Part shown: positions 1-64,000 of the stretch, in pieces
How positions within the stretch are numbered: position 1 is the first letter of the stretch
How the letters are laid out: each line of letters begins with the position of its first letter
From: Alphaproteobacteria bacterium
Lineage (GTDB): Bacteria > Pseudomonadota > Alphaproteobacteria > SMXQ01
Reading direction: 5' to 3'
Assembly (NCBI GenBank): GCA_035714115.1
Contig: DASTMO010000033.1
Span: 29,451 to 93,450, forward strand
DNA: 64,000 bases
Notes under the pieces: generated by a model
Told to the model about the DNA's origin: nothing
Database searches by the model: none
Seen by the model: the letters and a program-made list of their open reading frames with translations, nothing else
Translations under genes and position numbers: made by a program

Positions 1-292
1 GGATTGACCAGCTCGATGCCGATGGAGCGCGAATTGATGTCGCCGCGCCCGTTCCAAGTGCCGGCGCCGGCATGCCACGCGCGGCGGTCTTCCGCCACCA
101 GACGGTAGATGGCGCCGTCCTCGTCGATCATGTAATGGCTGCTGACCTTGGCTGCCGCATCGCACAGGCGCAGGCGCGCCTCATCGGCCGTCGGCATGCC
201 GGTGTAATGGACGATCAGCAGATCAATGTGAGTCCCCGGCGCGCGGTCATCGTGATTGGGCGACGGGCAATCGATGAGAGCGATTTCACGCA
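1..292 (-). CDS. N-acetylmuramoyl-L-alanine amidase (AmpD-like, amidase_2 family), 5'-partial at window edge
   Basis: Reverse-strand translation from ATG at 292 gives MREIALIDCPSPNHDDRAPGTHIDLLIVHYTGMPTADEARLRLCD...SSHYMIDEDGAIYRLV...RAWHAGAG.WNGR...NSRSIGIEL, the characteristic AmpD/PGRP amidase N-terminus; runs off window start. Confidence 0.7.
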
Positions 293-389
293 TGACAATT
301 AACTATAGCCGCCATACTGGTCGCGTACAGCGCCGAGGCGAAAGATTCCCGGAGTCTTTTGCCGCTTTCGTTGGCCGATCTGAACAGGA

Positions 390-845
390 TCAGGCCGGCG
401 TCGTCTTCATGTAAAGGCGGTGCAAGGTTTGCAGGCCGAGGCAATAGCCCTCCAGCCCTGCGCCGCAGATGATCGCCCGCGCCACATGGCTCAAGTAGGA
501 CGGCGGACGATATGACTCTTTGTTATAGATGTTGGTGATATGCACCTCGATCGTCGGCGTGCCGACCGAGCGCACGGCGGTGTGCAACGCCAGCGACGTG
601 CGGGCGTAAGCGCCGGGATTGATCACGATGCCGAGCGCCTTCTGATAGCTCTCCTGCACCCAATCGACCAAAACGCCCTCGTGATTGGTCTGGCGAAAAT
701 CGATCTCCATGCCGAGCAAGTCGGCTTCCTCGCGGCACATCCGCTCGCAGTCGGCCAAGGTCTGATGGCCGTAGAGGTGGGGCTCGCGCACGCCGAGCAG
801 GTTCATGTTGGGGCCGTTCAAGACGAAGACCAGCGGCTTGGCCAT
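390..845 (-). CDS. aroQ: 3-dehydroquinate dehydratase, type II
   Basis: 151-aa ORF with MAKPLVFVLNGPNMNLLG.REP..YG..TL motif and HITNI..RE..R typical of type II DHQase. Confidence 0.9.
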   Translation of the reverse strand: MAKPLVFVLNGPNMNLLGVREPHLYGHQTLADCERMCREEADLLGMEIDFRQTNHEGVLVDWVQESYQKALGIVINPGAYARTSLALHTAVRSVGTPTIEVHITNIYNKESYRPPSYLSHVARAIICGAGLEGYCLGLQTLHRLYMKTTPA

Positions 846-909
846 GATGTTTCCTTCAATAGAAAAGCGCGGAGCCCGATGGGAGCTCCGCGCGCGATTC
901 GGCTGACGG

Positions 910-1929
910 CTATTCCATCTTCATGATCTTGTTGACGGTCTCGAGCACCGGCGCCGGCGTGGCGTAGAGCTGCGCCACGAGATCCTGCATCTCAGTGCCT
1001 TTGACGATGTCGATGTCGAGCTTCTGCTTGGCGGCGTCGGCCAGGAAGTCCGCGTCCTTCAGCATGGCTTCGAACGAGGCGCGCAATTGCTGCACGCGCT
1101 CGACGGGCGTGCCCGGCGGCGCGAAGAACGGCCAGGCGAGCGCGGCGTCCGATTCGAGGAACTCGATGGCTTGGCGCGCTTCCGGCGTTTTGGCGAATTC
1201 ATGCGCCATCGGCACATTGGGCAGGTCGGGCGCCTTGGTCAGCGTGAACTGCGTCAGGAACTTGATCTTGCCGTCGCGCACCCAGTCGGCATTGCGCGCT
1301 TTGATGGTGCCCCAGGCCCAGCCGCAGAAGGCTTCGGTCTCGCCCTTCTCCATCGCCGCGGCGGTTTCCGCGCCGCCCGGATAGCCAACCACGGTCTTCC
1401 ATTTGGTACCGAGCAACGCGTTGAGCGCTTTCGGGAAGACGAACGTGCGCGAGCCGGGGCCGGACGAGCCGACGACGGTTTCGCGCTTGATCACGTCCTC
1501 CATGCTGTTCACCGGCACGGTATGCCAGACGACGCAGACGCTCGGTTCGGCGGCGCGCCCGCCGATATAGTGGAATTTGCGCGAATCGAACTTCGCCTGC
1601 GGATCGCCGAGGATCGGCGCGAGGATGATGCCGCCGGTGATCATGCCGAGGCGCGTGCCGTCCTGCGCGCCGGTGTTGGCGAGCGTGTTGGCGGCGACCA
1701 TGCTGCCGGCGCCTGGCATGTTGGTGACGATGAAGCCGGGCTCGCCGGGAATCTGCTTGCCGTAATGTTTGGCGTAGAGCCGCGCGGCGAGATCGTAGCC
1801 GCCGCCGGCGCTGAAGCCGACGACGATGTCGACGCGTTTGCCTTTGTAAAAATCCTGTGCATCGGCGGCGGTGCCAAGCAGGCACAAAGCGAGCGCGCCG
1901 GCCAAAGCCGGAAGTGGTTTGAAACCCAT
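910..1929 (-). CDS. Tripartite tricarboxylate transporter (TTT) substrate-binding protein, TctC/Bug family (periplasmic)
   Basis: Start re-set to ATG 1929 (MGFKPLPALAGALALCLLGTAADA signal peptide; GGAGA RBS). Bug-family hallmark 'QDFYKGKRVDIVVGFSAGGGYD'. Length ~340 aa typical. Confidence 0.8.
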   Translation of the reverse strand: MGFKPLPALAGALALCLLGTAADAQDFYKGKRVDIVVGFSAGGGYDLAARLYAKHYGKQIPGEPGFIVTNMPGAGSMVAANTLANTGAQDGTRLGMITGGIILAPILGDPQAKFDSRKFHYIGGRAAEPSVCVVWHTVPVNSMEDVIKRETVVGSSGPGSRTFVFPKALNALLGTKWKTVVGYPGGAETAAAMEKGETEAFCGWAWGTIKARNADWVRDGKIKFLTQFTLTKAPDLPNVPMAHEFAKTPEARQAIEFLESDAALAWPFFAPPGTPVERVQQLRASFEAMLKDADFLADAAKQKLDIDIVKGTEMQDLVAQLYATPAPVLETVNKIMKME

Positions 1930-2111
1930 AATCGTCTCCCTGGACGCTTGATTAAACGTCGAACGGTCGTTGCCGCCGCGTCCGCCTGAAGCGGAATAGG
2001 TATTCAATGTAATACATTTCGCAGGGCGATGCGACGCGTTTCGCCCGAGCGAAATGAAATGGGCGACGCCGTTTCCAGCGCCGCCCGATCTCTACAAGCC
2101 GTGGCTGACGC

Positions 2112-3158
2112 TCAATCGACTTTGAGCAAGCCGATGATCTTGTCCTTTACCGCCGGCGGCTGGTCGAGCATGGCCGCCACGGCGCGCTGCATCTCCTCGC
2201 CGCGCGTCAGGATCGGGCTGATGCTGGCGACCTTCTGGGTCTCGGCGATGAACTCGGGGTCGACGGCGGTCTTGGCGAAGGCGTCGCGCAAGGCCTTGGC
2301 GCGGTCGGCCGGGATGCCCGGCGGCGCGAAGTAAGAGCGCGCCAGATCGAGGATCGGATTGACCATGGTGAACAGCGGGCGCTGCGCGTCGGGGATTTTG
2401 TCCATCACCCAGGGCACATTGTAGGGCTCGAGCGCCGGGGCTTTGGAGCCGGAAACCTGCATCAGGATCTTCACCTTGCCTTGATCCATCATCTGCTTGC
2501 CGCGGCCGCCGAGGAAGCCGATCAGGTCGCCGCCGGAGGCATGCACTTCGTTGCGCTCGATGGCGAGCTCGATGTCATTGTTCCGGTAGCCGTAGATGAT
2601 GTCCATGTTGAGCTTGAAGGCGTCCTTCAGCAGCTCAGGCACCAGGCCGTAGCCGGTCGAGCCCTTGGCCGTCGCGCCGAACTTGATCGGCTGCGGGCAT
2701 TTGGCGAGCTCTTCGATGGTCTGGCAGGGGAAGTCCGTGCGCATCCAATAGATCACCGTCGCCGTGTAGAGGTTGGCGATCCAGGTGAACTTGTCGAGAT
2801 CGAAGCGGATGTTCGGCTGCGAGATGGCGCGGCTGAACAGGCCCGAGGAGCCGGCGCCGATGGTCAGGCCGTCCTTCTCCGCCACGTTGTAGACATGGTT
2901 CGCCGCCGCGATGGATTCGGGCTGCGCCATGTTCTGCACGATGATGGTCGGCTTGCCTTCCATATGCTTGGGCAGATGGCGGGCCGCGACGCGCGCGAGA
3001 ATGTCGACGCCGCTGGCCTCGCTGCTGCCGACAATGATGCGGAAGTTCTTGCCCTTGTAGAAATCGGCGACGCTTTGCTGCGCCTGAGCGGCGGCGCTCG
3101 CGCCGACCGACAATGCCAAGATCGCGGCGGACAGGGTGAGCCTGTGCAGCTTCATCAT
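2112..3158 (-). CDS. TTT substrate-binding protein, TctC/Bug family (periplasmic), paralog
   Basis: Signal peptide MMKLHRLTLSAAILALSVGASAAAQA followed by 'ADFYKGKNFRIIVGSSEASGVD'. Same architecture as neighbouring Bug gene. Confidence 0.8.
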   Translation of the reverse strand: MMKLHRLTLSAAILALSVGASAAAQAQQSVADFYKGKNFRIIVGSSEASGVDILARVAARHLPKHMEGKPTIIVQNMAQPESIAAANHVYNVAEKDGLTIGAGSSGLFSRAISQPNIRFDLDKFTWIANLYTATVIYWMRTDFPCQTIEELAKCPQPIKFGATAKGSTGYGLVPELLKDAFKLNMDIIYGYRNNDIELAIERNEVHASGGDLIGFLGGRGKQMMDQGKVKILMQVSGSKAPALEPYNVPWVMDKIPDAQRPLFTMVNPILDLARSYFAPPGIPADRAKALRDAFAKTAVDPEFIAETQKVASISPILTRGEEMQRAVAAMLDQPPAVKDKIIGLLKVD

Positions 3159-3332
3159 ATTCCTCCCATGTGCGAGGCCGCGCCTTAAGCTCGCCGGCCT
3201 TCTTTTAATGAGAGGATCATAGGCGGTTTCGGCGGCGCGATGCCAGCCCGATGGGCCGCATTTCTCTGAGCGATTTCAACACGCGCGCGAGGAAAAATGA
3301 AACATGTGCGCCGCTCGCCGGAACTCCGCTGG

Positions 3333-4328
3333 TCACTCGCCGAACAGCGCGGCCAGCCCTTGCGGCGAGGTGAACATGCGCCCGGCGCTATGGCCGACGC
3401 CCGGCACGGTGACGAGCCGGTGATTGTGCGGCGCGTAGTAGGCATCCATGAAATGGCTGAAGGCGGTCAGGCGGGCGAAACGCATCGGCCCTTGCGCCAT
3501 CGCCTGGCAGGTCTTGGACAGGTTGGCCGCGTTCGGATCGGTGTCGGCTTCGCCGGCGAGATAGATGACGCGGCGCGTGCGATAGCGGGCGATCTCGGTC
3601 TCCGCCGTATCGCGTTTCATGTAGGCGTTGGACCGTTCAAAGCCGTAGCCGTAGCGGTTCGTCTCGCATTTCGACGGCGGCGGCACGGCGAATTCGGCGC
3701 TGCCGGAAACGGGGCGGCGCGCGTCGAGATAGAGCAGGCTCGATGGATTGGCGACGATATAGGTGACCGGGGGCAAGCCCGGCGTGTCGCGGCTCGCCAC
3801 CGCATAGCGCTGCAGATATTGCGCGCCCGCGGAGTGAGCGGCGAGGATGACGCGCTCCAAGTTGGGGTAGAGCGCGCGGTCGGCGAGGGGACTGAGAATC
3901 TCGTCGAGCACGGCGAATGCATGCACGCGCGGCGAAATGGCGGCGCTAGACAGCTCGCCGAAGCGCCAGTTGGAGCGGCGGTCCCACACCAGGCTGCCTT
4001 TTGGCGCGCTTTTCGGATCGGCCAGCTCGGCGAAATGGGGCGCGATCACGATGGTGTCGGCGGCATGGCCGCTGCGCGCCGTGGCTGTCAGCCCGGTATT
4101 GAAATAGCTTTCGGCATTGCCGTCGGTGCCATGGATGATGACCAGGGCGCGGCGAATTTCGGGATGAGCATCGCGCAGGGGTAAGGTGGCGTAGAGCGTG
4201 GCAGACAGGCCTTCGACGGCGATCTGCCCGCGGCATAACTCGACTTTTTTGCTGCAGTCCGCAGCGGCCGCGACGGACGTCTGTGCGGCGAGCAGCAGCA
4301 AGGCGGCGAGGGATGAGCGCAGCATCAT
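3333..4328 (-). CDS. Secreted alpha/beta-fold hydrolase (esterase/lipase-like)
   Basis: Start re-set to tandem ATG at 4328 (MMLRSSLAALLLLAAQTSVAAAA signal peptide). Nucleophile-elbow-like 'AAHSAGAQY'. C-terminal 'GVGHSAG'. Confidence 0.6.
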   Translation of the reverse strand: MMLRSSLAALLLLAAQTSVAAAADCSKKVELCRGQIAVEGLSATLYATLPLRDAHPEIRRALVIIHGTDGNAESYFNTGLTATARSGHAADTIVIAPHFAELADPKSAPKGSLVWDRRSNWRFGELSSAAISPRVHAFAVLDEILSPLADRALYPNLERVILAAHSAGAQYLQRYAVASRDTPGLPPVTYIVANPSSLLYLDARRPVSGSAEFAVPPPSKCETNRYGYGFERSNAYMKRDTAETEIARYRTRRVIYLAGEADTDPNAANLSKTCQAMAQGPMRFARLTAFSHFMDAYYAPHNHRLVTVPGVGHSAGRMFTSPQGLAALFGE

Positions 4329-4386
4329 GGTCCGTCTCGTGCTAGTTTGCCGGCTGATCATTAAGACATCATAAGGCAGCGGCGCG

Positions 4387-7300
4387 TTGAGCGATATGTG
4401 GCAGTTCTGGATCGATCGTGGCGGCACCTTCACCGACATCGTCGCGCGCGCGCCGGACGGCGCCATCGTCACGCGCAAGATGCTGTCGGAGAATCCGGGC
4501 CGCTACGACGACGCGGCGTTGGCCGGCATTCGCGCCATTCTGGGTTTAACGGACGGCGCGGCGATTCCCGCCGCCGAAATCGCCGCCGTCAAGATGGGCA
4601 CGACCGTCGCCACCAATGCATTGCTCGAGCGCAAGGGCGAGCCGCTCGTTCTGGTCACGACGCGCGGCTTTCGTGATGCGCTGCGCATCGCTTATCAGAA
4701 CCGCCCGCGCCTGTTCGACCTCAAGGTGACGCTGCCGGAAATGCTCTATGCCCGCGTCATCGAGGCCCACGAACGGATCGACGCGCAGGGCCTCGAGCTG
4801 CAAGCGTTGGATGGAGCAGCGCTGGAGCGCGATTTACGCGCGGCTTACGAAGCGGGCCTGCGTTCGGTCGCCATCGTCTTCATGCATGCTTGGCGCGATG
4901 GCGCTCATGAGATCCAGGCCGCTGCGATCGCCCGGCGCATCGGCTTTTCGCAAATCTCTGTCTCGCATCAAGTCTCGCCGCTGATGAAGCTGGTCGGGCG
5001 AGGCGACACCACGGTGGCCGACGCTTATCTCTCGCCGATCCTGCGCCGCTATGTCGACCGGGTGACCGGGGCGCTCGGCGGCGCGCCGCTGCTGTTCATG
5101 CAGTCGAACGGCGGCCTTGTCGCGGCCGGGCATTTCCAGGGCAAGGACAGCATCCTGTCCGGCCCCGCCGGCGGCATCGTCGGCGCGGCCAAGGCGGCGG
5201 CGCGGGCCGGCATCGACAAGCTCATCGGCTTCGACATGGGCGGCACTTCGACAGACGTCTCACATATCGACATGACGGCCGAGGGCGCAGGGCTGGAGCG
5301 GACATTCGAGACGGTGGTCGCGGGCGTACGCTTGCGCGCGCCGATGCTCGCCATCAATACCGTGGCGGCGGGTGGCGGCTCGATCTTGACGTTCGACGGC
5401 TCGCGTCTGCGCGTCGGGCCGGAATCGGCGGGCGCCAATCCGGGGCCTGCTTGTTACCGTAAGGGAGGTCCGCTCACCGTCACCGACGCCAATCTGATGG
5501 TCGGCAAGATCCGGCCCGAGTTTTTTCCCAAGATCTTCGGGCCGAACGGCGATCAAGCGCTCGATGCCGAGATCGTGCGCGAGAAATTCGCCGCGCTGGC
5601 GGGCGAAGTGGCGCGCGCCACCGGCGTGACGCGCAGCCCTGAGGAATTGGCCGACGGTTTCCTGCGCATCGCCAACGAGGCGATGGCGCACGCGATCAAG
5701 CAGATCTCGATCCAGCGCGGGCGCGACGTGGCGAAATATGCGCTCGGCTGTTTCGGCGGCGCGGGCGGCCAGCACGCCTGCAAGGTCGCCGACGCGCTCG
5801 GCATGACGGCGGCTTTCATCCATCCGCTGGCCGGCGTGCTGTCGGCGCTCGGCATGGGCCTCGCCGACCGCGTCGAGATGCGCGAACGCGCTGTCGAAAC
5901 GAAACTGTCCTCCGAAAGTGAAGCGACGCTGAAGACTGCGCTCGATGATTTAAGTGACGCCGCGCAAGGCGCGTTGATCGGGCAGGGCGTGGCGCAGGAG
6001 CGCATCGCCATCCATCGCCGCGTTCACTTGCGTTATGAAGGCACCGACACCGCCGAGCCGGTGGCTTATGCCGGCGCTGCAGCCATGCGCGAAGCCTTCG
6101 AGGCGGCGCATCAGCGCAGCTATGGCTTCGTCATGGCTGGCCGCGCCTTGATCGTCGAAGCCGTTTCGGCCGAGGCGGTTGGCGCCATGGAGGGCATCGA
6201 TGCGCTGCGCTTCGCCGCGCCGCCGACGGGCGAGGCCTTGCCGACACCGCTGGGCATGGCGAAGCTTTATGCCGATGGCGCGTTGCACGACGCGCCGATC
6301 CATGGGCGCGAGAAATTGCCGGTTGACGTGCCGCTCGATGGCCCCGCCATCCTGATCGAGGCCAACGCCACGACAGCGATCGAGCCGGGCTGGCAGGCGC
6401 GCATGACCGCGCACGGCGATCTGTTGCTCGCGCGCGTGCTGCCGTTGCGCCAGGCGCCGGCCATGGGCACCGCCGCGGATCCGGTGATGCTGGAAATTTT
6501 CAATAATCTCTTCATGGCCATCGCCGAGCAGATGGGCGTGGCGCTCGCCAGCACCTCGCAGTCGGTCAATATCAAGGAGCGGCTCGATTTCTCCTGCGCC
6601 CTGTTCGACGGCGTCGGTAATCTCATCGCCAATGCGCCCCACATGCCGGTGCATCTTGGCTCGATGGGCGAGTCAGTCGCCGCTGTGTTGAAAGGTCGTA
6701 AAGGCTCGCTCAAGCCCGGCGATGTGGTGGTGCATAACGCGCCCTACAACGGCGGCACGCATCTGCCGGACGTGACGGTCATCATGCCGGTATTCGCCGA
6801 AGGCGACGCCAGCACGCCGCTGTTCTTCGTCGCGGCACGCGGCCATCATGCCGACATCGGCGGCATCACGCCCGGGTCCATGCCGCCGGACTCCACCACG
6901 ATCCTCGACGAAGGCGTGCTGTTCGATGACGTGACGCTGGTCGCAGGCGGCGTCTTCTGCGAGCCCGACATGCGCGCGCGCCTGGCGAGCGGTTCCTGGC
7001 CGAGCCGGGCCATCGAGCAGAATATCGCCGATCTCAAGGCCCAGGTCGCGGCCTGCGAGAAGGGCGCGCAGGAGCTGGCGCGCATGGTGCGCGATTTCTC
7101 GCTTCCGGTCGTGCGCGCCTATATGGGCCATGTGCAGGACAATGCTGAGGAAGCGGTGCGCCGCGCCATCGCCCAGCTCAAAGACGGCGCATTCGCTTTG
7201 CCGCTCGACGACGGCGGCGAAATTCGCGTGGCGGTTCGCATCGACAAGGCGGCGCGCCGCGCCATGGTGGATTTTACCGGTTCGTCCCTACAGCGGCCGA

Positions 7301-8007
7301 ACAACCGCAATGCGCCCTCCGCCGTCTGCCGCGCCGCCGTGCTTTACGTGTTCCGCACCTTGGTCGCCGACGACATTCCCATGAACGCCGGCTGCCTGCG
7401 GCCCATCGACATCGTCATCCCTGAAGGCTCGATGCTGGCGCCGCGATATCCAGCCGCCGTGGTCGCCGGCAATGTCGAGACCTCGCAATCGTTGTGCGAT
7501 GCGCTCTACGGCGCGCTCGGCGTACTCGCCGCCTCGCAAGGCACGATGAACAACTTCACCTTCGGCAATGCGCGCACTCAATATTACGAGACAGTGGCCG
7601 GCGGCATGGGGGCGGGAGCGGGTTTTAGCGGCGCGAGCGCGGTGCAGACGCATATGACCAATTCGCGCCTGACCGATCCCGAAGTGCTTGAAGTGCGCTA
7701 CCCGGTTTTGGTCGAGGATTTTTCGTTGCGCGCCGGTTCGGGCGGCGCCGGCCAATGGCGCGGCGGCGATGGCGCGGTGCGGCGCATCCGCTTCTTGGAA
7801 GCGATGGATGCGGCGATCCTCTCCAGCCGGCGGACGACCGATCCGTTCGGCCTTCAAGGCGGCGGCAATGGAGCGCGCGGGCGCAGCGCGGTGATTCGCG
7901 CGGATGGCAGCGTGCAGGAATTGAGCGCGACGGAGCGAACCTCGCTCGAAGCCGGCGATGTCTTTTTGATTGAAACGCCAGGCGGCGGTGGCTTTGGCAA
8001 GAAATAG
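4387..8007 (+). CDS. Fused hydantoinase A/B family enzyme (5-oxoprolinase-like, ATP-hydrolysing)
   Basis: 1206-aa ORF. N-terminus '[16 protein letters not shown]' is the hydantoinase-A/oxoprolinase signature; size matches fused HyuA-HyuB/OplAH proteins. Confidence 0.85.
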
Positions 8008-8045
8008 CCGGCGGCGGCTACATGCCGCTCGCCGACTCCGGGGGC

Positions 8046-8603
8046 TTAGTGCACGACGCTGAGATCGGCGCGATGGATGAAGCGGCGTTCAAGCGTCGGC
8101 TGGGATGCGCCTTCGCGCGCTGGCAGGACGAGGCGCGCTTCGCAAAGCGCGGTGGCCAAGCCGCAGACGTAATCGAGGGCGATGCGCGCTGCCGCCGGCG
8201 GCAGCCAGTCGGCCAGGAGCGCCGTCGCATCATGGCCGCGCTCGCTTTGCAGACTGCGGATCACGCAGAGCAGGCGGGCTTCGTCGTCGGTCAGCATCCT
8301 GTCGCGCGGGCGGCCGAGCGTGACCGGGCGCTTGGCCGCGGTCTCAAGAATGCCCAGGAAGGATTGGAAGCAGGCGACGCCGACGCCGCAGAGATCGGCG
8401 GCGAGGAAACCGTCGCGCCAATCGGGGTGGCCGGCGTCCGGCTCCAGGCGATGAGCCGTCCATAGCCGCAAGGCGACGACCATCAGGGCTTCGGCGGTGC
8501 GCAGACTCGTCATGCCGGTGCCGGCGGGATAGGCGGCTCTCGGGTCGAGTTCGGGTCGGGCGAAGTCGGCACGGAAATCGGGACGCTGGAAGCTGTTCGG
8601 CAC
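8046..8603 (-). CDS. Hypothetical protein (185 aa), no recognisable domain
   Basis: Uninterrupted ORF in codon-biased frame; AT-rich putative promoter region immediately upstream (8635-8690). Confidence 0.5.
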   Translation of the reverse strand: MPNSFQRPDFRADFARPELDPRAAYPAGTGMTSLRTAEALMVVALRLWTAHRLEPDAGHPDWRDGFLAADLCGVGVACFQSFLGILETAAKRPVTLGRPRDRMLTDDEARLLCVIRSLQSERGHDATALLADWLPPAAARIALDYVCGLATALCEARLVLPAREGASQPTLERRFIHRADLSVVH

Positions 8604-8711
8604 GGCGCGCTCCTATCTTGAAGGGGCGCACCTTAGTCAATGCAATTGATAATCGTTATTACTAAATGCACTTAGCTGCTAAGTGACAAGGTTCTGCCGA
8701 AGCGTCGCGCA

Positions 8712-8745
8712 TGAAAAAGGCGGGGATCGCTCCCCGCCTTTTTTG
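8712..8745. terminator. Bidirectional Rho-independent terminator
   Basis: 'aaaaaggcggggatcgctccccgccttttttgtt': GC stem flanked by A-run and T-run, directly 3' of the minus-strand gene ending at 8762. Confidence 0.65.
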
Positions 8746-8761
8746 TTCATCGCATCAGCGA

Positions 8762-9811
8762 TCAGCGCATGTTGCCGAGGATGCTGGAGCGGCTGTCGGC
8801 CATCTTCTTGATGAAGTTGCTCATCAGGTCGAAGGCTTCGTTGCGCTTGTTGGTCAGGCTTTGCATGCGCAGCATGTCCATCTGCTGGCTGTTGTTCATG
8901 CTGTCGATCTGGCCCTTGATCGTCTCGACCTGCTTGTCGATGGCGCTGGCGGCTGGAAGATCCGCGCCCATAGGATCCCTCAGCTTGGCGCGATCGGCGC
9001 GCAGTTGCGTGATCTGCTGGTTCAGCTTGGCGATCTGGTCGTTACGCTTCTGAACTTCTTCCAGTTGGGTCTTCAGTTGCGTTTCAAGCAGATTGGCGCG
9101 CTGCGATTGCACGGCCATCATCGCGGTTTCGAGATCCATGCCCTGGATGTCCAGCGCCGAGATGCCACCGATGCTGCCGACCGCCACGCCGCGCGCTGCG
9201 GGAGCGGAACTTTGCGGATTGGTCGCCGCGGCCGACAGAGCTTGCGTCGGGATGTTCGCGGCCAAGCGGCTCGCGACCAGCACTTCATATTGCGGGACGG
9301 CGACTTCCTTGCCGCCGAAGGCGACCTTGCAGGCATTGCCGACGACTTTGCCCGGCACGACGCCGCCTTGCACGGGGGCATGGCAGACCGGCAGCAGCTT
9401 CTCGCCCTCGCGCGCCGCCACGAACGCGCCCGGCGGCAGCAGGCCGTTCTGGGCCGGCACCCAACGGACGAACTGCGGATTGAGCCGCAGCGCCGCGGCG
9501 TTGCCGAGCAACAGCTCATAGGAGGACTGGCGCACTTCGACGCCGGCATGGCCGAAACTGCAATTGCCGCCGACGACTCGGCCGATCTCGCGCGCCCCTT
9601 GGTACTCGGTGGCACAGAGCGCGGTAGGCTGACCTTGCTCATGGCCGCCAGGAAGGGCGGTGGCCGGAATCGGCTGGTTCGGTGCGGCGACCTGCCACAT
9701 CACCAGAGCGTCGTCGACCGGCGCGATTTGCGCCTGGACGGTTCCCATCTGCAAGGCGATGGGCGAAATGAACGCGATCGCGGCGGCGATCGTCGGCAGG
9801 CGCAAAATCAT
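8762..9811 (-). CDS. Secreted protein with two DM9/DUF3421-like repeats and a C-terminal coiled-coil region
   Basis: Signal peptide MILRLPTIAAAIAFISPIALQMGTVQAQ. Two repeats of the pattern G.VVGGNCSFGHAGVEV....YELL / GKVVGNACKVAFGGKEVAVPQYEVLV (DM9-like). C-terminal ~120 aa is Q/L/K-rich heptad-like (LLETQLKTQLEEVQKRNDQIAKLNQQITQLRADRAKL). Confidence 0.6.
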   Translation of the reverse strand: MILRLPTIAAAIAFISPIALQMGTVQAQIAPVDDALVMWQVAAPNQPIPATALPGGHEQGQPTALCATEYQGAREIGRVVGGNCSFGHAGVEVRQSSYELLLGNAAALRLNPQFVRWVPAQNGLLPPGAFVAAREGEKLLPVCHAPVQGGVVPGKVVGNACKVAFGGKEVAVPQYEVLVASRLAANIPTQALSAAATNPQSSAPAARGVAVGSIGGISALDIQGMDLETAMMAVQSQRANLLETQLKTQLEEVQKRNDQIAKLNQQITQLRADRAKLRDPMGADLPAASAIDKQVETIKGQIDSMNNSQQMDMLRMQSLTNKRNEAFDLMSNFIKKMADSRSSILGNMR

Positions 9812-9916
9812 CGGTAATCCCCTCGGTGGAACGCGGTCAGCCAGGCGCAGATATAGCCGAGGGCATGCCGGCGAAGCAGCAAATTTTCACGGGGAATTGA
9901 GGGGTGCCGCGCGGGC

Positions 9917-10126
9917 TCAACGCGCCTTCGGCGCGTCTTCGGGCGAATTGGTCGTGTCGCGCTGCTTGCCGTCGAGATCTCGGCTGGCGCGGTCGAACTC
10001 GGCGATCTGGCGGGTTTTCTCGTCCTTGGTGCGGCCGAAGCGGGCGCGATTTTCGCCCGCCTTCTTCACGGACGCGGCGCGCGCCCGCTGCTTGCGGAAT
10101 TGGTTGAGATTGACGACGTCGCCCAT
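9917..10126 (-). CDS. Small basic protein, DUF4169-like
   Basis: Start re-set to MGDVVNLNQFRKQRARAASVKKAGENRARFGRTKDEK...; this N-terminus (VNL.QFRK...AENRARFGRTK.EK) is the conserved alphaproteobacterial DUF4169 pattern. Confidence 0.55.
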   Translation of the reverse strand: MGDVVNLNQFRKQRARAASVKKAGENRARFGRTKDEKTRQIAEFDRASRDLDGKQRDTTNSPEDAPKAR

Positions 10127-10361
10127 GACCTGGCCGTCCTTCCCGCATCGGGCCGGCGGCGGCAGGCGGAGGCCTGCGGAGCCGGTCGCCGAAGGTCCGG
10201 GCGATCGTCGCGCGGACCATTGCACATAAGCCTAAACGCGATCGCAGCTGAGACGCGGCTGGCGTCCGGCGGATCGGCCTTGCATCGGGCCTATCCTCAA
10301 AACGCCATATTCAGTAGGATAGCTTAACGGAAACAGTCGGGACCGCAAGTGTCCTCGCAGC

Positions 10362-13300
10362 TTGCCGCGCTCTCGAAGTCGCTCCGGCGGATTTGCTTCG
10401 GCGCGGATGGTTCGGGACGCCAGGCGCAGCGATTCCGTTTCCCTGTCAATTTGCCCGTCGACCTTCAACCCGGTTAGCCGTTTGAAGAAGTTCCTGTTTG
10501 TCTTTGCCGCCGTTCTCGTGCTGTCGGTCGGAGCGGCCCTCGTCGCGCCCAGTTTCATCGACTGGACGCGTTACCGCGATTCGATCGCGGCGGAGATCGA
10601 GCGTGCAGCTGGGCGCAAAGTCGTCATCGCGGGCACCGTCGAGGCCTCGCTGCTGCCGACGCCGCGCCTGCTGCTGAACGATGCGCGCTTCGGCAACTTG
10701 CCGGGTGCCGCCGAGCCGGAGATGGCGCGCCTGCGTTCGCTCGAAGCGCGCGTGGCGTTGCTGCCGCTGCTCTCGGGCCAGGTCGTCGTCGAGAGCTTCG
10801 TGCTGCGCGAACCGGTGGTCACGCTCGAAGTGTTGGCCGACGGCCGGCGCAACTGGGTGTTCGACGCGGGATCGAACGCGCATCCCGACGCCTGGGACGA
10901 TCAGCCCTTCGTCGCGCCCGAATCGGTCCAACTGCAGAACGCCGCCATCGTCAACGGCACGGTGATCTACCGCAACGCCCGCAGCGGCTCCGAAGAGCGC
11001 TTCGAGAACGTGAATGCGCGCGTCGTCGCCGATAGCCTGGCCGGCCCCTTGCGCGCCGCCGGCGAAACCCGTGTCGGCGGCAAGCCGGTGCGCTTCACGC
11101 TCGCCGCCGGCCGCTTCGATTTCCGCAGCGCGCAGGCGACACCGCTGAAAGCCACGCTCGATCTCGTCGGACCCAATGCAAATGTTTTGCGCGCCGGATT
11201 CGCGTTCGACGGCACGGCGCAGTTCGCGCCGACGCTCAAGCTCGCGGGCAAGGCCAAGCTCGGCGGCGCCGATCTCGCCGCCGCGCTTTCGAGTTTCGGT
11301 CCCACTGGCGAAATGCCGGGTCTGCTGACCCAGCCGTTCAGCTTCGAAGGCAACCTGACCGCCGGCAGCGAGAAGGCCGATATCGCCGGCCTCGTCGCCC
11401 AGTTGGGCGACGTGCGCAGCCAGGGCAATGCGGCTGTGACGTTCGTCGGGCCGCGCGACGGCAAGCCGCAGTTCGATCTCGCGCTGACCTTCGGCTATAT
11501 CGATCTCGACGCTTGGCTCGACATGCCGGCGCGCGCGAGCGAGGGCAAGACGTCCGACAGTTTCGATCTGCCGGACGGTTTCCGCCTCTCGCTCGAGGCC
11601 TCCGTCGAAGCGATCAACTTCCGCAAAGGCCTGTTCCGCCAGATCAAGGCCTCAGCCGAGCTCGACGAGGGCGCGATCACGCTGCGCCAGTTCAATATGC
11701 AGGCGCCGGGCGGCAGTGATGCCAGCGCCAGCGGCAAGGTCACCGCCGATGCCGACGCGCCGGCGCGCTTCGAAGGCCGCGTCGAGCTCGCGTCCGACGA
11801 TTTCCGCAATCTCTTGGGCTGGACCGGCCTCGATGCCAAGACGTTGCCCGCCGGGCGGCTCAACAAGCTGACCGCGACGGGACGCGTCGCGCTCGGCGTC
11901 GAAACGCTCGAGGTCAGCGATCTCGACGCGCGCTTCGATTCGACGAAGATCGCCGGCAGCATCGTGGCGGCGCTGCGCGCGCGCCCCGCGCTCGGCGCGA
12001 ATCTCACCATCGATCAGATCAATCTCGACGCTTACATGCCCGAGGGCACCGACGCGCTCTTTCCGCTGCCGCCGGAATTTGCCAGCGCCTTCGATGCCAA
12101 TCTGCTGCTGCGCGCCGGTCAATTCACCTGGCGGCAGGTGCCGCTGCGCGATTTGAATTTCGACGGCACGCTGGACAACGGCAATCTCGCTTTGCGCAAG
12201 CTCGCGGCGGGAATCGGCACCGGCACGGGCCAGGGCAGCTTCTCCGTTTCGGGCGACGTCAAATCGCTGGGCGCCAAGCCTGTCGTCGCCCTCGACATCA
12301 CGGCGGAGGCGCGCGATCCCGGCGGCCTTTATCGCTTGAGCGGCATCGCCGCGCCGCTCGCGCTGCCCGGCGCGGTCAAGATCGCCACGCGCATCGAGAG
12401 CGACGCCAAGGGCTACCGCTTGCCGAAGATCGAGGCGGCGCTGGCCGGCACGACGATCGCCGGCGCGGCGACGATCGCGACCGACGGGCCGCGCCCGAAA
12501 ATCTCCGGCAAGCTCGCCGTCGGCGAGTTGGACACTGCGAACCTGCTTGGCGTGAATGCCCGCGCGGGAGCGCCTTGGTCGGAAGCGCCTATCGCCCTCT
12601 ATCTGCTGGCCGCCAACGATGCGGAGCTGGATCTCGCGGTCAAGACGCTGACTCACAAGACATGGAAGATCGACGGCGCGACAGCCCGCGTGATGGTGAA
12701 CGAGGGCGCGCTCGCCGTGGAATCGCTGTCCGGCAAGTTGCTCGGCGGCGATCTGACGCTGAACGCGCGCCTGACCGGCGGCGAGAACGGCGCGGCGGTC
12801 GAGGGCAGTTTCGGCCTTGCCGGCGCGACCGCGGCGCAAGGCTTGTTCGCCAGCAAGACGCTCGATGTCGCGGGCGGCAAGCTCGACCTGACGATGGAGT
12901 TCGCCTCGCGCGGCGCCCATGAGGCGGCCTTGATGGCCGCCATGTCGGGCAAGGGCCAATATGCGGTGCATGGCGCGAGCTTGCGCGGCGTCGATCTCGC
13001 GGCGGCGGGCAAGCGCGCGCCGACGGCTCTTTCGGCCGCCGACGTGCAGACGGCGCTGCGCGCTGCGCTCGCCGGCAACGGCAAGCTGCAATCGCTCGAC
13101 GGCAGCTTCACGGTCGAGAACGGCACCGCCGTCAGCGACGATCTGACCATCGTCATGGAAGGCGCGAAGGGCGAGGGCGAGCTGCGCGCGAACCTGCTCG
13201 AATGGACGATCGACGGCGGTATCGAATTCAAGTTCGAGGGCGACGCGGCCGCGCCGCCAGCGCAACTGCGCGTCAACGGCCCGTTGACGGCAGCGAGCAA

Positions 13301-13598
13301 AAGCTTCGAGAGCGCGGCCTTGCAGGCCTATGCGCTCGAACGGGCCGGCCGGCTTGAGGCGGAGCGTCGCGCCGCCGCCGAAAAGGCGGCGGCGGAGAAA
13401 GCGGCGGCCGACCGGGCCGCGCAGCAGCGCCAATTGCAGCAGCAGCAACAGCAAGCGCCCCGACCTGTTCAACAGGCTCCTGCGCAACAAGCTCCAGCCG
13501 CTCCGCGCCCGCAAGCGGCGCCGCCGGCTGCAGCCGCGCCGTCACCCAACGGAGACAGCTTCATCAACGATGTGCTGCAAGGTTTGCCGGCGCGATAA
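10362..13598 (+). CDS. AsmA-family outer-membrane assembly protein (true start probably downstream, ~10407-10483)
   Basis: N-terminal TM helix KKFLFVFAAVLVLSVGAALVA, then 'PSFIDWTRYRDSIAAEIERAAGRKVVIAG...LLPTPRL' typical of AsmA. ~1000 aa, C-terminal low-complexity A/Q/P tail. Confidence 0.8.
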   Translation: MPRSRSRSGGFASARMVRDARRSDSVSLSICPSTFNPVSRLKKFLFVFAAVLVLSVGAALVAPSFIDWTRYRDSIAAEIERAAGRKVVIAGTVEASLLPTPRLLLNDARFGNLPGAAEPEMARLRSLEARVALLPLLSGQVVVESFVLREPVVTLEVLADGRRNWVFDAGSNAHPDAWDDQPFVAPESVQLQNAAIVNGTVIYRNARSGSEERFENVNARVVADSLAGPLRAAGETRVGGKPVRFTLAAGRFDFRSAQATPLKATLDLVGPNANVLRAGFAFDGTAQFAPTLKLAGKAKLGGADLAAALSSFGPTGEMPGLLTQPFSFEGNLTAGSEKADIAGLVAQLGDVRSQGNAAVTFVGPRDGKPQFDLALTFGYIDLDAWLDMPARASEGKTSDSFDLPDGFRLSLEASVEAINFRKGLFRQIKASAELDEGAITLRQFNMQAPGGSDASASGKVTADADAPARFEGRVELASDDFRNLLGWTGLDAKTLPAGRLNKLTATGRVALGVETLEVSDLDARFDSTKIAGSIVAALRARPALGANLTIDQINLDAYMPEGTDALFPLPPEFASAFDANLLLRAGQFTWRQVPLRDLNFDGTLDNGNLALRKLAAGIGTGTGQGSFSVSGDVKSLGAKPVVALDITAEARDPGGLYRLSGIAAPLALPGAVKIATRIESDAKGYRLPKIEAALAGTTIAGAATIATDGPRPKISGKLAVGELDTANLLGVNARAGAPWSEAPIALYLLAANDAELDLAVKTLTHKTWKIDGATARVMVNEGALAVESLSGKLLGGDLTLNARLTGGENGAAVEGSFGLAGATAAQGLFASKTLDVAGGKLDLTMEFASRGAHEAALMAAMSGKGQYAVHGASLRGVDLAAAGKRAPTALSAADVQTALRAALAGNGKLQSLDGSFTVENGTAVSDDLTIVMEGAKGEGELRANLLEWTIDGGIEFKFEGDAAAPPAQLRVNGPLTAASKSFESAALQAYALERAGRLEAERRAAAEKAAAEKAAADRAAQQRQLQQQQQQAPRPVQQAPAQQAPAAPRPQAAPPAAAAPSPNGDSFINDVLQGLPAR

Positions 13599-13603
13599 GC
13601 CGG

Positions 13604-13837
13604 CTAGGCCTTGGCTCGCTCGCGCAGACGGTCAAGCACGAAGAGGCGAATGGCGCTGGAGAGATTGCCGCCGCGCGCTGTGTCGATTTCCTCGATCAAC
13701 TTGCCGAGCGGCAGGTGCTTTTCCGCGGCGGCGGCGCGCAACTCGTCCCAAAAGGCGTCTTCGAGCGAGACGCTGGTCTTGTGGCCGGCGATCAGCACCG
13801 AATGTTTGCGCAGCCGCGCGTCGCTCATGTCAGCCAT
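13604..13837 (-). CDS. Ribbon-helix-helix domain protein (CopG/Arc-like)
   Basis: 77 aa; 'RLRKHSVLIAGHKTSVSLEDAFWDELRAAAAEKHLPLGKLIEEID' matches the RHH beta-strand followed by two helices; stop abuts fumC start. Confidence 0.6.
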   Translation of the reverse strand: MADMSDARLRKHSVLIAGHKTSVSLEDAFWDELRAAAAEKHLPLGKLIEEIDTARGGNLSSAIRLFVLDRLRERAKA

Positions 13838-15250
13838 TCACGTCTTGGGGCGGCCCAACATGTCGGCGGGCACCACCCAGCGGTCGAAGTCGGCGGCGCC
13901 GACCAGGCCCGACTTCAACGCCGCCTCTTTCAGCGAGAGGTTCTCGGCGAAGGCCAGTTTGGCGATCTTCGCCGCCGCGTCGTAGCCGATGTGGGTGTTG
14001 AGTGCGGTCACCAGCATCAGCGACTGTTCCATCAGCTGCGTCAGCCGCGCCGGGTTGGCGGTGATGCCGACGACGCAATTGTCGGTGAAGCTCGCCGCCG
14101 CGTCGCCGAGCAGCTTAATGGACTGCAGCACGTTGTAGGCGATCACCGGCTTGAAGACATTGAGCTCGAGATGGCCCTGCGCGCCGCCGATGCTGATCGT
14201 CACATGGTTGCCCATCACCTGTGCCGCCACCATGGTCATGGCTTCGGCCTGGGTCGGGTTGACCTTGCCCGGCATGATCGAGGAGCCCGGCTCGTTCTCC
14301 GGCAGATGGATCTCGCCGAAGCCCGAACGCGGACCGGAGGCCATCAGGCGGATGTCATTGGCGATCTTGTTGAATGACACGGCTAAGGTATTGAGCGCGC
14401 CGGACAGCTCGACCAGCGCGTCATGGCTCGCCAAGGCCTCGAACTTGTCGGGGGCGGGCACGAAGGCGAGGCCGGTCAAACGCGCGAGCGCCGCGGCGAA
14501 GGCGATATCGAAGCCCGGCGCGGCGTTCAGCCCGGTTCCCACGGCGGTGCCGCCCTGCGCCAGTTGCAGCACGCGTGGCAGCGCTGCCTCGACGCGGGCG
14601 ATGCCATTCTTGGTCTGCTGGGCGTAGGCGCCGAATTCCTGGCCGAGCGTGACCGGCGTCGCATCTTGCAGATGGGTGCGGCCGATCTTGACCAAATCGG
14701 CGAACTCGACGGCTTTCTTGCTGAGCGCCTTTTGCAGATGCTGCAGCGCCGGAATCAATTCGCCGGTGGCGAGGCGCGCCGCCGCGATATGCATGGCGGT
14801 CGGGAAGCTGTCGTTCGACGACTGGCCGTAGTTCACATGGTCGTTCGGATGGACCGGCGTCTTCGAGCCGAGCGGCGCGCCGAGCGTCTCGTTGGCGCGA
14901 TTGGCGATCACCTCGTTGGCATTCATGTTGGTCTGGGTGCCGGAACCGGTCTGCCAGACCACCAACGGAAACTCGTCGTCCCACTTGCCCGCGGCCACTT
15001 CGCCGGCCGCGTCCACGATGGCCTTGCCGATCCTGCTATCGAGCACGCCGAGGGTCATGTTGGCTTCGGCAGCAGCCTGTTTCTGCAAGCCCAGCGCGTG
15101 GATCAGCGCGCGCGGCATGGTCTCGCCGCCGATGCGGAAGTTCTGCAGGCTGCGCTGCGTCTGCGCGCCCCAATAGCGATCCGCCGGCACCTCGATGGGG
15201 CCGAAGCTATCGCTTTCCGTACGGGTTTTGCTCATCGTCGCCTCGCTCAA
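13838..15250 (-). CDS. fumC: Fumarate hydratase class II
   Basis: 470 aa; '[30 protein letters not shown]', '[13 protein letters not shown]' (fumarase/aspartase signature GSxxMxxKxN). Confidence 0.95.
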
Positions 15251-15708
15251 CTGCGAGTGGATTTAACCACGCGCTTGGCGGGTCGTCTCGGGGCTTTCGC
15301 GGCCGGCTTCTTGACCTTTTGCGCCCCGCGCGCGGCGATCACGCCGAGTTCCAGCCAGGGGTGGATGGCGCGCGCATGGTAGGTCGCGCGTGGCGGCGCT
15401 TCATAATAGGAGAGGCTGACCGCCTTCGATCCGGCGCGCACGTAGGTGAAAGGTTTGCTGCCGACGCGTTCGAAACGCACACGCGTTTCGGCATCGGTTT
15501 TGAAGAACAGCTTGTCGTAAGCGATGATCCCGAACATCAGCCCGTCGAGATAGAGGCCGTAGCCTCCGAACATCGGCCGCGCCTGGATGTCGCCATGCGG
15601 GCTGAGCAGCGCCAGCACCTTCTCGACGAAGGCCGAGCGCGATTTCAGCGACGGTGCCTTAGCCTTCTTCGTCGTGGCCTTCTTCTGCGCGGCGGGTTTT
15701 TTCACCAT
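15247..15708 (-). CDS. TfoX/Sxy N-terminal-domain protein
   Basis: Start re-set to [10 protein letters not shown]; '[29 protein letters not shown]' matches the TfoX N-domain; stop overlaps fumC start by 4 nt (translational coupling). Confidence 0.6.
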
Positions 15709-15908
15709 CAAGCGAACTCCTGCCAAATCGCCGATGCCAACATGCGATTCACACACCTGTTCTCGCTCGGCATCAATCGGAACCTTTCGATAGGGATGGG
15801 CGATGCACCGATAGGGCATCACGATATCGCGCCGCGCACGGCCGCTTTTCGTTGTCGAGCGGGCGAGCGCTGTTAGTGTAACGCCAATTCATCGATAGGG
15901 AGATTGTC

Positions 15909-16919
15909 ATGTTGCGCACCATCTTCGCCGGCGCCGCCGCCGTTCTTGCCGCCACCTGCATCGCCGCCCCGGCGATCGCCCAGGATTTCTACAAGGGCAA
16001 GCAGATCACCGTGCTGGTCGGCACTGGTCCCGGCACCACCTACGACATCTACGCCCATACGCTGGCCGAGCATATGGGTCGCCATCTGCCGGGCAATCCC
16101 AACTTCATCGTGCAGGGCATTCCCGGCGCGGGCGGTGCCAAGGCGGCCCAGATGCTGTTCAACACGGTGGCGAAGGACGGCACATACCTTGCCGTGCTTC
16201 AGCCCAACCTCGTGCTCTCGGCTGTGCTCGACGAGCAGAAGCCACTGTTCGACTACGCCAAGTTCGGCCAGGTCGGCGGCTTCGCGCCGGTCAACGGCAT
16301 GCTGAGCGTCTGGACCAAAGCGCCGGGCACGACGCTGGAGGACGCCAAGAAGATCGAGCTCTACATGGGCACCACCGGCCCGGGCTCGGACACCTATCAG
16401 GCGCCGAAGCTGGCCAATGCGCTGCTCGGCACCAAGTTCAAGGTGCTCTCCGGCTATAAGGACGTCGGCGAGATGGAGCTGGCGATGGAGCGCGGCGAGT
16501 TGCATGGCCGCGGCGGCTCGGTGCTGTCCTGGACGTCGCGCAAACCCGATTGGATCAGCGGCAACAAGATCGCCTTCCTGTTCCAGATGGGGCCGACGCC
16601 CGATCCGGCGATCCCGACCGTGCCGCTGCTGCAGGATCTCGTGCAGGGCGAGGATGCCAAGAAGATCGTCGCCTTCTTCAACGCGCCGACGGCGCTCGGG
16701 CGCGGCGTGATGACGACGCCGAACGTGCCGGCAGATCGCCTGAAGCTGCTGCGCGACGCTTTCGCCGCGACGATGAAGGACACGAAATTCCTGGCCGACG
16801 CCAAGACCCGCATCCTCGACATCGATCCGTTGACGGCGGATGTGCTGGAGAAGACCGTCGCCGAAGCGACGAGCCTGACGCCCGAACTCGCCGAGAAGGC
16901 GCGCGAGACGCAGAAGTAG
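15909..16919 (+). CDS. TTT substrate-binding protein, TctC/Bug family (third paralog)
   Basis: Signal peptide MLRTIFAGAAAVLAATCIAAPAIA followed by 'QDFYKGKQITVLVGTGPGTTYD'; clear similarity along its length to the ORFs at 910-1929 and 2112-3158. Confidence 0.75.
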   Translation: MLRTIFAGAAAVLAATCIAAPAIAQDFYKGKQITVLVGTGPGTTYDIYAHTLAEHMGRHLPGNPNFIVQGIPGAGGAKAAQMLFNTVAKDGTYLAVLQPNLVLSAVLDEQKPLFDYAKFGQVGGFAPVNGMLSVWTKAPGTTLEDAKKIELYMGTTGPGSDTYQAPKLANALLGTKFKVLSGYKDVGEMELAMERGELHGRGGSVLSWTSRKPDWISGNKIAFLFQMGPTPDPAIPTVPLLQDLVQGEDAKKIVAFFNAPTALGRGVMTTPNVPADRLKLLRDAFAATMKDTKFLADAKTRILDIDPLTADVLEKTVAEATSLTPELAEKARETQK

Positions 16920-16921
16920 GC

Positions 16922-17545
16922 TTAGGCTAGATCGGCGAGATAATCGGCCACGGCGGTCGAGGCCTCATCTAGGGCCTCGGCCTCCGTGCGACCCGACGCC
17001 TTGGTCGGCTTGAAGGAATGGTCGCCGTCGCCGATCCAGTAAATCTGGATCGCGGGTGGCAGCGACACGGCGCGCACCGTCTCTGGCCCGCCGAAGCTGT
17101 CGCGCGTGCCTTGCACGATGATCGTCGGCAGACGCATGCGCAAAAGATGCGAGGTGCGCAGCACGTCTGGCTTGCCGACCGGATGGAAGGGATAGCCGAG
17201 ACAGACAAGGCCGCGCGCGCCCGCATCCTCGGCGATCAGGCTGGCCATGCGGCCGCCCATTGACTTGCCGCCGACCACCACTTTGTCCGCACCGCCCAAT
17301 TGCTCGATCGCTTCGCGATAGCAGGCGATCAGCTTATCGGAGCGGTCGGGCGGGCGCTTCTTGCCGTCGGCGCGCTTGGCCGCCATGTAGGGAAACTCGA
17401 AGCGCGCGACGCGGATGCCGCTCTTCTGGGCGATGGCTTTCGCCATCGTCTCCATGAAGGGGTGGTCCATGCCGGCGCCCGCGCCATGGGCGAGCGCTAG
17501 TGTGAGCGGGGACGATTTCGGGCCGTCGAAGAGAAAATCGATCAT
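16922..17545 (-). CDS. Alpha/beta hydrolase (dienelactone-hydrolase-like, no signal peptide)
   Basis: 207 aa; 'GGKSMGGRMAS' nucleophile elbow, C-terminal 'GDGDHS' His. Confidence 0.7.
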   Translation of the reverse strand: MIDFLFDGPKSSPLTLALAHGAGAGMDHPFMETMAKAIAQKSGIRVARFEFPYMAAKRADGKKRPPDRSDKLIACYREAIEQLGGADKVVVGGKSMGGRMASLIAEDAGARGLVCLGYPFHPVGKPDVLRTSHLLRMRLPTIIVQGTRDSFGGPETVRAVSLPPAIQIYWIGDGDHSFKPTKASGRTEAEALDEASTAVADYLADLA

Positions 17546-17554
17546 CCGGCAGTC

Positions 17555-18787
17555 TTAGCGGATTTGATCGAACAAGTCTCCCTCCGGCCAGGCGGAGACG
17601 GCTTTCGCCGCTCGCCACATGGCGCGGTCGAGTTCGTCGAAGAACTTTCCCGCTTCTTTCGGCCGCGTGTTGACGGCGACCGTCCAGCCATACCCTTCAG
17701 CGGTGCGTACGGCGAAGGCCATGGCGCCCGATTGGCTGCCGTTGTGCCACCAGTTCATGCCACCCTGCACCGGGCGGACGAGGAAGCCGAGGCCGTAGTA
17801 GGCGGCTTTGCTTTCCCCGTCGGGACGGGCGAATATTTGTTCGCGTGTCTTGTCGGGGAGCAAGGCCGCGCCGCGCTGTCCGTCAATCGCCAGCATGAAG
17901 CGCAGAAATTCCGTAGGCGAACCGAGCCAGTTGCCGTACCCATCCATTATTTCCAATGAGTAGGCGCCATAAGGAGCGGGCACTTTGCCGCTGGCGACGC
18001 CCGGCATAGCGTTTAGCAACGGGCCGCCGGGAAAGTCGTAGTAGGTCGCTTCGTTGTCGGCTTTGGCCAATGTGCGGCCAAGCGTGAAACCGTTCACTTG
18101 CGCGGGGGCGAAGATGCGCTCGCGCACGAAAGCTTCGTAAGGCTGCCCGGCCGCCCGCGCGACTATCAGGCCGAGCATGCAATAGCCGACATTGGAATAG
18201 GCGTAGCGTTCACCGGGCGTGAAATCGAGCTGACGCTCCAGTCCGTCGCGCAGCAGCGTCATGCAGGTGGCAGGCATAGGCGCGCCCTGCCGTTTGGCGG
18301 CGGCGGCATTGCCCGGCATGAAGACGGGATCGCCGGAGATGTCGCGGTCGAGCCCCATGCGATGCTGCAACAGTTGGCGGACGGTGATGGTCTTCACGCG
18401 GTCATCGACGATGCGCTCGGCGCGCGGACCATCCTCGCCGAGCAGCGGCAGCGCCTGCGCATTAAGATCGAGCTTGCCGTCTTGAGCGAGAAGCAAGGCC
18501 GCAATGGCTGTGATCGGCTTAGATAGACTGCCCAGACGAAAGACCGTGTGCGGCGTCACTGGCTCGTTCTTGTCGCGGTCGGCCAAGCCATAGCCGTGCG
18601 CCAGCATCAGACGGCCCTTGTAGGACACGGCGAGGCCGCCGCCGGGAATCTCCCAGCGGGTCATCAATTCCGTCATCTCGCGGTCGAACGGATTGAGTCC
18701 GCGCAGCGCGGGACCATTTGGTTCGGCGGCGAATGCGTTGGACCACAGCGCTATCCAGGCGAACAGGCCGATAACGAAATGCCGCAT
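17555..18787 (-). CDS. Serine hydrolase, beta-lactamase (class C/PBP) family, secreted
   Basis: Signal peptide MRHFVIGLFAWIALWSNAFA; S-x-x-K motif 'FRLGSLSKP'; Y.N 'YSNVGY'. Confidence 0.8.
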   Translation of the reverse strand: MRHFVIGLFAWIALWSNAFAAEPNGPALRGLNPFDREMTELMTRWEIPGGGLAVSYKGRLMLAHGYGLADRDKNEPVTPHTVFRLGSLSKPITAIAALLLAQDGKLDLNAQALPLLGEDGPRAERIVDDRVKTITVRQLLQHRMGLDRDISGDPVFMPGNAAAAKRQGAPMPATCMTLLRDGLERQLDFTPGERYAYSNVGYCMLGLIVARAAGQPYEAFVRERIFAPAQVNGFTLGRTLAKADNEATYYDFPGGPLLNAMPGVASGKVPAPYGAYSLEIMDGYGNWLGSPTEFLRFMLAIDGQRGAALLPDKTREQIFARPDGESKAAYYGLGFLVRPVQGGMNWWHNGSQSGAMAFAVRTAEGYGWTVAVNTRPKEAGKFFDELDRAMWRAAKAVSAWPEGDLFDQIR

Positions 18788-18839
18788 CTTCTTTCCCCCG
18801 AAAGAAGAACGGCCACGGTTTGCGCCGCGGCCGTCTGGT

Positions 18840-20480
<1,641 letters not shown>

Positions 20481-20562
20481 GGAAGCTCCGAGGGTGGCGG
20501 AGATGGAGAAAGGCGGGCGCGCGAAAGGGGCGACGGATAGGCCCGAAGGGCGCGGTCAGAGA

Positions 20563-21207
20563 CTATTTTTTGCGGAAAGCGTCAAGCGAGACGACCTTCT
20601 CGGCGGCCGGCGTATCGGTCGGCGCTTCGCCGGGAGCGGCCTCGTCCTTGGCGGCCGTTTCCTTGAGGGCCGGCTCGGCCTTGGTGGGGTCGGCCTTCGC
20701 CGGTTCGGGCTTGCGCTCGGCAGGCTTCAACTCGACCGGCTTAGCCTCGCCGGCTTTGGCATCAGCGAGCTTGGGCTTGGGTGCCTTGGTGCTTTCGGCG
20801 GCGGCCGCCGCGGCGGTAAAGCCGCCCGACAGGCTGGCCGGCGCTTCCGGATCGAGCGGCTGGAATTGCAGGCCGAACTTCACCGACGGATCGACGAAAG
20901 ACATCATCGCGGCGTAGGGCACCTGCAAGCGCTCGGGCACATTGCTGAAGCTGAGATTGACGACGAAATGGTCGTCGTTGACCTCCAAGCCCCAATATTG
21001 GTGCTGCAGCACCACCGTCATGTCGTTGGGATACTGGATCCGCAACGCGTCCGACATGTCCACGCCCGGATGGTCGGTGCGGAAGGTCAGATAGAAATGG
21101 TGGTTGCCGGGAAGGCCGTTCTTGGCGACGAGGGTGAGGGCTTCGCGCACGACGCTGCGCAGGGCGGTCTCGACCATCTTGTCGTACTGCAGGATATCGC
21201 GAGCCAT
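20563..21207 (-). CDS. sspB: ClpXP adaptor SspB (alphaproteobacterial type)
   Basis: 'YDKMVETALRSVVREALTLVAKNGLPGNHHFYLTFRTDHPGVDM...YPNDMTVVLQHQYWGLEVNDDHFVVNLSF' matches the SspB-alpha fold pattern; long acidic/Ala-Pro tail ending in basic C-terminus. Confidence 0.7.
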   Translation of the reverse strand: MARDILQYDKMVETALRSVVREALTLVAKNGLPGNHHFYLTFRTDHPGVDMSDALRIQYPNDMTVVLQHQYWGLEVNDDHFVVNLSFSNVPERLQVPYAAMMSFVDPSVKFGLQFQPLDPEAPASLSGGFTAAAAAAESTKAPKPKLADAKAGEAKPVELKPAERKPEPAKADPTKAEPALKETAAKDEAAPGEAPTDTPAAEKVVSLDAFRKK

Positions 21208-21733
21208 GTGGGGATGAGATCCGAGGGCTGGGCAAACGAACGCGACGAAGGGACGCGACGAAAACGAAAGGCACGCAAATCAGGTGGGGGGCTTCTGTTG
21301 CCCGGCGCCCCCCGAGCCGCGCTTACCTATTAGGCAGCGAGTGCAACGCGATTGTCGTTGGCACTTATCAAACGACCCGATAACGGCGGTATCATGCCGG
21401 GCGAAAAGTCTACCTTTACCACGCGTGTCGATCCTATTTCGCCCCCATGGACCGGCCCTTCTCGGAAGGACCGGTGAAGATGGTGGAGGCGCCGGGTACC
21501 GCCCCCGGGTCCACTACGCTTATTCCATAAACCGTTTATCGCCATAGTCGGTTGCCCGACCCTTAAAATATAAGGTGTTTCGGGGGGATTTGAAAGGGCA
21601 GGGCCGGAACCGGGTTCCGAAGGTTTTCCACAGGCTTAAGGGCGCGCTGGCGGTTTTATTCTGCGCGGTAAGCCGGTAAAGTTCCGGCCGCCTACCGGCC
21701 GCGCCCCGCGGCCGCTTATCCCGGAGTTGTTGG

Positions 21734-22675
21734 ATGCCCTTGAGTCCCGAGCAGCAGGCCGAAATCGAATCGGCCCGCGCCCAGTCCGCCGCCACGCGCC
21801 GTCCGACCGCTCCCGCCCTCGAGGAGATCCTCTACACCGCCCTGCCGGTGCTCGATCATGGTTTCGTGCGCGTCGTCGATTACATGGGCGACGATGCCGC
21901 CGTCGTGCAGGCCGCGCGCGTTTCCTACGGCAAGGGCACCAAGCGCGTCAGCGAGGACGCCGGCCTCATCAACTATTTGATGCGCCATCGCCATACGACG
22001 CCGTTCGAGATGTGCGAGATCAAGTACCACATCAAGCTGCCGATCTTCGTCGCGCGCCAGTGGATCCGCCATCGCACCGCCAACGTGAACGAATATTCGG
22101 CGCGCTACTCGATCCTCGACAACGAATTCTACATCCCCAAGGCCGAGCAACTCGGCGCGCAGTCCAAATCCAACCGCCAGGGCCGCGCCGACGCGCTGAC
22201 CGGCGCCGACGCCGCGCGCGTGCTGCAGATCCTGCGTGAGGACTCGCAGCAGACCTACGATCACTACGCCGAGATGCTGAACGAGAACGAGAAGGGCGAG
22301 GTGATCGATCCCAACCGCACGGGGCTGGCGCGCGAATTGGCGCGCATGAACCTGACGGTCAACTTCTATACCCAATGGTATTGGAAGGTCGATCTGCACA
22401 ACCTTCTGCATTTCCTCAGCTTGCGCGCCGATCCGCATGCGCAATACGAGATTCGTGTTTATGCCGACGCGATGCTGGAAACGGTGAAGCGTTGGGTGCC
22501 GCTGGTGTGCGACGCCTTCCTGCAATATCGCATGGGCGGCGTGCATCTGTCGGAGAAGGCGCTGCAGGCCGTCAAGCGCATGCTGAACGGCGAGAAGGTC
22601 GATCAGAAGGACAGCGGCCTGTCGCTTCGCGAATGGCGCGAGACGATGGACAAGCTCGGGATCGAGCAGAAGTAG
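21734..22675 (+). CDS. thyX: FAD-dependent thymidylate synthase
   Basis: '[27 protein letters not shown]', '[43 protein letters not shown]' (ThyX RHRxxS motif). Confidence 0.9.
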
Positions 22676-22682
22676 GTCTGTA

Positions 22683-23951
22683 TTAGTGCGGTAAAATAGT
22701 AGAAATGTGTGGCATCATTCCCGTCACTTTCAAAAACCAATCAACAAAATAGTTGACGGTACCTTCGGCAGCCTTCTTTTGAAGATGATCGAGAAGAGTT
22801 TGAAAGAACGTCGGCTTCTCTTTTTTGATGAGGGCGACTGCTTCTTGGAATGCGGCGTTGTTATCAATTTTTCCAGCCTCTACAACCTGCTCAATAAGTA
22901 GCAAGGCGGAGCGGACTCGCTCATCTGAACTCTCTATAACTTTCAAAATTAATGCGCGCCATTCTCGGGCGTCGTCACGTTCCTGCTGTACCACTTGGCC
23001 CATATATTCGAGGCTTCGCTGATCGTTGGCGCGATAGCGCGTTAACTGCTCGCGCAAATCGGCATTATCTCGCGCTGATAACATTAGTAAATCGCGTTGA
23101 TGTCTAACCTCCATCTCCGCGATTTGAAGGACGTGTTTCAATTCCATTATATCAGTTGGGTTAGTCAAAAAATCTTCAGGGCGGCGCCTTCCCGTAATGA
23201 CTTCATGGTAATCATTAAGTGTCTGTTCAATCACTTCTCGAGCGCCATCTGGTGTGTCGATAATTAATCGAACGAGCAGGTCTTCCTGCTCAATTCGAAC
23301 TTTTACATTAATGTCGGGGTACTTCTGCCGAATAACAGTGGCGAAGTGGGTTAGAATTTCCATGCCGGCTTTATAATAGTCGGGAGGAAATTGAATTGAT
23401 GTGTAGATGATGTTTTTGAAGTCGTTTGAAACGGAATCCGGCGATGTGTTGTCGATAATTGCATAGGCTGCCTCCGCAAATGCTTTGAGAAGCATTAGGT
23501 GGCAATAGACAGAGATTTTGAGGCCGCGTGATTTACCGCCTGAGAAATCTAAGAGCTTATAATAATCAAGGTTGATGCGGGTTAGATCTGCCTTTCCAGC
23601 ATCCTTGTTTCCCTCGGGAGTGCTGGCGGCCTCGAGTGCCGTGCTGACTAATTTTTCTAAACTAGCTTTAAACTTATCGTGTGCTGGTAATGCCGCCCCG
23701 ACCTGGTTGTGGAAGTACTCCCAGTCGATGCAGTTTCTTAGATTGCGCTGAATAGATAAGACCTCAAACTTAATGCGCTTTTGGTCCAAATCTTCCTTTG
23801 CGCGAGTTTGTAAATACTCCAGGCTTTCGCGAGTTTTGAAAATATTATCCATGAAATTGACCACCGTTCCTCCATCTCGCACGAGATATGTAATTGAGGT
23901 TTCGGCAGGTAGTTTTGATAGCACTAAAAATTTGAAGAAACGGTCAAACAT
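22683..23951 (-). CDS. Hypothetical protein, 422 aa, encoded by a strongly AT-rich (atypical-composition) insert; no recognisable catalytic motif
   Basis: Long uninterrupted ORF in a ~1.35-kb stretch whose GC content is far below flanks. Preferred start is second ATG (MFDRFFKF...) preceded by GGGGGGA at -6; first ATG at 23969 lacks an RBS. C-terminal half is predicted helical/coiled-coil (ELKHVLQIAEMEVRHQRDLLMLSARDNADLREQLTRY...). Confidence 0.7.
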   Translation of the reverse strand: MFDRFFKFLVLSKLPAETSITYLVRDGGTVVNFMDNIFKTRESLEYLQTRAKEDLDQKRIKFEVLSIQRNLRNCIDWEYFHNQVGAALPAHDKFKASLEKLVSTALEAASTPEGNKDAGKADLTRINLDYYKLLDFSGGKSRGLKISVYCHLMLLKAFAEAAYAIIDNTSPDSVSNDFKNIIYTSIQFPPDYYKAGMEILTHFATVIRQKYPDINVKVRIEQEDLLVRLIIDTPDGAREVIEQTLNDYHEVITGRRRPEDFLTNPTDIMELKHVLQIAEMEVRHQRDLLMLSARDNADLREQLTRYRANDQRSLEYMGQVVQQERDDAREWRALILKVIESSDERVRSALLLIEQVVEAGKIDNNAAFQEAVALIKKEKPTFFQTLLDHLQKKAAEGTVNYFVDWFLKVTGMMPHISTILPH

Positions 23952-24025
23952 AGTGTCCCCCCGGATCATCTACGTATTGAGTTTGTGGTGCTTCTTAAGA
24001 CTAAACGGGCTGCAATTAAGGGTCA

Positions 24026-25177
24026 TCAGCTAATGACGATGCGCGGGGCTTTGCGCGCCGCGCCGTCGATCTTCTCCCAGACCTTCTTGGCGATGGCGCG
24101 ATAGGCCTTGGCTTGCGGGCTGTCGGGCTGCGTCGCCGTGATCGGCGTGCCGGCGTCCGAGGTCTCGCGAATCGCGATATGGAGCGGCACTTCGCCGAGG
24201 CATTCGACGCCGATCTTCTCGGCTTCGGCCTTGGCGCCGCCATGTCCGAAGATGTGGGTTTCGTGGTTGCAGTTCGGGCAGACGAAGGTGCTCATGTTCT
24301 CGACGATGCCGAGCAGCGGCACTTCGACTTTCTTGAACATGTTGATGCCCTTGCGCGCATCCAAGAGCGCGATGTCCTGCGGCGTCGAGACGATCACCGC
24401 GCCGGCCAGTGGCACGCGCTGCGCCATGGTGAGCTGGGCGTCGCCGGTGCCGGGCGGCATGTCGACGATCAGCACGTCCAACTCGTCCCAGGCGACGTCG
24501 CGCAGCAATTGCTCCAACGCGCCGATCACCATCGGGCCGCGCCAGATCATTGGCGAATCTTCCGGCACGATGAAGCCCATCGACATGGCCTTGAGGCCAT
24601 AAGCCTCCATCGGCTTGAGGCGCTTGTCGCCGGTCGGCTCGGGCTTGCCCTTGATGCCGAGCAGGCGCGGCACCGAGGGGCCGTAGATGTCGGCGTCCAA
24701 GAGCCCGACCTTCTTGCCTTCGGCGACGAGGCCCAAGGCCAGGTTCACGGCGACGGTGGACTTGCCGACGCCGCCCTTGCCCGAGGCCACCGCGACGATG
24801 TGCTTCACACCCGGCACGAAGGGCTTGGCGGCGGGGGCTTGTCCGGTGGCGGCCTGGCGGCGCGCCGTCTGCACATCGGAGCCTGCTGCGGCAGGCGCGG
24901 CTTTTTCCGCCGCCCCCGCGCCGGAGGCGCGTTCCGCTGTGAGCACGGCGCTGACCGAGGTGACGCCGGGAAGGCGCATCACCGCGTCCTCGGCGGCTTT
25001 GCGCAGCGGCTCCATATGCGGGCCGCGCTGCGCGTCGACTTCGATCATGAAGGCGACGTTGCCGCCGCGCAGGGTCACGCCCTTAACCATGTCGAGGCTG
25101 ACGATGCTGCCGCCGCGCTCATTGTCGATGACGGTGTGAAGCGCCGCGAGAACGTCGCGGTCGGTAAGGCCGGCCAT
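24026..25177 (-). CDS. apbC: Fe-S cluster carrier ATPase Mrp/ApbC (NBP35 family)
   Basis: Start re-set to MAGLTDRDVLAALHTV; 'IVAVASGKGGVGKST' deviant Walker A, 'CPNCNHE' C-motif, N-terminal MIP18-like domain. Confidence 0.9.
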   Translation of the reverse strand: MAGLTDRDVLAALHTVIDNERGGSIVSLDMVKGVTLRGGNVAFMIEVDAQRGPHMEPLRKAAEDAVMRLPGVTSVSAVLTAERASGAGAAEKAAPAAAGSDVQTARRQAATGQAPAAKPFVPGVKHIVAVASGKGGVGKSTVAVNLALGLVAEGKKVGLLDADIYGPSVPRLLGIKGKPEPTGDKRLKPMEAYGLKAMSMGFIVPEDSPMIWRGPMVIGALEQLLRDVAWDELDVLIVDMPPGTGDAQLTMAQRVPLAGAVIVSTPQDIALLDARKGINMFKKVEVPLLGIVENMSTFVCPNCNHETHIFGHGGAKAEAEKIGVECLGEVPLHIAIRETSDAGTPITATQPDSPQAKAYRAIAKKVWEKIDGAARKAPRIVIS

Positions 25178-25336
25178 CTTGAAAACCGCTGTAATTACAC
25201 AATTTATTGACCTGTCGCGGCGTTCGCTTCGCGTTGCGCCAGGGGTCAAGCTGTCATATAAGGCAGTACCCAATTTGTTGCAAAGACATGGTTTCCGTCC
25301 CTCGGGGGTGCGAAGCCCGACACGAAGGAAAAATAC

Positions 25337-26509
25337 ATGCCTTGGTCAAATCAGGGGGGCGGTGGCCCGTGGGGTTCGAGCGGCGGCGGAGGCAGCTCCG
25401 GCGGCGGCAATGGCGGCGGGGGCGGCAATAGCCCCTGGGGGCGCGGCTCCGGCGGCAATAACGGCCCGCAGCCGCCCAATATCGAAGACCTGATCCGGCG
25501 CAGCCAGGATCGTTTCAAGAAAGCTTTCCCGGGCGGTTCGGGCGGCGGCAACAACACCGGCGTGATCGCCGTCGTCGGCTCGCTGGCCGTCGCCATCCTG
25601 CTGGTGATGCTCTGCACCTACCGCGTCCAGCCGGACGAGCAGGGCGTCGTGCTGCGCTTCGGCGAATGGGTGCGCACCGCCACGCCGGGCCTGAACTTCA
25701 AGCTGCCCGACCCGATCGAGACGGTGACCAAGCCGAAGGTGACGCGCGTCAACCGCGTCGACGTCGGTTTCCGCGCCCTTGGCCCGGCCAATGCGCAGAC
25801 CATGCGTCCGCTGCCCGAAGAGGCGCTGATGCTGACCGGCGACGAGAATATCGTCGACATCAACTTCACGGTGTTCTGGGTCATCCGCGACGCCGGCAAG
25901 TATCTCTTCAACGTGCGCGATCCCGAGCAAACCGTGAAGGCCGCCGCCGAAAGCGCCATGCGCGAGATCATCGGCCGCACGCCGATCCAGCCGATCCTCG
26001 CCGAAGGACGCCGCAAGGTGGAGCAGGACGCCATCGTGCTCTTGCAGCGCATCATGGACGAATACGGCACCGGCATCGAGATCACCCAGATGCAGCTGCA
26101 GAAGGTCGATCCGCCGGCCTCCGTCGTCGAATCCTTCCGCGACGTGCAGCGCGCCCGCGCCGACCTGGAGCGCGCCCGCAACGAAGCCGAAGCCTACCGC
26201 AACGACATCATCCCGCGCGCGCGCGGCGAGGCCGAGCGCCTGATCCAGGAGGCCGAAGCCTACAAGCAGCAGATCGTCGCGCAGGCGGAAGGCGATGCCA
26301 ACCGCTTCCTCGCGGTCTATCGCCAGTTCGCGCTGGCCAAGGACATCACCCAGCAGCGCATCTATCTCGAGACCATGGAAGAGATTCTGCGCCGCACCAA
26401 CAAGGTCGTCATCGACCAGGCGCAGGGCAGCCAGGGCGTCGTGCCTTATCTGCCGCTGCCGGAATTGCAGAAGCGAACGCCTGACAGCCAGACGGGAGCC
26501 GGCCGATGA
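25337..26509 (+). CDS. hflK: FtsH protease modulator HflK
   Basis: Gly-rich N-terminus, TM helix, then band-7/SPFH domain 'YRVQPDEQGVVLRFGEW'; immediately followed by overlapping hflC. Confidence 0.9.
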   Translation: MPWSNQGGGGPWGSSGGGGSSGGGNGGGGGNSPWGRGSGGNNGPQPPNIEDLIRRSQDRFKKAFPGGSGGGNNTGVIAVVGSLAVAILLVMLCTYRVQPDEQGVVLRFGEWVRTATPGLNFKLPDPIETVTKPKVTRVNRVDVGFRALGPANAQTMRPLPEEALMLTGDENIVDINFTVFWVIRDAGKYLFNVRDPEQTVKAAAESAMREIIGRTPIQPILAEGRRKVEQDAIVLLQRIMDEYGTGIEITQMQLQKVDPPASVVESFRDVQRARADLERARNEAEAYRNDIIPRARGEAERLIQEAEAYKQQIVAQAEGDANRFLAVYRQFALAKDITQQRIYLETMEEILRRTNKVVIDQAQGSQGVVPYLPLPELQKRTPDSQTGAGR

Positions 26510-27396
26510 ACCGCAATCTCACCATCGCCGGCGTCGTCGCCGCCGTTCTCGTCATCATCGGCCTGAGCGCGACCTTCATCGTGCAGCAGACCGAACAGGT
26601 CATCGTGCTGCGCTTCGGCAACCCCGTGCGCGTCATCAACGAGCCGGGCCTGAAGTTCAAGCTGCCGCTCGCTGAAACCATCGTGGTGTTCGACAAGCGC
26701 GTGCTCGACAGCGACCCGGAGGCGGAAGAAGTCATCGCCTCCGACCAGAAGCGCCTGGTGGTCGACGCCTTCGCGCGCTACCGCATCGTCGATCCGCTGC
26801 GCTTCTTCCAGACGGTGGGCAACGAGCAGGGCTTGCGCGCCCGCTTGGAGCGCGTCGTCAACGGCACGCTCCGCAACGTCATCGGCAATGTCACGCTCAT
26901 CGCCGTGCTCTCGGAAGAGCGCGCCGCGATCATGAGCGAGATCCAGAAGCAGGTGCAGGAAGAGGCCAAGACCTTCGGCATCGACGTGATCGACGTGCGC
27001 ATCCGCCGCGCCGATCTGCCGCAGGCCAACAGCGAGGCCATCTTCGCGCGCATGAAGTCTGAACGCGATCGCGAGGCCAAAGAGTTCCGCGCCCAGGGCG
27101 CCGAACTGGCCCAGCGCATCCGCGCCCGCGCCGACCGCGAACGCACGGTGCTGATCGCCGACGCCCAGAAGCAGGCGCAGATCCTGCGCGGCGACGGCGA
27201 CGGCCAGCAGGTGGAGATCTGGGCCAAGGCCGCCGGCCAGGATCCGAGCTTCTTCGCCTTCTACCGCTCCATGGAGGCCTATCGTCAGGCGTTCGGCGCC
27301 GACACGACGATGGTACTCTCGCCGGACAGCGACTTCTTCCGCTTCTTCGGCTCCATGACAGGCCGGCCGCAATCGACGGCGCCGGCGCGGCGATAA
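26506..27396 (+). CDS. hflC: FtsH protease modulator HflC
   Basis: ATGA overlap with hflK; TM helix then SPFH domain 'FIVQQTEQVIVLRFGNPVRVINEPGLKFKLP'. Confidence 0.9.
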   Translation: MNRNLTIAGVVAAVLVIIGLSATFIVQQTEQVIVLRFGNPVRVINEPGLKFKLPLAETIVVFDKRVLDSDPEAEEVIASDQKRLVVDAFARYRIVDPLRFFQTVGNEQGLRARLERVVNGTLRNVIGNVTLIAVLSEERAAIMSEIQKQVQEEAKTFGIDVIDVRIRRADLPQANSEAIFARMKSERDREAKEFRAQGAELAQRIRARADRERTVLIADAQKQAQILRGDGDGQQVEIWAKAAGQDPSFFAFYRSMEAYRQAFGADTTMVLSPDSDFFRFFGSMTGRPQSTAPARR

Positions 27397-27660
27397 GCGG
27401 CGTTAACCGCCGCTGAAACCGGCGGCGATATCGCGCGTTAACATCTGCGTGAGGGGCGCGTTTTGCCCCTCACGCGCCGCCTCACGCCCCATTTCCGTCA
27501 TAATCGAATCCTAGGTGTGGAGCCTAGCGCGGTCCGAATGCGCCGCCGCCACGACGTAAAAATCGTCGCGGGGGTGGATTGCAAAACGCATTCGGGCCGG
27601 TAACCTGACCGTCCAGGCACGCGACCCCCGGGCTCATCCCGCCGGCCGCTTACAGGTCGA

Positions 27661-29202
27661 ATGGAGAAGAATGCCGTGACCCAGCCCCAGACCCTCGCGC
27701 CGCTCCCGTCGCGGACAGCGCAAGCCAAGTCCAAATTCCGCCTTCGCAGCGCTTTCGCCGCGCTGCTCGTTTTCAGCTTCGCGCTGCCGACCGCCAACAT
27801 CGCCTTGGCGCAGCGCGCGCCGGACGGCTTCGCCGATCTGGCCGAGAAGCTGCTGCCGGCGGTTGTGAACATCTCCACCACCCAGACCCAGCGCCAGGCC
27901 GAGCGCGGCCCGCAGCCGCGCGGCCCGGAAATCCCGCAATTCCCGCCGGGCTCGCCGTTCGAGGAGTTCTTCCGCGACTTCTTCGACCGCAACCGCCCCG
28001 ACTCGCAGCAGCAGTCCAAGAAAGTCACCTCGCTCGGCTCCGGCTTCATCGTCGACGCCTCGGGCTACGTGGTCACCAACAACCACGTGATCGAGGACGC
28101 CGATGAGATCACCGTCATCCTGCATGACGACACCAATCTGAAGGCCAAGCTGATCGGCCGCGACAAGAACACCGATCTTGCCGTGCTCAAGGTCGAAAGC
28201 AGCAAGCCGCTGCCCTTCGTGAAGTTCGGCGATTCGGACAAGTCCCGCGTCGGCGACTGGGTCGTGGCCATCGGCAATCCGTTCGGCCTCGGCGGCACGG
28301 TGACCGCCGGCATCATCTCGGCGCGCGCGCGCGACATCCAGTCGGGCCCGTACGACGACTACATCCAGACCGACGCCTCGATCAATCGCGGCAACTCGGG
28401 CGGCCCGATGTTCAACCTGGCCGGCGACGTCATCGGCATCAACACGGCGATCTTCTCGCCGTCGGGCGGCAGCGTCGGCATCGGCTTCGCCATTCCGTCG
28501 GCCCTCGCCAAGCCGGTCGTCGACCAGCTGAGGACCACCGGCAAGATCCGCCGCGGCTGGCTCGGCGTGCGCATCCAGCAGGTCACCGAAGAGATTGCCG
28601 AAAGCCTGGGTCTCAACAAGCCACGCGGCGCGCTCGTCGCCGGCGTCACCGATGGCGGCCCCGCTGAAAAGGGCGGGCTGGAGTCGGGCGACGTGGTGCT
28701 GACCTTCGACGGCAAGGACGTCAACGAGATGCGCCGCCTGCCGCGCATCGTCGCCGAGACGCCAGTCGACAAGGACGTGCCGGTCACCGTCTGGCGCAAG
28801 GGCAAGGAGCAGTCCGTGCGCGTGAAGGTCGGCGAACTGAAGGAAGACCAGACCGCCTCGGCGACGCCGTCCACCGGCGAATCGCAGCGCGGCAATCCGC
28901 AGGGCGCGGTCAGCGTCCTCGGCATGGGCCTGTCCGACGTCAATGGCCGCCTGCGCGAGCAGTTCCGCTTGCCCAACGACGCCAAGGGCGTCGTCGTGGT
29001 CGACGTGCAGGGCGCGAGCCCGGCCGGCGAGAAGGGCATCCGCGCCGGCGACCTCGTGCTCGAAGTGGCGCAGGACAAGGTCGAGAACGCCAACGACGTG
29101 AAGTCGCGCATCGACAAGGCCAAGGCCGCCAAGCGCAAGTCGATTCTGCTGCTCGTCGAGCGTCAGGGCGATCAGCGTTTCGTCGTGCTGCCGCTCGGCT
29201 AA
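27661..29202 (+). CDS. Periplasmic serine endoprotease DegP/DegQ (HtrA family)
   Basis: Signal peptide; trypsin fold with 'GNSGGPMFN' (GNSGG catalytic Ser) and two PDZ domains; hflKC-degP order typical of Rhizobiales. Confidence 0.9.
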   Translation: MEKNAVTQPQTLAPLPSRTAQAKSKFRLRSAFAALLVFSFALPTANIALAQRAPDGFADLAEKLLPAVVNISTTQTQRQAERGPQPRGPEIPQFPPGSPFEEFFRDFFDRNRPDSQQQSKKVTSLGSGFIVDASGYVVTNNHVIEDADEITVILHDDTNLKAKLIGRDKNTDLAVLKVESSKPLPFVKFGDSDKSRVGDWVVAIGNPFGLGGTVTAGIISARARDIQSGPYDDYIQTDASINRGNSGGPMFNLAGDVIGINTAIFSPSGGSVGIGFAIPSALAKPVVDQLRTTGKIRRGWLGVRIQQVTEEIAESLGLNKPRGALVAGVTDGGPAEKGGLESGDVVLTFDGKDVNEMRRLPRIVAETPVDKDVPVTVWRKGKEQSVRVKVGELKEDQTASATPSTGESQRGNPQGAVSVLGMGLSDVNGRLREQFRLPNDAKGVVVVDVQGASPAGEKGIRAGDLVLEVAQDKVENANDVKSRIDKAKAAKRKSILLLVERQGDQRFVVLPLG

Positions 29203-29224
29203 GCCGCGCTAAAGGCTGAAACGA

Positions 29225-29258
29225 AAACGGCGCCGGAATATCCGGCGCCGTTTTTCTT
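29225..29258. terminator. Bidirectional Rho-independent terminator between degP (+) and serB (-)
   Basis: 'aaaacggcgccggaatatccggcgccgttttt' perfect GC stem flanked by A- and T-runs. Confidence 0.7.
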
Positions 29259-29275
29259 TGTCTGCTGCGGAGCGA

Positions 29276-30202
29276 TCAGTCCGGCACATATTCTTCGGTG
29301 CCGAGGAATTCGTCCTGGCGATAGCCTTGCAGGTAGAGGAGGGCGGTGAGGTCGCCATGGTTGACGCGGATCTTCGCCGCCGCCGCCACTGTGGGCTTGG
29401 CGTGATAGGCGACGCCGAGACCGGCGGCCTGCAACATGGGCAGATCGTTCGCGCCGTCGCCGACCGACATGGTCTGCGACAGATCGAGATGGTTCTGCTG
29501 CGCCAGCGCTTCGAGCGCCGCGAGCTTGGCGTTCTTGTCGAGGATCGGCTCACGCACGGTGCCGAGAATCTGGCGGCCGTCGGTGAGCAGCTCGTTGGCC
29601 TGCTCGTAGTCGAAGCCGAGCATGGTGCGGATGTTGCGGGTGAAATAGCCGAAGCCGCCCGAGACCAGCGCGCAGAAGGCGCCATCGTTGCGCATGGTCG
29701 CGACCAGCGGGCGCGCGCCCGGCATGATCTCGACGCGCAGCATCGCTTCGTTGAGCACCGTGGCCGGCAAGCCTTTCAGCAAGGCGACGCGCTCGCGCAC
29801 CGCGGCGGCGAAGTCCAGCTCGCCGTTCATCGCGCGCGTGGTGATGTCGGCGACCTTGTCCTTGAGGCCGACATAGTCGGCCAGCTCGTCGAGCATTTCG
29901 TTGCGGATGATCGTCGATTCCATGTCGGCGACCAGCAGCTTCTTCTGGCGGCCCGCGGCGGGCAATTCGTTGACGTCGACCGGGCGGCCTTCGAGGCGTT
30001 GGCGCACGGCGGCATGGGCGTCGTCGGCCCGCAGCTGCGTCTGGGTCTGGAAGGCGATCTCGGCGGCGATGCCGGGCGCGAGCCAGACGATGGGGCCGGG
30101 TTCGGTGCCGCGCTCATGCAGGATGGCGCGCGCGATCTCGGCGGTTTCCGCGTCGAGTTGCGGTTTTTCGGGATTGCCGATCAGGCTGAGGATATGTTCC
30201 AT
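29276..30202 (-). CDS. serB: Phosphoserine phosphatase
   Basis: Start re-set to MEHILSLIGN; HAD motifs 'LLVADMESTII' (DxD/T-like), 'GDGANDLPML'. Confidence 0.85.
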   Translation of the reverse strand: MEHILSLIGNPEKPQLDAETAEIARAILHERGTEPGPIVWLAPGIAAEIAFQTQTQLRADDAHAAVRQRLEGRPVDVNELPAAGRQKKLLVADMESTIIRNEMLDELADYVGLKDKVADITTRAMNGELDFAAAVRERVALLKGLPATVLNEAMLRVEIMPGARPLVATMRNDGAFCALVSGGFGYFTRNIRTMLGFDYEQANELLTDGRQILGTVREPILDKNAKLAALEALAQQNHLDLSQTMSVGDGANDLPMLQAAGLGVAYHAKPTVAAAAKIRVNHGDLTALLYLQGYRQDEFLGTEEYVPD

Positions 30203-30261
30203 GGGCGCGCATATTGGTTGCGGCGCATGCCGATGGCAACCGCATAACAATGCGATGAGCG

Positions 30262-31236
30262 GTGAATAACGTTCTGTCAGATTGGCTCTTGGTTATCGGC
30301 GGCCCGACGGCTTCGGGCAAGTCGGCGCTCGCGCTCGCTCTGGCGGAAAAGCTGGCCCTCGAAGGGATGGGGGGCGCGATCATCAATGCCGACAGCATGC
30401 AGATCTATCGCGGCCTGCCGATCCTGACCGCCCAGCCCTGTGCGGCCGACTTGGCGCGCGCGCCGCATCTGCTCTATGGCGCGCTCGACATCGCCGAGAC
30501 CTGCTCGGCCGGGCGCTGGCTGGAGATGGCGACGGCGGCCATCGCCGAGGCACGCGCCCAAGGCCGGCTGCCGATCGTCGTCGGCGGCACCGGGCTTTAT
30601 CTGCGTTCGTTGACCGGCGGGCTGGCGCCGATCCCGCCGATCCCCGAAGCGGTGCGCGCCGCGACCCGCGCGCGTCTCGCCGAGATCGGCCCGGCGGCGT
30701 TCCATGGTGAATTGGCGGCGCGCGATCCGGAAATGGCGGCGCGCCTGCGCCCGAGCGATTCGCAGCGCCTGTCGCGAGCGGCCGAAGTGCTGGCGGCCAC
30801 CGGCCGGTCGCTGGCCGACTGGCAGCGCGACGCCGCGCCGCCGCCGGTCGAGGGGCGGATCCGCACCATCCTGCTCAGCCCGCCGCGGGGTGAACTCTAT
30901 GCCGCCTGCGACGCGCGCTTTGCCGCGATGCTGGCGCAGGGGGCGTTGGAGGAGGCGGCGGGAGTGGCCGCGCGCATTGAAGCCGAGGCCTTGGTCGACA
31001 GCCTGCCGGCGCTGAAAACCCTGGGTCTTCGCGAATTGATTGCCTTTTCAAAGGGTTCGCTCGATCTGGCGGGGGCGACGGCGGCCGCCCAGCAGGCCAC
31101 CCGCAATTATGCCAAGCGCCAGACCACCTGGTTCCGGGGGCAGTTTCTTGCGGGATATACGGTCGATGAGAAATTAAATGAACGATCTGTGACCGATTCG
31201 GCGAAGAAAATTATAGATTGGCTCTTGACCCCCTAA
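30262..31236 (+). CDS. miaA: tRNA dimethylallyltransferase
   Basis: P-loop 'VIGGPTASGKSALA', 'NADSMQIYRGLPILTAQP' typical MiaA; serB-miaA divergent pair. Confidence 0.9.
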   Translation: MNNVLSDWLLVIGGPTASGKSALALALAEKLALEGMGGAIINADSMQIYRGLPILTAQPCAADLARAPHLLYGALDIAETCSAGRWLEMATAAIAEARAQGRLPIVVGGTGLYLRSLTGGLAPIPPIPEAVRAATRARLAEIGPAAFHGELAARDPEMAARLRPSDSQRLSRAAEVLAATGRSLADWQRDAAPPPVEGRIRTILLSPPRGELYAACDARFAAMLAQGALEEAAGVAARIEAEALVDSLPALKTLGLRELIAFSKGSLDLAGATAAAQQATRNYAKRQTTWFRGQFLAGYTVDEKLNERSVTDSAKKIIDWLLTP

Positions 31237-31351
31237 GGCGAAGACCCTAGGTTACGCCTCCCTTGCCACCCCTTGTGCATTGCAACACGCGTCATGCCTG
31301 CGTGGGCGGCTTTGTTTTCCGGGCCATGCCGGCCCCCATTGATCGACCCTG

Positions 31352-33121
31352 GTGAGTGCTATGAAGAACGCGCAGATGTCCGGAGCGGAAATCCTCCTCA
31401 AAGCCCTGGCTGAGCAGGGCGTCGAGGTCGTCTTCGGCTATCCCGGCGGCGCGGTTCTGCCGATCTACGACGCGCTCTATCAGCAAAAGGCGATCCGTCA
31501 CGTCCTGGTGCGCCAGGAAGGCGGCGCGGTGCATGCAGCCGAAGGCTATGCGCGCTCCACCGGCAAAGTCGGCGTGGTGCTCGTGACCTCCGGCCCCGGC
31601 GCGACCAATGCCGTCACCGGCCTGACCGACGCGCTGATGGACAGCATTCCGGTCATCTGCCTGACCGGCCAGGTGCCGACGCATCTGATCGGCAACGACG
31701 CTTTCCAGGAAGCCGACACGACCGGCATCACGCGTCCCTGCACCAAGCACAACTACCTGGTGAAGGACGTGAACGATCTCGCGCGCGTCGTGCACGAGGC
31801 CTTCTACGTGGCGACCAACGGCCGCCCCGGCCCGGTGGTCATCGACCTGCCGAAGGACGTGCTGCAGACCAAGGGCGCTTATAAAGCCGACACCGCGACC
31901 GAGCACCGCAGCTACAAGCCGCAGGTGCGCGGCGAGGCCGATGCCATCGATCAGGCGATCGAGCTGATCGCCAACGCCAAGCGCCCGATCTTCTACACCG
32001 GCGGCGGCGTGATCAATTCGGGCAACCAGGCCTCCAAGCTGCTCACTGAATTCGTGAAGCTGACCGGCTATCCGATCACCAACACGCTGATGGGCCTCGG
32101 CGCCTATCCGGGTTCGGACAAGCAATTCGTCGGCATGCTCGGCATGCACGGCACGTACGAGGCGAATCTCGCCATGTACAACTGCGACGTGATGATCAAC
32201 GTCGGCGCGCGCTTCGACGACCGCGTGACGGGCAAGATCACCGAGTTCTCGCCCAAGTCGAAGAAGATCCATATCGACATCGATCCCAGCTCGATCAACA
32301 AGAACGTGCTGGTCGACCTGCCGATCGTCGGCGACGTCGCGACCGTGCTGCGCCAATTGATGCAGCGCTGGAAGAGCGGCGGCTATAAGACCGATAAGAA
32401 GGCTCTCGCTGCTTGGTGGAAGCAGATCGACCAGTGGCGCGCGCGCGACTGCCTGGCCTACGAGCAGACCAAGAAGATCATTAAGCCGCAGTACGCCTTG
32501 CAACGCCTGCAGGAACTGACGAAGAACCGCGACACCTACATCACCACGGAAGTGGGTCAGCATCAGATGTGGGCGGCGCAGTTCCTCAAGTTCGAGAGCC
32601 CGCGCCACTGGATGACCTCCGGCGGCCTCGGCACCATGGGCTACGGCCTGCCCGCGGCCATCGGCGCGCAGATCGCGCATCCGAAGGCGCTCGTCGTCGA
32701 TGTGGCCGGCGAAGCTTCTATCATGATGAACATCCAGGAGCTCTCGACGGCGCGCCAGTACCGCCTGCCGGTCAAGATTTTCATCCTGAACAACCAGTAC
32801 ATGGGCATGGTGCGCCAGTGGCAGGAGCTGCTGCACGGCAGCCGCTATTCGGAAAGCTACATGGAGAGCCTGCCGGACTTCGTGAAGCTCGCCGAATCGT
32901 TCGGCGGCGTCGGCCTGCGGGCCCACAAGCCCGAGGAATTGGACGACGTGATCAAGGAGATGATCGCGACCGACAATTTCGTCATCGCCGACATCATGGT
33001 CGATCAGACCGAGAACTGCTTCCCGATGATCCCGTCGGGCGCCGCCCATTACGACATGCTGCTCGGTCCGGCCGACAAGGCCGCCCGCCCCGTGTCGGAA
33101 GAGGGCATGGTCCTCGTCTAA
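31352..33121 (+). CDS. ilvI: Acetolactate synthase large subunit
   Basis: 'SGAEILLKALAEQGVEVVFGYPGGAVLPIYDAL', TPP-binding 'GLGTMGYGLPAAIGAQ'; 589 aa. Confidence 0.95.
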   Translation: MSAMKNAQMSGAEILLKALAEQGVEVVFGYPGGAVLPIYDALYQQKAIRHVLVRQEGGAVHAAEGYARSTGKVGVVLVTSGPGATNAVTGLTDALMDSIPVICLTGQVPTHLIGNDAFQEADTTGITRPCTKHNYLVKDVNDLARVVHEAFYVATNGRPGPVVIDLPKDVLQTKGAYKADTATEHRSYKPQVRGEADAIDQAIELIANAKRPIFYTGGGVINSGNQASKLLTEFVKLTGYPITNTLMGLGAYPGSDKQFVGMLGMHGTYEANLAMYNCDVMINVGARFDDRVTGKITEFSPKSKKIHIDIDPSSINKNVLVDLPIVGDVATVLRQLMQRWKSGGYKTDKKALAAWWKQIDQWRARDCLAYEQTKKIIKPQYALQRLQELTKNRDTYITTEVGQHQMWAAQFLKFESPRHWMTSGGLGTMGYGLPAAIGAQIAHPKALVVDVAGEASIMMNIQELSTARQYRLPVKIFILNNQYMGMVRQWQELLHGSRYSESYMESLPDFVKLAESFGGVGLRAHKPEELDDVIKEMIATDNFVIADIMVDQTENCFPMIPSGAAHYDMLLGPADKAARPVSEEGMVLV

Positions 33122-33221
33122 CCGTCTTTAGCAGCAGCGTCTCTTTACCGTCGCAATCACCGGCCGGCTCCCGCCTTGAAAATAAGGCCTGGGCCGGCCG
33201 GCCTACTCGGAGTGAGCTTTC

Positions 33222-33740
33222 GTGGCCGATCCCAAAGACAGCAGCATCCAGAAGCACACGATCGCCGTGCTCGTGGCCAACGAAGCGGGCGTGCTGGCGC
33301 GCGTCATCGGCCTGTTCTCGGGCCGCGGCTACAACATCGAGAGCCTGACCGTGGCCGAGGTCGACGCCGAGAAGGCGCAGTCGCGCATCACCATCGTCAC
33401 CTCCGGCACCAAGCAGATCATCGAGCAGATCAAGGCGCAGCTGCGCCGCCTTGTGCCGGTGTTCAAGGTCAGCGACCTGACGACCGACGGCCCGGCCGTC
33501 GAGCGCGAGATGGCGCTGGTGAAGGTGGTTTCCAGCGGCGACAAGCGCGTCGAATCCCTGCGCATCGCCGACATTTTCCGTGCCGGCGTGGTCGATTCGA
33601 CCAACAAGTCGTTCGTCTTCGAGATCACCGGGGCGACAGAAAAAATCAATGCTTTCATTAAGTTAATGGAGCCGCTCGGTCTCAAGGACGTGTCGCGGAC
33701 CGGCGTCGTCGCTATTGCCCGGGGCGAGAAGCCCCTCTAA
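33222..33740 (+). CDS. ilvH: Acetolactate synthase small (regulatory) subunit
   Basis: ACT domain 'KHTIAVLVANEAGVLARVIGLFSGRGYNIESLTV'. Confidence 0.9.
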   Translation: MADPKDSSIQKHTIAVLVANEAGVLARVIGLFSGRGYNIESLTVAEVDAEKAQSRITIVTSGTKQIIEQIKAQLRRLVPVFKVSDLTTDGPAVEREMALVKVVSSGDKRVESLRIADIFRAGVVDSTNKSFVFEITGATEKINAFIKLMEPLGLKDVSRTGVVAIARGEKPL

Positions 33741-34820
<1,080 letters not shown>

Positions 34821-34842
34821 GCTCTCGAAACGGAGCCGGAAT

Positions 34843-34876
34843 GAGGGCGGGCCGCGCAAGCGACCCGCCCTTTTTT
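34843..34876 (+). terminator. Rho-independent terminator after ilvC
   Basis: 'gggcgggccgcgcaagcgacccgccctttttt'. Confidence 0.7.
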
Positions 34877-35361
34877 CATGCCCGGAATCTGGCCGGGGAG
34901 CGGGCGGGCGGCGGCGGCAAATCGTTAATGGCTGGCTTTCGGCGCGGGCAGAAATTGCCCGCAATTTCAGAGCATTTTCGGAAAAACGCCGTTGGAAACA
35001 GCGGCGAAAAGCCGTAAAAAAAGAAAACGTTAACCAATTTTTTTAATAATTCGCCGACGATGCGCCTGAAGCTCGATCTGAGGCCCGATTTTTTGCCGGG
35101 CGAAGGCACGTCAGAGGCTTTGAGAAATTTCGAGACCGGCGCGCGGAAACGTCCGCCGGTGACCGGGGGAGGCGATTGTTGAGCTCGATGGGGGAGCTGC
35201 GCGCGCGGCGCGAATTTGCCGCGCACCTGCGTCACTTCATCCGCATGCCATCATTCGACCCAATATCGATGCGATAACCTCGCGCGCTTCGCGAATGCGC
35301 GTGTGACGACGGCGACTACGTACAAAGATCGGCGCAGCCGATCGAAGACAGAAGGGACTAA

Positions 35362-36408
<1,047 letters not shown>

Positions 36409-36451
36409 GACGACGAAGACCCCTTAGCGGGAGACGGGCGACCGGACGCAG

Positions 36452-37456
36452 ATGGCGGGCAAGATTCAGAAGCAAGGCGTGATGGCCAAGCTGGCGACCC
36501 TTCGGGGTTTCGCCCAGCGCTTCGCTTTTGCCTCGCTGTTCGTGCTCGCCTTCGTTCTGATGATGCTCGGCAAGGCCGAGAACATGGTCGTCGAGCGCGC
36601 GCGCGGCGCCATCTCCGATCTCGCCGCGCCGATCCTCGATGCCGTGTCGCGCCCCGTCGCGACCGTGACCGATCTCATCACTCAAACCACCGAGATGATG
36701 AACCTGCGCGACGAGAACGCCCGTCTGCGCGAGGAGAACACCCGCCTGCGCGCTTGGCATGGCGTGGCGACGCATCTCGCCGCCGAGAACGAAGCCCTGC
36801 GCAATCTTTTGAACTACATGCCGCCGGCCAAGGGCGGCTTCATCTCGGCGCGCATCGTCGGCGACGGCGGCGGCCCGTTCGTGCGCAGCGCGCTGATCAG
36901 CTCGGGCGCGCGCGACGGCATCAGCAAGGGTCTCGGGGTGATCAACGAGGACGGCCTGGTCGGCCGCGTCACCGACGTCGGCCAGCGCTCGGCGCGCCTG
37001 CTGCTCCTCACCGACTTCAATTCGCGCATCCCGGTCATGATCGAGAGCAGCCGCGACCGCGCCATCCTGCAAGGCAACAACTCGTCCCAGCCGCAGCTCA
37101 CTCTGCTGCCCGCCAACGCCCGGCCCAAGGTCGGCGAACGCGTCGTCACCTCAGGCCACGGCGGCCTGCTGCCGGCCGGCCTGCCGGTCGGCATTATCGC
37201 CACGGCGCGCGACGGCCAGGTGCGCGTACAGCCCTTCGTCAATTGGGACAAGCTGGAATATGTCCGCATCGTCGACTTCGGCCCGATCCCGGCGCCGGAA
37301 GCGAGCGCGGCCGACGCGCCGGTGATCCTGCCGCTGCCCGAACGCCCGGCGCTGCGCCGCGCGCCGGTCAATGAGGATCCGCCGGACGAAGACGAGGACG
37401 GCGTGCCGCCGGCGGCGGAAGCCATTCCTCCGACGCCTCTCGGATCCGGACAATGA
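36452..37456 (+). CDS. mreC: Rod-shape-determining protein MreC
   Basis: N-terminal TM + coiled-coil 'LRDENARLREENTRLRAWH', beta-rich core, Pro-rich C-tail; position between mreB and mreD. Confidence 0.85.
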   Translation: MAGKIQKQGVMAKLATLRGFAQRFAFASLFVLAFVLMMLGKAENMVVERARGAISDLAAPILDAVSRPVATVTDLITQTTEMMNLRDENARLREENTRLRAWHGVATHLAAENEALRNLLNYMPPAKGGFISARIVGDGGGPFVRSALISSGARDGISKGLGVINEDGLVGRVTDVGQRSARLLLLTDFNSRIPVMIESSRDRAILQGNNSSQPQLTLLPANARPKVGERVVTSGHGGLLPAGLPVGIIATARDGQVRVQPFVNWDKLEYVRIVDFGPIPAPEASAADAPVILPLPERPALRRAPVNEDPPDEDEDGVPPAAEAIPPTPLGSGQ

Positions 37457-37971
37457 AGAGCGGGGGGCTCTGGCAGCGTCTGGACCGGTTCGGTCGCAAC
37501 CTGGTCCCCTTCGCCATCACGCTCCTTCTGGTGGTGCTCGGCGCGGTGCGCCTGCCGGTCGCCGGCTACGCCACGGTCGTGCCGCTCTTCGCGCTCTGCG
37601 CCGTGTTCTTCTGGGCGGTCTACCGGCCGCAGCTGCTGCCGGCCTGGCTGGTCTTCATCATCGGCCTGGTGCAGGACGCGCTGTCGGGCACGCCGCTCGG
37701 CCTTTCCGCCATCATGCTGCTGATCGTCTATGGCATGGTGGCGAGCCAGCGCCGTTTCTTCATGAACAAGCCGTTCACGCTGATCTGGGCCGGCTTCACG
37801 TTGATCGCCTTGATCGCCATCGTCGTCTCCTGGCTGCTCGCCTCGATCACGGTGGCGCATATCATCCGGCCGGGCCCGGCGATGTTCCAACTGCTGCTCA
37901 CCCTTGCGCTCTATCCGGCGATCACCGCGATGCTCGCCGGCGCGCAGCGCCTCTTGCCGCAACAGGCGTGA
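37453..37971 (+). CDS. mreD: Rod-shape-determining protein MreD
   Basis: ATGA overlap with mreC; 172-aa polytopic membrane protein. Confidence 0.8.
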   Translation: MKSGGLWQRLDRFGRNLVPFAITLLLVVLGAVRLPVAGYATVVPLFALCAVFFWAVYRPQLLPAWLVFIIGLVQDALSGTPLGLSAIMLLIVYGMVASQRRFFMNKPFTLIWAGFTLIALIAIVVSWLLASITVAHIIRPGPAMFQLLLTLALYPAITAMLAGAQRLLPQQA

Positions 37972-37978
37972 GGCGGCG

Positions 37979-39886
37979 ATGAATCGCGATCAGGACCGCA
38001 CCCGCTCCTTCACCCGCCGCGCCGTCATCCTTGGCGGCGTGCAGGTCGTGCTGTTCTCGGCGCTGACCGGGCGCATGTACTACCTCCAGGTCATCGAGTC
38101 CGAGAAGTACAAGGTTCTCGCCGAGGACAACCGCATCAACCTGCGGCTGTTGCCGCCACCGCGCGGGCGCATCGTCGACCGTCTCGGCGTGCAGGTGGCG
38201 ACCAACAAGCAGAACTACCGCGTCATCGTCGTCGCCGAGAAGGCCGCCGATGTCGAACGCACGCTCGAGCGCGTCGGGGCCATCGTCGAGCTGACCGATT
38301 ACGAGAAGCGCCGCATCATGCGCGAGGTGAAGCGCAAGCGTAGCTTCATCCCGACCATGGTGCGCGAGAACCTGACCTGGGAAGAGGTCTCGCGCCTTGA
38401 GGTCAACGCTCCGGATCTGCCGGGCGTCAGCATCGAGATGGGCCAGACGCGCCATTACCCTTATGCCGAGCAGACGGCGCATCTCATCGGCTATGTCGCC
38501 GCCGTCTCCGAGAAGGAGCTGACTGGCGATCCGCTTTTGGAATTGCCCGATTTCCGCATCGGCAAGAACGGCATCGAGAAGACGCACGACCTGCGCCTGC
38601 GCGGACGCGCCGGGCGCAGCGAGATGGAAGTCAACGCGGTCGGCCGCGTCATCCGCGAGCTCAGCCGCAACGACGGCGTGCCGGGCGAAGACATCCAGCT
38701 GACCATCGACATGGGGCTGCAGTCCTTCGCGCACGAACGCTTCGGCGAGGAGAGCGGCGCTGCCGTGGTGATGGACGTGACCAACGGCGAGGTGCTGGCG
38801 CTGGTCTCGACGCCGAGCTTCGATCCGAACCTGTTCAGCAAGGGCATCAGCGGCGAAAACTGGCGCGCGCTGCTCGCCAACGAGAAGGCGCCCCTGACCA
38901 ACAAAGCGCTCGCCGGCCAATATCCGCCCGGCTCGACCTTCAAGATGGTGGTGGCGCTCGCCGCGCTCGACAGCGGCGTCGTGACCTCCGATCACCGCGT
39001 CTTCTGCCCCGGCCATCGCGACCTCGGCAATGTCCGCTTCCATTGCTGGAAGAAGGGCGGCCATGGCACGGTCGACATGGTCCAGGGCTTGATGCACTCC
39101 TGCGACGTCTATTTCTACGATCTGGCGCAGAAGATCGGCATCGACCGCATCTCCGAAATGGGCAAGCGCTTCGGCCTCGGCGCGCAGCTCGGCATCGAGC
39201 TGCCGGGCGAGAAACCTGGCCTAATGCCGACGCGCGATTGGAAGCGCCGCGTTCTCGGGCATGGCTGGTCGCTCGGCGAGACGCTGGTCGCCGGCATCGG
39301 CCAGGGCTTCATCCTGACCACGCCGCTGCAGCTCGCGACCATGACGGCGCGCATCGCCAGCGGCAAGGCGGTGACGCCGACGCTGACGCGCCGTGCCGTG
39401 GCCATGTCGTCGAACGATAGCTTGATCTCTAGCGCCCATGCCGCCGACGGATTCGAGTTCGCTTCGCTCGGCCTGCCGCAGTCCTATCTCGCCGTGGCGC
39501 GCGCCGGCATGAACGCCGTCTCCAATATTCCCGGCGGCACCGCCTATAACGCGCGCATCAAGGACAAGGGCTTCGAGCTGGCCGGCAAGACCGGTTCGGC
39601 CCAAGTGAAACGCATCACCATGGCCGAGCGCGCCACCGGCGTGCTCAAGAACGAGCAGCGGCCATGGAAGGATCGCGACCATGCGCTGTTCGTCGCCTTC
39701 GCGCCGGTCGACAATCCGCGCTACGCCATCGGCATGATCGTCGAGCATGGCGGCGGCGGCGCGGCGGTGGCCGCCCCGATCGCCCGCGACATCCTCTTGG
39801 AAGCGCAGAAGCGCGATTCCGTCACTAAGGCGCCGACCGCCAAGCTTGCCGTGCTGGGCCCGCTGCCCATGCCGCGCGAACCGTGA
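37979..39886 (+). CDS. mrdA: Penicillin-binding protein 2 (peptidoglycan D,D-transpeptidase)
   Basis: Start re-set to ATG 37979 (GAGG RBS) giving MNRDQDRTRSFTRRAVILGGVQV; transpeptidase motifs 'GSTFK', 'SCDVYFY' (SxN region), 'KTGSAQ' (KTG). Confidence 0.9.
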   Translation: MNRDQDRTRSFTRRAVILGGVQVVLFSALTGRMYYLQVIESEKYKVLAEDNRINLRLLPPPRGRIVDRLGVQVATNKQNYRVIVVAEKAADVERTLERVGAIVELTDYEKRRIMREVKRKRSFIPTMVRENLTWEEVSRLEVNAPDLPGVSIEMGQTRHYPYAEQTAHLIGYVAAVSEKELTGDPLLELPDFRIGKNGIEKTHDLRLRGRAGRSEMEVNAVGRVIRELSRNDGVPGEDIQLTIDMGLQSFAHERFGEESGAAVVMDVTNGEVLALVSTPSFDPNLFSKGISGENWRALLANEKAPLTNKALAGQYPPGSTFKMVVALAALDSGVVTSDHRVFCPGHRDLGNVRFHCWKKGGHGTVDMVQGLMHSCDVYFYDLAQKIGIDRISEMGKRFGLGAQLGIELPGEKPGLMPTRDWKRRVLGHGWSLGETLVAGIGQGFILTTPLQLATMTARIASGKAVTPTLTRRAVAMSSNDSLISSAHAADGFEFASLGLPQSYLAVARAGMNAVSNIPGGTAYNARIKDKGFELAGKTGSAQVKRITMAERATGVLKNEQRPWKDRDHALFVAFAPVDNPRYAIGMIVEHGGGGAAVAAPIARDILLEAQKRDSVTKAPTAKLAVLGPLPMPREP

Positions 39887-39896
39887 GGCGCGGCGC

Positions 39897-41039
39897 ATGA
39901 CCATGCTCTCCTCCTCGCGCGGCGTGCAGATGACGCTGGCGCAGAAATTCTGGCAGATCAATTGGGGTCTGATCCTGCTGCTGGCGCTGGTCAGCTCGAT
40001 CGGCTTCGCCATGCTCTATTCCGCGGCGGGCGGCAGCTTCGAGCCTTGGGCGGTGCGTCAGATGGCGCGCTTCGCCGCCGGCTGCTGCATCATGTTGATG
40101 GTCGCCATGGTCGATCTGCGCGTCTGGATGCGCTACGCCTATCTGATCTACGGCATCGGCCTGATGATGCTGGTCTGGGTCGATCTGGCGGGCGTCGTCG
40201 GCATGGGCGCGCAGCGCTGGATCAACATCGGCCCGCTCAGCATTCAGCCGTCCGAGATCATGAAGGTCGCCATCGTCCTCGTGCTGGCGCGCTATTTCCA
40301 TGGCCTCAGCCACGAGCAGGTCGGCCGGCCGCAATATCTTGTCTGGCCGCTGATGCTCGTCGTCATGCCGTCGGGCCTGGTGTTGGTGCAGCCCGACCTC
40401 GGCACCGCCGGCATGCTGATCATGACCTCGGGCATGCTGTTCCTGCTGGCCGGCGTGCGCCTGTGGAAGTTCGCCATCGTCATCGCCGGCGGCGGCGCCA
40501 TGCTGCCGATCGCCTGGGGCTTCCTGCGCGACTACCAGAAGAATCGCGTGCTCACCTTCATGAACCCGGAAAGCGATCCGCTCGGCTCCGGCTATCACAT
40601 CATGCAGTCGAAGATCGCGCTCGGTTCGGGCGGCATCTTCGGCAAGGGCTTCCTCGAAGGCAGCCAGGCCCATCTGAACTTCCTGCCGGAAAAGCAGACC
40701 GACTTCATCTTCACGGCGCTGGCCGAGGAATGGGGCATCGTCGGCGGCCTGACCCTGCTGGCGCTCTATTCATTGATCATCGCTTACGGCTACGCCATCG
40801 CGCTGCGCAGCCGCAGCCAGTTCGGCCGCCTGCTGGCGCTCGGCCTGACGTCGATGTTCTTCCTATACGTCTTCATCAACGTCGCCATGGTCATGGGCCT
40901 GCTGCCCGTGGTCGGCGTGCCTTTGCCGCTGGTGTCCTACGGCGGCACCTCGATGCTGACCCTGCTGTTCAGCTTCGGGCTGATCATCGGGGTCTATATC
41001 CACCGCGACACGGCGGTCGGGCGGAGCGGCGCGGAATAG
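39897..41039 (+). CDS. rodA: Peptidoglycan glycosyltransferase RodA (SEDS family)
   Basis: Start re-set to MTMLSSSRGV; 'QINWGLILLLALVSSIGFAMLYSA', SEDS motifs; follows mrdA. Confidence 0.9.
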   Translation: MTMLSSSRGVQMTLAQKFWQINWGLILLLALVSSIGFAMLYSAAGGSFEPWAVRQMARFAAGCCIMLMVAMVDLRVWMRYAYLIYGIGLMMLVWVDLAGVVGMGAQRWINIGPLSIQPSEIMKVAIVLVLARYFHGLSHEQVGRPQYLVWPLMLVVMPSGLVLVQPDLGTAGMLIMTSGMLFLLAGVRLWKFAIVIAGGGAMLPIAWGFLRDYQKNRVLTFMNPESDPLGSGYHIMQSKIALGSGGIFGKGFLEGSQAHLNFLPEKQTDFIFTALAEEWGIVGGLTLLALYSLIIAYGYAIALRSRSQFGRLLALGLTSMFFLYVFINVAMVMGLLPVVGVPLPLVSYGGTSMLTLLFSFGLIIGVYIHRDTAVGRSGAE

Positions 41040-41088
41040 CCCGGTCCGGCGCTCGTTCGAGCCGGTTTTCCAAGTTATGCACAGGCTG

Positions 41089-41118
41089 AAAACCCGCATA
41101 AAACGCGGGTTTTTCCCG
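41089..41118 (+). terminator. Rho-independent terminator after rodA
   Basis: 'aaaacccgcataaaacgcgggttttt'. Confidence 0.65.
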
Positions 41119-41204
41119 CTGCCTGCGCTCTGTCGCATCCCCTATCGACAAGCCCAGCGGGCTTTGCTATATCCCCGGTCCCTCTTGGGGGCGCAAGCCT
41201 TTGG

Positions 41205-41280
<76 letters not shown>

Positions 41281-41466
41281 TTCCCAAAAAGCCTTTCGAT
41301 AGCCTGACCGCTGCCGAAGGGTTTTTTCATGCCCGCATTTCCCTTTTCGCTCTGCGCGATCCACACGCCTGTTACCGGTGGTGATAGGCCTTCGCGCGTT
41401 GTGATCGCGATGCGCGGCGGCTAAGGTTTCTTCCAACGCATAAGAGAACCGTTGGAGGAGACCGAT

Positions 41467-42468
41467 ATGAGTGCCCAGCTTCCGCCGATCCGCCGCGTCG
41501 TCGCCGGCCATGACGCCAGCGGCAAGGCCGTCATCCTCATCGACGGCCCGGCGACCAACGCGCGTCCCGGCGCCGCGCCCGGCAACGTCTCCACCCTGAT
41601 CTGGGCGACCGACCAGATGCCGGCCGAGGTTTGGACCGGCGAGGATTTCGGCGCCGGCACGCCGCATCGCCAGCCGCCGGCGCGCTCCTGCCGCTTCTCG
41701 GTGCTCGACATTCCGCCCGGCAACCCCGGCGCCATGCACGGCACGGTCACTTGCGATTACATCGTCGTGCTCGAAGGCGAGATCGACATGGACATGCCCG
41801 ACACGCCGCCGGTCACCCTCAAGAAGGGCGACGTGATGGTGCAGCAGGGCACGGTCCATCGTTGGGTCAACCGTTCGAAGGACACCTGCCGCCTCGCCAT
41901 CGCGCTGTTCGACGCGCTGCCCGCGCCCGATGCCTCGCGCCCGAAGGGCTGGACCCAGCATCCCAAGCCCGCGACTATCGGCGCCAAGCCCAATCCGCCG
42001 ATCCGCCGCCTCGTCACCGCTCATGACGCGGCCGGCAAGCCGGTCGTCACCTATGACGGTCCGGCGAGCAATCACAAATGGTCGGGCCGCGGCACGGTGG
42101 CGACGCTGATCTGGGCGACCGAAGGCTGCCCGCTCGACAATTGGACCGGCCTCGATCAGGGCGAGCGCGTGCTCGGCCATCAGCCGCCGTTCGAAGGCAC
42201 GCGTTTCTCGGTGAACGATTATCCGCCGGGTACGCCGGGCCAGATGCATGTCACCGACACGCTCGATTTCGCCATCATCCTCAAGGGCAAGATCCGCATG
42301 GATCTCGACGATTCGTCGGTGGTGCTGAAGGCCGGCGACATCCTGATCCAGCAGGCCAACAACCACAGCTGGATCGTCGAGGGCGACGAGACCTGCCGCA
42401 TCGCCTTCGTGCTGATGGAAGCCAAGAAGCCCAATCCCGACAAGCGCCGGCCGATTGCGGGGCATTGA
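41467..42468 (+). CDS. Bicupin (two tandem cupin domains) protein
   Basis: GGAGGAG RBS before ATG 41467; internal duplication: 'IRRVVAGHDASGKAVILIDGPATN...TLIWAT...VLEGEIDMDM.DT.PVTLKKGDVMVQQGTVHRWVN' vs 'IRRLVTAHDAAGKPVVTYDGPASN...TLIWAT...ILKGKIRMDLDDSSVVLKAGDILIQQANNHSWIV'. Confidence 0.7.
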   Translation: MSAQLPPIRRVVAGHDASGKAVILIDGPATNARPGAAPGNVSTLIWATDQMPAEVWTGEDFGAGTPHRQPPARSCRFSVLDIPPGNPGAMHGTVTCDYIVVLEGEIDMDMPDTPPVTLKKGDVMVQQGTVHRWVNRSKDTCRLAIALFDALPAPDASRPKGWTQHPKPATIGAKPNPPIRRLVTAHDAAGKPVVTYDGPASNHKWSGRGTVATLIWATEGCPLDNWTGLDQGERVLGHQPPFEGTRFSVNDYPPGTPGQMHVTDTLDFAIILKGKIRMDLDDSSVVLKAGDILIQQANNHSWIVEGDETCRIAFVLMEAKKPNPDKRRPIAGH

Positions 42469-42613
42469 GGCGAAGGCCGCCGCAGGGCGGGCTTTGTTGA
42501 ATTTTCTGCCGACCGAAGTCGGGCCTATCTAGGCAGGCGGCGGCGCGATTGGTCTTGCGGGGCCGATCCGCCGCCGCCAGTATTTTTGCAGCATCCCATT
42601 CGAGGTTCCGATC

Positions 42614-43657
42614 ATGCTGCCCAATGCCCGCAAGCTTTCCTTCTCCGAAGTGCCGATCGTCGACATGGCGCCCGCCTGGACCGGCGAGGCCGGCCGCAAG
42701 CAGGTCGCCGAAGCCATCGCCGAAGCCTCGGGCCGCGTCGGCTTCTTCTATATCGTCAACCATCGCCTGAGCGCCGACGACATCGCCGCCGTGTTCCAGA
42801 CGGCGAAGGATTTCCATGAGCTGCCGCTCGAGGCGAAGATGGAAGTTTCCATGCGCCTCAACAAGCACGCGCAGGGCTATTTGCACGGCATGTCCAAGGG
42901 CAACGACAAGAACATCAACGAGAATCTGCAGGAAGCCTTCCAGATCCGCCGGCCTCTGGCCGACGACGATCCCGACCTGCTGGCCGGCAAGCCGCTGCAC
43001 GGTCGCATTCCCTGGCCCTCGGCCATGCCGGATCTCAAGCCGCGCATGATGGCCTATTACGACAAGGTCGATGCGCTCGGCTACGAGCTGCTCGATCTGT
43101 TCGAGTTGAGCCTCGATCTCGCGCCGGGCACCCTGAAGGCCAGCTTCAAGAAGGACATGAATTCGCTGCGGCTGCTGCATTACCCGCCGCAGAAGCCTGA
43201 CGAGCCGGGCGTGCATCTCGGCGCGCGCGCCCATACCGACACCAACGCCTTCACCATCCTGGCGCAGGACGACAACGGCGGCCTTGAAGTGCGCAACCGC
43301 GACGGCGACTGGGTCGGCATCCCGCCGATCGCGGGCAGCCTGATCGTCAACGTCGGCGAGGTGCTGAAGGTCTGGACCGATGGCGTCTTCACCTCAGCGG
43401 TGCATCGCGTGATCAACCGTTCGGGCAACGAGCGCTATTCGATCCCGTTCTTCATGTATCCGAGCTTCGATGCGCTGATCCAGCCGCTGCTCAAGAATCC
43501 CGATCCGGCCAATGTCGCGCCGGAAGACCTGCCGACGTCCTTTCCGCGCGACAAGCCGTTCTTGTACGGCGATCTGAAGGCGCGCAACACCGCCCGCATC
43601 ATGCCCCAGAAGGGCGAGGGCAAGTCTGAGAAAACCCAAGCGGAGGCCGAATACTGA
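42614..43657 (+). CDS. 2-oxoglutarate/Fe(II)-dependent dioxygenase (isopenicillin-N-synthase-like)
   Basis: 'RLLHYPPQ' , 'HTDTNAFTILAQDDNGGLEV', 'VWTDGVFTSAVHRV' = H-x-D...H facial triad and RxS. Confidence 0.8.
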   Translation: MLPNARKLSFSEVPIVDMAPAWTGEAGRKQVAEAIAEASGRVGFFYIVNHRLSADDIAAVFQTAKDFHELPLEAKMEVSMRLNKHAQGYLHGMSKGNDKNINENLQEAFQIRRPLADDDPDLLAGKPLHGRIPWPSAMPDLKPRMMAYYDKVDALGYELLDLFELSLDLAPGTLKASFKKDMNSLRLLHYPPQKPDEPGVHLGARAHTDTNAFTILAQDDNGGLEVRNRDGDWVGIPPIAGSLIVNVGEVLKVWTDGVFTSAVHRVINRSGNERYSIPFFMYPSFDALIQPLLKNPDPANVAPEDLPTSFPRDKPFLYGDLKARNTARIMPQKGEGKSEKTQAEAEY

Positions 43658-43941
43658 TGCCTGCTTATGTCATCGGCGAAGTGAAGATTTTACATCGCGA
43701 CCAGATGGGCAATTACGCCCAGATGGTGTCGGATGCGGTGAAGAAGTTCGGCGGCCGCTATGTGGCGCGCGGTGCCGAGCCCTTCGTGCTCGAAGGCGGC
43801 CCGGCCCATAACATCCTGCTGATCGAATTTCCGGACATGGAGACGGCCAAACGCTGGTACGACTCGCCGGACTACCAAGCGGCGAAGGCGCTTCGCCAGG
43901 GCCACACCAACCTGCGCCTGATCGCCATAGAGGCAAACTAG
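43657..43941 (+). CDS. DUF1330 family protein
   Basis: 94 aa 'MPAYVIGEVKILHRDQMGNYAQMVSDAVKKFGGRYVARGAEPFVLEGG....ILLIEFPDMETAKRWYDSPDYQAAKALR' typical DUF1330 (dabb-like). Confidence 0.7.
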   Translation: MPAYVIGEVKILHRDQMGNYAQMVSDAVKKFGGRYVARGAEPFVLEGGPAHNILLIEFPDMETAKRWYDSPDYQAAKALRQGHTNLRLIAIEAN

Positions 43942-43992
43942 CGGCTCGGCGAATGGACAGCTGGGCGAACGGACTGCTGGGCGAAAGCCGCG

Positions 43993-44018
43993 GGAACCGA
44001 TAGCCTCATTCTGCCGTT
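43993..44018 (+). promoter_or_regulatory. EcfG-type (general stress sigma) promoter motif GGAAC-N17-CGTT upstream of yeaQ-like gene
   Basis: 'GGAACcgatagcctcattctgcCGTT' ends ~34 nt before ATG 44052. Confidence 0.45.
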
Positions 44019-44051
44019 CTTCTGGCGCTTCAACCCAGTCGCAGGATTCGC

Positions 44052-44297
44052 ATGACCATTCTCGGCACGCTCATCATCGGCCTGTTCGCCGGCCTCATCG
44101 CTAAACTGATCACGCCCGGCCGCGATCCCAAGGGCTTCCTCATAACTATCGTGCTCGGCGTCGCCGGCGCCTTCCTCGCCACCTGGCTCGGCCAAGGCCT
44201 CGGCTGGTACGCGCCGGGCGAGACGGCGGGCTTCTTCGGCGCCATCGTCGGCTCGGTCATCATCCTGGTGATCTGGCGTATGCTGCGTCGCGGATAG
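44052..44297 (+). CDS. GlsB/YeaQ/YmgE family stress-response membrane protein
   Basis: 81 aa; 'ILGTLIIGLFAGLIAKLI.PGRDP.GF..TIVLGVAGAFLATWLG' is the family consensus. Confidence 0.8.
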   Translation: MTILGTLIIGLFAGLIAKLITPGRDPKGFLITIVLGVAGAFLATWLGQGLGWYAPGETAGFFGAIVGSVIILVIWRMLRRG

Positions 44298-44368
44298 GGC
44301 TGATTCACATAGCCAAGGCGGCGTGTTAGGGTTCCCGGCAACATCAGACTACGCCGGGAGCCGCCGCC

Positions 44369-44965
44369 ATGGGCCTGTCCTCTTTTCGTCCCGCTCTCTT
44401 CGTCGCGACCCTGCTCACGGCTTTGCCGGCCCAGGCGCAGCTGCTCGACATTCTCAGCGCTCCGAAAACCTTGGTCGATCGCGCCATCGAGGCGCGCAGC
44501 GCCAGCGATATCGCCAAAGACAACGAGGTCGTCCTGAAAGTGAACGGCGTCATGGCCGATGTCGGGACGGTCAAAGCCTCCACCGAGATTTACGAACAGC
44601 GCCTGCTCATCACCGGCCTGTTCGACAATAAGGCGGCCTACGACAAGTTCGAGAAGGGCGTGCGCAACGTGCGCGGCGTCAAGCAGCTGCTTTGGCATGT
44701 GACCTACATGCCGAAGGCCGATCAGGAAAAGAACAAGCTGATGGACTGGCCGGACGTGGTGGCGATGGAGGCCAAGGCGCGCGGCCGCCTGATCGGCACC
44801 GCCGGCGTGGCCGACGTCAATTTCCGCGTCACTGGCGATGCCAGCGGCACGCTCTATGTGCTGGGCCGCGCTCGCTCGGCCGACGAGATGGACAAGGCCA
44901 TCAAGCGGCTGTGGGACGGCGAGAACGTCAAGAAGGTCGTGAATTACATTCAAGTGCGGCCCTGA
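44369..44965 (+). CDS. BON-domain (OsmY-like) periplasmic protein
   Basis: Signal peptide; two BON-like segments ('ASDIAKDNEVVLKVNGVMADVGTVKAS', 'VADVNFRVTGDASGTLYVLGRARSADEMDKA'). Confidence 0.75.
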   Translation: MGLSSFRPALFVATLLTALPAQAQLLDILSAPKTLVDRAIEARSASDIAKDNEVVLKVNGVMADVGTVKASTEIYEQRLLITGLFDNKAAYDKFEKGVRNVRGVKQLLWHVTYMPKADQEKNKLMDWPDVVAMEAKARGRLIGTAGVADVNFRVTGDASGTLYVLGRARSADEMDKAIKRLWDGENVKKVVNYIQVRP

Positions 44966-45081
44966 CGGGCCCAGGCAGGGCCGGCCCTGACGGGCTTCGG
45001 GCAGGTTCGCCCTTCATCGGTAACCTTTCGCGGCGGACGGCGAACTGATGAAAGCGCCCGGCCGATCGGGAGGAGGAAGCC

Positions 45082-45576
45082 ATGAAACCTATTTTGAAAT
45101 ATCTCGCTGTTTTCATCGTCGGCGGCCTGCTCGGCACCGGCGCCGGCTTCGCCGTCGGCATCTTCGTTTATCCCTACCTCTTCCTCGCCGATGTGGTCGC
45201 CAACGAGCCGATGACCAACATGGCGAGCAAGACCTTGCTGGCGCGCGGCACCTTCATTCATGCCGATCCGAGTGATCCGGTGCATTACGGCAGCGGCGGG
45301 GTCACGGTCTATGAAGACGCGGTCTATCTCGCGCCCGACTTCGAGGTCGGGCCGGGGCCGAAATTTCATGTCTATCTGGTGCCGAAGGCCGGGCTGCGCC
45401 GCTCGAGCGATTTGAAGGGCCAGGATTTCGTCGATCTTGGCCGGCTGCGCGCCTTCAAGGGCAGCCAGCTTTATCAAGTGCCGGCCGGCATCAACGTGTC
45501 GATGTACGACAGCGTCATCATCTGGTGCGAGGCGTTCGGCGTGCTGATCTCGCCGGCCGATCTCGACCGGGGCTAG
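45082..45576 (+). CDS. DM13-domain protein, N-terminally membrane-anchored
   Basis: TM helix LAVFIVGGLLGTGAGFAVGIFVY then 'GTFIHADPSDPVHYGSGGVTVYEDAVYLAPDFEVGPGPKFHVYLV' (DM13 pattern). Confidence 0.55.
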   Translation: MKPILKYLAVFIVGGLLGTGAGFAVGIFVYPYLFLADVVANEPMTNMASKTLLARGTFIHADPSDPVHYGSGGVTVYEDAVYLAPDFEVGPGPKFHVYLVPKAGLRRSSDLKGQDFVDLGRLRAFKGSQLYQVPAGINVSMYDSVIIWCEAFGVLISPADLDRG

Positions 45577-46013
45577 TTCTTTTTTCCGAGCCCGAAGCCG
45601 ACGGCGGCCACCCCGGCGAGAATGCCGAGCATGGCGATACCGCCGTTCTTGCCGCGCCCGAGCTCGCTCATGGAGCGGCTGAGCTGCTCGATCGCCAGCA
45701 CGGCTTCGGCTTCCGGCGGCGGCGGAGCCGGCGGCGCGACATCGAACTTCTTGTTCGGCGGCCAGCAGACCACGGCTGCGCAGAGCACGGTCAGCGCGAT
45801 CAACACCGCCGCGACGATCGCGGCGGCGTCGAGCGTCGGATGGGTCTGGGCCAGCCAGAGGTAGCCGCTGAAAGCGATGAAAATCACCGCCGCGATGCCG
45901 ACGATCAGCGCGAGAACCGCGAAGACGATGCGCGTCTTCGCGGTCTCGATGAATTGCTTCGGCCCCTCGAGTATGGTCTGCCCGAGAAGCTGCGTGAGCA
46001 TCGGCACCAGCAT
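45573..46013 (-). CDS. Phage-holin-family-like small membrane protein (stress cluster, not prophage)
   Basis: 146 aa with 2-3 TM helices; immediately downstream of DUF883 gene, an arrangement common in alphaproteobacterial stress operons. Confidence 0.5.
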   Translation of the reverse strand: MLVPMLTQLLGQTILEGPKQFIETAKTRIVFAVLALIVGIAAVIFIAFSGYLWLAQTHPTLDAAAIVAAVLIALTVLCAAVVCWPPNKKFDVAPPAPPPPEAEAVLAIEQLSRSMSELGRGKNGGIAMLGILAGVAAVGFGLGKKN

Positions 46014-46016
46014 GGC

Positions 46017-46334
46017 TTAGCGGCCGCGGCAGAGCATGCCGAGCACGACGCCGACGCCCAGCGCCACCGACACAGCGGTCAGCGGGTTCTTGGCGATGGC
46101 GTCCTGAGTCTCGGCCGTCACGCGTTCGGCCTGCTCGCGCACTTGCGAGAGGGCTTCTTCGCCCTGGCTGACGACGGACTGCAGGTTGGCGCGCAGCACG
46201 TCGGACAGCTCGCCGCCGCGATCGGCGGTGATGTCGTTGACCGTATCGGTCAGTTTGCGGATCTGCTTGCGCAGTTGGGCGACGTCCGACTTGTAGCCCT
46301 CGATGACATCGTTGGCGGAGCGGGCGGTGGCCAT
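46017..46334 (-). CDS. DUF883 (ElaB/YqjD/YgaM) family protein
   Basis: Start re-set to MATARSANDV; coiled-coil followed by C-terminal TM anchor 'LTAVSVALGVGVVLGMLCRGR'; possible CGAAC-N16-CGTT promoter at 46377-46401 (minus). Confidence 0.7.
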   Translation of the reverse strand: MATARSANDVIEGYKSDVAQLRKQIRKLTDTVNDITADRGGELSDVLRANLQSVVSQGEEALSQVREQAERVTAETQDAIAKNPLTAVSVALGVGVVLGMLCRGR

Positions 46335-46543
46335 GGCGAATCTCCAGCATGCAAAAAAATGGAATGACAGAGAAGGAACGCTGGCGCGGCTGAAAGGTTC
46401 GGCGGCTCGCTGAAAAGACGGGACTTTTTTCCTTCGGCGCGCGGCGCGGGAGCGGCGTTGACAGCGCCGGCCGAGGCCGCGAAAATCAAGAAAACCAATG
46501 AAAAACAGCGGTTTCAGCCGCTGAAACAGCAGGGAGAAGCGCA

Positions 46544-47593
46544 ATGGGTAGCATCGACGCCGATGCCCACGTGATCGAGACCGTCCGGACCTTCGACTTC
46601 ATCGACGAAGCCTATAAAAAGCTGCGCCCGATGGTCGTCGAGCAGGTGTCCGGCAACAGCGTGGCGAGCAACGAAGGCGGCGTGCAGAAGCGCTTCTGGG
46701 TGATCGACGGCCGCGTTCAGCCGATGGAAGGCAATATCGGCTCCAACACCTCCGAGGAATCGCGCGAGATGCGCAACGTCTCGGCCCGTCTCGAACATAT
46801 GGACGAGCTGGAGATCGACGTTCAGGTGCTCTACCCGACCGTCTTCCTGCGCGCCTGGACGCAAAACGAGCAGATCGAATACGCCCTCTGCCAAAGCTAC
46901 AATCGCTGGCTGGCCGATATCTGGAAGCAGTCGAACAACCGTCTGCGCTGGGTGGTGATGCCGCCGCTGCTGTCGTCGTGGGATAAGATCCGCGCCGAAC
47001 TGGAGTTCGGTAAGGCCAACGGCGCTTGCGGCATCTTCATCCGCGGCCTCGAGATCGAGATGAAGCTGTCCGACCAGCATTTCCATCCGCTGTGGAAGAT
47101 GGCAGAAGAACTGGATCTCGCAGTCGCTTTCCATTCGGGCAACAACAGCTTCGCCGTGCGCGACATCTTCAAGGATGAATGCGGTTTTTCGCGCTCGAAG
47201 CTGCCGGTCGTCGGCGCGTTTCACGCCCTCCTGATGGAAGGCGTGCCGTCGAAATTCCCGAAAGTGCGCTGGGGTTTCGTCGAGGTCAGCGCCGAGTGGC
47301 TGCCCTATGCGCTCAACGATCTAGAACTGCGCTTCAAGCGCAAGGGCAAGCGTTTCCCCAAGAGCCCGCTGAAAGAGAACAACATGTGGGTCGCCTGCCA
47401 GGTGACGGACGACCTGCCCTACATCATCGACCATGTCGGCGAGGACAATCTGGTGGTCGGCACCGATTACGGCCATGCCGACACCTCGGCCCAGATCGAA
47501 GCGCTGCGCATGCTGCGCGACAACGGCAAGATCGCCCGCAGCGCCATCGACAAGATCTTGGACGCCAATTCGCGCGCGCTCTACGGCCTCTGA
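46544..47593 (+). CDS. Amidohydrolase-2 family metal-dependent hydrolase/decarboxylase
   Basis: 'MGSIDADAHV' (N-terminal His pair context), 'AFHSG', 'VVGTDYGHAD' metal ligands typical of PF04909. Confidence 0.7.
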   Translation: MGSIDADAHVIETVRTFDFIDEAYKKLRPMVVEQVSGNSVASNEGGVQKRFWVIDGRVQPMEGNIGSNTSEESREMRNVSARLEHMDELEIDVQVLYPTVFLRAWTQNEQIEYALCQSYNRWLADIWKQSNNRLRWVVMPPLLSSWDKIRAELEFGKANGACGIFIRGLEIEMKLSDQHFHPLWKMAEELDLAVAFHSGNNSFAVRDIFKDECGFSRSKLPVVGAFHALLMEGVPSKFPKVRWGFVEVSAEWLPYALNDLELRFKRKGKRFPKSPLKENNMWVACQVTDDLPYIIDHVGEDNLVVGTDYGHADTSAQIEALRMLRDNGKIARSAIDKILDANSRALYGL

Positions 47594-47611
47594 GGCGCAC
47601 GGCTCTAACGA

Positions 47612-47645
47612 AAGGCCCGTCCCGTGAGGGGCGGGCCTTTTTCGT
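47612..47645. terminator. Bidirectional terminator between amidohydrolase (+) and ABC ATPase (-)
   Basis: 'aaaggcccgtcccgtgaggggcgggcctttttcg'. Confidence 0.6.
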
Positions 47646-47660
47646 TAAGCTTCTATGCTC

Positions 47661-48776
47661 TTAAGCCTCGATGAGGGCAATCGTACGATCCGGCGCGAAG
47701 GCGAGGGTGACGGCATCGCCGGGCGCGATGGGCTGCACGAAGGGCGTACGCACGAGGAATTCCTTGCTGCCGGCGGCGACGACATATTCGACGATCTCGC
47801 CGAGATAGGTCTCGGCCGTGAGCGTGCCGGTCAGGCGGTTGTCGCTCTCGGCTTCGATGGGCGTACCGGCCTTGCGGATGCGGATATGTTCCGGCCGCAC
47901 CACGACGGCGAGGGACTTTGTCGCCGGCACGGCGGCCGGGAAGAAGCAGTTGAGCGGCCCGAGCGCCGTCGTCACGCTGCGGATGGTCTCGGCGCTCGCG
48001 TCGGCGGCGAGTTCGCCGTGGATCAGGTTGGTGCGGCCGATGAAGTTGGCGACGAATTCCGACGTCGGGCGGTTGTAGATCTCTTTCGGCGCGCCGAGCT
48101 GGACGATCTTGCCCTCGTTCATCACGGCGATGCGGTCCGAAATCGCCAGGGCTTCGGACTGGTCGTGGGTGACATAGATCGCCGTCACGCCGGTTTCCTT
48201 CTGCAGGCGCTTCAATTCCGAACGCATCTGCTCGCGCAATTGAGCGTCGAGGTTCGACAGCGGCTCGTCCAATAAGAGAAGGTCCGGCTCGCGCGTGAAG
48301 GCGCGGGCCAGGGCCAGACGTTGCTGCTGGCCGCCCGACAGCTGGGTCGAGGGGCGCTGGATGAAGGCGCCGAGGCCGACCATGTCGAGCGCCTCCTTCA
48401 CCTTGCGCTCGATTTCGGCGGATGAATGCTTCTTCTTGCGCCCGACTTTGAGCGGATAGGCGGCGTTCTCGAACACCGTCATGTGCGGCCAGATGGCGTA
48501 GCTCTGGAACACCATGCCGATGTCGCGGTCGTACATCGGCACGTTGGCGCCCGTCGCCGAGTTGTAGAGGTCGCGGTCCTTGAGCTGGATGCGGCCCTGT
48601 TGCGGCGTCTCCAGGCCGGCGATGGAGCGCAGCGTCGTCGTCTTGCCGCAGCCCGAAGGCCCGAGCAGCGTGAACAGCTCGCCTTCCTTCAACGCGAAGT
48701 CGGCGCCGAACACGCCTCCGCCGGGCGTGCCGTCGTAGCTGGTGTATTGCTTGAACAGGCCGGAAACGGAAAGCAT
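47661..48776 (-). CDS. ABC transporter ATP-binding protein (Fe3+/polyamine importer type, with C-terminal TOBE domain)
   Basis: Walker A 'LLGPSGCGKTT', signature 'LSGGQQQRLALARA', Walker B 'LLLLDEP'. Confidence 0.9.
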   Translation of the reverse strand: MLSVSGLFKQYTSYDGTPGGGVFGADFALKEGELFTLLGPSGCGKTTTLRSIAGLETPQQGRIQLKDRDLYNSATGANVPMYDRDIGMVFQSYAIWPHMTVFENAAYPLKVGRKKKHSSAEIERKVKEALDMVGLGAFIQRPSTQLSGGQQQRLALARAFTREPDLLLLDEPLSNLDAQLREQMRSELKRLQKETGVTAIYVTHDQSEALAISDRIAVMNEGKIVQLGAPKEIYNRPTSEFVANFIGRTNLIHGELAADASAETIRSVTTALGPLNCFFPAAVPATKSLAVVVRPEHIRIRKAGTPIEAESDNRLTGTLTAETYLGEIVEYVVAAGSKEFLVRTPFVQPIAPGDAVTLAFAPDRTIALIEA

Positions 48777-48783
48777 GGGGCTC

Positions 48784-50529
48784 CTAGCGGATGGCGAGGC
48801 CGTAGCGGCGGGCGATGAGATAAAAAGTCGTGCTGACCACCGTCATCAGCGTCATCCAGGTGACGCCCATGGCGGCCAGTTCGGTGACTTGGCCGTTCTC
48901 CCAGAGATCGAACAGCGTTACGGCGATGATCTGCGATTTCGGGCCGACGAGCAGGATCTGCGCCGCCACCGCCTTGACCGACAGCAGGAAGACGAAGAGC
49001 CAGCAGGTGATCAGCGCCGGGGTGATCAGCGGCACCACCACGCGCAGGAAGGTCGTCGACTGCCGCGCGCCGGACAGCGCCGAGGCCTCCTCCAGCTCGC
49101 GATGGACCTGCAGCACCCCGGCGTAGGAATAGCGCATGCCGTAGGGCAGGTAGCGCACCATGGAGGCGAGGATCACCGACAGCAGCGTGCCGTAAAAGGC
49201 GAAGGGCATGTGCAGGAAGACGTTGAGGAAGGCCACGCCCATGACGATGGCGGGGAAGATCAGCGGCATGGTCGCGAGCTGATCGAGCAGCCAGGCGCCG
49301 CGGTGGCGCCGCGCGGCAAGCCAGGCGCAAAGCGCGGTGAAGGGGCAGACCAGGCTGGCGGTCGCCGCGCCGAGGATCAGGGTATTGCCGATCGAGCCTT
49401 TGAAGCTCGCCGAATTGAACACCTGCATGTAATTGGCGGTGGTGAAGAGCGTGAAGGACTTCGCCGTCACGCCTTCGTAGTAAGGCAAGAAGGAGGCGTA
49501 GACGACGATGCCGACCGGCAAGCCGATCATGATGACGAACATCAGCACCAGCATGGCGCAGGTCAGCCAGCGCCATTTGCCGAGATCCATCACGCGCGGG
49601 CGAAAGCCCTTGCCGGTGATGGTCTGGTACTTTTCGGCGTTGCGCGAGAGGCGGTTGTACCAGAGCAGCAGGCCGATCACGATCGCCATGAGGGCGATGG
49701 AGAAGGCGCCGGCCTGGCCGTAGTTGGCCGGCACCGTGCGTTGGATGCTGTCGTAGATCTGCGTGGTGAGCACATGAACGTTGCCCGGCCGCCCCACTAG
49801 GGCCGGCGTCTCGAAGCTTTCGAAGGCGCGGATGAAGATCAGGATCAGCAGCGCCATGATGCCGGGCGTGGCGAGGCGCAAAGTGATGTGGCGGAAGGTC
49901 TGGCTGATGCCGGCGCCGCTCATCATCGAGGCTTCCTCGAAGGAGGCGTCGTTCGAGCGGAAGACCGAGGAGAGCAGCAGGAAGGTGAGGGGGGCGAAGT
50001 CGATGCCCTCGACGATCACCATGCCCCACATGGAATAGACGTTGATGATCGGCACTGAGCTGTCGGTCAGCCACATCAGCGCCTGATTGACCGGGCCGGC
50101 CTTGCCGAGGATCAGCAGGAAGGAGACGGTGTAGAGCACGCTCGGGATGCCGAGCGAGATGATCGAGATCAGGAAGACGTAATGGCGCAGCGGCGTATTG
50201 GTGCGCTCGACGATCCAGGCTTGCAGCACGCCGAGAGTGAGCGCCACCGCCGCCGAGCCGATGGCGTAGACGCAGGCGTTCACCAGATTGTTGAAAAAAC
50301 GCGGGTTGGTGAACAGCTCGACGTAATAGCGGAAGGTGAACTGGTCGAACGAGCCGTCGAAATTGGTGGTGTAGAGGCTCGTCTGGATCAGGTAGATCGT
50401 CGGCGGCACCAGGAAGACGAGCAGCACGGCGATGAGCACGGCCACCAGTGGCGAGACGCCGAACCCGGCGAATCGACGCGCGCCGCCCGGCGCGGTTGCG
50501 CCGAGCGAAGTCTGCGGTGCGCTGCTCAT
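48784..50529 (-). CDS. ABC transporter permease, fused double-domain (iron(III)-type)
   Basis: 581 aa, ~12 TM helices; two EAA-like loops ('EEASALSGARQSTTFLRVVVP', 'FEEASMMSGAGISQTFRHITL'). Confidence 0.85.
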   Translation of the reverse strand: MSSAPQTSLGATAPGGARRFAGFGVSPLVAVLIAVLLVFLVPPTIYLIQTSLYTTNFDGSFDQFTFRYYVELFTNPRFFNNLVNACVYAIGSAAVALTLGVLQAWIVERTNTPLRHYVFLISIISLGIPSVLYTVSFLLILGKAGPVNQALMWLTDSSVPIINVYSMWGMVIVEGIDFAPLTFLLLSSVFRSNDASFEEASMMSGAGISQTFRHITLRLATPGIMALLILIFIRAFESFETPALVGRPGNVHVLTTQIYDSIQRTVPANYGQAGAFSIALMAIVIGLLLWYNRLSRNAEKYQTITGKGFRPRVMDLGKWRWLTCAMLVLMFVIMIGLPVGIVVYASFLPYYEGVTAKSFTLFTTANYMQVFNSASFKGSIGNTLILGAATASLVCPFTALCAWLAARRHRGAWLLDQLATMPLIFPAIVMGVAFLNVFLHMPFAFYGTLLSVILASMVRYLPYGMRYSYAGVLQVHRELEEASALSGARQSTTFLRVVVPLITPALITCWLFVFLLSVKAVAAQILLVGPKSQIIAVTLFDLWENGQVTELAAMGVTWMTLMTVVSTTFYLIARRYGLAIR

Positions 50530-50566
50530 ACTGCCGTGATGCCTTTCGCCGCCACGCTAACCGCGC

Positions 50567-51646
50567 TCAGTTCTTGAAGTACTTGTTGAGCGCGCCTTCA
50601 GCCTTGTCGTTCAGCTCGAACAGCTTCTGCGGCGTGATGAAGTTCTCTTTCAGTCCGGCCTTCTTCGGGATGATCGAGGCGAGGGCCGGGCTGGTGCTGG
50701 CGTCCGGATGGGCCGGCAGGTAGTCGGCGGCCTCGAGGGTCGCCTGGCCCTCCTTCGACAGCATGTAGTCGATCAGCAGCATGGCGGCATGCGGGTTGGG
50801 CGCGCCCTTCACGAACAGCACCGTGCCGTTCAGGCTCGGCACCGGCTGCAGCGGCAGCGCGGCGACAGGCGCGCCTTTCTGGGCGCTGATCACCGGATGA
50901 TGCAGGAAGATGTTGAGCGCCATCGGATATTCGCCGGACATGACGTTGTTCACCAAGGTGCGGGCGCTGCCGGTGAAGTTGACGATTTTCTGCTGCGCCA
51001 GCTTCTGGAAATAGGCGTCGGCCTTCTGCTCGCCCATGTCCATGATGGCGTTAGTGATGAACAGCAGGTTGCCGCTGTCAGAGCCTTCACGCCAGGCGAG
51101 CTTGCCCTTCCATTTCGGATCGAGCAGGTCTTCGTAGCTCTTGGGCGCATCGGCCGGCTTGACCAAGTTGGTGTTGTAGGCCACGCCGAAATAGCTGAAC
51201 CGCGTCGGCCCCCAGAGGCGGCGCGGGTCGCGGTAGTCGGCCGGGTAGGAATCGAGCTGCGGCGAATTGAACGGCAGCACCACGTTCGCCTTGATCAACG
51301 GTTCGGACAGGCTGGTGCTTTCCGCCACGTCGGCGACGATCGACTTGGCGCGCGCTTCGGCCAGAATCTTCTGGACGATCTTGTTGCTGTCGGCGCGCCA
51401 GTATTCCGCTTTGATGTAGGGGTATTTCTTCATGAAGGCTTCGGTGATCGGCCGTAGCGCCTGATCGACGATCATGCCGGAATAGATCGTCACCTTGCCT
51501 TCCTTGCGCGCACCGTCTTCCAGGATCTTCTGGCGATCCGGCCCCTGCAGGTTGCCGATCTCTTCCTGGGTCAATGCGCTGGCCGAGCCGGTCCAGAGCA
51601 AAGCGGCGCTCAACGCGAAAGCGGACAGAATACGGGTGCCGGTCAT
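50567..51646 (-). CDS. ABC transporter periplasmic substrate-binding protein (SBP family 1, Fe3+/polyamine-like)
   Basis: Start re-set to MTGTRILSAFALSAALLWTGSASA signal peptide; ~360 aa. Confidence 0.8.
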   Translation of the reverse strand: MTGTRILSAFALSAALLWTGSASALTQEEIGNLQGPDRQKILEDGARKEGKVTIYSGMIVDQALRPITEAFMKKYPYIKAEYWRADSNKIVQKILAEARAKSIVADVAESTSLSEPLIKANVVLPFNSPQLDSYPADYRDPRRLWGPTRFSYFGVAYNTNLVKPADAPKSYEDLLDPKWKGKLAWREGSDSGNLLFITNAIMDMGEQKADAYFQKLAQQKIVNFTGSARTLVNNVMSGEYPMALNIFLHHPVISAQKGAPVAALPLQPVPSLNGTVLFVKGAPNPHAAMLLIDYMLSKEGQATLEAADYLPAHPDASTSPALASIIPKKAGLKENFITPQKLFELNDKAEGALNKYFKN

Positions 51647-51677
51647 GGTCGTGCTCTCCCTGTTGGGCCTCCGCTTC

Positions 51678-52784
51678 TTAGCGGGCGGCGGCCTTTTGCT
51701 TCTTGTCTTGCGCCAGAACGACGCCGCAGCCGGCGCCCTCGGGCAAATGCAGATGGCCGTCCTCGATTTCGATGCCGGAAAACGGATCGTCGAGCAGGCG
51801 GTCGAACTCGCCGAGCTCGCAGGCATATTCGATGCCGGGCGTGGCGGCGACCAGATGCATGGCGGTGGCCGAAAGAAGGCGCGAGCCGACGGCGGCGCCG
51901 AAGCGATATCGCACGCCGCCCGTCTCGCAGATGCGGATGGCGGCGATGGTGTTGCGCAGGCCGCCGAGCTTGGGAATCTTCAGGCTGACGGCATCGACCA
52001 TATGTTCGGTCACCAGCCGCATCACTTCCTGGAGCGAGCCGGCGCTCTCGTCGGCCTCGACAACGACCGGCACGGCCTGGGTCACGCTTTTCAAGCCGTG
52101 CAGGTCGTCAATCTTCACCGGCTGCTCGACCAGATCGATGTCGAACTCGGCCATCCGGTTGATCGCGGTGATCGCCGATTTGGCGTTGTAGGACTGGTTG
52201 GCGTCGATGGTGAGATGCACCTTATCGCCGACCTTCTTGCGGATCGCGCGCACGCAGGCGACGTCTTCCGCCACGTCGCCGTGCACCTTGATCTTGAGAT
52301 AGCTGTAGCCCTTGTCGACCAGTTTTTGGGCGCTGGCGGCCATCTCATCGGGCTTCTTGATGGCGAGAATGCGCAGGATCGGCACGCTGTCGCGCACCTT
52401 GCCGCCGAAGAGTTTATAAAGCGGCAAGTCGAGCGTGCGGGCCATCAGGTCATGCAGCGCGCAATCGATCGCCGCCTTGGCCTGGTTGTGGCCGTGCATG
52501 CTGGCTTCGAGCGCCAGCAGAATGGGCTCGATGTCGAAGATGTCGCGGCCCTTGAGGAGCGGCAGGAAGCGGTCGAGCGCAGCCTTCAGCGTCGCCTGGC
52601 TCGCGCCCATATGCGCGGTGGCCGAGGCATAGCCGTAGCCCGTCAGCCCGTTGTCGCCGGTGATGGCGACCACCAGACCCTCGGTGGTGGGATTGGCGCC
52701 GAGGGCGAACCGCCAGGTGGGGTCGTCCTTCGGCATGACGCAGGGAATCAGATTCGTCTCGCGAATCCGCGTCTCACGCAGCAT
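51678..52784 (-). CDS. Mandelate racemase/muconate-lactonizing enzyme family protein (enolase superfamily; possibly dipeptide/amino-acid epimerase)
   Basis: GGGAGGAG RBS before ATG 52784; 'KIKVHGD', 'LTIDANQSY', 'DLVEQPV', 'EADES' = KxK, metal ligands D-E-D pattern of MR/MLE. Confidence 0.85.
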   Translation of the reverse strand: MLRETRIRETNLIPCVMPKDDPTWRFALGANPTTEGLVVAITGDNGLTGYGYASATAHMGASQATLKAALDRFLPLLKGRDIFDIEPILLALEASMHGHNQAKAAIDCALHDLMARTLDLPLYKLFGGKVRDSVPILRILAIKKPDEMAASAQKLVDKGYSYLKIKVHGDVAEDVACVRAIRKKVGDKVHLTIDANQSYNAKSAITAINRMAEFDIDLVEQPVKIDDLHGLKSVTQAVPVVVEADESAGSLQEVMRLVTEHMVDAVSLKIPKLGGLRNTIAAIRICETGGVRYRFGAAVGSRLLSATAMHLVAATPGIEYACELGEFDRLLDDPFSGIEIEDGHLHLPEGAGCGVVLAQDKKQKAAAR

Positions 52785-53052
52785 GTCTCCTCCCGAGTCG
52801 CGCCCTGACCGATGAAATCGGTGCTGATTTTTTCAGCATTTCAGCGCGTTCTTATCTTTGTTGGCGACGACTCTAGTCAGCCCGGCGCGCCTTGGAAAGC
52901 CGCAATTTGCCGTTCCGCTCCGCGCGACGCTCGCATCTGCGTGAGCGTGCGGGGCTTGCCGCGTTGCGCGGCGGCGTATTAACTGGCGCCAGCACGACGC
53001 GCGGCCGCTTAAGAGTTGCGCGCGTAAAAAAATGAGACAGGGAGAACGGGAA

Positions 53053-54192
53053 ATGGCCGGTGCGCTCGACGGCATCAAGATTCTGGAAATCGCCAATTAC
53101 GTCAGCGGCCCTTTCGCCGGCGTCTTGCTGTCGGACCTCGGCGCCGATGTCATCAAGATCGAAGAGCCCAAGCACGGCGATCCGTTTCGTGGCTGGGGAC
53201 CGGCGGAATACAGCGCCACCTTCGGTTCGGTGAACCGCAACAAGAAAAGCGTCGCGCTCGATCTCAAATCGAAAGAGGGCGTCGAAGCCGCCCTGCGCCT
53301 CGCCGATGAAGCCGACGTGCTGATCGAGAATTTCCGCGTCGGCACGCTCGACCGTCTCGGTCTCGGCTATGAGACGCTGAAGGCGCGCAACCCCAAGCTG
53401 ATCTATTGCTCGATCACTGCTTTCGGCCCGACCGGGCCATACGCGAGCCGCGCCGGCTACGACACGGTCGGCCAGGCGATGAGCGGCCTCTTGGGTTTGC
53501 TCACCGATTTCGACAATCCCAAGCCCATGGGCATCTCGCTGTCCGATCATCTCACCGGCATGGTCGCCTGTTACGGCATCCTCGGGGCGCTGATGGCGCG
53601 CGAGCGCACCGGCAAGGGCCAGCGCGTCGAGACCTCGCTGCTGCAAGCCACCATGTCGCTGATGGGCGAGAACGCCGCGCGCTATTTCGAGAATCATGAA
53701 GTGCCGGCGCGCGCCACGCGCGCCCGTTCGGCCCAGGTGTTCGGCTTCGTCGCTTCCGACGGCAAGCCCTTCGTCGTGCATCTCTCCTCGCCGCCGAAAT
53801 TCTGGCAGGGGCTGGCGCGCGTCGTCGGCCATCCCGAATGGATCGAGGAGGAGCGCTTCATCAACAAGGACGCGCGCCGCAAGCTCTATCCCGAGCTGAC
53901 CAAGCTGCTCGCCGATGTGTTCAAGACCAACACGCGCGACCATTGGCTGAAACTGCTCCTGGAGGCCGACGTGCCGAGCGGCCCGGTCTACAATTTCGAG
54001 GAAGTATTCGACGATCCGCAGGTCAAGCATCTCGGCATGCGCGTCGAAGTCCCGCATCCGCTGGTCGGCAAGGTCGGCCTGATGGGCAGCGGCGTCTCCT
54101 TGAGCGACACGCCGACCGGCGTGCGCACGGCCGCGCCGGCGCTCGGCGCGCACAATGCCGAGATTCTCGGCAAGCTGATGGTGAAGCCGTGA
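53053..54192 (+). CDS. CoA-transferase family III (CaiB/BaiF)
   Basis: Start at second ATG (AGGGAGAA RBS); 'LDGIKILEIANYVSGPFAGVLLSDLGADVIKIEEPKHGDPFR' canonical CaiB/BaiF N-terminus. Confidence 0.85.
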   Translation: MAGALDGIKILEIANYVSGPFAGVLLSDLGADVIKIEEPKHGDPFRGWGPAEYSATFGSVNRNKKSVALDLKSKEGVEAALRLADEADVLIENFRVGTLDRLGLGYETLKARNPKLIYCSITAFGPTGPYASRAGYDTVGQAMSGLLGLLTDFDNPKPMGISLSDHLTGMVACYGILGALMARERTGKGQRVETSLLQATMSLMGENAARYFENHEVPARATRARSAQVFGFVASDGKPFVVHLSSPPKFWQGLARVVGHPEWIEEERFINKDARRKLYPELTKLLADVFKTNTRDHWLKLLLEADVPSGPVYNFEEVFDDPQVKHLGMRVEVPHPLVGKVGLMGSGVSLSDTPTGVRTAAPALGAHNAEILGKLMVKP

Positions 54193-55373
54193 ACATCAAT
54201 CCTTCGCAAGGCTTGCGCGACAAATGCGCCATCGTCGGCATCGGCAACAGCCGGCTCGGCAAGGTGCCGGGCGTCTCCAGCCTCGATCTCTTGGTCGAGG
54301 CCATGGTCAACGCGCTCGATGACGCCGGTCTGAAGACTTCCGACATCGATGGGCTGATTTGCCGCGGGCCGGACGACGCCTACGGCCATCATCAGCTGAT
54401 CGGCGCGCGCCTCGGCATCAACGCGCGAATCTCGACGACGATGGATAACGGCGGCGCCAGCCAGATCCTCTCCATCGCCATGGCGGTCATGGCGATCGAG
54501 GCGGGCCTCGCGACCACGGTGCTGTGCGGCTATGGCCGCGACGCCTGGTCGCGCACCCATGCCACCGAGGAGGCGCGCGTGCGCAACGAGACGCGCCCCG
54601 CCAGCCAGCGCCCGCGCGAGTTCGGCCCGGAATACGGCTATTTCGGCGCGGTCGCGGCCCATGCCTTCGGCGCGCAGCGCCACATGCATCTTTATGGCAC
54701 CAAGCGCGATCATTTCGCCGAGATCGCCGTGGCCTTCCGCGAGCACGCCCTGCGCAATCCGCAGGCGCAGATGAAGAAGCCTCTGACCAAGGCCGACTAT
54801 CATGACGCGCGGCTGATCGTCGCGCCCTTCGGCCTATTCGATTGCAGCTTGCGCAGCGATGCGGCCGGCGCGGTGATCGTCACCAGCCGCGAGCGCGCCA
54901 AGGACATGAAGCAGCCGGCCGTGCCGATCAAAGGCTTCGGCAGCTTCAACAACCTGCGCGGCTGGTTCAACGACGACAATATGGTCGTCACCGCCGCCAA
55001 GAAAAGCGGCGAGACGGCCTACAAGATGGCCGGCCTCGGCCCTGAGGACGTCGATACCGCGCAGCTTTATGACTGCTTCACCTACATGGTGCTGACGCAG
55101 CTCGAAGATTACGGTTTCTGCAAGAAGGGCGAGGGCGGCGAATTCGTCGCCTCGGGCGCGCTCAGGATGGGCGGCCGTCTGCCGACCAATACGTCAGGCG
55201 GTCAGCTTTCCGAATCACATGCCGAAGGCATGCTGCAGATCGTCGAGGGCGCGCGGCAGATGCGCCACACTTACGCGGCGGATCGGCAAGTGAAAGACGC
55301 GGAGATCGCTTTGATCTCCGGCCACGGCGGCAATCAGGTCTGCCATTCGACGCTGATTTTGGGGAGAGCGTGA
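54189..55373 (+). CDS. Thiolase-like protein (SCP2-type / lipid-transfer thiolase), GTG start overlapping upstream stop
   Basis: 'LRDKCAIVGIGNSRLGK' N-terminus and C-terminal 'GHGGN' typical of SCP-x-type thiolases; followed by DUF35 partner. Confidence 0.75.
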   Translation: MNINPSQGLRDKCAIVGIGNSRLGKVPGVSSLDLLVEAMVNALDDAGLKTSDIDGLICRGPDDAYGHHQLIGARLGINARISTTMDNGGASQILSIAMAVMAIEAGLATTVLCGYGRDAWSRTHATEEARVRNETRPASQRPREFGPEYGYFGAVAAHAFGAQRHMHLYGTKRDHFAEIAVAFREHALRNPQAQMKKPLTKADYHDARLIVAPFGLFDCSLRSDAAGAVIVTSRERAKDMKQPAVPIKGFGSFNNLRGWFNDDNMVVTAAKKSGETAYKMAGLGPEDVDTAQLYDCFTYMVLTQLEDYGFCKKGEGGEFVASGALRMGGRLPTNTSGGQLSESHAEGMLQIVEGARQMRHTYAADRQVKDAEIALISGHGGNQVCHSTLILGRA

Positions 55374-55798
55374 TGAGCGACACGACCGTTGCGGAAAAGC
55401 CGCAGAAGCCGACGCCGCGTCCTTCGCCGGAATCCGTGCCCTATTGGGAGGCGGCAGGGCAGCACCAGTTGAAGGTGCAGAAGTGCAATGCTTGCGGCAT
55501 GCATTGGTTTCCGCCGTCGCAGCGTTGCCCCCATTGCACCGCCGCCGATTTTACCTGGGCCGAGGTGTCGGGGCGAGGCAAGGTCTTCAGCTTCGTGACC
55601 TTCCATCGCGTCTACCATCCGGCCTTCGAAGGCGAGGTGCCTTACGTGGTCGCGCTGGTGGAATTGGACGAAGGCCCGCGCATGCTGACGAACATCAAAG
55701 GCATCGCTCCTGAGAGCGTGCGCTGCGAGATGAAGGTCAAGGTCGTGTTCGACGATGTGGAGGCCGGCGTCGCCGTGCCCAAATTCGTTCCGGCCTGA
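55370..55798 (+). CDS. Zn-ribbon/OB-fold DUF35 protein (thiolase partner)
   Basis: 'KCNACGMHWFPPSQRCPHC' rubredoxin-like zinc ribbon followed by OB fold. Confidence 0.75.
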   Translation: MMSDTTVAEKPQKPTPRPSPESVPYWEAAGQHQLKVQKCNACGMHWFPPSQRCPHCTAADFTWAEVSGRGKVFSFVTFHRVYHPAFEGEVPYVVALVELDEGPRMLTNIKGIAPESVRCEMKVKVVFDDVEAGVAVPKFVPA

Positions 55799-55975
55799 CG
55801 AGCCGCTTCGCAAGCCGATCAAGGCGGAACCTGTCGACTGACAATCAGTCGCGAATCGCATTTGCCTTAATCGCGCCTAAGTGAAGCCATCAACGGAATT
55901 TCTAATTGCTGCTGTCGTTCCATTGGAACTCGTCGCCGGAACCCACCCTGCGACGCATGACAGGAGAGACAGAAA

Positions 55976-56685
55976 TGTCCGTTAAGAAGACCGCTGCGGC
56001 GCTCGCCGCGATTCCGCTTACTCTCGGCCTGCTGGCGCAGAGCGCGCTGGCCGATCCGCCGCACGGCAGAGGCCGCGGGCACGACAAGCATGATCGCGGC
56101 GACAACGTCACCATTATCGTTCCGGGTGCGCCGGTTTATGTGCAGCCCGCCCCGGTCATCGTGCAGCAGCCGGTCTATGTGCAGCGGGCGCCGGTGATCT
56201 ATCGCGCCGGCCCGCCGCCGTGGGCGCCGGCGCACGGCTATCGCCGCAAGGGCCAGCCGGTCTATGCCGCGCCCTACGGCATCGCTTCGGGCAGTTGCTA
56301 TCGCGAGCAGGTCGGTCAGGTGCTCGGCGGCGTCGCCGGCGCGGCCATCGGCTCGCAGATCGGCCAGGGCACTGGCAGGGTCGTCGCCGTCGCGGGCGGC
56401 GCGCTGCTCGGCGTGCTGGTCGGCGGCAGCATCGGCCAGAGCATGGACCGGCTTGATTACGCCTGCGCCGGTCAGGTGATGGAATATGCGCCGGACAACC
56501 GCACCATCGTCTGGAACAATCCGCAGACCGGCGGGCGCTATCAGATGACGCCGATCCGCGCCTATCAGGCGGACGGCCGCTATTGCCGCGAATACAGCTC
56601 CACCGCGAGCGTCGGTGGCCAGCGCCAGCAGGTCTACGGGACGGCTTGCCGCCAGCCGGACGGCTCGTGGCAGATCGTCAGCTAA
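55976..56685 (+). CDS. Secreted 17-kDa-surface-antigen-like protein (glycine-zipper + C-terminal surface-antigen domain)
   Basis: Signal peptide MSVKKTAAALAAIPLTLGLLAQSALA; QPV/APV repeats; 'GGVAGAAIGSQIGQGTGRVVAVAGGALLGVLVGGSIG' glycine zipper; C-terminal 'YCREY...CRQPDGSWQIV'. Confidence 0.6.
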
Positions 56686-56713
56686 AGAGCCGCAGCAGAA
56701 AAATTGCCTATTT

Positions 56714-56750
56714 GGGTTCCCTCGGCGAAAGCCGAGGGAACTCTTTCTGC
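56714..56750 (+). terminator. Rho-independent terminator after 17-kDa-antigen-like gene
   Basis: 'gggttccctcggcGAAAgccgagggaactctttctgc' 11-bp stem, GAAA loop, T-rich tail; 3' arm also contains GGAAC-N16-CGTT (56737-56761). Confidence 0.65.
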
Positions 56751-56935
56751 TGGCTGCCGTTCCATCCCTTCGAGAAGGAACTCAAAGCGGCCGCGCTGGC
56801 CAATTTGTCAAAAATATTCAGCAGTTAGACCGCGAGAGCGGGATGATTTTATGGCATGGCATCTGTGATCTTGGCATCCTGCTGCCGGCCGTAGCGCGTC
56901 TTCGGCCCTCGATCTTTTGGGAATAGGAACGTTTC

Positions 56936-57418
56936 ATGTCGCCTTGGGCGGGACGGGGGATCGCCTCCTTGCGTGTGTCGAGCTTATTGCTCGCGGCCGC
57001 GCTCGCCCTCTCGGCTTGCGAACTGATCGATCCACCGCCTCCGCCGCCGCCCGAGAAACCGCCGGTGCCGGCGCAAACGGCGCCTGCCGAAACGCCTGCG
57101 ACCCCAGCTCCGGCGCCCCGTTTGCCGCCCAGCCCGCCGCCGCCGCGACCGCAGTTCGATCTGCAGAGCCTGATCGGCATGGGCGAGCAGGATGTGGCCG
57201 CCGCGCTCGGCCAGCCGCGCCAGGTGCGCAACGATCCGCCCGCCATGGTCTGGGACTATCAAGCCAACGGCTGCGCGCTCAGCCTGTTCTTCTATCTCGA
57301 CCTGAAAAGCCAGGACTTCCGCACGCTCGCCTACAACTTCGACTCCGGGGGGGCGACGGATTCCGCCAAGCAGCTCTGTGTTAATCGAATCCAAGATCTC
57401 AACCGTGGCCGACGCTGA
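56936..57418 (+). CDS. Lipoprotein with Pro-rich linker, unknown function
   Basis: Lipobox 'ALSAC' after signal peptide; PPPPPPPEKPPVP... linker; 3' end overlaps response-regulator ORF. Confidence 0.55.
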   Translation: MSPWAGRGIASLRVSSLLLAAALALSACELIDPPPPPPPEKPPVPAQTAPAETPATPAPAPRLPPSPPPPRPQFDLQSLIGMGEQDVAAALGQPRQVRNDPPAMVWDYQANGCALSLFFYLDLKSQDFRTLAYNFDSGGATDSAKQLCVNRIQDLNRGRR

Positions 57419-58193
57419 TTCCGCACCGCAGCCTGCCGCCAGCGGCACCAAAGGCCATGTCGTCCTGATCGACGACGACGAGCTGTTCCGCGAATCGCTC
57501 GAGCAGAATCTGCGCGACAGCGGCTACGATGTGCTCGCCTTCGATCGCGGCGAGCCGGCGCTTGCTTATTTCCAGGACGGCAAGACGGCCGATCTCGTGC
57601 TGCTCGATTGGAAGATGCCGGAGATGAACGGCATCGAAGTGCTCCGCCGCTTGCGCCAGATCACCACCGAAATGCCGGTGATTTTCCTCACCGTGCTCAG
57701 CGACCAGATCTATGAAGAGGCGGCGCTGCTCTCCGGCGCGGTCGATTTCGTCGAAAAATCGCGCAGCTTCACGATCTTGCTCAAGCGCATGGCGCTCATC
57801 CTCGGCGGCGCCAAGGCCGGCGAACAAGCGGGCGCTGCCGCCGCCTCCGGGCCGGCTGCTGCCGACAAGAGCGGCAACGTCACGCTCGGCCTGCTGGAAT
57901 TGAGCATCGATTCGAGCCGCGCCTTCTGGCGCAAGACTCAGGTCGACCTCACGCTCACCGAATTCGAGATCGTCCGCTATATGGCCACCCATGCCGGCCA
58001 GGACGTGAAGTACCGCGAGATTTACGACATCGTCCACGGCAAGGGCTTCGTCGCCGGCGAAGGGCCGGAAGGCTTCCGCGCCAACGTGCGCACCTTCATC
58101 AAGCGTATCCGCCAGAAATTCCGCGCGGTCGACGCCGGCTTCGAGCAGATCGAGAACTATCCGGGCTTCGGCTACCGCTGGCGCGAAAGCTGA
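57378..58193 (+). CDS. OmpR-family two-component response regulator (start uncertain: ATG 57378 or GTG 57405)
   Basis: Receiver 'VVLIDDDELF...DLVLLDWKMPEMNGIEVL' then winged-helix 'LTLTEFEIVRYMATHAGQDVKYREI...GYRW'. Confidence 0.85.
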   Translation: MLIESKISTVADADSAPQPAASGTKGHVVLIDDDELFRESLEQNLRDSGYDVLAFDRGEPALAYFQDGKTADLVLLDWKMPEMNGIEVLRRLRQITTEMPVIFLTVLSDQIYEEAALLSGAVDFVEKSRSFTILLKRMALILGGAKAGEQAGAAAASGPAAADKSGNVTLGLLELSIDSSRAFWRKTQVDLTLTEFEIVRYMATHAGQDVKYREIYDIVHGKGFVAGEGPEGFRANVRTFIKRIRQKFRAVDAGFEQIENYPGFGYRWRES

Positions 58194-58200
58194 GGCGCCC

Positions 58201-59700
58201 ATGGACGCTTTATTGCGCCTCGCTTCGTCCATCGCCGGCAAACTCGCCCTCATTCTGGTCGTGTTCGTCGCCTGCCCGCTGATCATCTACAGCCAGTTCC
58301 GCGATGCCGACGAAGAAAAGAACGCGCTGCTGCTGCGCTCCGTACGCGAGCAGGGCCGCCTCGTCGCCCAGGCCTTGACCCCGCTGCTCACCTCCGCCGA
58401 TGCTGCCGCCCTGCCGAAATTGCGCCAGGGCGTCGAGAAGGTCGTCGACGGCCCGTTGAAGGTCCGCCTGCTGCTGCGGCCGCAGTCCGCTGAGCCGGAC
58501 AATTTCTTCTACATGGCGTCCGTGCCGCCGGTCGCTGCCGATCTCTTGCAGCGCGAGCGCAAGGAGCTGCTCGAGACGGGAATCCTTGAGCGCTTGCGCG
58601 GCAGCTGCGAGGGCGAAGGACCGCTGGCGCTGCGTTACACCAATCCGGCCGGCGAGCAGGAAGTGCTGAGCTCAGTGACGCCGATCAACACGGCGGTCGG
58701 CTGCTGGGCGGTGATCACGTCGCACACGACCGCCGATTTCCTCGGCTCCTCGCTCGGCCAGCCCTATTGGCGCACCACCGCCGTTCAATGGGCGGCGGCG
58801 ATCTATCTGATCATGGCCATGCTGGTCATTTCGCTCTTCCTCGGCATCTGGGGCAACCTGCGCCGCTTCGGCCGCATCGCGCGCGCCATCCGCCAGGACC
58901 GGCTGCGCGGCGCGTCCTTCGCCGCGCTCAATCAGGTGCCCGAGCTGCACGGCGTCGCCGTCGAGTTCGACCATATGGTCGGCACCCTGCAAGGCTCCGC
59001 CGCCGCCATCCGCAGCGCCGCCGAAGAGAACGCCCATGCGCTCAAGACGCCGATTGCGGTCATCTCGCAATCGCTTGAGCCGCTCAAGCGCGCCGTGCCG
59101 GAAGCCGATGCGCGCGGCCGCCGCGCGCTGCAGCTGATCGAGCGCTCCGTCGACAAGCTCGACGCGCTGGTGTCGGCGGCGCGCCGCATGGACGAAGCGA
59201 TCGCCGAACTGATCAATCCGCCGCGCGAGCCGGTCGATCTGTCGGCGCTGGTCGCCCGCCTGCTCACCGACTACGAAGAGAAGATGCGCGGCGACGGGTT
59301 GAAGCTCGATCAGCGCGTGCTGCCGGACATGCGCGTGGTGGGCAGCATCGATCTTCTGGAAACCGCCATCGAAAACATCGTCGAGAACGCCATCAGCTTC
59401 TCGCCGGCCAAGGGCGCCGTCACCGTTACTTTGGTGACCGAAGGCCAGGAGGCCGTCCTGACCGTGGCCGACGAAGGGCCGGGCGTCGATCCGCGCCATC
59501 TGGCGATGATTTTCGAGCGCTATTTCTCCCATCGTCCGGCGCGCGACCCCCTGGGACCGGGCGTGGAGGGCGAAACCCATTTCGGCATCGGCCTGTGGAT
59601 CGTCCGGCGCAACATCGAAGCGCTCGACGGCAGCGTGACGGCGCTCAACCGGCCGCAAGGCGGCCTAGCCATCACCATTCGTCTGCCTTTAGCAAAATAA
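58201..59700 (+). CDS. Sensor histidine kinase with periplasmic sensing domain
   Basis: Two TM helices flanking ~170-aa periplasmic domain; H-box 'AHALKTPIAVI', N/G-box 'ENAISFSP...ADEGPGVD...GIGLWIV'. Confidence 0.85.
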   Translation: MDALLRLASSIAGKLALILVVFVACPLIIYSQFRDADEEKNALLLRSVREQGRLVAQALTPLLTSADAAALPKLRQGVEKVVDGPLKVRLLLRPQSAEPDNFFYMASVPPVAADLLQRERKELLETGILERLRGSCEGEGPLALRYTNPAGEQEVLSSVTPINTAVGCWAVITSHTTADFLGSSLGQPYWRTTAVQWAAAIYLIMAMLVISLFLGIWGNLRRFGRIARAIRQDRLRGASFAALNQVPELHGVAVEFDHMVGTLQGSAAAIRSAAEENAHALKTPIAVISQSLEPLKRAVPEADARGRRALQLIERSVDKLDALVSAARRMDEAIAELINPPREPVDLSALVARLLTDYEEKMRGDGLKLDQRVLPDMRVVGSIDLLETAIENIVENAISFSPAKGAVTVTLVTEGQEAVLTVADEGPGVDPRHLAMIFERYFSHRPARDPLGPGVEGETHFGIGLWIVRRNIEALDGSVTALNRPQGGLAITIRLPLAK

Positions 59701-59801
59701 TATTAAAAATCAATGTGTTGGATGTGGCTGGCGGTGTGGCGGCCTGTCACAACTTTGCCCCAACCTTGCCGCAAGACCGGCCAATTGGGCTCGCATAGTT
59801 T

Positions 59802-60347
59802 GTGAACGCCGGGGTCTCGAGTTCCGGCTTGTTTGAGAGCCACAAAGCAGAACCGAGTCAGATGCCGACAGTTCAAACCCTGCCAGCGATCGACCCCGGC
59901 CTAACGATTTCCGTCGCCCAGCCTTTCTTGCAAGGCGAGGACTATCTGCAGCAGATCGAGCGCAGCATCGCTCTGCTGGCCGGCCAGCATTCTCTGCGCA
60001 TCTCTCTTTTCCGTCTCGAATTCGTCGGCATCGCCGCGCATGAACTCGGCGCGCGGGCCCGCCAGTCGCTGGCCGGTCTCGGCCTGATCGGCGCCTTGCC
60101 CGATGGCAGCCTCGGGCTGCTGTACATAGGCGCGCGCCCCTCGGGTCAGGAAGACCTGTCGGTCGAGCGCGTCGTCGCCGAAAAGGTCAACCTCGCCCTG
60201 GCGCTCGTCGCGCCGTCCGGCGCGCGGCTTCAGTCGGTCACCGCGGCCCATCGCTGGGCCGACGAAATCGCCGATGCGGAGGATCTCATCGACGAGGCTT
60301 TGTTCATCGTCAAGACCTGCGGCTATCAGCTGCGTCGGGTGTCGTGA
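59802..60347 (+). CDS. Hypothetical protein (start uncertain; alt. ATG 59862)
   Basis: ORF whose stop overlaps (ATGA) the start of the downstream glucosaminidase gene; no motif recognised. Confidence 0.45.
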   Translation: MNAGVSSSGLFESHKAEPSQMPTVQTLPAIDPGLTISVAQPFLQGEDYLQQIERSIALLAGQHSLRISLFRLEFVGIAAHELGARARQSLAGLGLIGALPDGSLGLLYIGARPSGQEDLSVERVVAEKVNLALALVAPSGARLQSVTAAHRWADEIADAEDLIDEALFIVKTCGYQLRRVS

Positions 60348-61276
60348 TGGCACTTAACCGCGATTTCCTGATGCGCGCCGGGATGGCGGCGATGATCGCC
60401 GCCGCGACGGGCGTCGCTGCCTGGCAGGAACGCGCTTCGGGTGATCGCGTGCTGCGCGGAGAGGTCTCGGCGGCCTGGCTCGCTGATTATCACCGCGAAC
60501 TCGGTTACAGCCTCGACGATGTGCGCAAGGCCGGCCAACCTGTGCCGCGCGTGATGCTGGCCGAACTGCCGGTCGATCTCGCCAAGGTCGAGCCGACGCC
60601 GCTGCGCAAACGCCTGTTCATCGAAGGGCTGCTGCCGGTCGTGCTCGGCGTCAACGAGCGCATCGCGGACGACCGCGCCCGTTTGGCGTCTCTGCTTGCC
60701 AGGCAGACTGGCGGCGAAGCGCTCAGCATGCGTGAGCAAATCTGGCTTGCCGACATGGCTGCCCGCTACGGCAGCGAAGACACCGCTGAGCTGCTGCGCC
60801 GCGTCGACGTGGTGCCGGTCTCGCTCGCCATCGCCCAGGCGGCGATCGAGAGCGGTTGGGGCTCTTCGCGCTTCGCTCAGGAAGGCAATGCGCTCTTCGG
60901 CCAGCGCGTTTATGGCGCAAACAGGACTGGAAGCGGCATGCAGCCCGCCGGCCTGACCGGCGCCGACTTCGGCGTGCGCGGTTTCGAGACCTTGAGCGAT
61001 GCGGTCGCCGCCTATGCCGATAATCTCAACAGCTTTCCGGCCTACGACGGCTTGCGCGCCGTGCGCGCCGGCTTGCGCGCTCAGGGCCGCGCCCCCGATG
61101 GCCTGACGCTTGCCGGCAGCCTGTTGCGCTATTCCGAACTCGGCGGCCATTACGTCAGTCAGGTGCGCGATTTGATCCGCGCCAACAATCTTGCAGCCTT
61201 GGACAAGGCGCGCCTCGTCGGCGCGCCGGATGATGAGCCGGCGTTAGATCGGCAGTCGGAGCGTAAGGACATTTAG
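60344..61276 (+). CDS. Glucosaminidase-domain protein (Bax/FlgJ-C-like peptidoglycan hydrolase), membrane-anchored
   Basis: N-terminal TM; 'PVSLAIAQAAIESGWGSSRFAQEGNALFGQ' is the mannosyl-glycoprotein endo-beta-N-acetylglucosaminidase-like motif. Confidence 0.7.
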   Translation: MMALNRDFLMRAGMAAMIAAATGVAAWQERASGDRVLRGEVSAAWLADYHRELGYSLDDVRKAGQPVPRVMLAELPVDLAKVEPTPLRKRLFIEGLLPVVLGVNERIADDRARLASLLARQTGGEALSMREQIWLADMAARYGSEDTAELLRRVDVVPVSLAIAQAAIESGWGSSRFAQEGNALFGQRVYGANRTGSGMQPAGLTGADFGVRGFETLSDAVAAYADNLNSFPAYDGLRAVRAGLRAQGRAPDGLTLAGSLLRYSELGGHYVSQVRDLIRANNLAALDKARLVGAPDDEPALDRQSERKDI

Positions 61277-61278
61277 CG

Positions 61279-61734
61279 ATGCGTGCGTTCTGGGAACGTG
61301 ATTTGGCTTGGCAACAGGCGCTTGCGGCTTCGGCTGGCGCGCTCGTGATTGCAGTCGGGGTCGCTTGGGCCAGCGATCAGTTGAACGGCGGCGGCATGTC
61401 CGCGCCGGCGGCTGATCAGCAGTTCTCCTCGCGCCAGACCGCGTTCGAGCAGATGACGCCGGGAAACCGTTTGATCGCCGAAGCCTTGTTCGCGGCGCAG
61501 ATGCCCGATGACGGTGCGCGCCGCAGCTGGCCCTTGACCCGCATCGCCACCGAGCGCGTCGCAGGACAAAGCTGGGGCGATGTGTTTCAGGAGATGAAGA
61601 GCGAGAATCTGTTGCGTGCCGACACGCTCGGGCAGGTCGTCACTTGGTATCAATACAATTATTTGAAGCCCGAGCCTTATGCTGGCCGCGCTTCGATCGC
61701 GACGACGCCGGTGAGCGAAGAATACGGGAACTAG
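61279..61734 (+). CDS. Hypothetical membrane-anchored protein
   Basis: 151 aa, one TM helix 'ALAASAGALVIAVGVAWA'; 2 nt after upstream stop. Confidence 0.5.
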   Translation: MRAFWERDLAWQQALAASAGALVIAVGVAWASDQLNGGGMSAPAADQQFSSRQTAFEQMTPGNRLIAEALFAAQMPDDGARRSWPLTRIATERVAGQSWGDVFQEMKSENLLRADTLGQVVTWYQYNYLKPEPYAGRASIATTPVSEEYGN

Positions 61735-61800
61735 GCCTTAGGGCCGGCGTTCTAAAAAGCAGTAAGCGTAGCCTTGAGCAGAGATTGAAGGAGCCAAAAA

Positions 61801-62028
61801 ATGACCACGTTGAAAAAGATCGGTGCTGTTTCTCTGATGCTGTTCGGCCTCGCGGCCTGCTCGAACATGAACGACTCGCAGCAGCGTACGTTGTCGGGCG
61901 GCGCCATCGGCGCGGCCGGCGGCGCGGTTGTCGGCGCATTGACGGGTAGCTGGGTGACCGGCGCATTGATCGGTGGCGCGGGCGGTGCCGCGGTCGGCGC
62001 CATCACCAGCGAGAACAACAAGAAGTAA
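61801..62028 (+). CDS. Glycine-zipper small lipoprotein (OsmB/YMGG-like)
   Basis: Lipobox 'LAAC', then 'GGAIGAAGGAVVGALTGSWVTGALIGGAGGAAVGAI'. Confidence 0.7.
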   Translation: MTTLKKIGAVSLMLFGLAACSNMNDSQQRTLSGGAIGAAGGAVVGALTGSWVTGALIGGAGGAAVGAITSENNKK

Positions 62029-62030
62029 GC

Positions 62031-62340
62031 GTTCAGGAATGCTTCGTCGGCTGGCCCCCCGGCGGCTTACGAAGCAGGGCGCAGGTGTCGCGACGGGCAT
62101 CTGCGCCTCTTAATCAGCGGCAGCGCAGCCGCTTCAGGAAACTCCGTCGGCTGGCCCCCCGGCGGCCTACGGAGTGGGCGCGGATGTCGCGACGGGCATC
62201 CGCGCCTATAAATTCCACGCTGCATCCTGGTGGTGCAGGCGCGGCCAGAGACTTCATCGATTGGCCCCCCGGCGGTCGATGAAGTGAGGAGCGGGTGTCG
62301 CGACGGGCATCCGCTCCTTTTATTTTGGCTCATGCCGATT
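62031..62340 (+). repeat. Three tandem ~100-110-nt structured repeat units (two hairpins each; conserved loops, covarying stems); unit 3 ends in a terminator-like hairpin+T-run
   Basis: Units at ~62031-62132, 62133-62250, 62251-62340. Hairpin 1 stems gcttcgt/acgaagc, actccgt/acggagt, cttcatcga/tcgatgaag around conserved 'tggccccccggcgg'. Hairpin 2 stems ggcgcag/ctgcgcc, ggcgcgga/tccgcgcc, aggagcgg/ccgctcct around conserved 'gtgtcgcgacgggcat'. Units 1 and 2 both start with 'ttcaggaa'. Confidence 0.7.
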
Positions 62341-62385
62341 TTGTCCCCGCTATTCTCCACAGGCCATGCGCGAGATCATGCGTGC

Positions 62386-62859
62386 TCAGTAGGCGCGGAC
62401 GCGTCGTCTGCCCCAGTGCAGTGGCGCTGTCGCTATACCGTAAACGAGCCAGCCGAGGGCCATACCGACGAGCGCGCTGATCAGGCTCGCCGTGTCGAGT
62501 GGCAGAGCGGGCTGGAAATTCGCCCAGGCGGCTTTGGCGATGGCGCCGTCGATGTCGCGCAGCAGCGCGAGCGGCCGCCACAACGGGTCGGCGGTCATGA
62601 TGGCGTCATAAGCGCGCGACAATTCGCCGACGCGTCGTTCGGCGGCGGATACGAGAGCGGCTTGCATGTCGAGCGGCAGCGGGCCGGCATAATCGCCGGC
62701 GCGAATCTTTTCCAGCGTCAGGCGCGCTTCGTCGATATGGCCGCCGAGACGCTGCAGATAGGCGGCGCTGAAAGCTTGGGCCTGCGATGCGGCAAGGCCG
62801 GCGGTCGCAGCGACGCAGGTGCCGGCGAGCGAATCGAACTTGCGCAACAGCCAGGACAT
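62386..62859 (-). CDS. Hypothetical protein (possibly DUF2937-like)
   Basis: Start re-set to MSWLLRKFDSL preceded by GGGAGGAA RBS; C-terminal hydrophobic segment. Confidence 0.55.
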   Translation of the reverse strand: MSWLLRKFDSLAGTCVAATAGLAASQAQAFSAAYLQRLGGHIDEARLTLEKIRAGDYAGPLPLDMQAALVSAAERRVGELSRAYDAIMTADPLWRPLALLRDIDGAIAKAAWANFQPALPLDTASLISALVGMALGWLVYGIATAPLHWGRRRVRAY

Positions 62860-62975
62860 TCCATTCCTCCCAGGTGGCGGGGTTCCAGGGATTGTGGCAC
62901 TTTGTCCCCAGGAGCACTTCAAGAAATGAACGCCGCAAAGATGGCGTCAGCAGGGCATCGGGCGAGCAGGGCGAG

Positions 62976-63800
62976 ATGACGGTCGACTTGAAAGGCCGCG
63001 TGGCGGTTGTGACGGGGGCGAGCCGTGGGCTTGGCCGGGCCATGGCCATGGGGTTGGCCGAAGCGAACGGCCGCGTCGTGCTGGCCGCGCGTGAGAGCGA
63101 GGATTTGCGCGCTGCCGCCGCGGAGATCGCCGCGCGTGCCGGCGCCGATCGTGTGCTTGCCGTTGCCGCTGACATCACCGATCAGGCCGATTGCCAGCGC
63201 GTCGTCTCCGAAACGCTCGCCCGCTTCGGCGAGCTCGACGTGCTGATCAACAACGCGCGCCGCCCGCACCGTGGGCCTGGCCTGCCGTCGGACGATCATT
63301 CGGTGCCGTTCTGGCAGTTCGATCCGGAGGTCTGGATGGATATCATGCGCGTCAATGTCGGCGGGCCGTTCATGCTCGCCCGCGCCGTCGTACCGCATCT
63401 CATCCACAAGGGCTGGGGCCGCATCATCAATCTTTCGACCAACATCGACACCATGCAGCGTCCGCACAACTCGCCTTACGGCGTCAGCAAGGCGGCGGTG
63501 GAAGCGGCGACACTGATCTGGGCGGGCGACTTGAAAGAGACCGGCGTGACGGTCAATACAATCCTGCCGGGCGGCGCTTGCGCCACCGAACTGTTGCGTC
63601 TGGCCGAAGCCAACGGGCGCAGCGGTAAATTGCTGCCGGTCGATGTGATGAACCCCCTGGCCGTCTGGCTGGCCTCCGACCTGTCGGACGGCAAGAGCGG
63701 CGGGCGCTATGTCGCGCGCTTCTGGGATGCCTCGCTGCCGGCGGACCAGGCGGCGGCGCGTTGCCTGGAAGCGCCGGTGCTGCGCGCGCCGATCCGTTAA
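62976..63800 (+). CDS. Short-chain dehydrogenase/reductase (SDR) family oxidoreductase
   Basis: Start re-set to MTVDLKGRVAVVTGASRGLGRAMA (TGxxxGxG); 'NNAR', 'YGVSKAAVE' (YxxxK). Confidence 0.85.
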   Translation: MTVDLKGRVAVVTGASRGLGRAMAMGLAEANGRVVLAARESEDLRAAAAEIAARAGADRVLAVAADITDQADCQRVVSETLARFGELDVLINNARRPHRGPGLPSDDHSVPFWQFDPEVWMDIMRVNVGGPFMLARAVVPHLIHKGWGRIINLSTNIDTMQRPHNSPYGVSKAAVEAATLIWAGDLKETGVTVNTILPGGACATELLRLAEANGRSGKLLPVDVMNPLAVWLASDLSDGKSGGRYVARFWDASLPADQAAARCLEAPVLRAPIR

Positions 63801-63810
63801 GAGAGTTGTG

Positions 63811-64000
63811 ATGAAAATCGACTGCGAGACTTATTATTGGCCGATCGACTTTCTCGATCGCGTCGATCACCCGGGCAAGGGCCGCATCGAGCGCGAGGAC
63901 GAAACGACCGTCAGCTTCTATCGCGACGGCGAGATGATCCAGCGCTTCAAGAACACGCGCTGGGATCTGGCTTTGCGCAAGCAGGCGATGGACGCGGCGG
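63811..64000 (+). CDS. Hypothetical protein, 3'-truncated at window end
   Basis: ATG at 63811, 11 nt after SDR stop; open to window edge. Confidence 0.35.
   Translation, partial: MKIDCETYYWPIDFLDRVDHPGKGRIEREDETTVSFYRDGEMIQRFKNTRWDLALRKQAMDAA

Follow-up and report, generated by a model that had tools for sequence, protein, structure and literature searches.

A single foreign gene between thyX and apbC on an alphaproteobacterial chromosome and the modular protein family to which its product belongs

Constant modules, Roco tails and single-gene cargo in bacteria

Among the described systems that come closest to the locus reported here are the TRADD-N proteins, in which a small alpha+beta 'constant module' bridges variable domains (Kaur, Burroughs, Iyer & Aravind, eLife 2020, PMC7159879; eLife 2021, PMC8195603). 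In these proteins the constant alpha+beta domain is flanked by variable effector, sensor or repeat domains, such as TIR, trypsin- or caspase-type peptidases, EADs, pentapeptide repeats, PAS and HTH. They are known chiefly from cyanobacteria and other complex bacteria; they are predicted to be non-enzymatic and to act by protein-protein interaction. A second point of comparison is CtRoco of Chlorobium tepidum (PDB 8R4B, 8R4C and 8R4D), a bacterial model protein for LRRK2, in which the C-terminal ~150 residues are described as of 'unknown structure', being invisible in cryo-EM and removed for crystallisation (PMC11052575). The single genes carried as cargo in P2/P4 hotspots and defence islands, for example the neighbours of RosmerTA, also offer a close parallel, since the genes of the family treated below are likewise solitary and low in GC, and many of them run opposite to the conserved phage or element genes on either side.

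In this study we analysed a window of 64,000 nucleotides, by which we mean the whole stretch of DNA to which the coordinates below refer, from a metagenome-assembled genome of the Alphaproteobacteria. The window contains a single foreign gene inserted between thyX and apbC. This gene resembles the defence-hotspot cargo in that it alone was inserted, at a conserved junction of housekeeping genes, but it differs in that it lies outside any recognisable mobile element and that no model of PADLOC-DB 2.0.0 recognises the conserved module of its product.

A one-gene low-GC insertion at the thyX-apbC junction

The inserted segment (22676..24025, about 45% GC) spans the entire interval from the thyX stop to the apbC stop and is the sole stretch below 55% GC within the 64-kb window. 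In 300-bp windows the GC content is 0.41-0.49 across ~22600-24100, as against 0.59-0.73 on either side, while in 1300-bp windows the locus is the minimum at 0.450, with z = -10.6 relative to the rest (mean 0.651, sd 0.019). At the finer scale of 40-bp windows, GC falls between 22640 and 22680 and is back up at 24020, in agreement with the thyX stop codon, which ends at 22675, and the apbC stop codon, which starts at 24026. The ORF itself has a GC content of 0.449, with 0.55, 0.32 and 0.47 at the three codon positions, whereas GC3 is 0.83-0.87 in thyX, apbC, hflK and an upstream gene of 214 aa. A reading made earlier from the sequence alone had described an abrupt drop in composition restricted to one gene, with its edges at the two stop codons, and both the windowed GC and GC3 bear this out. 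An independent Logan contig (SRR11449184, 2218 bp) crosses both junctions at 99.87% identity, which rules out an assembly artefact.

Both flanking genes have native composition. On the left, thyX (21734..22675, plus strand) encodes a flavin-dependent thymidylate synthase (Pfam Thy1, 3.7e-58); on the right, an apbC/NUBPL-type Fe-S cluster carrier ATPase is encoded at 24026..25273 on the minus strand (Pfam ParA (NUBPL), 8.3e-107; FeS_assembly_P, 1.7e-17), and this gene is syntenic in relatives. The sequence-only reading placed the ORF between convergent thyX and apbC. The placement is right; the ORF itself, however, is convergent with thyX only, their stops lying 7 nt apart, and is co-directional with apbC, which sits upstream of it. 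The same reading saw no integrase, tRNA or IS nearby. There is indeed no integrase, but 'no tRNA' is not strictly right, since a permuted alphaproteobacterial tmRNA gene lies at 21283-21599 on the minus strand, 1.1 kb from the insert, with its 3' end directed away. A tmRNA-targeted integrative island was considered and rejected, because the tmRNA 3' end faces away, thyX intervenes, and there are neither an integrase nor significant flanking repeats. A search around the insert for target-site duplications and inverted repeats gave nothing above chance, and no insertion scars, integrase or repeats accounting for the arrival of the gene were found at the locus.

Comparison with relatives supports horizontal acquisition. 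ThyX orthologues in 80 genomes are 71-84% identical, the closest being from an unclassified Alphaproteobacteria MAG (84%), followed by those of Reyranella and Stellaceae (72-77%). When the 422-aa gene was sought by tblastn at the thyX loci of these 80 related alphaproteobacteria, it was found in none. Collinearity with relatives over ~17 to 30 kb of the window is broken only by 22676-24025. The expectation that thyX and apbC abut in related genomes did not prove general: the two genes are separated by 1-39 bp in four relatives, but across relatives the junction varies from 0 to 5.6 kb and holds assorted genes, mostly of native GC. The absence of the gene from the 80 relatives, together with the otherwise unbroken flanking synteny, supports the earlier suggestion of a laterally acquired, stand-alone accessory gene. 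Nor did any relative carry the gene at thyX-apbC, or the searches reveal homology to a housekeeping family, either of which had been named as evidence to the contrary.

The segment carries an ORF at 22683..23951 on the minus strand, stop codon included, that encodes a protein of 422 aa. It was defined from the ORF list, the sequence and an identical public protein, which is annotated as 'hypothetical protein VFS04_04665' (422 aa) of an Alphaproteobacteria MAG; an alternative upstream ATG at 23969 would give a product of 428 aa (22683-23969, minus strand). The GGGGGGA ribosome-binding site that had been pointed out is present as a Shine-Dalgarno-like run at 23956..23962 (minus strand), 4 nt upstream of the ATG at 23951. 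The segment had also been credited with exactly one gene plus its promoter. The single gene stands, but a promoter of its own is at best putative, since a scan of the 56-74-nt spacer revealed neither a sigma70-like promoter nor a terminator. This AT-rich spacer, which is 56 nt long from the apbC stop to the first ATG (23970..24025, minus strand), thus leaves co-transcription of the ORF with apbC possible. The gene might also be silenced, for example by a xenogeneic silencer of the MucR type, which in alphaproteobacteria binds AT-rich DNA. One further ORF (23773-24033, plus strand, 86 aa) overlaps the low-GC segment; it lies antisense within the main ORF and the spacer upstream of it. As it matches no family, it is not counted as a partner gene. 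A type II toxin-antitoxin or addiction module was also sought, but no small partner gene adjoins the ORF in the window, and locus L001, which carries one of the closest homologues, is likewise without a partner.

The encoded protein and its relatives

The 422-aa protein had been regarded as domain-less. This was not borne out, for sequence comparison places in it a strongly conserved module common to at least 953 protein clusters. An exhaustive HMM search recovered 953 cluster representatives at E <= 1e-3, of which 427 also passed E <= 1e-30, the clusters being defined at 50% identity and numbering roughly a thousand. Word-indexed homologue searches under-reported the family, with 4, 4 and 18 matches, and its size was seen only by the exhaustive search. 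No Pfam, NCBIfam, PHROGs or PADLOC model for the module was found, the window protein had zero matches in PADLOC-DB 2.0.0 at E <= 10, and literature searches with the motif strings returned nothing relevant. Judged from these comparisons, the window protein is a member of a large modular family that is so far undescribed.

The family signature is an alpha/beta core of ~110 aa, IxFPPxY..AG..IL..F...YPD..VKVRIEQ...G..E..L..Y, and the corresponding sequence in the window protein is IQFPPDYYKAG...YPDINVKVRIEQ...DG..E..E..L..Y. Across 150 representatives F203, Q222 and G236 (window numbering) are invariant, and I186, F188, G196, I199, L200, Y211, P212, I220, E221, E242, L245, Y248, G254 and L275 are nearly so; every one of these residues is present in the window protein (150-sequence alignment A2). 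Homologues share 60%, 39% and 39% identity with it. The N-terminal region (aa 1-177; 23421..23951, minus strand) is the least conserved part, with 51, 29 and 20% identity to P0002, P0003 and P0004, whereas the core (aa 178-262; 23166..23420, minus strand) is 79, 60 and 48% identical to the same proteins. The existence of homologues, the retention of all family-invariant residues and a core far more conserved than the N-terminus argue for a real gene under constraint.

An AlphaFold2 model made with 150 sequences reached a pLDDT of 80.1 overall and of >90 over most of residues 181-400, as compared with 50.5 when only 4 sequences were used. In this model the N-terminal region is all-helical, though with low confidence (pLDDT 56-77); it is specific to the window-type subfamily and gave no family match and no recognisable sensor or effector domain. 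The core is predicted to be beta-alpha-beta-beta-alpha (pLDDT 87-98), its three strands (181-187, 217-223 and 226-232) and two helices preceding a long helix. The C-terminal region (aa 263-422; 22686..23165, minus strand) is modelled as a helix of 75 residues followed by four shorter helices and a conserved tail, NY..DW....P, which aligns to the family consensus N.ia.Wc.......P; pLDDT is mostly >88 up to residue 400, and the helices at residues 265-410 are predicted with high pLDDT. The helical C-terminal half that had been anticipated is thus confirmed by the model. A similar region follows the core in about four fifths of the top 150 matches, most of which reach profile position ~350 or beyond. 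Foldseek searches with the model, which is good for residues 181-400, gave no significant fold match, the only similarities being weak ones (all E > 0.03) to small alpha+beta sandwiches, namely Pcc1, the aIF2alpha C-terminal domain, KH and the ACT-containing PGDH. The maximum Kyte-Doolittle score over 19 residues is 1.45 and no transmembrane helix is present; by these measures the protein is intact, soluble and non-membrane.

When the family is set beside TRADD-N, the partner repertoires overlap strongly. The two differ in other features. TRADD-N carries a tiny-Ser ('uS') motif in the beta2-beta3 turn (PMC8195603), whereas here this turn reads I-E-Q-(E/D)-G-L, with Q222 invariant and E221 nearly so, and has no conserved Ser or Cys. 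The folds may differ too, TRADD-N having a four-stranded antiparallel RRM/ACT-like sheet and the present core three predicted strands. The domain order is different as well, pentapeptide repeats here being N-terminal to the core and the helical region following it. Membership of TRADD-N was rejected, as the turn motif is lacking and there is no match to TRADD_N (PF09034) either for the full protein at E <= 1 or for 30 cores at E <= 10; TRADD was also absent among PDB sequence matches. A different result was obtained for CtRoco. The helical C-terminal region is homologous to the CtRoco tail: the family C-terminal profile matches CtRoco residues 946-1106 (PDB 8r4b_A) with E = 5.4e-8, including a tail of the '..kLa..YN.vA.f..LP.VP' type. 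In CtRoco the shared tail is preceded by LRR-Roc-COR, and the alpha/beta core is missing. A GTPase is in turn missing from the window protein, which gave no P-loop or GTPase match, and a Roco (Roc-COR) GTPase was rejected because only the post-COR tail is common to both. No function is transferred by this homology, since the CtRoco tail is itself without known structure or function.

Other candidates were rejected as well. DinI shares the beta-alpha-beta-beta-alpha order and a '(F/Y)PD' before beta2, and weak Pfam DinI matches occur in 7 of 30 cores (best E = 0.009), all under the gathering score. We regard this as chance resemblance, because hhalign against E. coli DinI gave a probability of 0.3% with E = 0.2 and DinI is not in the Foldseek matches. 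EACC1 is by definition a conserved transmembrane helix; the window protein has no such helix, and this candidate was dropped. For alpha-pore-forming toxins of the ClyA/Hbl/MakA type and other membrane effectors, neither the hydrophobic membrane-inserting segment nor the specific fold match was found.

The domains fused to the module are diverse. Among 107 representatives the partners are pentapeptide repeats (20), REC (15), ClpX zinc finger (4), TIR (4), GAF (3), sigma54/AAA lid (3) and HisKA (2), with single cases of EAD8, Cas_NE0113, PIN_4, LRR and PAS; a trypsin-like protease is also among the partners. Short forms consist of XRE-HTH plus core or ClpX zinc finger plus core. Matches of family members in PADLOC come only via N-terminal partner domains (CARF/Csx1, SAVED-TIR and SduA). 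The commonest N-terminal class, MYIxxVISYxgAW..., is found in 34 of 152 sequences; its alignment for nuclease-type motifs gave no convincing catalytic motif or database match, and its PADLOC matches are marginal (E 0.004-0.026).

The genomic contexts of the family are equally varied. One family gene lies beside a tape-measure gene in a P2/Mu-like prophage of Vibrio cyclitrophicus 1F53 (PQ189388, gene 41), and another in a P4-like element that also carries an integrase, a D5 primase and a NERD protein. On the Polaromonas plasmid pH1NP1 a family gene is directly downstream of an RmrA-like HTH-M78 protein (PADLOC 1.9e-50), with a methyltransferase and an integrase near, and one further contig is conjugative-plasmid-like. 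On IMG/VR contigs, scanned with a narrowed core alignment, family genes adjoin an integrase, adjoin a tape-measure gene, or lie between P2-type baseplate genes and a YafQ/RelB pair. Family genes recur as opposite-strand cargo in prophages and, like defence-hotspot cargo, beside integrase, toxin-antitoxin pair, NERD, methyltransferase or RmrA-like genes. At most loci checked they are lower in GC than their flanks. The closest homologues of the window protein are likewise encoded by single genes of lower GC, at unrelated places on GC-rich contigs, with GC of 0.40 against flanks of 0.58-0.64 at L001, 0.49 against 0.55-0.60 at L098 and 0.50 against 0.58-0.66 at L099, where the gene for P0006 is apparently frameshifted. 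A metagenome scan for close relatives returned two short loci only.

Conflict, regulatory and selfish readings of the gene

The reading that we favour, though we give it no better than an even chance, is that the gene encodes a horizontally acquired, non-enzymatic conflict or signalling module, and thus probably a conflict-system protein. This is suggested because elsewhere the module sits behind interchangeable domains, while the genes that encode it are carried singly, at low GC, on prophages, plasmids and satellite-like integrative elements; such travel makes the window gene a candidate conflict or defence gene. For the window gene a role in defence or abortive infection would follow by guilt by association from about a dozen loci. 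In such a mechanism a constant module would stand behind interchangeable sensor, switch or effector domains and may serve as a non-catalytic output or assembly device. This last step is the weakest; a non-catalytic module seems likelier because E221, Q222, E242, Y211 and Y248 resemble no known catalytic site. Once the variable N-terminal part is triggered, the module might associate with itself or attach to a conserved cellular or partner protein. Sensing or regulation would then fall, in the window protein, to the helical N-terminus that is peculiar to its subfamily. The conflict role could be anti-phage, anti-mobile-element or inter-element competition. More tentatively, the core and helical tail may form a widespread, previously unrecognised constant module of bacterial conflict or immune signalling, analogous to TRADD-N or effector-associated domains and partly common to the bacterial Roco/LRRK2-like C-terminus, that links interchangeable sensors (REC, CARF, GAF/PAS, LRR, pentapeptide repeats) and effectors (TIR, PIN, protease) with one conserved target or assembly of the cell that all of them share. 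On this proposal, which we consider possible but doubtful, the window gene would represent the module in minimal, stand-alone form and would by itself make its host resistant to phages or mobile elements.

Several points count against this reading. The core is unusually conserved for an arms-race component. Sequenced mobile elements seldom carry the family, which occurs on 1 of 72,556 plasmids and in 2 of 50,697 phage records, and some members, among them those at L087-L089 and the window copy, lie in housekeeping surroundings without a partner gene. The N-terminal region of the window protein, modelled with low confidence, shows no recognisable sensor or effector domain, and the locus has no scars, integrase or repeats that would account for the insertion.

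In a regulatory alternative, the horizontally acquired protein would serve signal transduction or regulation with no immune role. Two-component and related pathways would use its module for output or dimerisation, for example by docking onto a conserved cellular machine, and the window gene would be a stand-alone paralogue gained by chance. REC, GAF, PAS, HisKA and sigma54 AAA+ are ordinary signal-transduction partners, and the fusions to them, REC in 15 of 107, put the module at the usual position of an output domain. The short XRE-HTH and ClpX zinc finger forms, the members among housekeeping genes and a core identity to the window core of 38-75% across architectures, unlike typical fast-evolving immune sensors, fit the same picture. 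However, fusions to TIR, CARF/Csx1, PIN, EAD8, trypsin-like protease and pentapeptide repeats are the typical repertoire of conflict systems, and family genes turn up repeatedly as cargo on the opposite strand of prophages, within a P4-like element and beside RosmerTA-like and toxin-antitoxin genes, with a GC content persistently below that of their hosts. We regard this alternative as rather unlikely.

It is less probable still that the gene is a selfish or offensive one, namely a remnant moron, a superinfection-exclusion or anti-defence factor, or an addiction-type toxin that has outlasted a lost element. Members do occur within prophages by tail genes and toxin-antitoxin pairs and in integrative elements, the window copy stands alone without mobility genes around it, and the apparent frameshift of P0006 suggests decay. 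On the other hand, neither the window ORF nor L001 has an antitoxin-like partner gene, the ORF is intact and keeps all invariant residues, and the inserted DNA comprises this one gene with clean edges and no remains of a prophage beside it. This alternative also overlaps the conflict reading, because prophage morons are very often host-protective. As for an ancestral native AT-rich gene, an artefact of assembly or binning, or a spurious ORF, the metagenome-assembled source and the lack of flanking integrase, repeats or a tRNA-type attachment site are what speak for it. Such an origin is effectively refuted by the absence of the gene from the 80 syntenic relatives, a GC3 of 0.47 against ~0.85, the independent assembly across both junctions, the conserved homologues in a family of 953 clusters and the confident AlphaFold2 model over residues 181-400.

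If the conflict reading is true, a one-gene island points to about a thousand 50%-identity clusters that are described in no curated database, and the family would be mobile conflict cargo that recombines with classic domains of immunity and signalling (TIR, CARF, REC, PIN, pentapeptide repeats and EAD8). Once characterised, the conserved core could bring to light an adaptor or output principle new to bacterial immunity, and it could give the first functional handle on the C-terminal region of CtRoco. Should the module instead be an ordinary regulatory output domain, the locus would still present a clean, well-delimited horizontal insertion of a single gene at a convergent housekeeping junction. 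Cultivable starting points for work on the family exist in the prophage copy of Vibrio cyclitrophicus and the copy on the Polaromonas plasmid.

A gene gained between thyX and apbC

This study shows that a single intact gene has been gained horizontally between thyX (21734-22675, plus strand; Pfam Thy1, 3.7e-58) and an ApbC/NUBPL-type ATPase gene, apbC (24026-25273, minus strand; Pfam match, 8.3e-107), the two neighbours that a sequence-only reading of this DNA had correctly named. That reading proposed a laterally acquired stand-alone gene, a proposal supported in its essentials, with several details corrected here. GC content is 0.41-0.49 in 300-bp windows across 22600-24100, against 0.59-0.73 on either flank and a mean of 64.6% for the whole 64-kb window. 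The minimum at this locus lies 10.6 standard deviations under the remaining 1300-bp windows, and this segment is the only stretch below 55% GC within the 64 kb. In 40-bp windows the fall begins at 22640-22680 and the recovery comes at 24020, coinciding with the stops of thyX (22675) and apbC (24026), which confirms that the drop is confined between them. The ORF has a GC of 0.449 and a GC3 of 0.47, against a GC3 of 0.83-0.87 in thyX, apbC, hflK and the upstream 214-aa gene.

The ORF lies on the minus strand; it therefore stands downstream of apbC in the same orientation and converges with thyX alone, their stops being 7 nt apart. Translation may start at ATG 23969 (428 aa) or at ATG 23951 (422 aa), both on the minus strand, the latter preceded by GGGGGGA at 23956-23962 and used in the public annotation of an identical protein. 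This motif is the ribosome-binding site of the sequence-only reading, which had also assigned the ORF its own promoter; a scan of the upstream spacer and the 3' end found neither a sigma70-type promoter nor an intrinsic terminator, so that a promoter of its own is only putative. In its listed form, apbC starts at a TTG and extends about 30 residues beyond the N-terminus of most orthologues, whose alignments begin at query residue 30-33; its real start is probably further downstream.

A ThyX scan of species-representative genomes gave 80 loci (ThyX identity 71-84%) from unclassified Alphaproteobacteria, Reyranella, Stellaceae, Dongia and others, among which the order 214-aa gene - thyX> <apbC - hflK> is widely kept. 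By tblastn none of the 80 carries a homologue of the ORF, and the window is collinear with three relatives (L004, L026 and L043) between about 17 kb and 30 kb with 22676-24025 as the sole interruption, so the predicted absence of the ORF from relatives is borne out. The prediction that thyX and apbC abut in relatives holds for four genomes, with stop-to-stop spacers of 1-39 bp (L079, 1; L043, 34; L054, 36, with a hairpin; L026, 39), and fails in others, where the junction holds 0.3-5.6 kb of unrelated genes, mostly of native GC (transporters, cupin, ThiE, an enolase-superfamily protein); the spacer in L010 is 126 bp. Two genomes carry other low-GC cargo there, L021 (0.39 against 0.53-0.56) and L080 (0.46 against 0.56). 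Given these unrelated genes and the low-GC cargo, the junction is a permissive, variable site, and foreign genes seem to land there repeatedly. The L021 cargo (2559-4789) encodes a 186-aa protein with a repeat-containing look (Sel1/TPR-like by eye) and a hydrophobic, probably membrane, product of 227 aa from a TTG start or 203 aa from the first ATG, and the 2712-bp gap of L080 holds a 656-aa unknown protein and a 209-aa ORF that is ThiE-like by eye.

Three alternatives can effectively be dismissed: native ancestry, a spurious ORF and an assembly artefact. A chimeric MAG is ruled out by an independent Logan contig (SRR11449184), which at 99.87% identity runs from within apbC through the ORF into thyX. 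Neither direct nor inverted repeats around the insert exceeded chance. The syntenic block around the junction contains no integrase or IS, as first reported; the accompanying statement that no tRNA lay nearby overlooked a permuted (two-piece) alpha-proteobacterial tmRNA gene at 21283-21599 (minus strand; ARAGORN; Rfam RF01849, 262 bits), situated between the 214-aa gene and thyX and encoding the tag peptide ANDNRVALAA. The tmRNA genes are classic integration sites of islands. This one does not account for the insertion, because its 3' end faces away from the insert and thyX intervenes.

A modular family with a conserved core

The window protein matches nothing in Pfam, NCBIfam, PHROGs or PADLOC, and it has neither a transmembrane or strongly hydrophobic segment nor a marked charge bias. 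Apart from the identical MAG protein, a word-indexed search of 5.8 billion proteins returned no more than three homologues (at 60% identity, 39%, and 39% over one third). An exhaustive search with an HMM built from the alignment of these sequences reached 953 cluster representatives (E <= 1e-3), 427 of them at E <= 1e-30. By sequence comparison, the window protein belongs to a large, modular family without earlier description; its core domain has no curated model in the same four collections, and no paper on it was found. Members with a named source belong to Thermodesulfobacteriota, Desulfobacteraceae and the cyanobacterium Trichocoleus.

The central and C-terminal two thirds are common to the family, and the N-termini vary. 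Conservation is remarkable in the core (residues 178-290), which has the consensus RSIEFPPEYxQAGxSILxYFGTVLRxKYPDxxAKVRIEQEGLxVRMIIETPxGxxEIIEKxLxEYGLVVTGKxxPE...ELKxELRIA...IExQKELL. F203, Q222 and G236 are invariant in 150 sequences and another fourteen positions are at least 90% conserved, and the window protein carries them all. Within the window subfamily, the core shows the greatest identity (79%, 60% and 48%) and the N-terminal 177 residues the least (51%, 29% and 20%). AlphaFold2, run with the 150-sequence alignment, gave a pLDDT of 80.1 overall and above 90 across most of residues 181-400, predicting a beta(181-187)-alpha(190-210)-beta(217-223)-beta(226-232)-alpha(238-252) core, a 75-residue helix (265-339) followed by four shorter helices, and a helical N-terminus of low confidence. 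Because about one fifth of matches have the core without the helical tail (for example TIR-core-Lcl_C, trypsin-core and ClpX-ZnF-core), the two are separable domains.

The only meaningful profile match to PDB sequences joins the helical C-terminal region, terminal motif included, to residues 946-1106 of the Chlorobium tepidum Roco protein (8r4b_A; E = 5.4e-8). The structure of the last ~150 residues of that protein is unknown, being invisible in cryo-EM and cut off for crystallisation according to its authors (PMC11052575). Judged from the profiles, this homology is real and brings no functional annotation. The nearest conceptual analogue is bacterial TRADD-N, an alpha+beta module that stays constant while the conflict domains on either side vary; unlike TRADD-N, which is defined by a tiny-Ser motif in the beta2-beta3 turn (PMC8195603), the family has an invariant E-Q-(E/D)-G there, and with no profile match either, membership was rejected. 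DinI gave weak Pfam matches in 7 of 30 cores (best E = 0.009), which hhalign did not bear out (probability 0.3%), and EACC1, defined as a transmembrane element, does not fit the window protein.

N-terminal fusions among 107 representatives comprise pentapeptide repeats (20), receiver domains (15), ClpX-type zinc fingers (4), TIR (4), GAF (3), sigma54-type AAA+/lid (3) and HisKA (2), with EAD8, Cas_NE0113, PIN_4, LRR and PAS found once each. PADLOC matches within the family concern partner domains only (CARF/Csx1, RtcR-like, SAVED-TIR, ThsB-like TIR and SduA). The commonest class (34 of 152 sequences, P0008-P0012 and 29 others) is about 450 aa long and begins MYIxxVISYxgAW; its N-terminal domain of about 200 aa, with the consensus MyI..ViSy..aW..l...el.dI...gW...g..K...ln.Wlf...PLs...PFlilG, has no match in Pfam or PADLOC, nor in PHROGs for three members. 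It is also the form found on a plasmid (L086, 5416-6777) and in prophages (L093, 5419-6768; L096, 1457-2833).

Mobile contexts and possible role

Family genes are rare on sequenced elements, occurring on 1 of 72,556 plasmids and in 2 of 50,697 phage records. In a P2/Mu-like prophage of Vibrio cyclitrophicus the gene adjoins the tape-measure gene on the opposite strand; on IMG/VR contigs it adjoins an integrase (L092) or a tape-measure gene (L095), or lies between P2-type baseplate genes and a YafQ/RelB pair (L093). A P4-like integrative element of a Thermodesulfobacteriota MAG (JAXHTK010000004.1; L102, 1891-15051), whose integrase adjoins secG, encodes HTH_3, a DnaG zinc ribbon, a D5_N (D5-type) primase, an AlpA-like HTH (HTH_17) and the integrase, and carries as cargo a receiver (REC)-module protein, a NERD-domain protein and a weak thymidylate-synthase-like ORF. 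On plasmid pH1NP1 of Polaromonas sp. H1N (NZ_MG869619.1; L086), with a DNA methyltransferase and an integrase near, the family gene lies directly downstream of a gene for an HTH_XRE + Peptidase_M78 protein that matches PADLOC RmrA (1.9e-50). This gene follows a 198-aa unknown ORF by 2 nt (3305-4995), and the two are probably an unannotated RosmerTA-like pair. Other members lie on a conjugative-plasmid-like contig with ParA, relaxase and TrwB (L084), in an IS-rich region (L085) and among ordinary genes (L087-L089).

We infer, as for every function discussed here, that the best reading is a conflict role for the family, in defence or inter-element competition, because its conflict-type partners are interchangeable, its genes take solitary cargo positions on mobile elements, its neighbours include toxin-antitoxin, NERD and RosmerTA-like genes, and foreign composition persists. 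The main rival, which we keep alive because the core is so highly conserved and many partners are of two-component type, takes the module for an ordinary signal-transduction output or dimerisation domain. The invariant polar residues of the core do not resemble a known catalytic site, and the module stands in the output position behind REC, CARF, GAF and AAA+ and elsewhere follows effectors such as TIR and PIN, for which reasons we favour a non-enzymatic device that would serve assembly or partner binding. The window gene would represent a mobile, modular type of conflict or signalling protein built round a constant adaptor-like domain.

The GC content of the family gene is below that of its flanks in most loci checked. 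This holds for each of the three further window-type homologues for which DNA is available: L001 (0.40 against 0.58-0.64), which lies between two acyl-CoA-synthetase-like genes, L098 (0.49 against 0.55-0.60) and L099 (0.50 against 0.58-0.66). In L099 (Logan ERR3281029, 235-1576) the close homologue P0006 stops early and the conserved C-terminal region runs on in an overlapping next ORF (1262-1576), which a frameshift in a pseudogene or an error in sequencing would explain.

Follow-up and report, generated by a model that had tools for sequence, protein, structure and literature searches.

Directly behind a small glycine-zipper lipoprotein gene, the window, as we call the whole 64-kb stretch of DNA analysed here, contains three direct repeats of a two-hairpin module of about 70 nt, all on the + strand (62040–62108, 62141–62207 and 62251–62319). 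This module is locus-specific and is found in one, two or three tandem copies, its structure is under selection on the + strand only, and the apical sequences of its hairpins are constrained much more than neighbouring synonymous sites. We give an even chance to the best-supported reading, drawn by analogy with described systems, that it is a structured-RNA module of the 3'UTR which would terminate the transcript and yield one to three two-hairpin small RNAs (sRNAs) acting through their invariant apexes. An initial annotation of this DNA had reported a tandem array of three two-hairpin elements in a convergent intergenic region and had read it as a functional structured RNA and not as a REP element. 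The array is present as described, and its reading as RNA is supported by a single locus per genome, strict synteny over 15 loci, G·U pairs on the + strand and the invariant apexes.

Genomic context of the array

The array sits in the 3'UTR of the lipoprotein gene, with a gap of 12 nt between the TAA stop codon of this gene (62026–62028) and hairpin 1 of the first unit. The features of the surrounding region are as follows:

55906–56685: second glycine-zipper/17-kDa-antigen protein
57378–58193: OmpR-type response regulator, part of the conserved neighbourhood
58201–59700: histidine kinase, part of the conserved neighbourhood
Between the histidine kinase gene and the gene for the 161-aa protein: AT-rich gap of 160 nt
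Between this gap and the glucosaminidase gene: gene for a 161-aa protein without assigned function
60344–61276: Bax-like glucosaminidase, part of the conserved neighbourhood
61279–61734: gene for a 151-aa protein without assigned function, upstream of the lipoprotein gene
61801–62028, + strand: glycine-zipper lipoprotein gene, 75 aa, OsmB/YmgG-like, with the lipobox LAAC (Pfam Gly-zipper_YMGG, E = 9e-9)
62386–62859, − strand: DUF2937 gene, the convergent and conserved downstream neighbour (Pfam DUF2937, E = 7e-21), lying outside the RNA

In NCBIfam the lipoprotein also matches OsmB and YiaD, though weakly, and orthologues of it are found at 10 of the 11 loci that carry more than one unit, the gene being degraded at the remaining one (L133). 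Given this envelope-related neighbourhood, one might guess that the RNA perhaps serves, as a non-coding component, in a regulon concerned with the envelope.

Architecture of the repeated unit

The basic module measures about 70–82 nt and is composed of a purine-rich leader, hairpin 1, hairpin 2 and an A/U-rich tail. In the window the units start 100 and 110 nt apart, and the spacers of 30–45 nt between them are themselves made of hairpins, so that the array can be described by the following elements:

62040–62076, + strand: hairpin 1 of unit 1, with a variable basal stem of 8 bp (from the fold, the consensus structure and pair counts)
62077–62108, + strand: hairpin 2 of unit 1, a 13-bp stem with the hexaloop GCGACG, then the A/U-rich tail CUUAAUC
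62116–62133, + strand: hairpin of spacer 1, AGCGGC-AGCGCA-GCCGCU (z = -2.1), of a sequence that varies among genomes
62141–62175, + strand: hairpin 1 of unit 2 (from the fold, the consensus structure and pair counts)
62176–62207, + strand: hairpin 2 of unit 2, with the A/U-rich tail AUAAAUU after the stem (from the fold and pair counts)
62216–62245, + strand: hairpin of spacer 2, from the fold of the spacer, without sequence conservation
62251–62285, + strand: hairpin 1 of unit 3, with the basal stem ACUUCAUCGA/UCGAUGAAGU, the most diverged of the three units
62286–62326, + strand: hairpin 2 of unit 3, 14 bp (62286–62319), and its U-tract UUAUUUU (62320–62326), a predicted intrinsic terminator

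Hairpin 1 has a bipartite stem, in which a variable base of 7–10 bp is followed by a mismatch or bulge of one nucleotide, a conserved inner helix of 5 + 2 bp interrupted by one bulged G, and a CCCC tetraloop. Its apex is the invariant, C-rich sequence GGCCCCCCGGCGG; in unit 1 the inner helix reads GGCUG(G)CC / GGCGGCU around the CCCC tetraloop, and the loop has an unpaired probability of about 1.0. The initial annotation had drawn this apex as a loop of 14–20 nt, and the helix with its bulged G and tetraloop now takes the place of that loop. Hairpin 2 is a stem of 13–14 bp with the invariant apex GUCGCGACGGGC, in which GUGUC and GGCAU are paired and the hexaloop GCGACG remains. The 8-bp palindrome that had been placed in the loop of this hairpin does occur in every unit, but the loop itself is reduced to the hexaloop. 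The nucleotides predicted to be exposed are therefore those of the GCGACG loop and those of the CCCC loop, the latter with two weak flanking C-G pairs that extend it to a run of six Cs.

On the + strand, units 1, 2 and 3 fold with energies of -46.3, -49.8 and -46.7 kcal/mol, corresponding to z-scores between -4.4 and -5.7; 200 dinucleotide shuffles were folded for comparison, and not one matched the real units. The A/U-rich linkers read UUAAU and AUAAAU. Across loci the spacers are unalignable, yet nearly all of them give one or two hairpins (20 spacers, z = -1.4 to -5.4), and it is because of these unalignable spacers that the array went undetected by Tandem Repeats Finder.

Distribution and synteny

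Within the 64-kb window the motifs TGGCCCCCCGGCGG and GTGTCGCGACGGGCAT are confined to the three units, even when 2–3 mismatches are allowed. A pattern joining both apexes was then scanned against one genome per species (185,579 species) and matched four contigs only, with exactly three tandem matches on each. All four belong to metagenome-assembled genomes (MAGs) that bear the label Alphaproteobacteria or 'Rhizobium sp.', and in all of them the gene order is that of the window, namely lipoprotein gene, array and convergent DUF2937. The pattern used for a scan of metagenomes, GGCCCCCCGG-N17-36-GTCGCGACGG, was too loose, and among the at least 120 loci listed the genuine matches were L055 and L083 only. 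Further loci were obtained by fetching contigs that encode DUF2937 homologues, with DUF2937 serving as the synteny anchor. The resulting collection comprises 35 units from 15 loci, all of them from uncultured bacteria and many on short metagenome contigs. Among their sources are activated sludge (DRR046818), freshwater (SRR2568014) and MAG contigs such as CAMAVH010000035.1 and the 954-kb contig Ga0255338_1000006.

A covariance model (R1) was built from 16 of these units. Complete units score 69–104 bits against it, those of the window reaching 97.9 bits (unit 1, 62034–62115), 100.7 bits (unit 2, 62134–62214) and 95.9 bits (unit 3, 62244–62325), and nothing else in the window falls below E = 0.1 save the antisense of the array. 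The initial annotation had proposed both a search for the motifs in the remaining genome and in relatives and a covariance model with a check of Rfam. The former leaves the array as the sole copy in the window and adds syntenic loci in relatives, while the latter recovers the units and yields no Rfam family. The module is distributed as follows:

Three copies (nine loci): the window, L001–L004, L125, L127, L131 and L133; syntenic, after the lipoprotein gene
Two copies (two loci): L083 and L129; syntenic, after the lipoprotein gene
One copy (four loci): L055, L136, L139 and L143; a distant sister clade without the lipoprotein gene
No copy: L138, L141 and L142 (Oceanibacterium); DUF2937 in a different gene context

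The position of the module is constant over the 15 loci: on one side stands the operon [161 aa – glucosaminidase – 151 aa – (lipoprotein)], on the other the DUF2937 gene in convergent orientation. In the single-unit sister clade, whose DUF2937 is about 50% identical, the unit lies directly 3' of the 145–151-aa gene. Genomes with DUF2937 in another context lack the module, and it was not found in the viral contigs and plasmids searched. The cultured relative Oceanibacterium, in which DUF2937 lies elsewhere in context, has no module either, and a cultured host was therefore not identified. The taxonomic range, which covers at least 15 loci, is narrow and the hosts are uncultured.

Selection on structure and strand

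Stem statistics were taken from 34 units (33 distinct) aligned to the covariance model, a model-fitted alignment that favours structure, and in this alignment standard pairs occupy 99.1% of 856 stem cells and both-sided, compensatory changes are seen in 10 of 26 pairs (54 cells). None of 500 column shuffles reached any of the observed measures, and in a control in which the 3' partners were slid by 1–3 columns the pairing was only 38–52%. An independent alignment of the first 15 units with MAFFT and RNAalifold gave the same helices, with 9 of the 26 pairs covarying. The stems had initially been described as differing completely in sequence between units and as fully covarying. The compensatory changes and the near-complete pairing are real, but 'fully' is an exaggeration for 10 of 26 pairs, and only some of the basal positions differ.

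Because G·U cells (125) far exceed A·C cells (6), the structure belongs to the + strand. In agreement with this, pairing is 99.1% on the + strand and 85.2% on the − strand, two of the U·G pairs are invariant, and the + strand folds better than the − strand by 8–13 kcal/mol. The strand specificity thus speaks for an RNA that is read in the same direction as the lipoprotein gene.

These data bear directly on whether the array might act as DNA, either as a mobile palindrome of the REP/BIME kind or as a set of GTCGCGAC operator sites for a dimeric DNA-binding protein. Such an origin is suggested by the presence of GTCGCGAC, a perfect 8-bp palindrome, in every unit, and by the arrangement as tandem imperfect palindromes in an intergenic region, which is often seen with REPs. 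A strand-specific structure with 125 G·U against 6 A·C cells is, however, not needed for recognition of duplex DNA, and the GTCGCGAC palindrome lies 2 nt off the axis of the hairpin. Its 7 sites in the window, 4 of them outside the units, are at chance level (4.0 ± 2.2 expected), and the position of the array 3' of both genes is not that of a promoter. There is also one locus per genome, with no other copy in the 64 kb, and searches of plasmid and viral sequences gave no copies. The many copies with identical stems by which the initial annotation would have recognised a simple REP family were not seen, the single locus per genome and the covarying stems being the opposite of that pattern. We hold a DNA-level element to be very improbable.

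The units could also be read as repetitive sequence coding for a small protein, since ORFs of 65 aa and 97 aa, at 62085–62282 (+) and 62067–62360 (−), cover them. The substitutions are, however, compensatory changes in stems and not third-position changes, and the spacers cannot be aligned. Moreover, unit spacing takes values of 94–187 nt depending on the locus, most of which three does not divide, and a reading frame conserved across the units is thereby ruled out. This interpretation is barely conceivable, and both it and the DNA-level one are effectively excluded.

Conservation of the apexes and history of the copies

The two apexes together amount to 25 nt, 13 nt of GGCCCCCCGGCGG and 12 nt of GUCGCGACGGGC, and these are identical in 35 of 35 units. 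By comparison, the adjacent lipoprotein coding sequences are on average 83% identical and their third codon positions 68% (minimum 57%), the 151-aa upstream protein has 41% identity between the two clades, and the basal stems and linkers vary freely. The sole apical pair that differs between the clades (pair 55–68) is U-A in one and C-G in the distant clade, a change that is itself compensatory.

Units group by their position across genomes, with the first units all together, the second units mostly together and the third units more diverse. From this clustering it follows that the unit was already triplicated before the sampled species diverged and that the copies have been kept as orthologues. 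Two units, the third of L002 and the second of L083, resemble second units, and some gene conversion or re-duplication among units is visible in them. At L133 the lipoprotein gene is a frameshifted remnant and all three units are intact. This decay, taken with the absence of the lipoprotein gene from the single-unit clade, shows that the RNA module is retained on its own account.

Predicted transcription and termination

A terminator scan found hairpin 2 of unit 3 with its TTATTTT to be the only terminator-like site on the + strand of the array, and the element shows the features of an intrinsic terminator, a GC-rich hairpin and, directly behind it on the transcribed strand, a U-tract. The final unit of every locus has the best, U-rich tail, and the inner units have tails of the UUAA or AUAAAU type. 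The last unit is accordingly predicted to be the terminator, since it always ends in a U-tract. If the inner units, which are without good U-tracts, were released separately, their 3' ends would be atypical for Hfq binding.

The array has the position of a 3'UTR-derived sRNA, a class to which AbnZ, CpxQ and CcsR belong, lying directly 3' of the stop codon on the coding strand and including the predicted terminator of the mRNA. The scan of 59500–63000 for sigma-70-like promoters gave 0 sites. Promoters of individual units are unlikely because of this result, the 12-nt gap to the stop codon and the 30–45-nt hairpin spacers. The alternatives first offered for the array, a 3'UTR/terminator module of the upstream gene or independent tandem sRNA paralogs, are both supported in outline, the predicted terminator in the last unit agreeing with the first; it is the word 'independent', in the sense of units with promoters of their own, that becomes unlikely.

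It could be asked whether the role of the array is purely that of a structural 3' end, in which tandem terminator or stabiliser hairpins guard against convergent transcription and 3' exonucleases without any function in trans. The last hairpin 2 with its U-tract makes a good intrinsic terminator, the array lies between convergent genes, and the spacers add further hairpins of no conserved sequence, much like generic structural padding. A terminator, however, needs a stem and a U-tract, and not 25 invariant apical nucleotides across clades whose neighbouring protein is 41% identical, and hairpin 1 is equally conserved though it has no role in termination. The retention of three orthologous copies since before the species split, and the persistence of the units after decay of the lipoprotein gene at L133, are likewise more than such a role would ask for. 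We therefore regard a purely structural function as improbable.

Comparison with known RNA families

A scan of the whole window at Rfam gathering thresholds returned only the tmRNA and one tRNA, and a permissive scan of 61700–62500 gave only six sub-threshold matches at chance level, including RsmW (21.9 bits), 6C (19.8 bits) and ar7 (15.9 bits). Rfam 15 has no family for the module, and a full-text search of the literature for the motif strings and DUF2937 found nothing relevant.

By its organisation, the closest functional analogue of the module is the CcsR1–4/cuckoo group. [quoted passage not shown] Cleavage by RNase E takes place beside U residues, and both co-transcription and trans-acting regulation have been demonstrated (PMC8034643). 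The locus type is one of tandem copies in the 3'UTR of a gene for a small DUF1127 protein (PMC8034643), and CCUCCUCCC is the motif present in all hairpin loops of the cuckoo family (PMC4615179). Like these RNAs, the module described here is alphaproteobacterial and consists of tandem homologous units with two adjacent hairpins each, within the 2–4 adjacent hairpins per RNA that define the cuckoo/CcsR type. It shares with them compensatory changes in the stems around a conserved loop or apex, a position in the 3'UTR right after a small protein gene, and duplication of modules to a variable copy number. The differences lie in the sequences and the setting. The units contain neither CCUCCUCCC nor CCUCC, their loops being CCCC and GCGACG, and unlike in cuckoo RNAs the two hairpins of a unit bear different motifs. 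The upstream gene encodes a Gly-zipper_YMGG lipoprotein or a 151-aa protein and not DUF1127, the module has no match to an Rfam model, and it occupies one locus per genome whereas cuckoo RNAs are found at several loci.

A second point of comparison is AbnZ of Caulobacter crescentus, an sRNA processed from a 3' end, whose loops of homopolymeric C pair with a G-rich element in a 5'UTR without a need for Hfq (PMC11724286). AbnZ resembles the module in being alphaproteobacterial and very GC-rich, in its place at the 3' end of an envelope-related operon, and in its stable hairpins with C stretches. It is a single sRNA with three hairpins, whereas the module is made of tandem repeated units in which the C-run is mostly inside a helix and only 4 nt are in the loop, and no likeness in sequence is claimed between the two. 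The 6C RNA of Actinobacteria (RF01066), whose C-rich loops bind G-rich ribosome-binding sites (RBSs) (PMC6486639), also has two adjacent hairpins, and one hairpin of the module has an apical run of six Cs. In 6C both loops are C-rich, whereas here only hairpin 1 has the C6 run and hairpin 2 has the loop GCGACG. The 6C match to unit 3, at 19.8 bits, has E = 4.9 against a gathering threshold of 47, and the 6C RNA belongs to another phylum and is a free-standing single gene.

REP/BIME elements are, like the module, repeated GC-rich imperfect palindromes found between convergent genes. The module differs from them in that it is not dispersed, that its copies are all in direct orientation, that conservation lies in the apex and variation in the base, and that it occupies orthologous positions across species. 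A sponge of the CsrB/RsmZ type was rejected because GGA is absent from the loops and RsmW reaches 21.9 bits where its gathering threshold is 52. A type III toxin–antitoxin system (ToxI-like), in which the tandem RNA repeats precede a toxin endoribonuclease gene of the same orientation, was rejected because the next gene is the convergent DUF2937 and the upstream genes are of the envelope type. Since membership fails for cuckoo/CcsR, 6C, REP/BIME, CsrB/Rsm and ToxI, we regard the module as a new RNA motif with the organisation of an already known kind of system.

The module lends itself well to being proposed as a new Rfam family, and a submission could start from model R1 and the alignment of the 35 units. 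If confirmed, it would be a structured-RNA family beyond Rfam 15 with unusually clean comparative support, given by stems that covary, G·U pairs specific to one strand, and apexes that stayed frozen while the neighbouring proteins diverged to 41–50% identity. It would also be a second case, unrelated in sequence, of the tandem 3'UTR two-hairpin layout of the CcsR type, and would suggest that amplification of 3'UTR modules is a recurrent route by which Alphaproteobacteria build and dose riboregulators. A specialist should be convinced by the comparative signal and find the tandem arrangement in a 3'UTR of note. Elements of this kind have been described before, however, and with so narrow a range and only uncultured hosts the impact for now is modest.

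Possible modes of action

In the simplest reading the array would be co-transcribed with the gene upstream, which in the sister clade would be the 145–151-aa gene instead of the lipoprotein gene, and the terminal hairpin 2 would end transcription. Cleavage of the RNase E type in the A/U-rich linkers may then release one to three stable two-hairpin sRNAs, comparable to CcsR1–4 and AbnZ. In a host genome of 65% GC, and by analogy with CcsR1–4, such A/U-rich single-stranded linkers are obvious candidates for RNase E cleavage. The released sRNAs would act in trans through their invariant apexes. We consider pairing of the AbnZ type the most likely mechanism for hairpin 1, whose exposed C-run would pair with G-rich sequences in 5'UTRs or RBSs; AbnZ and 6C RNA are precedents for such pairing that have been characterised by experiment. 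Hairpin 2 would be an element of termination and stability and possibly a handle for a protein, and additional copies would raise the dose. A search with RNAduplex for partners of both apexes, covering flanks of at most 6 kb on the upstream and 3.5 kb on the downstream side of 13 loci, gave a GC-rich background and no conserved site. The four Cs predicted to be unpaired in hairpin 1 are short for a seed.

The never-covarying paired nucleotides of the apexes suit sequence-specific recognition by a protein at least as well as base-pairing, and because these paired nucleotides are frozen, protein recognition is a serious rival. The array might accordingly be a platform, in cis or as a sponge, in which the two apexes form a bipartite site for an RNA-binding protein. 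Such a platform could govern how its own mRNA is processed, how stable it is or how it is terminated, or it could titrate the protein with copy number setting the capacity, as in CsrB/RsmZ or CcaF1–CcsR. Invariant apical pairs above basal stems that covary freely are the pattern to be expected if a protein reads the sequence of a helix, and each unit offers two distinct conserved apexes, repeated one to three times. The exposed loops, CCCC and GCGACG, are short, and the duplex scan of the flanks found no base-pairing target. A precedent exists in CcaF1, which binds the hairpin of CcsR1 and whose binding is abolished by a four-nt loop mutation predicted to alter the structure (PMC8034643). The conserved neighbourhood nevertheless encodes no candidate RNA-binding protein, its members being envelope- or periplasmic-like or without known domain, and the loops lack the GGA motifs of Rsm-type sponges (RsmW, 21.9 bits against a threshold of 52). 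The invariant paired nucleotides would, moreover, equally fit a seed that opens upon target binding. We see a protein platform as possible but on the doubtful side. In a broader form, the apexes would not be seeds and would present a bipartite surface to an RNA-binding protein, a small ligand or a tertiary contact, which would make the module a new type of RNA decoy or scaffold, found specifically in this clade of uncultured Alphaproteobacteria, with capacity tuned by the step from one to three tandem copies; this version we think unlikely.

Returning to the reading of the units as sRNAs that act through their apexes, two further contacts were considered and set aside. Sequence and fold leave only 2 nt of each half of the GUCGCGAC palindrome in the loop, and a kissing dimer through this palindrome would therefore need melting of the stem. 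An 8-nt match to CGGGGGGC of the tmRNA was taken as coincidental. As a separate observation, a GGGGGG run lies at RBS distance from the ORF 22683–23969 (−), a single anecdote in a low-GC segment of the window.

Extent of the repeated unit

In the loci that carry more than one of the two-hairpin RNA units, the final 6-8 nt of each spacer form a purine-rich leader, GACGGAAA or CAGGAA, lying 5' of hairpin 1, examples of which are as follows.

Window 62136-62141: purine-rich leader
L003 (a related three-unit locus) 5895-5902: purine-rich leader

At several multi-unit loci this leader pairs with an upstream UCGUC and so encloses the second spacer hairpin, which suggests that the ancestral repeat may have been a four-hairpin unit of ~140 nt.

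In the two-unit locus L083 the spacer (1200-1300) carries a 26-nt sequence that can fold into a hairpin, GATCATGGCGCGCTTGCGCGCTTGT, repeated in tandem ~2.5 times, indicating that small hairpins of the 3'UTR also duplicate locally. Within the single-unit sister clade (L055, L136, L139 and L143) a short GC hairpin (GCCCG...CGGGC) separates the unit from the stop codon at corresponding sites, and is doubled in tandem in L143 (1395-1450, - strand).

Genes preceding the array

The glycine-zipper lipoprotein gene of the three-unit locus L133 (~3860-4035, - strand of the locus) survives only as a remnant with a frameshift and an internal deletion, which begins MTTLKK... and then runs into stops; the three RNA units 3' of it are intact. 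This remnant was read from one contig and could reflect an assembly error; the second contig, L134, ends within the second unit and hence does not cover it.

The array closes an operon, and two further features of the window lie a short way 5' of that operon.

55906-56685, + strand: second glycine-zipper/17-kDa-antigen-like protein
57378-59700, + strand: OmpR-type two-component system

Synteny of the two-component system is kept in those related loci whose contigs are long enough to reach it. At the start of the glucosaminidase gene (window ~60375-60400, + strand) there is a coding stretch, CCGCGACGGGCGTCGC, similar to the invariant apical sequence of hairpin 2. The RNAduplex scan of locus flanks matched it in antisense over 12-14 nt for the window and L125 only, and the likeness is therefore probably a coincidence.

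A low-GC segment beside the tmRNA gene

Elsewhere in the window, a 2-kb segment (22001-24000) has a GC content of only 50%, compared with ~65% in the remainder, and is possibly a small island that was inserted next to ssrA.

21283-21599, - strand: two-piece alphaproteobacterial tmRNA (262 bits)
21734-22675, + strand: adjoining thyX
22683-23969, - strand: 428-aa ORF within the low-GC segment

A Pfam search with this ORF gave no match, and a GGGGGG run is found at Shine-Dalgarno distance from its ATG.
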